Below are positions 1 through 32,000 of a stretch of 32,000 nucleotides of DNA, in pieces (position 1 is the stretch's first letter; each line of letters starts with the position of its first letter). Under the pieces are notes generated by a model. That model was not told the origin of the DNA. It was given only the letters and a program-made list of their open reading frames with translations, and did no database searches. Location of the stretch: positions 1,260,001 to 1,292,000 of the forward strand of contig NZ_CP147990.1 in NCBI RefSeq assembly GCF_037902255.1. The letters run 5' to 3'. Source of the DNA: Candidatus Electrothrix sp. GW3-4 (GTDB lineage: Bacteria; Desulfobacterota; Desulfobulbia; Desulfobulbales; Desulfobulbaceae). Both the position numbers and the translations under genes were made by a program.

Positions 1-198
1 ATTCGGGATGAATATATTGAACTGGACAAGCTCCTTAAACTGGCGAATCTGGCTGCCAGTGGTGGGGAAGCAAAATATATGATCAGTCAAGGTATGGTCT
101 TGGTCAACGGGGAACCAGACACCAGAAAGCGGAGAAAGACCCGGGTGGGTGAGAAAGTGCTGTGTCATGGGGTGGAGGTGGAGATTGTTGCTGAGTGA
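1..198 (+). CDS. S4-domain RNA-binding protein (YbcJ-like), 3' fragment cut by the window edge
   Basis: Frame 1 is open from base 1 to TGA at 196-198. It translates to ...LDKLLKLANLAASGGEAKYMISQGMVLVNGEPDTRKRRKTRVGEKV..., which matches the small S4/YbcJ pattern (GGeAK...G.V.VNGe..tRr.rK) as I remember it. Confidence 0.7.
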   Translation: MRDEYIELDKLLKLANLAASGGEAKYMISQGMVLVNGEPDTRKRRKTRVGEKVLCHGVEVEIVAE

Positions 199-410
199 AG
201 GTTGATTCTCCGGTGGACTTTTAGGCCGTATTGCGCTAAATGTCCTTGCCGGAACCGAGAACCCACGGTCTTGTCGAGCTGGAAGTAAGGAAAAAGCAAG
301 GGGCGGGAGTGAGCAGCCTATCCTCTTCTCCCTTACTTGATATTAAGCGTGATTCTAAGACCGGTCAACGATCACCCAAGCACGAGAGCTGCAACAAGCT
401 TACGAAAGAT

Positions 411-1853
411 ATGAACAGAGATATTTATCAGGAACCCCTGGTCAGTCGTTATACCTCGCCGGAAATGCAGGAGCTCTTTTCCGAGTGTTTCAAATTCACC
501 ACTTGGCGCCGTTGTTGGATTGCCCTGGCAGAGGCCCAGCATGAACTGGGCCTGGAGCTGGTGAACCAGGAGATGATCGACGAGCTCAAGGCCCATGCCA
601 AGGATGTTGATTTTGAGGTTGCCGCTGCCAAGGAAAAAGAGATCCGTCATGATGTTATGGCCCATGTCTATGCCTATGGCCTGCAATGTCCCAAGGCCGA
701 GGGAATTATTCACTTGGGCGCTACTTCCCAGTTCGTGGTCTGCAATACCGATCTGATCATCCAGAAGAAGGCCCTGCAGCTGATCAAAAAGACCCTGATC
801 AACACCATTGCCAATCTCTCGACCTTTTGCCGCTCCTATAAGGATCTGGCCACCCTGGGCTTTACCCATTACCAGCCTGCCCAGCCCACCACCGTGGGGA
901 AACGTAATACGCTCTATATCCAGGATCTGCTCATGGATCTGGAATATATCGAGGCCTTAGAGCAACAGGTCAAGGCCAGAGGAGCCAAGGGTACCGTAGG
1001 CACCCAGGCCACCTTCCTGGAGTTGTTTCAGGGCGATCATGGCAAGGTGCGTGAACTGGATCGGTTGGTTTCCGAGAAACTGGGCTTTGCCACGGTTTTC
1101 CCGGTCACTGGTCAGACCTATCCCCGTAAGCTGGATATGAAAACCGCAGAGACCCTGGCCGGTATCGGGGCCTCGGCCCATAAATTTGCCGTGGATGTCC
1201 GTCTGCTCTCCAACCTCAAGGTCCAGGAAGAGCCCTTTGCCAAGAAGCAGGTGGGCAGCTCGGCTATGGCCTATAAGCGTAATCCCATGCGTTCGGAGCG
1301 GATGACAGGATTGGCCCGTAAGCTCATGGGGCTGCCAGCCAATTTTGCCGCCACCGCAGCTAATCAGTGGTTTGAGCGCACCCTGGATGACTCCGCCATC
1401 CGCCGGATGGATATGGCCCAGGCCTATCTCCTTACCGATGCCATCCTTAAGCTGTACGTCAACATCACCAGCGATATGGTAGTCTATCCCAAGCAGGTAG
1501 AACGTTACCTGCGGGCCGAGTTGCCTTTTATGTCCACCGAGAAGATCCTCATGGAGTGTGTGGAGAAGGGAGAGAGCCGTCAGGAGATGCACGAGGTCAT
1601 TCGGGAGCATTCTGTGGCTGCGGGCCTGGCGGTGAAAGAACAGGGCCTGGAGAACGATCTCCTCAACCGCTTGGCCGATGATGAACGGGTGCCTTTTGCC
1701 CTGGATGAGTTGGATGGTATGATCAGTAATTACCAGGAATTCACGGGCAGGGCTGCTGAGCAGACTGATGAGTTCCTGGATGAGGTGGTGGCTCCGATCC
1801 TGGAGAGATATCAGGATCAGCTTGGTGGAATCGATGCCTCACTCAAGGTCTGA
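411..1853 (+). CDS. purB: Adenylosuccinate lyase
   Basis: The ORF track gives 240..1853. The conserved N-terminus (MNRDIYQEPLVSRYTSPEMQELFSE) begins at the ATG at 411. Fumarate-lyase-family features are present: GATSQFV, TVGKRN, and the signature SSAMAYKRNPMRSE. The 240-410 extension looks non-coding. Confidence 0.93.
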   Translation: MNRDIYQEPLVSRYTSPEMQELFSECFKFTTWRRCWIALAEAQHELGLELVNQEMIDELKAHAKDVDFEVAAAKEKEIRHDVMAHVYAYGLQCPKAEGIIHLGATSQFVVCNTDLIIQKKALQLIKKTLINTIANLSTFCRSYKDLATLGFTHYQPAQPTTVGKRNTLYIQDLLMDLEYIEALEQQVKARGAKGTVGTQATFLELFQGDHGKVRELDRLVSEKLGFATVFPVTGQTYPRKLDMKTAETLAGIGASAHKFAVDVRLLSNLKVQEEPFAKKQVGSSAMAYKRNPMRSERMTGLARKLMGLPANFAATAANQWFERTLDDSAIRRMDMAQAYLLTDAILKLYVNITSDMVVYPKQVERYLRAELPFMSTEKILMECVEKGESRQEMHEVIREHSVAAGLAVKEQGLENDLLNRLADDERVPFALDELDGMISNYQEFTGRAAEQTDEFLDEVVAPILERYQDQLGGIDASLKV

Positions 1854-1872
1854 AAAGGTGGAAAGGGGGACG

Positions 1873-2097
1873 GTGAGCCGTGCCCCTGAGGCAATGTGTA
1901 CCTTTTATCTCAGGGTACGTCCTGAGCGGATAGCCCTTTTTCGTTTTTTGTTGGAGGGCTACGATGGTCTGGCCGTGCTTTCCACGATGGATGCCAAGGA
2001 CGGGCTGGTCAGGCTGATCGTACCAGCATCCAGATATACGGAGCTCTGGGATTTGTTGTTTGCCATTTGTGAGGATCTGTGCCAGGTGGATAATTAA
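1873..2097 (+). CDS. Small DUF4911-like protein
   Basis: The ORF 1768..2097 overlaps the purB 3' end, so the likely start is GTG 1873 (after AGGGGGA) or ATG 1894. The segment ...FYLRVRPERIALFRFLLEGYDGLAVLSTMD...GLVRLIV... resembles the DUF4911 family often found next to purB. This is recalled from memory, not searched. Confidence 0.55.
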   Translation: MSRAPEAMCTFYLRVRPERIALFRFLLEGYDGLAVLSTMDAKDGLVRLIVPASRYTELWDLLFAICEDLCQVDN

Positions 2098-2119
2098 CGC
2101 GGGCTAATCGGCCGCGTTA
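2095..2119. terminator. Hairpin between convergent genes, overlapping both stop codons
   Basis: TAACGCGG (2095-2102) pairs with CCGCGTTA (2112-2119) around a 9-nt loop. There is no clear U-tract on either strand. Confidence 0.35.
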
Positions 2120-2736
2120 GGCGTATCCTCTTTCTCCAGCTTGTTTAGAGCCCCAGAAATTTCTTCTGTAAAGTATTTATGTGTGGCGTTAGAAAGGTCG
2201 AGGTTCGCCAGAATCTGTCGAAGCTGTTCTTCATTTTTTTCCGGCTCGGCAATGAGCCGTTGCAGGACAATATGTCCTTGAGCGCCTTTCCGTTGCAGGA
2301 TAAAGTCCGCATCGCTACGGGTGGCCCTTGTATGCATACTGATGGCAAGGCCTATTGATATACTGATAAAGGCTATAACCGAGATCACAGTCATAGCCAG
2401 GTGTGATGTCTTGGAGAGTTCTTGTCGTTTTTGGGGAAGAGAAGTGTCGATCGACGTGTAGAGGGCCATGCCGCCGAGCAGGACAAAGGCCCAAGGGCCA
2501 ATGAATGCACCGGCGGCAATCAATGCCAGGAAGATCCAGAGAACAGCTGAGAAGGGACGACCGACAGCCGTCCTGACGGCAAAAAACCAGATTGTTATAC
2601 CAAGATACCACCACTGCGAATGTGGCAGGGTATATTCAAATGATGAGAAAATGCATACTGTACAGGCTGCTGCTGTCGCTGGCAGGCTTGACAGAGCAAC
2701 GGCAACAATAAGCGCTTGAGCCGTTTTTCTCATCAT
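2104..2736 (-). CDS. Hypothetical membrane protein with a signal peptide, about 4 TM helices and a soluble C-terminal tail
   Basis: The ORF 2104..2865 overlaps the glnS 3' end, so the likely start is MMRKTAQALIVAVALSSLPATAAACTVC at 2736. Several hydrophobic segments are followed by a charged helical C-terminus. I do not recognise a family. Confidence 0.55.
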   Translation of the reverse strand: MMRKTAQALIVAVALSSLPATAAACTVCIFSSFEYTLPHSQWWYLGITIWFFAVRTAVGRPFSAVLWIFLALIAAGAFIGPWAFVLLGGMALYTSIDTSLPQKRQELSKTSHLAMTVISVIAFISISIGLAISMHTRATRSDADFILQRKGAQGHIVLQRLIAEPEKNEEQLRQILANLDLSNATHKYFTEEISGALNKLEKEDTPNAAD

Positions 2737-2752
2737 TTTCCAATAGCTTTTA

Positions 2753-4438
2753 TCACTTGCTATTGATCTTCGCCCAACTATCCCGCAGAGTAACAATGCG
2801 GTTGAAGACCGGCTTGTCCGGCTGGCTCTCCTTGCTGTCCAGGCAGAAGTACCCCTGCCGTTCAAACTGGACCCGATCTACTACACTCAGTTCTGCCAGC
2901 GAGGGCTCCAGGATACTGTTCTCTAGCACCTGACAGGACTCAGGATTGAGGAACTCTTTAAAGTCCTTTTCCTTGTCCGCATCCGGGTTCTCCACGCTGA
3001 AGAGGCGGTCGTAGAGGCGAACCTCTGCCGGGATACCGTGCTTGGCAGAAACCCAGTGGATGGTCCCCTTGACCTTGCGTCCGTCCGGGGCAGAACCTCC
3101 CTTGGTCTCAGGATCATAAGTGCAGTGCAGTTCCACCACCTCGCCGTTTTCATCCTTGATAGCCTTGTCACAGGTGATCAGATAGGCGTAGCGCAGGCGT
3201 ACCTCCCGGCCCTCAGTGAGGCGGAAGAACTTCCGGGGTGCGTTCTCCATGTAATCGTTTCGTTCCACATAGATCTCCCGACTGAAGGGGAGGGTACGCG
3301 TTCCCATTTCAGGATTCTGGGGATGATTCTGGGCCTCCAGCTCTTCTTCCTTATCCTCAGGATAATTGGTAATTACGATTTTGAGGGGATTGAGCACACC
3401 CATGACCCTGGGTGCATGCACGTTCAAGTCATCGCGTACAGAGTTTTCCAGCACGCCCATGTCAATCCAGGAATCCCGTTTGCCCACGCCGATAGTATCA
3501 CAAAAATTACGGATGGAGGCAGGTGTGTAGCCGCGTCGTCGCAGACCAGAGATGGTCAGCATGCGGGGGTCGTCCCAGCCATCTACGTGTTTTTCGTTGA
3601 CCAGCTGGAGGAGCTTGCGCTTGCTCATTACAGTGAAGTTGATGTTCAGGCGGGCAAATTCGTACTGGCGCGGGCGGCAGGGTGTCGCTAGAGTGTCCAG
3701 AACCCAGTCGTAGACCGCGCGGTTGTTCTCAAACTCCAGGGTGCAGATGGAATGGGTGATCTGCTCAATCATATCGGAGAGACAGTGGCAGAAATCGTAC
3801 ATCGGGTAGATGCACCATTTATCGCCGGTGCGATGGTGGTGTTTTTTCATGATCCGGTAGATGGTCGGATCGCGCATGATCATATTGGGCGCGGTCATGT
3901 CGATCTTGGCCCGCAGGGAGCAGGTACCTTCCTCCAGCTCGCCGTTTTTCATCTGTTCAAACAGGGCCAGGTTTTCCTCTACTGAGCGGTCGCGGTACGG
4001 GCTGTTCTTGCCCGGCTCGGTCAGGGTGCCCCGGTATTCGCGCATCTCATCCCCGCTGAGATGGCAGACATAGGCCTTGCCCATCTTGATCAGCTGAACC
4101 GCGAAGTCGTGCAGTTGCTCGAAGTAATCCGAAGCGTAATGGAGGTGCTCGCCCCAGTCAAAGCCCAGCCAGCGCACGTCCTCCTGGATGGCGTCTACGT
4201 ATTCGGTGGATTCTTTGCCTGGATTGGTGTCGTCAAAGCGGAGATGACAGACACCGTTGTTCTCCTTGGCAATGCCGAAGTTCAGGCAGATGGACTTGGC
4301 GTGGCCGATATGGAGGAAGCCGTTGGGCTCCGGCGGGAATCGGGTGACGATGTTGCTGTGCTTGCCGGTTTTCAAATCGTCGGCAACAATCTGGCGGACG
4401 AAGTCAAGGGGTTTGGATGGGGTATTTATATCACTCAT
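2753..4438 (-). CDS. glnS: Glutamine--tRNA ligase
   Basis: 561 aa. It has the class I HIGH motif (FLHIGHAKS), the KMSKS variant (VMSKRKL), and the typical GlnRS N-terminus ([26 protein letters not shown]). Confidence 0.95.
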
Positions 4439-4462
4439 AGTAGAAGATAATCTCTATTGTTG

Positions 4463-4963
4463 TTAAAGAATTTCTCGTATCAGGAAAACAACGATCAGCA
4501 GCATAAGAAAAATATGTGGGTACATCACCTGAGAATAAAACATCATTCTCAGCCATTTTTTCTCCTTTCTATTTTGCTCCATCTTTTTTATATATGAATC
4601 AATAATGTTTGGATATTTTATATCTTCTTGATTGTTATGAATCGCATTCTCAATTTCTTTGGCTCTCAGCATATGTCCATTTTGGATCATCTTGTACCAT
4701 GATTCTGTTGTCCAGAATGAAAGGCTTAGTATAAAGCCAGCCAGTAACACAGAGATGTTGTGCTGTGTTACTCCAATACTTAAAACGATACCTGATAACG
4801 TTACTCCCCATGTCTTTGTTTTGAAAAAATGAGTATCGTATGATTGGATTATATCTACAATTTTATTGTATTCATCAAGAAGAATCTTTTCGAGTTCTTT
4901 GTTTTCGATCATGATCAATTTTATAAATTGAAGTGTTTTAACTCGGGAAGTTGGAATATTCAC
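4463..4963 (-). CDS. Orphan AT-rich hypothetical membrane protein with 3 predicted TM segments
   Basis: The ORF is 166 aa from GTG 4963, or 149 aa from ATG 4912 (MIENKELEK...). Neither start has an obvious SD. Hydrophobic segments are WGVTLSGIVLSIGV, ISVLLAGFILSLSFW and MYPHIFLMLLIVVFLI. Composition is much more AT-rich than the flanks: two 60-nt lines counted by hand gave 14/60 and 24/60 G+C. I do not recognise a family. Confidence 0.6.
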   Translation of the reverse strand: MNIPTSRVKTLQFIKLIMIENKELEKILLDEYNKIVDIIQSYDTHFFKTKTWGVTLSGIVLSIGVTQHNISVLLAGFILSLSFWTTESWYKMIQNGHMLRAKEIENAIHNNQEDIKYPNIIDSYIKKMEQNRKEKKWLRMMFYSQVMYPHIFLMLLIVVFLIREIL

Positions 4964-5108
4964 AGCAAATTACACGTGCAAAGACTCCTGCCCAACGAGT
5001 AAACAGAGCATTCAAACATCGAAATGCTTCCTGCAAACATCTGAAACTTCCTGCGCAACGTGTAGATGCTCCTTTCACACGTTTAAACGCAGTATTAACA
5101 TGTATGAG
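4962..5108. repeat. Seven degenerate tandem 21-nt repeats
   Basis: Units start at 4962, 4983, 5004, 5025, 5046, 5067 and 5088. Examples are gactcctgcccaacgagtaaa, tgcttcctgcaaacatctgaa, acttcctgcgcaacgtgtaga and tgctcctttcacacgtttaaa. The AAC(G/A)T core and the trailing AAA stay in register. Confidence 0.8.
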
Positions 5109-5195
5109 AGATCTATCTTAAACCGAACTGGTTAATTATGTTGCCAGACTAAACGTATTTTTTTCTCCCTGTCAAGCATTGTCCTTGCTGCTTAC

Positions 5196-5228
5196 CAAAG
5201 AAAAGCTGCCGGGAAAGACCCGTTCAGC
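5196..5228 (-). terminator. Rho-independent terminator candidate downstream of the LtaS-family gene
   Basis: On the - strand, GCTGAACGGG / CCCGGCAGC (5205-5228) form an imperfect stem followed by TTTTCTTTG (complement of 5196-5204). Confidence 0.5.
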
Positions 5229-5297
5229 CACGCCTACATTATATCGAAGGCTCAGGTCGCATAGAGAAAGGGCAAGCAAAAGCCAACCGGTAGTCGC

Positions 5298-7223
5298 TCA
5301 ATAGAGGCGGTCAAAGACTCTATCGCTGAAGAGCAGTTCCTGGTTTGATTTTAAGAGGCTGATCACCCACTGCGTTTTTTCCTGATGATGTTGCCTAACC
5401 TCATGAAAGTTAAATTGCTCACCATCTCTATGAAGAAGATCCCCCTGCAGGGTAAAGAGAAGATGTTCATCAGATCGCTTCATCGCAGTACCCTTGGGTG
5501 GTGGTGGGTAATGTTCAGCAAAGGCCTCTGAACCGGAGCTGTAGATATATTCATTCCCTCTGCGGTAACTCCATTTCATAACATGCTGCATCAGGGCGAA
5601 GCGTTCCTGACTCGGATCTTCATTCAGCATGCTCTGGCCCAGAAAGGCGTTTTTTCGCTGGATGCCAAGGAGATCCAATACGGTCGGGGCGACATCAAGC
5701 TGGCTTGTTACAATATCGGATACCTTGGGCTCTAAGACCGCAGGCGCGTAAAAGAGTAAGGGCATCCTAAAATACGCCTCCTGTTTCTCAACTGTGGTCA
5801 GCTTCTCTTCTGGCGGAAAGTACCAGATACCGTGGTCAGAGGTGATGATGAACAGGGTGTTGTCAAAGTAGGGCTTCTTTTGCATCCTCTTCATAAACGC
5901 CCCCATTGCCCAGTCGGTATAGTAGATCCCGCGACAGTAGTTGCTGTACTTTTTATCCGCAGTCTTTGGCAGGGTCTCCGGCGTTTTGCTATACGGAAAG
6001 TCAAAGGGCCAGTGATTGGAGAGGGTCATGATTTCGGCAAAAAATGGTCCCTCCTGCTTATCTAAGATTGATTCCGCATAGGAGAAGATCGCTTGGTCTG
6101 AATACCCCCAGCCAATTTTTTCGGTGCTGTCCGGGTCCAGTTCGCTACCATCATAAAGATCTTCGATGCCGTGCTTTTTCAGGAAACCATTTTTGTTGGC
6201 ATAGCTTGCTTTAAAGCCGCTGATCCACATTGTTCGATAGCCGTCCTCCTTTAAAATACCGGGGAGGGAACTCAGCTTGAGCTTTGGCCGTTTCATGTAA
6301 ATCGGGGTGCCGGTGAAATTTGGGTAAAAGGAACAGAGCAGCGAGAGCTCGGCCCGAACAGTTTGGGTTCCGTTGGCGTAGAAATTTGTATAGAGCTGCC
6401 CTTGCTGAGCAAGTTGATCAAATGCGGGGGTAAAACTCAGCTTTGCCCCATATGCACCTGACTCTTTTGCCCGCACTGACTCCATCAGGATGAGCACGAT
6501 ATTGGGCTGTTTGCCTTCTGGCAAGAAAGAGCTGTCTCTGTTTTGTTCCTTTGGTATTTTTATTAAGGGGTAGTGGCGGTCTGTTGAGGCGATGTAGCGG
6601 CTTGGATCAACAGCCGGGTAGAGTGAGGGCTCAATGCTCCCCCGTATTACATCTCCTTTGGAAAAAAGGCCTTTGACGACAAGTTCTCTGGCCAGATTGA
6701 GGAAGAAATTATGTTCCGAGGGCTTAAAATGTTTGGAGGCGGCAACTGAATGGATAGAGAGACAGAGGGGTAAGATCAGTAAGGCGATTCTCTTCGAGTA
6801 TTTTGTCGTTGTCTCTGTCCAGAGCACAGTAAGAAGAAAGAGGAGGAGCGGGACAAAAAGGGCAAGGGAGATCTCTCGCCAGGTTGCATTTTCAAAGACA
6901 CTGCTTTGGATGGAGAGTCCAACACTCCATTGGCCGAAGAGCTCTGCATGCACCCAATCATGAAAGACCTGGTAATAGAAGACATTGCCGATAAAGGTCA
7001 GGCTGATGAGAATACTGAGAGCTGCCGTTACAGCGATGCGTGTCTTAACGGATTGTATTTTTGTTCCAACCTGGAAGAAGAGATAAAAAAGTATTGCAAG
7101 AGAGACCGTGTCAAGAAACATAAGGGCGGTCCACTTGCTTTCAGTAGCTATAACTGTGTATGAGGAAAAAAGAAAAGCTGCAATGAGCGCTGAACAGGCT
7201 TGCAGCAGGCAATGAATAGACAC
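5298..7223 (-). CDS. LTA synthase / sulfatase-family membrane enzyme (phosphoglycerol- or phosphoethanolamine-transferase-like)
   Basis: 641 aa. An N-terminal polytopic membrane region (about 5 TM) is followed by an alkaline-phosphatase-superfamily sulfatase domain (NIVLILMESVRAKESG..., LFIITSDHG). Confidence 0.85.
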   Translation of the reverse strand: MSIHCLLQACSALIAAFLFSSYTVIATESKWTALMFLDTVSLAILFYLFFQVGTKIQSVKTRIAVTAALSILISLTFIGNVFYYQVFHDWVHAELFGQWSVGLSIQSSVFENATWREISLALFVPLLLFLLTVLWTETTTKYSKRIALLILPLCLSIHSVAASKHFKPSEHNFFLNLARELVVKGLFSKGDVIRGSIEPSLYPAVDPSRYIASTDRHYPLIKIPKEQNRDSSFLPEGKQPNIVLILMESVRAKESGAYGAKLSFTPAFDQLAQQGQLYTNFYANGTQTVRAELSLLCSFYPNFTGTPIYMKRPKLKLSSLPGILKEDGYRTMWISGFKASYANKNGFLKKHGIEDLYDGSELDPDSTEKIGWGYSDQAIFSYAESILDKQEGPFFAEIMTLSNHWPFDFPYSKTPETLPKTADKKYSNYCRGIYYTDWAMGAFMKRMQKKPYFDNTLFIITSDHGIWYFPPEEKLTTVEKQEAYFRMPLLFYAPAVLEPKVSDIVTSQLDVAPTVLDLLGIQRKNAFLGQSMLNEDPSQERFALMQHVMKWSYRRGNEYIYSSGSEAFAEHYPPPPKGTAMKRSDEHLLFTLQGDLLHRDGEQFNFHEVRQHHQEKTQWVISLLKSNQELLFSDRVFDRLY

Positions 7224-7373
7224 GATGCTCTCCTTAATGAGTCAAAAATGGGGTTGGCAATAAATGCTTTGTCATCACTCGTTATTGCTGAAGCAGTATA
7301 CTTCGGCCACCGTGTATACTCTCGAATGTTGCCTATCCCATCATGGTCTCGACATCGATCATCTTTACTTCAT

Positions 7374-7393
7374 TTTAGTGCAATTTAGTGCAA
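7374..7393. repeat. Perfect tandem duplication of the 10-mer TTTAGTGCAA
   Basis: tttagtgcaa occurs at 7374-7383 and again at 7384-7393, followed by a partial 'ttt'. It lies about 150 bp upstream of the LtaS-family start codon. Confidence 0.7.
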
Positions 7394-7428
7394 TTTCAAT
7401 ATACTCCAGCATATTTCATGCTGTGTTG

Positions 7429-7450
7429 TCCCTCCCCAGAGGGGGAGGGA
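7429..7450. terminator. GC-rich hairpin downstream of the 7461..7733 ORF
   Basis: TCCCTCCCC (7429-7437) pairs with GGGGAGGGA (7442-7450) around a 4-nt loop. There is no U-tract on either strand. Confidence 0.35.
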
Positions 7451-7460
7451 TGGGTATTAC

Positions 7461-7733
7461 TTAGGCTGTGTTTGCTGTAATACAGCGGAAAAGACAATAT
7501 GCTAACATCTGCTTGATTTTTCTCCAGGTATTTCCTGACGCCAAGGTCGCGCTGACAAAGAGGATAAAGATGCCTTGGAAAATGATCTGGTCAAAATCTT
7601 TACTGAAGTCGAGCGCATGAAAGGTGCGATTCAGGTAAACGAGGAATCCAATGAGCCCTACAGTAATGCAAAGGAAACGCGTTGCAAAGGGGAGAGACGA
7701 GTCGTCTTGCTGGCTGTCTTCTTCCTTTTTCAT
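7461..7733 (-). CDS. Small hypothetical membrane protein with an acidic N-terminus and 2 TM segments
   Basis: This 90-aa ORF lies 20 nt after the DUF445 gene. Hydrophobic segments are FLCITVGLIGFLVYL and IIFQGIFILFVSATLA. There is no SD, and a GGCCCC-N3-GGGGCC hairpin (7734-7748) abuts the ATG. Confidence 0.4.
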   Translation of the reverse strand: MKKEEDSQQDDSSLPFATRFLCITVGLIGFLVYLNRTFHALDFSKDFDQIIFQGIFILFVSATLASGNTWRKIKQMLAYCLFRCITANTA

Positions 7734-7753
7734 GGCCCCGTTGGGGCCTTATT

Positions 7754-9391
7754 TTAGAGCAGGATAGTGAGCAGATTCAACAACCCGATCAGGAAACCGA
7801 GCAGGGCGCCAAACAGGTTAATGTACTTAAACTGCTCCTCCATAATGGAGAGAAGAAGCCCCTCAAGGCGCAGCAGGTCAAGGGAGTCCACCTTTTCCGT
7901 GACCATTTCCCTGATGTTCAGGGTGCGCACCAGGCCTGGTACCTCCCGGATCAGCATTTGATTGGTCGTGAGCACAATGTACTCGGTAATGCCGTTGCGG
8001 ATACCTGTTGGCAGCAGATTGCGGAGAATACCCAAAGGCCTGGAGGTCATCCGATCCACCATCGTATTTATGAGCTTATCGAGCAATTCTCCGGTTTGCT
8101 CAGAGCGAAGGCTCCGGTGGAGTTCGTTGACAAGGGTCCGACGCATGGCCTCTGCCTGCGCCTTGTTCAGGAGCAGGTCCGCGCAATGAGCAAGGGGGAG
8201 GCGTCCGTGGTCGATGACTGTTTCAAACTGTTCTCTGATGGCATGGGAGATTATCTGCTGCATTTTTTCCGAGCTGAGCAGCGCTATGATCTTTTCAGCA
8301 AGCTGGTAACAGATTGCCTCCTGTTTTTCCTGCTCAAGAGGGGCCAGCAGGTTCGCCAGCGGGGTGGCCAGGAAGGTCTTGGTTTGATCAGCCAAGGTGC
8401 GGCCTGCCCGTTCCTGAATATCAGGCTGTTGCAGCCAGTCCGCAAGGGCATCTTCTTTTTTTTCCAGCCAGGCACGGATGGTACCGTCCATGCTGTCTAT
8501 ATCGATAAAGCCTTTGGCCATAGCTGCCATCGGGCCCAGACTGTCGAGGAAATTTTCTACTCCTCCTTTGATGGCGATTATAAGACGATCGCGCATAGAA
8601 GGCTCGGCCAGCATCTCCGCTGCCCGGCGGAGGAGCTGTGGGGCCTGCTGTTCCATGGTTGCGCAGATAAGCTGGACCAGTTCCTCGGGGAGAAAGTCTT
8701 CCAGGGCCTTGCCTGAGACCGCTGCCTCGGTGAGTCCTTCCTGAATTCGATGGGCAAGGACTGTGGTGTTGTCAGGTGAGGTGACTATTTTTTCCAGACA
8801 GGCTTCTGTAAAGCGGTAAAAGCCTTTTCGGTCTTCTTCCCGCAAAAGTTCATCAAGCCTACGGCTGCCCAGCTTTTCCAGCTGTTGCGGGACGAGCTTG
8901 GTCAGGGCCTGGTGGAACTCATCCGAGTCGATATAGCTTCTGACCCTGCTTCGTAATTGGTATTTCAGGGTCCTGAGGCCGATACGGGTATAGGCCCGGA
9001 AGCGGCGGGGAATAACGGTTTGAACAGGGCCGAGGTCCCGAGTCAGGATGTCGTTGACCCGATCATCCACGATCTGATAGAGATGGTCCTGAAAAGGTTC
9101 TTCAGACAGGGCTGTGCCGATATCTGTGGCTGTGAGGAGCTTTTCGCCCACCATATTGCCGATGTTTTCGGCAAGCTCATGGCGTTTGGAAGGGATGATG
9201 CCTGGCGTCATGGGGACCCGTTTGCCCAGGATATACCAGGGATTCAGGGGGCGGAACAACATGCGGATTGCTACCTTATTGGTCAGGTAACCGATAAGGG
9301 CACCAAGCAGAGGCGGTCCGCCGTAGGTAAGAAGATGGGTTGTTGAGAAAGGCATTTTTTTTGTAGAGTTAATGTTATTAATAACTTCCAT
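7754..9391 (-). CDS. DUF445-family membrane-associated protein
   Basis: 545 aa. The N-terminus (GALIGYLTNKVAIRMLFRPLNPW...GIIPSKRHELAENIG) and C-terminus (LEGLLLSIMEEQFKYINLFGALLGFLIGL) match the DUF445 pattern as I remember it. An alternative start is M13 at 9355. Confidence 0.75.
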   Translation of the reverse strand: MEVINNINSTKKMPFSTTHLLTYGGPPLLGALIGYLTNKVAIRMLFRPLNPWYILGKRVPMTPGIIPSKRHELAENIGNMVGEKLLTATDIGTALSEEPFQDHLYQIVDDRVNDILTRDLGPVQTVIPRRFRAYTRIGLRTLKYQLRSRVRSYIDSDEFHQALTKLVPQQLEKLGSRRLDELLREEDRKGFYRFTEACLEKIVTSPDNTTVLAHRIQEGLTEAAVSGKALEDFLPEELVQLICATMEQQAPQLLRRAAEMLAEPSMRDRLIIAIKGGVENFLDSLGPMAAMAKGFIDIDSMDGTIRAWLEKKEDALADWLQQPDIQERAGRTLADQTKTFLATPLANLLAPLEQEKQEAICYQLAEKIIALLSSEKMQQIISHAIREQFETVIDHGRLPLAHCADLLLNKAQAEAMRRTLVNELHRSLRSEQTGELLDKLINTMVDRMTSRPLGILRNLLPTGIRNGITEYIVLTTNQMLIREVPGLVRTLNIREMVTEKVDSLDLLRLEGLLLSIMEEQFKYINLFGALLGFLIGLLNLLTILL

Positions 9392-9526
9392 TCCGGCCCA
9401 GAGGGCGGGACCACAAAAAATGAACTTTGGCCGGGTGACTCGAATGCGTCACAGTTATTTTTTTATACTTCTCATCCCAGCGGGCTGGGACAATAAAAGA
9501 TGAAAAAAAATGAAAGAAGGGAAGCC

Positions 9527-9550
9527 TGATCGGCTTTGCCGATCATTTTC
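9527..9550 (+). terminator. Terminator-like hairpin with a U-tract and no annotated upstream + strand gene
   Basis: TGATCGGC (9527-9534), loop TTT, GCCGATCA (9538-9545), then TTTTC. Confidence 0.4.
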
Positions 9551-9747
9551 ATATCCCCTCTGTTTGGCTCACTGGCAAGAAAAGATAAAACATAGTTATG
9601 ATTCCGTCCACCGTGAATCATCAGGGACATCGTTTTTTCCTTTCCGTTTCACTTGGAAACAACGATCCTTTCGGGTATAGTTCACTACTGTATGTCCGTA
9701 ATTGATACTGTTTTGTAATAGGAATTTTTGATCTTTAAGGCAATCTA

Positions 9748-10515
9748 ATGAGCAAAGTTATAGCCCTCGCAGGCAAGGGTGGGACCGGTAAAACAACGAC
9801 CTCGGCCCTGCTGCTGAAATATCTCGTCGCCCGTAAGATGACCCCGATTCTTGCTGTGGACGCCGATGCAAATGCCAATCTCAATGAGCTGCTTGATCTC
9901 AACGTGCAAACAACCCTTGGCCAAATCCGTAAGGAGTTGAAAGGGGATATTCCTAGCGGCATGACCCGGGATCAGTATATGGAGATGAAAATCCACCAGG
10001 CCCTGATCGAAGAGACGGGTTTTGATCTCATGGTCATGGGGCAGCCAGACGGACCAGGCTGTTATTGCGCAGCCAATCAGTATCTGGCCATGACGATGGA
10101 TAAACTGGCAGAAAACTATCAGTATATTATCGTGGATAATGAGGCGGGTATGGAGCATTTGAGCAGAATGAACCTGCGCAATATTGACTACCTGCTCATT
10201 GTCTCTGACCCCTCTGCCCGTGGTATTATGACGGCTCGACGGATCGCTGATATTACTGGCCCGTTGAAGTTAGAGATTAAACGGCAGTATTTATTGGTCA
10301 ACAGGGCTCCAGATCCGGTGCCGCCAGCTTTACAAACAAAAATTGACGAGGCCGTTGCTGAGGCAGATATGGACTTGGCTGGGATTATTTCCTCCAGTGA
10401 TGAGCTGATCAACCAGGAACTCAGCGGGGCCTCGTATCTGGAGCTCAGCGAAGGCAGCAAGGTCATTGAACAGGTCTTTGCGGTTTTCGATGCGATCTTT
10501 GACGATGCATCATAG
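9748..10515 (+). CDS. CooC/AcsF-like MinD-superfamily P-loop ATPase (nickel-insertion accessory type)
   Basis: 255 aa. It has the deviant Walker A AGKGGTGKTT, a DADANANL segment, and the CooC-type metal-binding CxC motif (GPGCYCAANQ). Confidence 0.7.
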   Translation: MSKVIALAGKGGTGKTTTSALLLKYLVARKMTPILAVDADANANLNELLDLNVQTTLGQIRKELKGDIPSGMTRDQYMEMKIHQALIEETGFDLMVMGQPDGPGCYCAANQYLAMTMDKLAENYQYIIVDNEAGMEHLSRMNLRNIDYLLIVSDPSARGIMTARRIADITGPLKLEIKRQYLLVNRAPDPVPPALQTKIDEAVAEADMDLAGIISSSDELINQELSGASYLELSEGSKVIEQVFAVFDAIFDDAS

Positions 10516-10650
10516 CATCATAGGTTAGAGATGACGCGCCGTGCGCATCACCTGCTGGTTGCGCAGTCTTCTCTGACATTCTCTCAAATCAGCCTGCCCT
10601 GTATCCTGCCTGAGGGTAGATGAGGGGGAGAGCGGTTCATTGCATTTTTT

Positions 10651-11466
10651 ATGACAACAGAAGAAAATGATCAGGCCATGATTGACCTGATTCGGGTCAG
10701 CAAGGTGTACCCTCCAGATATCCAGGCCCTTGCAGATATCTCCCTGCGGGTCAATACGGGGGAGATCTGTTATCTCACCGGGATGAGCGGGGCAGGAAAG
10801 ACAACCCTGCTCCGTATGCTTTGCGGGATTGATACACCGGATCGCGGGTATATTGAGGTCGCTGGCAAGGAACTCAATAAGTTGTCAGGCTCGGAGATGC
10901 AGGCCTTGCGCCGAAGCATCGGGGTGGCGTATCAGGATTTTAAGCTGCTGCCGGAAAAAACCGTGGCCCAGAATATTGCCTTTTCTATGGAGGTGGCCTA
11001 TCGGAGCAGATCGTTTATCCGGCAACGGACGAAGAAGTTATTATCTCAGCTGCGCCTGTCAGATAAAGTGAATACCCGAGCCGGGAAGCTGTCCAGGGGA
11101 GAGCAGCAGCGGGTGGCTATTGCCCGAGCCGTAGCTAATGATCCCGTGCTTATCCTGGCTGATGAGCCGACCGGTAATTTGGATGCCGAGACCACCGAGT
11201 TAGTGATGGATCTCTTTCGTTATTATAACGAAAAAGGGACAACACTGCTCATCGCCACCCATGATCACTCTATTTATGATTACCCGGGCAGCAAGGTTAT
11301 GGTCATTGAACAGGGACGGTTGCTTGTTGCGCATGGTTCTGCTGCCCCCGGTACATCTCATATCTCGAAGGGTCCCAGAAAGAAGCGGCAGGACGAAACG
11401 GTTGATCCGCAGATTATTATAAATAGGGGGCTTGCAGCGGTGAGGAGAAAAGGGGCAGGAATATGA
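10651..11466 (+). CDS. ftsE: Cell-division ABC transporter ATP-binding protein FtsE
   Basis: Walker [13 protein letters not shown] signature [14 protein letters not shown] and Walker [10 protein letters not shown] are present. The stop overlaps the ftsX start (ATGA at 11463-11466). It carries a basic C-terminal tail of about 45 aa beyond the ABC core. Confidence 0.88.
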
Positions 11467-12350
11467 AATTTTTCTTTGCCGTTATCAGCCAAACCTGGCG
11501 TAATATTGTGGAAACCTGGCGGAGTCAGCTCCTTTCCCTGGTGACCATTACCCTGTCGGTGCTGATTTTTGCCTTTTTTTACCTGGTCTACATGAATGCC
11601 CTGCATGCTGGCGATCTCTTAAATAATGACCTGCGCCTGATTGTCTATCTGGAAGAGCAGCCTGATCAGGCCTTACAGGAGGAATACCGGCATAAGATTA
11701 AAAAATTCGATGAGGTTGAAAAGATAGATTTTGTCTCTCGTTTAGCGGCCTATGATCGTTTTAAGGAGCAGCTCAATGAGAATCAGGATGTCTTACAGGA
11801 GGTTCCTCATGATTTTCTGCCTGCCTCTATAGAGATCTATCCCAAACGGAGTCTGGATACCCTGTCGCGGATAAAACTCTTTTCCGAGTATCTCCAGTCC
11901 CTGCCTGGAGTGCTCAAGGTACAGTACGGCAGGGAGTGGGTGGAACGGTTTTATTCCTTTATCCAACTCCTTCGTATAATTGTTCTGCTTTCCGGGGCAC
12001 TCCTTATTCTGACGACGACCTTTATGATGGGGCATTCTATCAAGTTAACCATGCTGACGCGCAAAAAAGAGCTGGAGCTCTTACGCCTGGTCGGTGCTTC
12101 GGAGCATTACATCCGTGTCCCTTTTTTCCTGGAAGGGGCGATCCTTGGTGCCCTAGGGGCTGGTATCGGGATCGGCGCGCTTTATCTCCTGTTCAGCTGG
12201 ATTCAGCTTCATTTTAGCGGACAAGGTGTACCTGGAATGTTTTCCTTTAGTTTTTTCAGCGGATCAGCTGTTGGTATTATTATCTTACTGGCTGTGCTCC
12301 TTTGTGCAGGGGGAAGTTTCACCTCAACCCGTAAGATCCTTAATCTGTGA
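11463..12350 (+). CDS. ftsX: Cell-division permease-like protein FtsX
   Basis: 295 aa with one N-terminal TM, a periplasmic domain and three C-terminal TM helices. It lies directly after ftsE. Confidence 0.85.
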   Translation: MKFFFAVISQTWRNIVETWRSQLLSLVTITLSVLIFAFFYLVYMNALHAGDLLNNDLRLIVYLEEQPDQALQEEYRHKIKKFDEVEKIDFVSRLAAYDRFKEQLNENQDVLQEVPHDFLPASIEIYPKRSLDTLSRIKLFSEYLQSLPGVLKVQYGREWVERFYSFIQLLRIIVLLSGALLILTTTFMMGHSIKLTMLTRKKELELLRLVGASEHYIRVPFFLEGAILGALGAGIGIGALYLLFSWIQLHFSGQGVPGMFSFSFFSGSAVGIIILLAVLLCAGGSFTSTRKILNL

Positions 12351-13534
12351 GTATGAAGGTTCGTGCATTGCTGAGCCCTCTTTTGCAGCTTTTGGTGCTG
12401 CTGCTTCTCTGGCTGGTCCTTTTTCAGGGGACCTCTTTTGGGGAGATGGACGGGGCGGATGAGCAGAATAAGGTCAGGATTCATATCGGGGAATTACAGC
12501 ATGATATCAAGGTTCAACTTGATAAGATTGAGGAAAAAAATGAGGCGGAAAGCCAGATCCTTAATCAGCTGGATGAGATAAACCGAAAGGTTAGTCGGCA
12601 AAAGGCGAAAACAACGGTTTTACAACGGCGATTAGCTGACCAGGAAAAGCTGCTCCATGATTTAAAAGAAAAAATTGATCAGGCAGAAGAAAAGCGAAGC
12701 AGGCTTCAGGGGCACCTGCTGAAAAGGCTGCGTTCTTTCTATATGATGGGCAGGGTCGGTATGCTCAATGTGACCTTTTCCAAGAAGGAGCTTCCTGAGC
12801 TCATGCTTTTTTCCGATGCATTTGCGAACCTGGCTGCGTATGACAGAAATGTCGTCCTGCAATACCGGGATGCCATGAATGAGTTGGAGCAGGCCCTCCT
12901 CTCTCGTGAGTTAGAAAAATCATTACTTGAAGAGCTGGTGCAGCAGGCTGAGGAGGAGGAGCAGGTCCTTTTTGTTCTGCGTGCGGAACAGCAACAGCTC
13001 CTGAAGGCAATCAAGCAGGAAAAGAACATTTATCAGCTGGCTGTTGATGAGATGCGCAAGGCTGAGCAGGAGTTGTATGATGACCTGATGCGGCTCAGGA
13101 TTGAGGAGAAGCTTGATAAAGAGCAAGGGCTTCTTTTGGGAAAAGGGCATTTATCCTCTCCTGTTACCGGTACGGTGCTCTATAGGTTTGGAGATATTAT
13201 CCAGACAGGCGTGCGCAAAGGGGATACCATCCAGGGGATAACCGTTGCCATTGAATCGGGAACCACGGTGCATGCCGTGTACAAGGGCAAGGTCGTCCTT
13301 GCTGATTATAAACGAGGCTACGGCAATGCGGTGATTATTGATCACGGGGGGAAATACTTTACCATTACAGCCCGTCTTGATGAAATTTTTGTCCATAAAG
13401 GAGACAGGGTTGAACAGGATCAGGAAATCGGTAGCAGTGGCGATGTTGCAACGCTTTATGAGCCAGGCGTATACTTTGAAATTCGGCACGGCAGGACCCC
13501 CTTGGATCCTTTGGAGTGGCTTCAGATAGACTGA
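12347..13534 (+). CDS. envC: Murein hydrolase activator EnvC-like protein (coiled coil plus degenerate LytM/M23 domain)
   Basis: A signal peptide (start GTG 12347 or ATG 12353) is followed by a long Q/E/K/L-rich coiled coil and a C-terminal M23-like fold (YGNAVIIDHGGKYFTITARL...). All canonical Zn ligands appear to be substituted. Confidence 0.8.
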   Translation: MSMKVRALLSPLLQLLVLLLLWLVLFQGTSFGEMDGADEQNKVRIHIGELQHDIKVQLDKIEEKNEAESQILNQLDEINRKVSRQKAKTTVLQRRLADQEKLLHDLKEKIDQAEEKRSRLQGHLLKRLRSFYMMGRVGMLNVTFSKKELPELMLFSDAFANLAAYDRNVVLQYRDAMNELEQALLSRELEKSLLEELVQQAEEEEQVLFVLRAEQQQLLKAIKQEKNIYQLAVDEMRKAEQELYDDLMRLRIEEKLDKEQGLLLGKGHLSSPVTGTVLYRFGDIIQTGVRKGDTIQGITVAIESGTTVHAVYKGKVVLADYKRGYGNAVIIDHGGKYFTITARLDEIFVHKGDRVEQDQEIGSSGDVATLYEPGVYFEIRHGRTPLDPLEWLQID

Positions 13535-13620
13535 AGTCTTTTTTGTTCTATGCTTTTTGGAGAGGCTCGTTATTTTTTATTAGGGTCTTGGTGCGAATTC
13601 ATTACATCTTTTCGATTGTT

Positions 13621-14958
13621 ATGAAAAATTTTTTTTTACAGCTCATTCTCCTCTTCTTCTGTCTCATTTTTGCTTGCCCTGGGTATTGCGAACCTCCTGA
13701 AGCAGATGAGGGAGAAAGGGACGCAGAAACCTACAACCATCTTGAAACTTTTGCCAATGTTCTTGATCTGTTGCAGAAGCATTATGTGGATAAGGTGGAA
13801 AGCGGTGAGGTCCTCATCGGGGCCATTAACGGTATGTTGGGCTCGCTTGATCCTCATTCATCGTACATGTCACCTGAAGATTTCAAGGAGCTTCAGGAAG
13901 ACACCAAGGGCAGTTTTAGTGGGATAGGTATTGAGGTAACAGTTCGGGATGGGGTCTTGACGGTTGTTTCGCCGATTGCTGGAACTCCTGCCTATAGGCA
14001 GGGGGTAAAAGCTGGTGATCAGATTGTCAGGATTAATAATATATCCACCCAAGGTATGACCTTGCCCGATGCTGTCAAGATACTGCGGGGAAATCAAGGA
14101 GAAAAGGTGACAGTTACCATCAGGCGAACTGGTCTGAATGAGTTGCTGGATATGGCCTTTGTCCGTGATATTATCCCTCACCACTCGGTGGTAGCAAAAA
14201 AACTTGGCAATGGCTTCCATTATATACAGGTTACCAGTTTTCAGGCCACCACCACCCGTGATTTTAAAAAAGTGCTGCGTAAGGCCGGGCAGGAAGGGGT
14301 CATTCAAGGGATTGTTCTCGACCTGCGTAATAACCCAGGTGGGCTCCTTGATCAGGCTGTGCAGCTTGTTGATGTGTTTCTTGAAAGCGGTGTTATTGTC
14401 ACCACCAGAGGGCGCGAAAAAGAAAATGATATGTATTTTGAGGCGGATCGCGGTAAGACGCGCTATACCTTTCCCGCAGTTGTTCTGGTTAACGGAGGGT
14501 CAGCCAGTGCCTCTGAGATTGTTGCTGGTGCCTTGCAAGATCATAAAAGGGCCGTTATTCTTGGTACACGGACCTTTGGTAAGGGGTCTGTGCAGACGGT
14601 CGTCCCGCTGCCCAACGGAGCAGGGGTGCGTCTGACCACAGCTCGTTATTATACGCCAAGCGGGAGGTCGATCCAGGCAACTGGTATTGTGCCGGATATG
14701 ATTATTCCTTTTGAGGAGGAAAAAATAACAGGGCAGGGAGGAGGCTCAACGGCTCTGCTGAGAGAGGAAGATCTTCCCCATCATTTTGAAAATAACAGTC
14801 AGGGAAAGAATGAAGGCCAGGTGAAAAAAAAGAAGAAAAATATTCAGGTCCCAAAAGGTACTGCTGCTGAATTTGCTGATCGGCTAGCAGGGGATAATCA
14901 GTTACAGGTTGCTCTATTTATTCTGAAAAAAATGGCTACTTCCTTGCATAGGCATTAA
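13621..14958 (+). CDS. ctpA: Carboxy-terminal processing protease (S41 family)
   Basis: The ORF track gives 13516..14958. The signal-peptide start MKNFFLQLILLFFCLIFA is at 13621. A PDZ region (GIGIEVT...GTPAYRQGVKAGDQIVRIN) is followed by an S41 core (LDLRNNPGG, GGSASASEI, TFGKGSVQ). Confidence 0.9.
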   Translation: MKNFFLQLILLFFCLIFACPGYCEPPEADEGERDAETYNHLETFANVLDLLQKHYVDKVESGEVLIGAINGMLGSLDPHSSYMSPEDFKELQEDTKGSFSGIGIEVTVRDGVLTVVSPIAGTPAYRQGVKAGDQIVRINNISTQGMTLPDAVKILRGNQGEKVTVTIRRTGLNELLDMAFVRDIIPHHSVVAKKLGNGFHYIQVTSFQATTTRDFKKVLRKAGQEGVIQGIVLDLRNNPGGLLDQAVQLVDVFLESGVIVTTRGREKENDMYFEADRGKTRYTFPAVVLVNGGSASASEIVAGALQDHKRAVILGTRTFGKGSVQTVVPLPNGAGVRLTTARYYTPSGRSIQATGIVPDMIIPFEEEKITGQGGGSTALLREEDLPHHFENNSQGKNEGQVKKKKKNIQVPKGTAAEFADRLAGDNQLQVALFILKKMATSLHRH

Positions 14959-15011
14959 GGACGGATGATGAACCATGGTCATTTCTTTCTTGTCATGACC
15001 TCGGTTGTGAC

Positions 15012-15040
15012 TTGACAAAAAACTTTTTCTTGAATATATA
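15012..15040 (+). promoter_or_regulatory. Sigma70-type promoter candidate upstream of tRNA-Gly
   Basis: TTGACA (15012-15017), a 17-nt spacer, then TATATA (15035-15040). It lies about 100 nt upstream of the tRNA 5' end. Confidence 0.45.
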
Positions 15041-15141
15041 ACCTGTTCTAAATGCACTGATGTTAACTGACACGATGATGAATAGTCTGGATGGAAATTC
15101 GCTGAAGTGGCGTTAACGTAGCGCTGATAACAGATGAGGGT

Positions 15142-15217
15142 GCGGGTGTAGCTCAGTTGGCAGAGCACAAGCTTCCCAAGCTTGGGGTCACGGGTTCGAA
15201 TCCCGTTACCCGCTCCA
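15142..15217 (+). tRNA. tRNA-Gly (anticodon CCC) with encoded CCA
   Basis: I folded the cloverleaf by hand. Acceptor GCGGGTG/TACCCGC, D arm GCTC-AGTTGGCA-GAGC, anticodon arm CAAGC-TTCCCAA-GCTTG, T arm ACGGG-TTCGAAT-CCCGT, discriminator U, then CCA. Confidence 0.9.
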
Positions 15218-15287
15218 TCAGTTATCCTGTGCATGTGTCGGTAGTGCGAGCCGACATAGCTTTCAACAGTTTTGGGATGTTGTGAAA

Positions 15288-15310
15288 GTGGGCTCTGCCC
15301 GCTTTTTTTT
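15288..15310 (+). terminator. Rho-independent terminator after tRNA-Gly
   Basis: GTGGGC, loop TCT, GCCCGC (one G-U pair), followed by T8 (15303-15310). Confidence 0.7.
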
Positions 15311-15437
15311 ATTGTTTTTTCACGGAATATGTCCTGTCGTGATAATTTCGTCGGTATTATAAGGACGAAGGGTGGGACGTCAGTTGACGGGCCCGTCGAA
15401 TGCGGCCTCTTGTTTCTGAGAAAACAAAATATTTTTT

Positions 15438-15926
15438 ATGGTTGTTAGAAGGTGCAGTGTGGGAACGGATCGGGTAATCAGTATCGTGGAGAACTTTGTC
15501 GCCCCTCTTCTTGACGAGATGGGGTTGGAACTGGTGGAAGTGCAGTTCAGGCAGGAATCCGGCTGGGTACTGCGGCTGTTCATCGAGCGAAATGAAGGGG
15601 TGAGCGTGGATGACTGCGCCACTGTGAGCAGGCAGGTGGGAACCTATCTGGAAGTCGAAGATGTTATACGGCATGCCTACACCCTTGAGGTTTCATCACC
15701 GGGAGCAGAACGTCCACTGAAACGTTTAAAGGATTTTGTTCGTTTTACCGGAAAAAAGATCAGGGTGAAACTCAGTGAGCCCGTTGATAATCAGCGCGTT
15801 TTTTGCGGTCTGCTAACAGACGTGGATGAAGAGAAGAACAATATAACGTTGGCTGTGGACGGCTCCGATGCGAACCAGATGGTGATTGACCTGAGAGCTG
15901 TTGCACGAGCACGTCTGAGCCTCTAA
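15438..15926 (+). CDS. rimP: Ribosome maturation factor RimP
   Basis: It has a typical RimP N-terminus (IVENFVAPLLDEMGLELVEVQF..., YTLEVSSPGAERPL) and sits before nusA. An alternative start is GTG 15459, after GAAGG. Confidence 0.88.
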   Translation: MVVRRCSVGTDRVISIVENFVAPLLDEMGLELVEVQFRQESGWVLRLFIERNEGVSVDDCATVSRQVGTYLEVEDVIRHAYTLEVSSPGAERPLKRLKDFVRFTGKKIRVKLSEPVDNQRVFCGLLTDVDEEKNNITLAVDGSDANQMVIDLRAVARARLSL

Positions 15927-15987
15927 CGGCTCTGAATATCTGGCCTTACTGTGTGCTGCGGCAAAGGTCGAAGGTGGAGAAAAAATA

Positions 15988-17511
15988 ATGTCGGGTGGAG
16001 AAAATTTAAAGCGTATACTTGATCAGATTTGTCGAGATAAAGGCATTGATCGCGCATTAATGGTAGATGCCATCGAGGAAGCTGTACGATCCGCAGTGCG
16101 AAAAAAATTCGGCGGTCGACGTGATATAGAGGTCCAGTTTAACGAAGAGCTTGGTGAAATTGAGGCCTTTCAGTATCGTACAGTGGTCGACGATGTTTGG
16201 GATGAGGATACTGAAATCCACATCGACGACGCAAGAGAGCTTGATCCAGATATTGAACTTGAGGATGATCTCGGCGAAAAAATGGAGAATATTGCCGAGC
16301 TTGGGCGTATTGCGGCGCAGTCTGCCAAACAGGTTATCATTCATCGCCTCAGAGATGCGGAGCGCGAAGTTGTTTTTGATATGTACCGTGACCGGGAAGG
16401 CTCCATAGTGAACGGCATTGTGCAGCGATTTGAACGTGGGAAGATGGTTGTCAATCTGGGCCGAACAGATGCCGTGTTACCCCGTGAAGGGCAGATCCCT
16501 AAAAGATCCTTTAAACAAGGGGATCGTATTCGTGCTTATCTTCAGGAGGTGCGCCAGGACGCCCGCGATTTTCAATTGGTCCTGAGTCGGACCTGTAATG
16601 AATTTTTGATCAAGCTGTTTGAGCTGGAAGTGCCAGAAATTTCTGAGCAGATTGTGAAAATTATGGGTGCGGCCCGCGAACCGGGATTTCGCGCCAAAAT
16701 TGCCGTCACCTCAACGGAATCTGATGTGGATCCTGTAGGCGCCTGTGTGGGAATGAAAGGTGCAAGGGTACAAAACGTGGTGGAAGAGCTGCAAGGGGAA
16801 CGTATTGATATTGTGCCCTGGAGCCCAGATCCGGCAAAATACGTCTATAATGCCTTGGCTCCGGCTGAAGTGAGTATGGTGATCGTGGATGAGGAGCAGC
16901 ATTCTCTGCTGGTTGTTGTCCCGGACGATCAGCTTTCGTTGGCCATAGGGCGGCAGGGGCAGAACGTGCGTCTTGCCTCCCGGCTGCTGAACTGGCGTAT
17001 TGACGTGAAGAGTGAACAGCGCTATGAAAATCTGAGCAAGCCCGAATATAAAACCCTGTTAGCCATCGATGGAGTTGACGAGGCAAGGGCGGATAAATTG
17101 CTTGGGGCGGGCATTCATTCAGCGGTAGAGTTTTCCGAAGCTGATATTGACACGATTATGCGACTTGTTGGCGTTGGCGAAGATCAGGCGGCTATGCTAA
17201 AATTGCAGGCTGCGGATATCCCTGTGCCGGAAGGCGGTGTAGCTGAGGAAGCTGAACGCCTTTTTTCTGCCCCAATTGAGCAAGAAGAAGAGGTGCCAGA
17301 GGATCAGAGAGGCAATGTCATCACGGAAAACAGCATGGAAGAAGAGCCCTCACCGCAGCAGAATGTCGCGAATGAGGTGGAAGATAAGGAGGCAATGCCT
17401 GGAAATAGGGTTGAGCCGGAAGATATGAAGGGGAATGTGCTGTCACAGCCTGCTCCAGAGCAGGAAATATCATCCTCGCACGACACTGTTGATGGTAATA
17501 GGCTGTCCTGA
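15988..17511 (+). CDS. nusA: Transcription termination/antitermination factor NusA
   Basis: 507 aa. The order is an N-terminal domain, an S1 domain (GSIVNGIVQRFERGKMVVNLG), two KH domains (DPVGACVGMKGARVQ, LAIGRQGQNVRLAS), one HhH-like repeat and an acidic low-complexity tail. Confidence 0.95.
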   Translation: MSGGENLKRILDQICRDKGIDRALMVDAIEEAVRSAVRKKFGGRRDIEVQFNEELGEIEAFQYRTVVDDVWDEDTEIHIDDARELDPDIELEDDLGEKMENIAELGRIAAQSAKQVIIHRLRDAEREVVFDMYRDREGSIVNGIVQRFERGKMVVNLGRTDAVLPREGQIPKRSFKQGDRIRAYLQEVRQDARDFQLVLSRTCNEFLIKLFELEVPEISEQIVKIMGAAREPGFRAKIAVTSTESDVDPVGACVGMKGARVQNVVEELQGERIDIVPWSPDPAKYVYNALAPAEVSMVIVDEEQHSLLVVVPDDQLSLAIGRQGQNVRLASRLLNWRIDVKSEQRYENLSKPEYKTLLAIDGVDEARADKLLGAGIHSAVEFSEADIDTIMRLVGVGEDQAAMLKLQAADIPVPEGGVAEEAERLFSAPIEQEEEVPEDQRGNVITENSMEEEPSPQQNVANEVEDKEAMPGNRVEPEDMKGNVLSQPAPEQEISSSHDTVDGNRLS

Positions 17512-17526
17512 AGCTGCGTAAGAAGC

Positions 17527-17760
17527 TTGAGAATCGAGGTGAAGCGGGGGCATGTCCCGATTCGCACCTGCAAAGGATGCGGACGGAAGGCAGAAAAGAG
17601 TGAGTTTATTCGCTTGGTATGGTGTGAGGGCGCCTTGCAGGAGGATTTGGACGGCAGAATGTCTGGTCGTGGGGTGTACAGCTGCAGCAATGAGCAGTGC
17701 AGAAATCGGCTGGCAAAACAGAAGAAAATGCTGAGGCGAGCATTTCGCCTTCATGGATAA
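17527..17760 (+). CDS. ylxR: YlxR/DUF448-family RNA-binding protein
   Basis: 77 aa containing [18 protein letters not shown] and GRGVY.C. It occupies the conserved position between nusA and infB. Confidence 0.8.
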
Positions 17761-17824
17761 CTTAACGTGTAACTTAGAACTTGAGTTAACGCAATACCAA
17801 GAGAAAAGGTTACGGGAGTACTTG

Positions 17825-20503
17825 ATGAGCAGAGTCCGCATTTACGAACTGGCAAAAGAAGCCGGTCTCAAAAGCAAAGAGCTGGCAGATAAATTGATAG
17901 CAATGGGATATCCTATCAAGAGCCTCAGTTCTACGGTTGACGACGATATGGCTGCCGATATTCGCCGTAAAGTGTTGGGCAAGGCAACTGCTGAAGTTAC
18001 CGAAAAGCCGATAGGGATGAAAAAACAAACAGCTGTGGTACGAAAAAAGAAAAATGCAACAGTGGTTCGACGTCGTTCAAAAGCATTGAAAGATGAGATT
18101 GCCAAAAAGGCAGAAGCGAAAGAGCAGGACGGGAAAGACAAGGTGAGAGCAGCATTAAAAGATGAGGTCCCTGCGACAGCAGATACGGTATCGCAGCCGC
18201 TTGAAACGGAAGCGGAGCGTCCTGCTCAACAGCAAGCAGTGGAAGATACTATGGACGCTGCTGCCAAGGGCGATGGCAAAGAGGGAAAGGCTGGCACAGC
18301 AGAAGTAGCTGTGCAGAAAAACAATGAAACCAGTATCCAGAAAAAGACTTCGCCTAAAAAAGAAGTGAAGCGTGCCAAAGGGCTTGCCAAGATCGTTGGC
18401 CGGGTAGAGTTGAATCTTGAAGATACCGAGAAACCAGCACCGCGCCGTACTCCTCGGCCAGCAAGAGGAGCCAGAAAGGGCGGACAGGCCGAAGTGGATC
18501 CAGCTGTCCAGAATCCTGCATCGGCTGCCAGCCGGGGCAAGGACCGGAAGAAAAATAAGCGCGTTGTTGCGATAGAGTCGGAAAAGGAAAGTCGGGCCAA
18601 GAAAACCAGTAAGCCTGCCCGCAAAGGTCGTCAGCGGGTGGATTTTTCCTTGGGCGGTGGCGAGTATACACCGTACAGAGGACGGAGAAAGAAAGATAAG
18701 CGGCGCAAAAGCAAGATTTCTTCTACACCGGTAACAGAGAGTAAGGCCATTAAAAGGCGTATTAAGGTCTTTGAGAGCATCAACGTCGGTGACTTGGCCA
18801 AACGCATGGGGATTAAGGCCAATGAGGTTATCGCAAAGTTGATGGGACTCGGCGTTATGGCCACCCTGAATCAGGCCCTTGATCTGGATACAGCGACCTT
18901 GGTGGCAGCGGATTTTGGCTATGAAGTTGAGCAGGGGATGACCGAAGAGCTGGGGGTTGAGGCGCTGCAGGAAGGGGAAAAAGGGGGAGAAAAACTTCCT
19001 CGTTTTCCAGTGGTCACTGTTATGGGTCATGTTGACCACGGCAAGACCTCTATCCTGGATGCTATTCGGAGAACGGATGTTGCCGAGGGCGAGGCAGGTG
19101 GGATTACCCAGCATATTGGTGCCTATCATGTTCAGGCCCCGTCAGGAGATATCACCTTTGTTGACACCCCTGGCCATGCTGCTTTTACGGAAATGCGTTC
19201 CCGTGGTGCCAAGGTCACAGATATCGTGGTGCTGGTTGTTGCTGCTGACGACGGGGTCATGAATCAGACCAAGGAGGCCATTGCCCACGCTAAGGCGGCT
19301 GAGGTCCCCATTGTAGTAGCAATCAATAAGATTGATAAGGATAATGCTGACCCGTCCCGTGTTATTCGCGAGCTGGGTGACTTTGGCCTGATTCCTGAGG
19401 ACTGGGGTGGTGATACAATTTTTTGTGAAACCTCAGCAAAAAAAGGACTTGGTATTGAGGCGTTGCTTGAGAATGTTCAGTTGCAGGCTGAGGTTCTTGA
19501 ATTAACAGCAGATCCAAATCGAAAAGCCCAGGGAACCGTGATTGAGGCCCAACTGCATAAAGGGAGGGGCTCTGTTGCAACGGTGCTGGTACAGGAAGGA
19601 ACCCTGCGCACTGGCGAATATTTTATTGCAGGGCAATACAGCGGTAAGGTGCGCTCTCTGATTAATGATCGGGGAGAACAGGTTGATGAAGCAGGACCTT
19701 CCCTCCCTGTTGAGGTGCAGGGGCTATCCGGTGTACCACAGGCTGGCGACGAGTTTTTAGTGGTCACGGATGAGAAAATGGCGAAATCTGTTTCCGATGC
19801 CCGCCAGCTCAAGGTTCGTGAGTCAGAATTGGCGTCTGCCTCCAAGGTCTCTTTGGATAATCTCTTTGAGAAGATGGCTGAGCAGGAGATGAAGGAACTG
19901 CGGGTTGTGCTTCGTTCCGATGTTCAGGGAACATTACAGGCTTTTGGCCAGGCAGCAGAAAAATTATCCACTGATGTTATTCGGGTACGGGTGCTTCATG
20001 AGGGGACCGGTGCGGTCACGGAAAATGATATCCATCTTGCTTCTGCATCTGATGCAATTATTATCGGATTTAATGTCCGTCCTTCGGTTAAGGTGAAGGA
20101 GCTTGCTGAACAGGAGCAGGTTGATATCCGGACTTACGATGTTATCTATCATGCCCTGGAAGATATTGAAAAGGCGATGGTGGGTATGCTTGAGCCGGAG
20201 TATGAAGAGCGTGTTATCGGTACTGCTGAGGTCCGGGATACCTTTTCCGTACCCAAGATTGGAACTATTGCTGGTTGCTTTGTTATCGATGGCAAGATTG
20301 AGCGCAACGCAGGCATTCGGGTTCTGCGCGACTCCGTTGTCATATACACGGGTGTTATCAGCTCACTCAGGCGCTTCAAAGACGATGTCAAAGAAGTGGC
20401 CACGGGCTACGAGTGTGGAATCGGGGTGGAGAATTACAACGATATTAAGGTCGGTGACACCCTTGAGGCCTTTCTCATGGACGAGGTCGAGGCAACACTC
20501 TAA
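17825..20503 (+). CDS. infB: Translation initiation factor IF-2
   Basis: The ORF track starts at 17753. The conserved IF2 N-domain [20 protein letters not shown] starts at ATG 17825, 7 nt after GGGAG. The G-domain motifs are [14 protein letters not shown] and NKID, and the C-terminal domains are intact. Confidence 0.95.
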
Positions 20504-20541
20504 TTTGGCAGCAGGCTGGCAAGAATTTTAAGGCGGAACGC

Positions 20542-20934
20542 ATGGAATTTGATTTTAATCTCCCAGGGCTCGGACGACCAAAAAGCTCGCGCCCTGAACG
20601 GGTTGCTGAGGCAATTCATCAGGAGCTCTCTATCCTGCTGCAACAAAAGGTCCGTGATTCCAGGTTAAGCGGGGTCTGTATCTCCAAGGTGCAGATGTCA
20701 CCTGATTTGAAACGGGCCAAGGTCTATTATTCGATTCTTGAAGGCAGCTCTGGGGCAGCAGCTCGAAAGGGTATGGAACGGGCAAAAGGTTTTTTTCGTT
20801 CGCATATCGCCAAGACAATGAACCTGCGCTACACGCCTGATCTCGTTTTTTACCTTGATCATCAGTATAAAGAGATTGAGCGACTTGATCAGCTTTTTGT
20901 CCAGATCAATCAGGAACGAAAAGAGAAAGAGTAA
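20542..20934 (+). CDS. rbfA: Ribosome-binding factor A
   Basis: 130 aa containing RPERVAEAIHQELSILL...DSRL and YTPDLVFYLD. It occupies the conserved position after infB. Confidence 0.9.
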   Translation: MEFDFNLPGLGRPKSSRPERVAEAIHQELSILLQQKVRDSRLSGVCISKVQMSPDLKRAKVYYSILEGSSGAAARKGMERAKGFFRSHIAKTMNLRYTPDLVFYLDHQYKEIERLDQLFVQINQERKEKE

Positions 20935-20941
20935 GGTGACG

Positions 20942-21952
20942 ATGAGAACAGCTGCTCAGGCCATTGCATCTACCAGCAATTTCGTCCTTGCCACCCATGT
21001 CAGACCGGACGGCGATGCCCTTGGGTCCATGTTTGGCTTGGCCCATATCCTTAAGATGATGGGCAAGGAGGTGTGTTGCTATCTTGAACAGCCTGTTGCT
21101 GATGTGTACATTTTTCTGGCCAGCCCTGTTTCTATTGAAACGGATTTTGCTCGTGTTTCCGCCTTTGCCAGTCAATGCAGTGATGATATTATGGGGATCG
21201 CTTTGGACTGCGGTGACCTGGGACGATTAGGAGACAACGGGACTGAGCTGAGCACGATCCAACCCTTTTTGGTTATTGATCATCATCAGGGGAATAAGGG
21301 TTTTGGTGATCTGCACTGGGTGGAGCCGCATCGCTCGTCCACTGGCGAGATGATTTACGATCTGGCCGAAGAACTGGGCGTTGCAGATGAACTGTCCAGA
21401 GAGGCCGCAGAATGCCTCTACACGGCCATTGTTACCGATACCGGCTCATTTCGTTATGAATCCACCACAGGGCATACCTTTGCCGTTGCTGGAAAATTGA
21501 TAGATCGGGGAGTGACGCCTGCCTCTGTTTGCCAAAGGCTCTTTGATAATGCTTCCTTTGCCAGTTTGCAGCTGACCCAGGCCGTTCTTGCTAGCCTACA
21601 AACCTATCTTGATAATCAGGTCGCGGTGGTCCGGGTGACCCGGCAGATGTTGCAAGAGACCGGAGCAAACTATGAGGATGCTGAGGGCCTGATTAATTTC
21701 CCCCGCTCTGTGAAAGAGGTCAGAGTTGCTGTCATTATGAAAGAGGGAGAGCCAGGGACTGATCAGATTTCTGTCAGTCTGCGAGCCAAGGGTGATTGTG
21801 ATGTTGCTGAGGTGGCTTCCCAGTTTTCCGGGGGTGGGCATCGCAATGCAGCTGGTTGCCGGGTTCTGGGAAAGACCATGGATGAGGTCTGTAGCATGTT
21901 GCTTCCGGTCCTTGAGCAGGCTTTAGAGCAAAAAAAGAACAAACAGGTATGA
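20942..21952 (+). CDS. nrnA: DHH/DHHA1 phosphoesterase (NrnA-like oligoribonuclease/pAp phosphatase)
   Basis: The start is ATG 20942 after AAGGTGA; the longer ORF from 20855 overlaps rbfA. Motifs are HVRPDGDALGS, VIDHHQGN and GGGHRNAAG. Confidence 0.85.
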   Translation: MRTAAQAIASTSNFVLATHVRPDGDALGSMFGLAHILKMMGKEVCCYLEQPVADVYIFLASPVSIETDFARVSAFASQCSDDIMGIALDCGDLGRLGDNGTELSTIQPFLVIDHHQGNKGFGDLHWVEPHRSSTGEMIYDLAEELGVADELSREAAECLYTAIVTDTGSFRYESTTGHTFAVAGKLIDRGVTPASVCQRLFDNASFASLQLTQAVLASLQTYLDNQVAVVRVTRQMLQETGANYEDAEGLINFPRSVKEVRVAVIMKEGEPGTDQISVSLRAKGDCDVAEVASQFSGGGHRNAAGCRVLGKTMDEVCSMLLPVLEQALEQKKNKQV

Positions 21953-21961
21953 TAGAAAAAT

Positions 21962-22762
21962 ATGACAGAAAAAATACCTGTTGTTACTCAAAACGGGCAG
22001 GAGACAGGCGCTGGCGTCCTGCTTATTGATAAGCCTGTGGGGCAGAGTTCCTTTGCTGTGGTCAAGAAGGTGCGCTGGTTGCTGGGGGTGAAAAAGGTCG
22101 GACATGCCGGGACGTTGGACCCTTTTGCCAGTGGATTGCTGGTTATCTGTGTTGGCCGCCCAGCGACCCGTCAGATCAGTGCCTTTATGAACGGTCGCAA
22201 GACCTATCATGCGGTGTTACAGCTGGGGCGAGAAACCGAAACCCAGGATCCTGAAGGGAAGGTTATATCGGTCAGGCCGGTGCCCTCTCTGTCTCTTGGA
22301 GAGATAAGGACGGTAACAGATGCGTTTGTTGGTCCACAAATGCAGGCACCACCGCCCTACTCAGCAGCCAAACATAAGGGTAAACCTCTGTATCATTATG
22401 CCCGTCAAGGGATTCTGATTGAGAAGGATGCCAAATCCATAGAGATCTTTTCTTTGCAGGTGGAAGAGTACGATCCTGTCTGCGAGCAAGTACAGATAAT
22501 GGTTACGTGTAGCAAGGGAACCTATATCAGGGTGCTTGCCGCCGATATAGGGAAGAAGCTCGGCTGCGGTGCCTATCTCACAGCCCTGCGCCGTACTCAG
22601 AGCGGCGGCTTTGCTGTTGGTGATGCCGTTGTTAATGGAGAGGACTTGTTCAGCCATGATTACAAGAACGATAATAAGGATGCCGGTGCTGAACTGTTGC
22701 TGAGCAAAATGTTCAGCGTTGAGCAGGCCTTGGCATGCCACTCTCCGCAGGAGAACGGGTAA
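21962..22762 (+). CDS. truB: tRNA pseudouridine(55) synthase
   Basis: GVLLIDKPVGQSS and the catalytic-Asp motif GHAGTLDPFASGLL are present. Confidence 0.92.
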   Translation: MTEKIPVVTQNGQETGAGVLLIDKPVGQSSFAVVKKVRWLLGVKKVGHAGTLDPFASGLLVICVGRPATRQISAFMNGRKTYHAVLQLGRETETQDPEGKVISVRPVPSLSLGEIRTVTDAFVGPQMQAPPPYSAAKHKGKPLYHYARQGILIEKDAKSIEIFSLQVEEYDPVCEQVQIMVTCSKGTYIRVLAADIGKKLGCGAYLTALRRTQSGGFAVGDAVVNGEDLFSHDYKNDNKDAGAELLLSKMFSVEQALACHSPQENG

Positions 22763-22923
22763 AAAGAGACATGCATTTTCGCAAAGGGCGGAAATGGTGC
22801 ATTGCTTCCCATATCTTTTTCCTCGGATATGGCAGAACGGAGCAATTTGATTCCAGACTTTGGCGAGGCTGAGGAAAATATGGCTTTGCCGATAGCGGAA
22901 GGACAACATTTTGGAGGTGCGTA

Positions 22924-23193
22924 ATGGCACAGAGTACAGTAAAAAAAGAAGAGATTATCAAGAAGTTTGCAACCCACGAAGGGGATACTGGTTCTCCAGA
23001 GGTCCAGATCGCCTTGATTTCTGACCGGATTACCTATCTGACCGACCATTTTAAGACCCACGCCAAGGATCATCATTCCCGTCGTGGTCTGTTGAAGCTG
23101 GTTGGGCAGCGCCGCAGCCTGCTGCAATATCTGAAGAAGAAAGATATCAACCGGTATCGAACCCTGATTCAGGAATTGGGTATCAGGAAATAA
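22924..23193 (+). CDS. rpsO: 30S ribosomal protein S15
   Basis: 89 aa containing [45 protein letters not shown] precedes the ATG. Confidence 0.95.
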
Positions 23194-23203
23194 CACACAC
23201 CGA

Positions 23204-23286
23204 GTTGCGATATTTTTGATGCAGTAAAATTTTTCCTGTTATGCTTTGTAGTGTAGCAGGAAAAATTTAGTGATATCAAAAGCAAC
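23204..23286 (+). promoter_or_regulatory. Long imperfect hairpin in the rpsO-pnp intergenic leader
   Basis: GTTGC...TTTTGAT...AAATTTTTCCTG (23204-23238) pairs with CAGGAAAAATTT...ATCAAAA..GCAAC (23257-23286). The apical 12 bp are perfect. Confidence 0.55.
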
Positions 23287-23532
23287 TAGTGTGGTCCCTC
23301 CCAAAAAGCAAAGATACGTTCCAGCCTCTTACAAAGCTTTTGCTGAGCCGTGGAGTCTTATGACCAAAAGATACCAGGATCAGGCTCTCCCATATATTAA
23401 ATTATCAAGCTGAAAAAATAATACAAAAGATCCGACAGGCGGGTCTGAGAAGAAACACTGTCCCGAGCAGGTAACGTCGTTGCTCAAAAAAATGTGAATG
23501 CAGCCGGGATAGCTGAACGCAAAGGAGTTTGC

Positions 23533-25620
23533 ATGTATACAAAGAAAGAAGTCGAGATCGGTGGACGCACTCTGTCCTTTGAGACCGGCAAGATGGCAAA
23601 ACAGACCAGTGGTTCCGTTGTGGTGACTTGCGGCGATACCATGGTTCTTGTCACAGTGGTTGCGGAGAAAGGTATAAAAGATGTTGGTTTCCTGCCGTTA
23701 ACCATTGAATACCAGGAGCGCATGTATGCTGCCGGACGTATTCCGGGCAATTATTTTCGTCGGGAGATCGGTCGTCCTTCGGAAAAGGAAATACTGACCT
23801 GCCGACTTATTGATCGTCCTTTGCGTCCGCTTTTTCCCAAAGGGTATATGTCTGAAACCCAGCTGATTGCCACGGTCTTTTCAGCGGATCAGGAGATCGA
23901 CCCGGATATCCTGGCCATGAACGGTGCCTCTGCGGCCTTGATCCTTTCTGATGTCCCCTGGGCAGGGCCTGTGGCTTCAGCCAGAGTCGCCTACATCAAT
24001 GATGAATATGTCCTGAATCCCACTGTCAGCCAGCTGGAGAAATCCGCCATGAATTTGGTAGTTGCCGGGACCGAGTCAGCTGTGGTTATGGTGGAAGGTC
24101 GTACTGGCGAGCTCAGTGAGGACGTGGTCCTTGAGGCGATCTTTTTCGCACACCAGGAAATTCAGCCGATTATTGCTATGCAGAAGGCCTTGCAGGAAGA
24201 GGTAGGAAAGGCGAAACGTGAAGTTACACCTCCTGTAGTCAACGAGTCCCTGAAAGCCAAGGTGGAAGAGCTTGCCGCTGTTGGTATGGAAGAGGTCGTT
24301 ACTCTTGCTGGTAAGATTGAGCGCGGTGCTCGCTATGACCAGCTGAAGGACGAGGTGCTGGCTGCGCTTGATGAGGAACTGTACGAGAGCGAAGGTGAAG
24401 TCTTTAGCCTCCTGGGTGCATACAAGAAAAGTATTATGCGTGACCGGATTGTGAACAAGGGCTTGCGTCTGGACGGACGCAGCTTTGATCAGGTCCGCCC
24501 CATAGAATGTGAAGTTGGTGTCTTGCCTAAGGCCCACGGATCTGCGCTGTTCACCCGAGGGGAGACCCAGGCGATGGTCATTGGTACGCTGGGTTCTGAG
24601 CGCGATGAACTGCATGTGGAAGGCCTGACTGGCGATAATTACCGCCGCTTTATGATGCATTATAATTTCCCGCCTTTCTGCGTGGGCGAGGCTCGTATGA
24701 TGCGTGGTCCCAGTCGTCGTGATATTGGACATGGTACCTTGGCCCGGCGTGGTATTGAAACTGTCCTGCCTGATGCAGCAGATTTTCCCTACACCATGCG
24801 GGTGGCCTCTGAGATCCTGGAGTCCAACGGTTCTTCTTCTATGGCCACGGTCTGCGGGGCAAGCCTTGCCCTGATGGATGCTGGCGTGCCTATTAAGGCC
24901 CCGGTCTCCGGTGTTGCTATGGGCCTGATTAAAGAGGGCGATAAGGTGGTTGTGCTCACCGATATCCTTGGTGATGAGGATCATCTTGGTGATATGGACT
25001 TCAAGGTTGTGGGTACGGCTGAGGGGATTTCTTCGCTCCAGATGGATATCAAGATTGACGGGGTTGATCGCGAGATTATGGCCAGTGCCTTGGCTCAGGC
25101 CAAAGCAGGCCGTCTCCATATTCTGAGTAAGATGGAAGAGGCCATCGGTATTCCGCGCAAGAGCGTTGCTGATCATGCGCCGAAATATGTCACCATAAAG
25201 ATCAATCAGGATAAGATTCGTGATATCATCGGCCCGGGTGGTAAAGTGATTCGGGAGATGACCACAGAGTTTGATTCCAAGATTGATGTGGACGATGATG
25301 GCACTATTAAGATTTTCTCCAAGAGCACGGAATCAGCTGAGGCCTTGGTTGCCCATATTGAAGGCATGACGGCTATGCCGGAGATCGGCAAGGTCTATAA
25401 CGGTCTTGTCAAGACCATTAAGGATTTCGGCGCCTTTGTGGAGATTTTGCCAGGTACTGACGGAATGGTTCATATCTCCGAGCTGGCTGACCGGCGCGTC
25501 AATAAGGTCACTGATGTTCTTGAAGAAGGCGAGCAGGTCAAGGTTAAGGTGATTGATATTGACGGACGTGGACGTATTCGCTTGAGCCGGAAGGCTGCCC
25601 TGGAAGAAGGGGAAGAGTAG
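23533..25620 (+). CDS. pnp: Polyribonucleotide nucleotidyltransferase (PNPase)
   Basis: The start is ATG 23533 after AAAGGAG; the ORF track begins at 23494. It has two RNase PH domains, a KH domain and an S1 domain (GKVYNGLVKTIKDFGAFVEILPGTDGMVHISEL). Confidence 0.95.
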   Translation: MYTKKEVEIGGRTLSFETGKMAKQTSGSVVVTCGDTMVLVTVVAEKGIKDVGFLPLTIEYQERMYAAGRIPGNYFRREIGRPSEKEILTCRLIDRPLRPLFPKGYMSETQLIATVFSADQEIDPDILAMNGASAALILSDVPWAGPVASARVAYINDEYVLNPTVSQLEKSAMNLVVAGTESAVVMVEGRTGELSEDVVLEAIFFAHQEIQPIIAMQKALQEEVGKAKREVTPPVVNESLKAKVEELAAVGMEEVVTLAGKIERGARYDQLKDEVLAALDEELYESEGEVFSLLGAYKKSIMRDRIVNKGLRLDGRSFDQVRPIECEVGVLPKAHGSALFTRGETQAMVIGTLGSERDELHVEGLTGDNYRRFMMHYNFPPFCVGEARMMRGPSRRDIGHGTLARRGIETVLPDAADFPYTMRVASEILESNGSSSMATVCGASLALMDAGVPIKAPVSGVAMGLIKEGDKVVVLTDILGDEDHLGDMDFKVVGTAEGISSLQMDIKIDGVDREIMASALAQAKAGRLHILSKMEEAIGIPRKSVADHAPKYVTIKINQDKIRDIIGPGGKVIREMTTEFDSKIDVDDDGTIKIFSKSTESAEALVAHIEGMTAMPEIGKVYNGLVKTIKDFGAFVEILPGTDGMVHISELADRRVNKVTDVLEEGEQVKVKVIDIDGRGRIRLSRKAALEEGEE

Positions 25621-25677
25621 ACCTTATAAAATTTTAAGGAAAAGAAGGTAGGATACGATTGATGATCGTATTGTTTT

Positions 25678-25740
25678 CCGCTCGCTGTTGCTGAGGATCT
25701 CCTGAGGGTATCCACTAGGCAACGGCAGCGGATTTTTTTT
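25678..25740 (+). terminator. Strong rho-independent terminator after pnp
   Basis: CCGCTCGCTGTTGC (25678-25691) pairs with GCAACGGCAGCGG (25719-25731), giving 13 pairs with one bulge, followed by T8 (25733-25740). Confidence 0.75.
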
Positions 25741-25803
25741 GTGAGCGGGAAGGGGATGGACGAACGGGAGCAGTGCCGCATGGGCCAGCTCAGGAAACGG
25801 AAA

Positions 25804-27060
25804 TTAATTGAGCTCTTGAGCAGCAAGTGGGATTATTTTGGCCAGTTGGATCCTGGTCAGGGCCTGATTACCGTCTTTGTCCAGGATGGCAATGAGGTGA
25901 AAGGGAACAACGGATGCATCTCCAGAAGCGCAGAGGATAATGACGAAATCCCGTGTTTTTAGAGTTAGTTCGTTGCAGACATGGAGCCCTGAGGTCGCAG
26001 CGGTCTCCTGGGCAGAACGAAAGACATCATTAAAAACTGCGCCAGCACGTGCAAGATTAAGATTTGAGTCAAGACAGTCCGAGGCAAGAGTCTCTCCGCT
26101 AAAATCCATAATTCCTGAGCCCTTGTATCCTTTTATCCCTCGGAGCCTTTCCAGAATTGATTCCAGGTTACCTGTGCAACCTTCTGCTGAACAGGAGGGC
26201 TGTGGTGGAACCCTGTCTTGTTCCGCGACCTCAGTTGCTCGTGGCGGTTGAGCAGTAGGCATGATGATCGGATCATCCTCTTCATCGTCATCATCTCTGA
26301 CAGATTGGTGCCAGTCCCCTTCAAATACCCTGTGACGCTGTTCTCCGTCATTGGTCTGGGGAGGGAGCTCCAGCTCACAGAGCTTGACCTCATCTTTCAG
26401 TTTCATGGCGTCCATAATGATGGACATCAATTCTCCTTTGATTCTTCGCCGAATTTCCAGTTTGGGTAATGCTTTGATCTTAAAGCTGACATTGTCCATA
26501 GCGATCAGGCGACAAGCCGCCTCATATTCCTGCAGGTCTCCGTATTCGGCATCATAGAGTTTGCCCTGATGGATGTACAGAAGGCCTTTGTTTCTCGGTG
26601 ATGTCCCTACTTCAAGTAAACAGGTTTTTTCATCCATTTCCAGTAGCTGTAAAAATGATCCCACGGAAACGCCCTTGAGATTTCCGCTGGCAATATCCTC
26701 ATTGAGAATATTGGTCACGATCTTCACCAGCTGCTTCACCCGGATTGGCTTCAAGAGAATTTCTCGTACCCTACCTTCCAGTGCGGTTACTTTTTCTTCA
26801 TCTTTACATCCTGTGATGACTACAATGGGAATGTTTGGGTGAAAATTCTCTATATATTCTATAAGATGCCATCCATTGATTTCGCCCGGCATGATGAGGT
26901 CTGTCACAAGCAGGGAGATTTCCACCTGACCTAATATTTCGATGGCCTCTTTGCCGTTGCTGGCATAGACAGGGGTAAAAAAATCGCCGTAATCCTTCAA
27001 TTGCTCTTCCAGGAGAGCAAGTGCGAACAGATCATCATCAACGACCAGAATATCGTACAT
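25804..27060 (-). CDS. Orphan response regulator: REC + PATAN/DUF4388 + acidic Pro-rich linker + Roadblock/LC7-like domain
   Basis: The REC domain keeps its acceptor residues (VVDDD, LLVTDLIMPG, VVITG, LLKP). The middle segment GNLKGVSVGSFLQLLEMDEKTCLLEV...LYIHQGKLYDAEYGDLQEYEAA fits DUF4388. The C-terminal segment LERLRGIKGYKGSGIMDFSGETLA...FHLIAILDKDGNQALTRIQL fits the Roadblock/MglB pattern. AAGGAG lies upstream of the ATG. Confidence 0.75.
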   Translation of the reverse strand: MYDILVVDDDLFALALLEEQLKDYGDFFTPVYASNGKEAIEILGQVEISLLVTDLIMPGEINGWHLIEYIENFHPNIPIVVITGCKDEEKVTALEGRVREILLKPIRVKQLVKIVTNILNEDIASGNLKGVSVGSFLQLLEMDEKTCLLEVGTSPRNKGLLYIHQGKLYDAEYGDLQEYEAACRLIAMDNVSFKIKALPKLEIRRRIKGELMSIIMDAMKLKDEVKLCELELPPQTNDGEQRHRVFEGDWHQSVRDDDDEEDDPIIMPTAQPPRATEVAEQDRVPPQPSCSAEGCTGNLESILERLRGIKGYKGSGIMDFSGETLASDCLDSNLNLARAGAVFNDVFRSAQETAATSGLHVCNELTLKTRDFVIILCASGDASVVPFHLIAILDKDGNQALTRIQLAKIIPLAAQELN

Positions 27061-27582
27061 ATTTTACTCCTTATCTTAAGAAAATCAGAGGAGTGTTTTG
27101 TCTGATTTTGCGATTTAACAATGCGAGGACCGATTGCGTGTTGAGGGGTGCTGTGCTCACCATGGTTCTCAGCAGCGCTCACAAGCTGCTCGTAACAGGA
27201 GATTGCTGACAGGATAATTCTATGCTACTATTTTCGCCTGAGAGATGACTCGCTTTATCCTATGCCTTGATTTGCTCAGTTCGTGAGCTGAGACGTTCAG
27301 CCGTGTATTCCCAAAGAGAAAACCGAGAAGTGCGCTGAAGTCTTCTCTTTCTTGCCCGCTTTTGGAATTTAGTATTAATTTAGTGGGGCTATCTAAACGA
27401 CTATCACAGAAGAAAATGACAATCAAATAGATTTTTTGCAAGAAGAACGTGCCTTGCCGCTCTTTTTATGGAAGACTGAATCATATCAGGAGAATGCTTC
27501 TTTGTACAGCAACATGGGAAAATTTGAGGGTTTTCTTGGTGCGACTCAATAATAAGACCAAACAGGATAATGGAGAGAAAAT

Positions 27583-28782
27583 ATGACCATCTGCCCAATT
27601 GCCGTACTCAATGCTGTTGCTTCTGAAGGACTGGAGCTTTTTGGCGAGAACTATCAGCTCCATGCTGAGGCAAAAGAGGCCTTAGGACTTGTGGTGCGGA
27701 GCTCGCCGGTTGACCTGGATGCCTTTCCAAACCTTGTTGCCATTGCCCGGGCCGGGGCCGGGGTGAATAATATCCCGATAGATGAGGCCTCTGACAGGGG
27801 CATATGTGTGTTCAACACTCCTGGTGCCAATGCCAATGCGGTTGTGGAACTCCTTTTTACTATGTTGGGTATTTCCCTGCGCAATGTTAAGGATGGCATG
27901 ACCTTTTGCGAAGGCCTGGAGGGCGATGACGAGGAACAACTCAATGCTGAGGTCGAGGCGAGGAAAAAGGGCTTTAAGGGCATGGAGATGTCCGGCAAGA
28001 CCTTGGGGGTTATCGGGCTGGGCCAGATCGGTGTGCGGGTAGCGAACATGGGCATCCACCATAATATGCGGGTGATCGGCTATGATCCCTATCCGGTGAT
28101 GGATAATATTCATGATCTGCTACCGGATGTGGAACTGGCCAAGGCGCGGCGTAATCTCCTAGCCCAGGCGGATTTTGTTTCTCTCCATGTTCCTCTGAAC
28201 AAAAATACCAAGGGCTTGGTAAATGATGAATTCATCGATTTTATGAAAGAGGATGCTCTGCTCTTTAACTATGCTCGTGGTCCGGTGGTGGATGAGGATG
28301 CAGTGCTCAAGGCCCTTGATAGCGGCAGGATTGCAGGCCATATTTCTGATTTTCCTTCAGCCAAGCTGATTAAGCATGACAAGGTTATCCTGACCCCTCA
28401 TCTCGGTGCCTCGACTGCGGAGTCAGAAGAAAACTGCGCCTGCATGGCGGTGAAAGAGCTGAAAGATTATCTGGAATACGGCAATATCACCCATAGTGTG
28501 AATTTCCCCAACGTGGAGAGCATTCCTACCGTCTTGGTGCATACCCGCTTGATTGTGATTAATAAGGATACGCCGGGAATGATTGGTTTGATGAGTAATA
28601 TTCTCGGTAAGCACGGTATCAATATCATGAGCTATACCAATAAGAGTAACGGCACGATGGGTTATAATATTATTGATACGGCAACGGCGGTATCGTCGGA
28701 TGTGTGTCAGGAGATTGAAGGGGTTGAGGGTGTGATCAGGACCCGGGTGATTCCGTTGAAGAATGGGGGAGGGGAGGAGTAA
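27583..28782 (+). CDS. serA: D-3-phosphoglycerate dehydrogenase (2-hydroxyacid dehydrogenase with C-terminal ACT domain)
   Basis: 399 aa. It has the NAD-binding motif GVIGLGQIGVRVA, catalytic-region motifs (ARGPVVDEDA, TPHLGAST) and a C-terminal ACT-like segment (LIVINKDTPGMIGLMSNILGKHGINI). Confidence 0.8.
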   Translation: MTICPIAVLNAVASEGLELFGENYQLHAEAKEALGLVVRSSPVDLDAFPNLVAIARAGAGVNNIPIDEASDRGICVFNTPGANANAVVELLFTMLGISLRNVKDGMTFCEGLEGDDEEQLNAEVEARKKGFKGMEMSGKTLGVIGLGQIGVRVANMGIHHNMRVIGYDPYPVMDNIHDLLPDVELAKARRNLLAQADFVSLHVPLNKNTKGLVNDEFIDFMKEDALLFNYARGPVVDEDAVLKALDSGRIAGHISDFPSAKLIKHDKVILTPHLGASTAESEENCACMAVKELKDYLEYGNITHSVNFPNVESIPTVLVHTRLIVINKDTPGMIGLMSNILGKHGINIMSYTNKSNGTMGYNIIDTATAVSSDVCQEIEGVEGVIRTRVIPLKNGGGEE

Positions 28783-28798
28783 TCACGGCCAAAGCTTG

Positions 28799-28843
28799 CT
28801 GCCCGCTTTGTTATTTATGATGATAAACCGGGCAGTTTGTGTT
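28799..28843 (+). terminator. Possible terminator after serA
   Basis: CTGCCCG (28799-28805) pairs with CGGGCAG (28829-28835) around a long 23-nt AT-rich loop, followed by TTTGTGTT. Confidence 0.35.
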
Positions 28844-28908
28844 CTGATCAGAAGGTGGTTGTTTGTTGACGGGTTGGGGAGTGAGCAGGAGAGAAGAGGG
28901 AGAACGGC

Positions 28909-31053
28909 GTGGACTTGCTGGAACAGATTATCACCGGATTACGCTGGCTGAAGGATAACCCGGAAGTAACGTGGAGTGGCATTGGGACTACTCTCTTGGT
29001 TTCAGCATGTTCTTGGCTTTATGCCCGTCTCCGCAAACCCGATGCCTCTTCCGGTACACACCATGCCGACGAATGGCTGACCAGGAATCGGCATAAGCTG
29101 ATCAGTCGTCTGCAATGGGAGCTGAAAGACCGTCAACAGTCCTTCCTGCTCGGCCGGACTTCTCTGGACCTGGACAAGAGCATGGATCCGAACCGAGTGA
29201 GCCGCCCCTATTGCATCTGGCAGCGAGACGGGGTGCCGGTCAAAAACATGGGTCAACCCATTGTCAATCTCTTTCTCCACCCTGAAGTCAACGAGCAGCT
29301 GGCGATTCTGGGTAAGCCGGGCAGCGGCAAGACCGTGTGCCTGCTCAAGCTGCTTGAGCATCTGTTGCAAAAGGCCGAGGACAACCCCGCACTTCCTCTG
29401 CCTGTCGTCTTTGAGTGCTCGGAATGGGACGGCAGCAAGCTTCCCCTGTGGCTGGCCGCGCAGCTGCAGCTGGACCGAAGATACTCTTTTCCAAAGGATA
29501 CGGCCCTTCGGGCAGTCCGGGAGCAGGACATCCTGCCCCTGTTTGACGGTCTGGACGAATTGGCAACGGAACAGCAGGGAGACTTTGTCCGGGGCTTTAA
29601 TGCCTTTGCCGAAAATCGGCCGTTGGCGCTCTGCTGTCGGAAGCAGGAGTACGACCATTTGCTGAACAATGCAGGGGAGAAACTGGCTCTCAGGAATGCG
29701 GCGATCCTTCACGATATCAATCCGCAGCGGCTTAGGGAACATCTCCTGCGGGAAGGGCTGGATGACCTCTGGACGCTGCTTGAGCAGTCTGAGCACGAGG
29801 CGGAGCCATCATCCACGGAATCAGCGGAGGAGGAACAGAACGAAGAACACCAGCAGGCCCTGTTGCAATTGGCCCGACGGCCCCTGTTTCTCGGTCTGAT
29901 GATCGAGGTGTCTGAGGATCTCTGCCAGGGTTCAGGGCGGCAGCCGGGTGAAACCTGGGAGGACTTCCTCTGGCGGCAGTATCTGGATAACTGGCTGGCC
30001 CCGAACCCGCCTCCTCGTCTCCGGTCGCCGGATGGTTATGCCGGGAAGTACAGCAAGGAGCAGTCCCTGCACTGGCTGCATTGTCTGGCACGATGGATGC
30101 AGTCAGAAAACACGGTGGCTTTGCAGATTGATGAACTCCAGCCGAGTATTTTGAAGGGGTATTGGCGGTTCGGGCTTCTCTATGGGCTATTTTACGCTCT
30201 GGCTTTTGGTCTGATGTTCTCGCTGTATGACGGGCCGAGATTAGGGGCAGTAGCCGGACTGGCTGCATGGCTGCTTTACGGCCTGCCCGGCTGCTTACCA
30301 CGGCAATGGCTGACAAAAATTAAAATCATCACCGGGCTGTCCTGGGGAGGGTTCGGTTTGCTGGCGTACGGGCCGGTATTCGGTCTAATGCTCGGGCTGG
30401 TCTTTATGCTGATAGCGCATAACGAGCAGATCTGGATTTATCCCCTCAACTCTGTCCGTTTTCCTGCCTTCTTTCGAGTCGTTGATCGGTCGTTTGCTTT
30501 AGCTTTCGGTCTGCTCTTAGGGCTGGTTTTCGGTCTGATTCAGGCGGGAATATTCGACCCGTGGCTATTGCTGGCCTTCACGTCGGCTTTAGGGCTGGGT
30601 CTCATCCTGCTTGTCGGAATGGCTGAGGGACTAAGAATGGTGGGCAATAGGCTCCGCAGAACTGTCCGGATCCAAGACCGACTCAATGAGGCAAAGCTCA
30701 GCAGTCTGCTGCTCTTGCCGCTCTTCCTTCTTGCAGCCATGCTGGTCTTTGTCCAAGTTCTCTTGCTCGCTGAAGAGCAAGGGATAGCTGTCAGTCCTTT
30801 TTTCACATTGCGCAATTTGTATTTGGTTTTGTTCATGGCGGGAATCGGTAGTTTTTTTCTCCTCGGTACCAACGAAGTCCTCCAACATTATCTTCTTCGC
30901 CTCTGTCTTTGGCAGGAAAAACAACTCCCCCTACGCCTCGTCCCTTGGCTGGCGGCTGTTCACCAGCGTAAGGTGCTGCAACGGGCAGGCGGCAGCTACC
31001 ATTTCCTGCATAAACAGCTTCAGGAATATCTGGCAAAGCAGCAGGCTCTGTGA
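28909..31053 (+). CDS. NACHT-type STAND NTPase with a polytopic (about 8 TM) glycine-zipper membrane block
   Basis: The start is GTG 28909 after AAGAGGGA. Motifs are Walker A ILGKPGSGKT (29311-29334), Walker B LPLFDGLDE (29533-29559), LALCCRKQEY, ARRPLFLGLM, and a terminal GGSYHFLHKQLQEYLA. Residues about 417-655 form about 8 hydrophobic helices rich in GxxxG. Confidence 0.8.
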   Translation: MDLLEQIITGLRWLKDNPEVTWSGIGTTLLVSACSWLYARLRKPDASSGTHHADEWLTRNRHKLISRLQWELKDRQQSFLLGRTSLDLDKSMDPNRVSRPYCIWQRDGVPVKNMGQPIVNLFLHPEVNEQLAILGKPGSGKTVCLLKLLEHLLQKAEDNPALPLPVVFECSEWDGSKLPLWLAAQLQLDRRYSFPKDTALRAVREQDILPLFDGLDELATEQQGDFVRGFNAFAENRPLALCCRKQEYDHLLNNAGEKLALRNAAILHDINPQRLREHLLREGLDDLWTLLEQSEHEAEPSSTESAEEEQNEEHQQALLQLARRPLFLGLMIEVSEDLCQGSGRQPGETWEDFLWRQYLDNWLAPNPPPRLRSPDGYAGKYSKEQSLHWLHCLARWMQSENTVALQIDELQPSILKGYWRFGLLYGLFYALAFGLMFSLYDGPRLGAVAGLAAWLLYGLPGCLPRQWLTKIKIITGLSWGGFGLLAYGPVFGLMLGLVFMLIAHNEQIWIYPLNSVRFPAFFRVVDRSFALAFGLLLGLVFGLIQAGIFDPWLLLAFTSALGLGLILLVGMAEGLRMVGNRLRRTVRIQDRLNEAKLSSLLLLPLFLLAAMLVFVQVLLLAEEQGIAVSPFFTLRNLYLVLFMAGIGSFFLLGTNEVLQHYLLRLCLWQEKQLPLRLVPWLAAVHQRKVLQRAGGSYHFLHKQLQEYLAKQQAL

Positions 31054-31095
31054 CGGAATGATGCAGCAGTACAAAGATGATGTTTTTTTAAACCG

Positions 31096-31131
31096 ATAAC
31101 CTCAACCTTACACAACATCATGAACAAAATG
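31096..31131. repeat. 36-bp direct repeat, left copy
   Basis: ataacctcaaccttacacaacatcatgaAcaaaatg. It matches 31831-31866 with one mismatch (31124 A versus 31859 G). Confidence 0.9.
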
Positions 31132-31175
31132 CACCAACCCTTCGGTAAACGGATCGAAACTATACTCATTACGTT

Positions 31176-31658
31176 ATGAACAAAGAATTCGTCTACCTTG
31201 AAACAAGTTTTGTCAGTTATCTCACTGCCCGACCAAGCAGAGATCTTATCGTCTCCGCCCATCAGACTATAAGCCAGGAGTGGTGGGAGCAAAGAAGAAG
31301 CTGTTTTGAAATCGTTATATCCGAAATCGTTGCAGAGGAAGCAGGGCAGGGGCACCCGGAAGCGGCACAGAGACGGTTGGACCTTCTCAGGGACATTCCT
31401 TTTATAGCTGTAACCGAAGAAGCGCTTGACTTTGCGGACAAGCTGATCCAAAGTGGAGCTGTTCCCCAAAAAGCGGCGCAGGATGCTCTGCACATCGCTG
31501 TCTGTTGTGTGAACAATGTGGATTTCCTGCTGACTTGGAACTGCAAGCATATTGCCAATGCAGAGAAAAGAGAAAGTATTCGGACTGCCGCTGTTGAGCA
31601 TGGCCTTATTGCACCGGTTATCTGTACCCCGGAAGAACTATTCGGAGATGAATTATGA
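31176..31658 (+). CDS. Divergent PIN-domain (VapC-like) protein
   Basis: 160 aa. VYLETSFVSYLTARPSRDLI...EEAG...AQDALHIAVCCV...FLLTWNCKHIAN matches a PIN-like family that I recall being annotated as a VapC-family toxin. Two of the four usual acidic positions read E and N. Confidence 0.75.
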   Translation: MNKEFVYLETSFVSYLTARPSRDLIVSAHQTISQEWWEQRRSCFEIVISEIVAEEAGQGHPEAAQRRLDLLRDIPFIAVTEEALDFADKLIQSGAVPQKAAQDALHIAVCCVNNVDFLLTWNCKHIANAEKRESIRTAAVEHGLIAPVICTPEELFGDEL

Positions 31659-31834
31659 TGGAAGACCCTATTGTAAAAGAAACACGAAAAATACGAGAGC
31701 AGATAGCCTCGGAACACAAATACGATGTGTATAAACTGGGTCGGTATTTCATGCGGAAGCAGCAGGTCGGACAACGGGTCTTTGTCACAATTCCACCTAA
31801 GATCGTCAAAAGGAGGTCCGTCCTCACCCCATAA
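31655..31834 (+). CDS. Small 59-aa partner protein, a putative antitoxin-like component
   Basis: I translated this myself because it is below the 60-aa cutoff of the track: MMEDPIVKETRKIREQIASEHKYDVYKLGRYFMRKQQVGQRVFVTIPPKIVKRRSVLTP. Its ATG overlaps the PIN stop (ATGA, 31655-31658). Confidence 0.55.
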   Translation: MMEDPIVKETRKIREQIASEHKYDVYKLGRYFMRKQQVGQRVFVTIPPKIVKRRSVLTP

Positions 31835-31866
31835 CCTCAACCTTACACAACATCATGAGCAAAATG
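31831..31866. repeat. 36-bp direct repeat, right copy
   Basis: ataacctcaaccttacacaacatcatgaGcaaaatg. It contains the ATG (31855) of the next gene. Confidence 0.9.
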
Positions 31867-32000
31867 ACAGAAGCGAAAAAACGGGATTTTGTTACGCAGA
31901 TCATCACTCTTGTTGAAGAAAATCAGGAGGTGTTGACCGACAAAGGCTTTGACCCCGCTGAACGGGTTGATGAGCTGAAGACCAAGAAAAATACTGCCGA
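31855..32000 (+). CDS. Hypothetical protein, 5' fragment cut by the window edge
   Basis: The frame is open from ATG 31855 to the window end: MSKMTEAKKRDFVTQIITLVEENQEVLTDKGFDPAERVDELKTKKNTA... I do not recognise a family. Confidence 0.45.
   Translation, partial: MSKMTEAKKRDFVTQIITLVEENQEVLTDKGFDPAERVDELKTKKNTA

Follow-up and report, generated by a model that had tools for sequence, protein, structure and literature searches.

A NACHT-type STAND NTPase of Candidatus Electrothrix with a membrane block in its winged helix

Our results identify a gene product of Candidatus Electrothrix sp. GW3-4 as a NACHT-clade STAND NTPase with the NLR-like NBD-HD1-WHD fold, and sequence comparisons together with a structure model confirm that its winged-helix domain (WHD) is interrupted by a block of about eight TM helices. 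We propose, with a probability of about 0.5, that the protein is a NACHT-clade STAND switch of the inner membrane, working as a single-gene, membrane-sensing system of conflict or programmed cell death of the type associated with multicellular bacteria. To judge from its relatives, the TM block is more likely to be a constant part with a sensing or regulatory role than an effector dedicated to disrupting membranes. The preliminary description of this DNA had presented the topology as uncharacterised, and we indeed found no experimentally characterised or tested member of the clade in the literature searched, but the split topology is neither new, rare nor unrecorded, and the family has been catalogued. 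The same literature held no discussion of this fast-evolving NLR-like gene family of cable bacteria.

The NTPase core and the split winged helix

The gene lies on the forward strand of the window, i.e., the whole stretch of 32,000 nucleotides that was analysed, and its product is 100% identical to the 'NACHT domain-containing protein' of Candidatus Electrothrix sp. GW3-4. The order of its parts is N-terminal helices, NBD, HD1, first half of the WHD, eight TM helices and second half of the WHD:

28909..31053, + strand: whole gene, encoding a membrane-embedded NACHT protein of 714 aa (GTG start, stop within the coordinates)
28972..29031, + strand: weakly hydrophobic N-terminal helix, aa 22-41, followed by RKP (mean KD 0.89)
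29062..29148, + strand: long conserved helix ahead of the NTPase domain, aa 52-80 (AF2 pLDDT 78-90)
29281..29778, + strand: nucleotide-binding domain (NBD) of the NACHT module, aa 125-290 (Pfam PF05729, Foldseek)
29311..29334, + strand: Walker A GKPGSGKT, aa 135-142 (fits GxxxxGK[ST])
29530..29559, + strand: Walker B and NACHT signature ILPLFDGLDE, aa 208-217 (DGLDE, 213-217, fits D[GAS]hDE)
29623..29652, + strand: sensor-1 strand LALCCRKQEY, aa 239-248, with R244 (AF2 strand E239-244)
29779..30042, + strand: helical domain 1 (HD1), aa 291-378 (alignment, AF2)
30043..30159, + strand: first half of the WHD, aa 379-417, continuing into TM1
30160..30864, + strand: eight-helix membrane block inside the WHD, aa 418-652 (hydropathy, AF2)
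30865..31050, + strand: second half of the WHD, aa 653-714 (AF2 pLDDT 82-93)
30988..31035, + strand: WHD histidine motif GGSYHFLHKQLQEYLA, aa 694-709 (NLRC4 alignment, conservation)

The NACHT core is complete, as the preliminary description had claimed: all the motifs it quoted are in place, and the Pfam NACHT profile PF05729 matches aa 131-287 with 38.2 bits, above its gathering cutoff of 26.7. The NACHT profile is also matched by all members (13/13) of a set of chimeras from which the TM block was deleted. In the alignment of 32 sequences, G135, P137, G138, G140, K141 and T142 of Walker A are invariant. The family alignment shows the same for D213, G214, L215 and D216 of Walker B, whose NACHT signature D[GAS]hDE we define following Kibby et al., while C242, R244, E247 and Y248 of sensor 1 are close to invariant. 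HD1 contains an acidic disordered loop (aa ~296-316) and the segment RRPLFLGLM (323-331), with an invariant P325. With all its motifs intact, the NTPase is predicted to be catalytically competent. Its best Foldseek match in the PDB is NOD2 (5irm, E 1.1e-7), followed by NLRC4, NLRP3 and NLRP9. A sequence search of the PDB gave zero matches with the native protein, NLRC4 and NLRP3 being found only with the TM-deleted profile. Profile searches placed the NTPase outside housekeeping families.

The N-terminus has fewer landmarks. The helix at aa 22-41, a possible single membrane anchor, lies in a variable region of low confidence (AF2 helix H25-41, pLDDT 44-66 across aa 1-50) that is more hydrophobic in homologues, and the helix at aa 52-80 has the family consensus RNRqrLLerVr...gvLeqSL. 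Neither the N-terminal 100 aa alone nor the TM block alone matched any Pfam family, the NCBIfam search gave no significant match, and Pfam, NCBIfam and PADLOC revealed no LRR, WD40, TPR or enzymatic domain in this protein. A scan for promoters and terminators flanking the gene did no better than on shuffled sequence.

Hydropathy and AF2 agree on eight helices at aa 418-652, matching the roughly eight hydrophobic helices first noticed between the core and the C-terminal motif. In the AF2 model (overall pLDDT 80.6, pTM 0.75) the first half of the WHD provides helix 1 (aa 383-399, LHWLHCLARWM) and strand 1 (404-405), and the second half provides a helix (654-669), helix 3 (677-686), a beta-hairpin (690-693/696-699) and a final helix (702-710). 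This secondary structure is consistent with the completed winged helix that the preliminary description had anticipated, although the part beyond the TM block spans about 60 residues rather than just the last 20 or so. The chimeras align by hhalign across NBD-HD1-WHD to the contiguous-WHD proteins bNACHT01/02/04/11/12/22 in a single unbroken stretch (279 columns, 97.6%, E 2.7e-12), in which the C-terminal segment lines up, in register, with the helix 3-wing-histidine part of contiguous WHDs. The final motif thus holds up as the WHD histidine motif of NACHT/NLR proteins. In the family alignment its G694, F699, H701, L704 and A709 are close to invariant, and HMMER places it on NLRC4 433-452 with H443 opposite H701. 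By these alignments, H701 corresponds to the ADP-contacting WHD histidine of NLRs.

Could the WHD instead be unsplit, so that NBD-HD1 is simply followed by a membrane anchor at the C-terminus and the final motif is a short cytosolic tail, coincidental or independent? The NLRC4 match of the motif alone is weak (0.7 bits), and mean-field DCA between the halves (237 sequences, Meff ~215) gave top scores of 3.44 and 3.16, which do not exceed the permutation-null maximum of 4.05 +/- 1.6; the pairs Q406-S696 and D408-G695 lie at positions where beta1 would be expected to pair with beta3, though their scores do not reach significance. Yet the C-terminal segment of about 55 aa is better conserved than any other portion of the protein (77% within cable bacteria), and 242 of the 260 collected relatives keep both halves, with a hydrophobic insert of 117-590 aa between them, so that the arrangement is due neither to chance nor to an assembly artefact. 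The register with contiguous WHDs, the confident helix-helix-hairpin-helix order in AF2 and a predicted topology that returns the segment to the cytoplasm also speak against an independent tail, which we consider highly improbable. From secondary structure and alignments, we infer that the two halves pack together.

The membrane block, its relatives and their genomic context

The membrane block is rich in glycine (11.8%) and has 9 GxxxG motifs vs 1 in the rest of the protein. Lysines and arginines number 12 in the inner loops, including a basic cytoplasmic loop at aa 574-597, vs 1 in the outer ones. This is a clean positive-inside topology, and it predicts a cytoplasmic location for both halves of the WHD. 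The outer (periplasmic) loops have merely 1-13 aa, which argues against a periplasmic ligand domain. The block is the most variable region of the protein (mean identity 37%), and its length differs between family members in steps of about 50 aa. A crude family-wide count of TM parity (139 even vs 103 odd) was discarded, the counter giving 7 instead of 8 helices for the reference.

The split topology is common to at least the 150 best of 10,700 clusters (50% identity) with E<=1e-30, and many of these 10,700 clusters probably share the design. Members come mostly from filamentous cyanobacteria, Chloroflexota and actinomycetes, in addition to cable bacteria, and filamentous bacteria dominate the sample. 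The Electrothrix protein fits the TM category of Kibby et al. (several TM regions that follow the NACHT module or lie within it). In the accessible portions of that paper, this bioinformatic class takes up one sentence, which gives neither the point of insertion nor the topology, the size of the family or any experiment; its Table S1 has no cable bacteria and no annotation of TM segments. The TM region of this category would presumably sense intramembrane or periplasmic signals.

Most family members, the Electrothrix protein included, have no separate effector. The early impression that the protein has no recognisable effector is right for this protein, but not for its clade. Relatives with the TM block, near and remote, are fused to Pkinase, CHAT and Peptidase_C14 (caspase) domains, further ones carry EAD7, Trypsin_2, CHAT or a tandem NACHT, and others have cyclase, BTAD or WD40 modules.

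The gene occurs in genomes across Electrothrix and Electronema, with paralogues in some, and looks vertically maintained among cable bacteria. At two syntenic Electrothrix loci the protein is 54.6% identical vs 84-92% for the flanking genes. The six cable-bacterial contexts include no defence island: the neighbours are mostly housekeeping genes, e.g., serA, glyQ, nadA and rpoA-rplQ, and the only exceptions noted are one Fic gene, one PDDEXK_2 gene and one PIN-like ORF. The context differs in four of the six genomes. Adjacency to serA, whose conservation across the clade had been named at the outset as a finding that would refute the preliminary reading, is confined to two of the six contexts. 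Elsewhere in the clade, 21 loci hold tandem arrays of paralogues, and three distant (actinobacterial) members adjoin genes of integrative conjugative elements or HicB. Across 89 loci there was no conserved partner gene; clusters of recurrent neighbours turned out to be ORFs antisense to the gene or to reflect synteny among strains of Microcoleus. The GC3 of the gene (0.64) lies inside the range of the window (0.45-0.72) and is not anomalous, giving no signal of transfer. The search of PADLOC-DB v2 returned nothing significant (best PDC-S60, E 0.0028, 13.8 bits, NTPase region only), so the gene is not recognised by models of defence systems, where the preliminary description had pointed to an anti-phage device.

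Sensor, effector or housekeeping protein

One of the two functions first suggested for the membrane domain, alongside sensing of membrane stress, was disruption of the membrane. In its fullest form, the NACHT core or the N-terminus would read a cytosolic cue, and an NTP-driven oligomer would form a glycine-zipper pore, resulting in abortive infection. The Electrothrix protein and most of its relatives of about 650-750 aa offer no other candidate effector, the block has most of the GxxxG motifs and changes length by steps of about 50 aa, and glycine-zipper proteins include membrane-damaging toxins, according to the accessible parts of PMC5380434 and PMC12955049. But relatives with the same block bear classical terminal effectors (kinase, CHAT, caspase, trypsin, cyclase), an effector need not be housed within the WHD lever, and no separate sensor domain is visible. 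As a rule, what varies in STAND families is the effector, and what follows the NTPase clade is the sensor (Kibby et al.). Because the TM block stays constant while effectors are swapped around it, it is more likely the sensor, and we regard the pore as unlikely. The effector-less majority of the family would also fit a TM block that is itself the output.

It is rather unlikely, in our view, that the protein is a STAND protein of signalling or housekeeping outside conflict, serving envelope or filament homeostasis or acting as a regulator like MalT, AfsR or XssQ. Its occurrence across Electrothrix and Electronema, housekeeping surroundings with serA adjoining in two genomes, and the lack of defence neighbours and of PADLOC matches would fit such a role, as would a 2026 survey in which only 198 of 589 STAND clades were scored as defence-associated. 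On the other hand, the divergence of the protein far outpaces that of its syntenic neighbours, the context changes in four of six genomes and paralogues occur in some, clade relatives carry EAD7 and effectors of death or conflict, tandem arrays and mobile-element adjacency are found elsewhere in the clade, and a DNA-binding output domain is absent. XssQ, a STAND regulator of Synechocystis, was rejected as a characterised relative, being an HTH-STAND protein with no described TM insert.

Fast divergence, a variable TM block, tandem arrays, the lack of a conserved partner gene, adjacency to mobile elements and filamentous hosts are hallmarks of the conflict type, and they suggest a membrane-sensing system of conflict or cell death. 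Several observations count against this reading, namely the silence of PADLOC, the housekeeping neighbours, the apparent vertical maintenance and the normal GC3.

A membrane-sensing switch of this kind could work as follows. The resting protein would hold ADP in a closed state, with His701 against the nucleotide. For STAND activation the WHD would have to swing off the NBD as a lever, and because the membrane bundle holds both its halves, a change within the membrane could reach the nucleotide pocket directly. Candidate triggers are a foreign membrane protein that becomes inserted, a lesion, and an altered lipid state or potential. The trigger would lead to nucleotide exchange and oligomerisation, which in relatives would switch on whichever effector is fused (kinase, CHAT/caspase, trypsin or cyclase). 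In the effector-less form, the likeliest output would be local: TM bundles and N-terminal helices would cluster and compromise the membrane, and the affected cell of the filament would be arrested or killed.

Comparison with other systems and significance

Several known systems share part of this design. bNACHT01 and the clade-14 bNACHTs, anti-phage by experiment, also have a NACHT core, a single gene and no enzymatic effector, but they are soluble proteins in which a contiguous WHD goes together with a short sensor domain at the C-terminus, whereas the Electrothrix protein has the 8-TM insertion in its WHD and a C-terminus directly after it. The animal NLRs NOD2, NLRC4 and NLRP3, its best structural matches, have the NBD-HD1-WHD order and the WHD histidine motif; in contrast, they have zero TM segments, LRR sensors, CARD or PYD effectors, and an HD2 beyond the WHD. 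In NLRC4, the WHD histidine touches ADP, and activation goes with rotation of the WHD. Plant ZAR1-type resistosomes, in which an NB-ARC STAND protein oligomerises into an assembly that inserts into the membrane and kills the cell, are similar by analogy only: they belong to another STAND clade and are soluble at rest, and their membrane element is an N-terminal helix exposed on activation, not a TM bundle resident in the WHD. Finally, KAP P-loop NTPases (Aravind et al. 2004, Genome Biol 5:R30) also have TM segments inside a STAND/AAA+-related NTPase module, but these split the P-loop domain, whereas the Electrothrix NBD is uninterrupted and the insert is in the WHD. The KAP_NTPase family of Pfam gave no match to the protein at E<=1.

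NLR-type switches are central in the innate immunity of animals, plants and bacteria. To our knowledge, all those characterised are soluble receptors with the sensor after the winged helix, and we know of no characterised NLR with a resident intramembrane sensor in any kingdom. In the Electrothrix design, a membrane bundle takes the sensor position, and it is built into the winged helix itself. Knowing the insertion point, the topology and the effector repertoire points to targets for mutation (K141, D213/E217, H701 and the basic loop 574-597), and gives a rationale for asking whether bacteria have an NLR that senses membrane integrity. A bolder and more doubtful reading is that the clade forms a membrane-surveillance arm of prokaryotic NLR immunity, reading the state of the bilayer through the TM-embedded WHD. 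The cues may include insertion of a phage holin or of injection machinery, depolarisation and lesions, and the effector-less oligomer would be a resistosome-like lesion that sacrifices one cell of the filament. For cable bacteria, our results flag a fast-evolving NLR-like gene family. The cells of these filaments share a periplasm and conductive fibres, and if the surveillance reading is true, the protein would be a fuse at the level of the cell, shielding the filament.

NACHT core and winged-helix domain

The gene encodes a 714-aa protein that agrees with NACHT proteins in every criterion that can be tested.

28909-31053, + strand: NACHT gene, one unbroken ORF with a GTG start, 714 aa
aa 135-142: Walker A, GKPGSGKT
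aa 208-217: Walker B and NACHT signature, ILPLFDGLDE
LALCCRKQEY, containing R244: sensor-1 strand
RRPLFLGLM: helical-domain motif
aa 383-399 (helix), 404-405 (strand): winged-helix domain (WHD), first half, AlphaFold2
aa 418-441, 443-462, 465-487, 489-502: membrane helices 1-4, then a low-confidence loop, AlphaFold2
aa 527-545, 551-583, 588-623, 634-651: membrane helices 5-8, AlphaFold2
aa 654-669, 677-686, 702-710 (helices), 690-693, 696-699 (strands): WHD, second half, AlphaFold2
aa 694-709: C-terminal WHD motif, GGSYHFLHKQLQEYLA

The protein is identical (100%) to P0001, annotated 'NACHT domain-containing protein' in Candidatus Electrothrix sp. GW3-4, so the window derives from a cable bacterium. 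It matches the Pfam NACHT family (PF05729) over aa 131-287 with 38.2 bits against a cutoff of 26.7, and had no significant match in NCBIfam, PADLOC or, by sequence search, the PDB. Its DGLDE fits D[GAS]hDE, the signature by which Kibby et al. define NACHT. Walker A, Walker B, sensor-1, RRPLFLGLM and GGSYHFLHKQLQEYLA all lie where the preliminary description had placed them. Helical domain 1 carries an acidic Ser/Glu-rich stretch, SEHEAEPSSTESAEEEQNEEH (window 29794-29856, aa ~296-316), which is predicted to be disordered (residues 301-314 have pLDDT below 50); several homologues lack it or have a shorter one, and against P0002 and P0003 it gives 21 gap columns.

Hydropathy places seven to eight hydrophobic segments within aa 421-657, and an alignment of 32 homologues (23-63% identity) showed conservation on both sides of them: Y..Q..hWL..LA..M....tEl.i.eLqP..L at aa 379-416, and qH..lR..L....lPlr...fL.....r.lLrrvGG.Y.FiH..LqEYlA at aa 655-710, where R664, L667, P674, L681, G694, F699, H701, L704 and A709 are nearly invariant. 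The preliminary description was right to place a WHD motif after the membrane block; about 60 residues come after the block rather than only the last ~20. Both halves were also present, 117-590 aa apart (median 241), in 242 of the 260 proteins of a wider set.

An alignment of 13 diverse members with the transmembrane (TM) block deleted was compared by hhalign with an alignment of six bNACHT proteins that have a contiguous WHD (sequences from Kibby et al. Table S2). They matched in a single continuous alignment (probability 97.6%, E 2.7e-12, 279 columns) that spans the deletion junction and sets lP.lr..fLd....r..lrrvG.g.Y.FiH opposite bNACHT01 PENLAVDFVDVTCLIQREGYNKYIFI. The TM-deleted profile also matched NLRC4 in the PDB (E 1.7e-5); a further HMMER segment, weak by itself (0.7 bits), placed rrvGgsyrFiHklLqeylak on NLRC4 433-452, which makes H701 the counterpart of His443, a residue that contacts ADP in autoinhibited NLRC4. 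An AlphaFold2 model built from the 32-sequence alignment (mean pLDDT 80.6, pTM 0.75; 83-91 in the first half, 82-93 in most of the second) orders its predicted elements as helix, strand, helix, helix and hairpin, as in a winged helix-turn-helix, and the membrane helices come after the first strand. Its first Foldseek matches in the PDB were NOD2 (E 1.1e-7), NLRC4, NLRP3, NLRP9 and other NLRs.

Topology and composition of the membrane block

In the eight-TM topology, predicted inside loops hold 12 Lys and Arg residues and outside loops, just 1-13 aa long, hold one. Both WHD halves should therefore be cytoplasmic, with almost no periplasmic exposure. Glycine reaches 11.8% in the block against 5.3% elsewhere, and GxxxG motifs number nine against one. 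Block lengths in the family fall mainly around 180-219, 240-259 and 290-309 aa, a pattern that would suit gain and loss of TM hairpins. Degenerate direct DNA repeats at window 30170-30612 (60-79% identity, some 12 nt apart) encode FGLxxGLxF units in TM1, TM4, TM5 and TM6, in agreement with the ~50-aa steps in block length. A tPNQGIrrS motif directly before TM7 is 70-77% conserved in the family and degenerate here (RIQDRLNEAKLSS); its site (window 30628-30699, aa 574-597) is the most basic cytoplasmic loop, with seven Lys and Arg.

Relatives, effectors and neighbourhoods

Of 1.84 billion cluster representatives searched with the profile, 43,877 matched at E<=1e-3 and 10,700 at E<=1e-30. All of the top 150 had E below 1e-141, and most of them spanned nearly the whole profile including both WHD halves. 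Of the first 600 matches in a pattern scan of one genome per species, at least 294 were relatives. Among the best 80 of these 294, most matches span query residues ~59-710, and about 55 loci have the ORF end 18-30 aa past a motif such as LQKVGGGYIFIHRLLLEHFA. Most of these 80 belong to filamentous cyanobacteria (Limnoraphis, Scytonema, Nostoc, Oscillatoria, Microcoleus, Symploca), Chloroflexota (Anaerolineae, Ktedonobacteria, Chloroflexia, Ardenticatenaceae, Caldilinea), Nonomuraea, Calditrichaceae, Pyrinomonadaceae and Hydrogenedentota.

Many modules are joined to the TM-inserted core: N-terminal Ser/Thr kinases (loci L013, L023, L045, L083), N-terminal CHAT peptidases (L022, L031, L040, L061, proteins P0050, P0056), Trypsin_2 (P0054), EAD7 with a second NACHT (P0049), a C-terminal caspase (L028), a class 3 adenylate cyclase by source annotation (P0042), BTAD (P0037) and WD40 repeats (P0043). 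Kaur et al. describe these sets of effectors and adaptors in the NTP-dependent conflict and cell-death systems of multicellular bacteria. No neighbouring gene family recurred across taxa, which argues for a single-gene module. At 21 loci, between two and five family ORFs stand in tandem; cyanobacterial arrays of two to five TM-inserted paralogues, some apparently fragmentary, include L005, L015, L052, L008, L010 and L022. Three sampled distant members adjoin conjugative-element genes or HicB: L088 (TrwC, PIF1), L090 (FtsK/TraB-like, SpdB, RepSA, excisionase, integrase) and L089 (HicB antitoxin gene). The L088 and L090 members, both actinobacterial, sit at the edge of these integrative conjugative element genes, and an acetyltransferase and GntR/UTRA pair lies downstream of each (L088 10269-10962, L090 10789-12119).

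Cable bacteria carry paralogues (P0011 and P0029 in Electrothrix Rat3, P0024 and P0025 in E. aestuarii), and gene context differs among them: serA-NACHT in this window, serA-hemerythrin-NACHT in Rat3, glyQ-NACHT-nadA in Electronema aureum, and other neighbours again in three further genomes. In the single syntenic pair, identity is 91.8% for pnp, 89.5% for serA, 84.5% for a response regulator and only 54.6% for the NACHT protein. Mean identity among cable-bacterial homologues is 77% in the second WHD half, 68% in the first, 64% in the nucleotide-binding domain (NBD), 59% in helical domain 1, 48% in the N-terminus and 37% in the TM block. Further neighbours are as follows.

25804-27060, - strand (L003, Rat3: 3220-4497, - strand): the PatA_N/DUF4388 response regulator, between pnp and serA in both Electrothrix genomes
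31176-31658, + strand: 160-aa ORF, PIN match below threshold (E 0.0032, 18.5 bits against a cutoff of 23.6)
31655-31834: 59-aa ORF, 4-nt overlap with the preceding ORF
L003 10105-10476: 123-aa gene product directly 3' of the NACHT orthologue, nearly all GNPPVT / DDPLVT-like repeats

By sequence, the PIN-like and 59-aa ORFs directly downstream of the NACHT gene may form a toxin-antitoxin pair. A strong AT-skew spike (0.16-0.34) at window 17001-19000, inside the 5' part of infB, probably reflects an A-rich low-complexity N-terminal region of IF-2.

A proposed membrane-coupled NACHT switch

In STAND proteins, the WHD histidine lies against the nucleotide in the ADP-bound closed state, and the WHD has to move away from the NBD for activation. 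The protein is a predicted active NACHT NTPase resident in the inner membrane, and it would rest ADP-bound and closed, with this histidine over the nucleotide. Both WHD halves are directly joined to the bundle, so its rearrangement would be the obvious trigger. Given the short outer loops, a cue from within the membrane is likelier than a ligand in the periplasm; it might be a foreign membrane protein, a lesion, the lipid state or the potential. The protein would then exchange its nucleotide and oligomerise, and in relatives oligomerisation would activate the fused kinases, proteases or cyclases. In the effector-less protein studied here, output would probably be at the membrane, via clustered bundles or N-terminal helices. 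We give this combined reading a probability of about 0.5. In its working the protein would most resemble a bNACHT or NLR switch; ZAR1 offers only an analogy for the membrane output.

The TM block stays constant while effectors vary, so it behaves like a sensor or regulatory module; that it is instead a pore-forming effector we consider unlikely. Slightly less likely still is that the protein serves membrane signalling outside conflict in cable bacteria; serA adjacency in two Electrothrix genomes speaks for this, the conflict-type modules of relatives against it. Direct coupling analysis between the WHD halves gave a signal within the permutation null. Even so, a WHD without a true split is very improbable: conservation, profile comparison, the NLRC4 match, structure prediction and topology all argue for the split. 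The same five lines uphold the interruption of the WHD by about eight TM segments suggested in the preliminary description, and the predicted architecture alone, a NACHT NTPase with an eight-helix bundle set into its WHD, is highly probable. That description's observation is thus confirmed; its interpretation, a membrane-disrupting device or membrane-stress sensor, is supported in part only.

The protein fits the class of bacterial NACHT proteins with multiple TM regions already on record in Kibby et al., and is not a KAP NTPase, because its NBD is uninterrupted and no KAP profile matched. Our literature searches found no paper characterising a TM-inserted NACHT member or connecting NACHT proteins and cable bacteria. 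Specialists of bacterial STAND proteins would not find the architecture surprising. Newly supplied are the place of the insertion (helix 1 and strand 1 precede it, helix 3 and the wing come next), the membrane topology, how large the clade is and which effectors it carries, and its presence in cable bacteria as a fast-evolving family. With this very large clade one could ask directly whether an NLR is able to sense the membrane.
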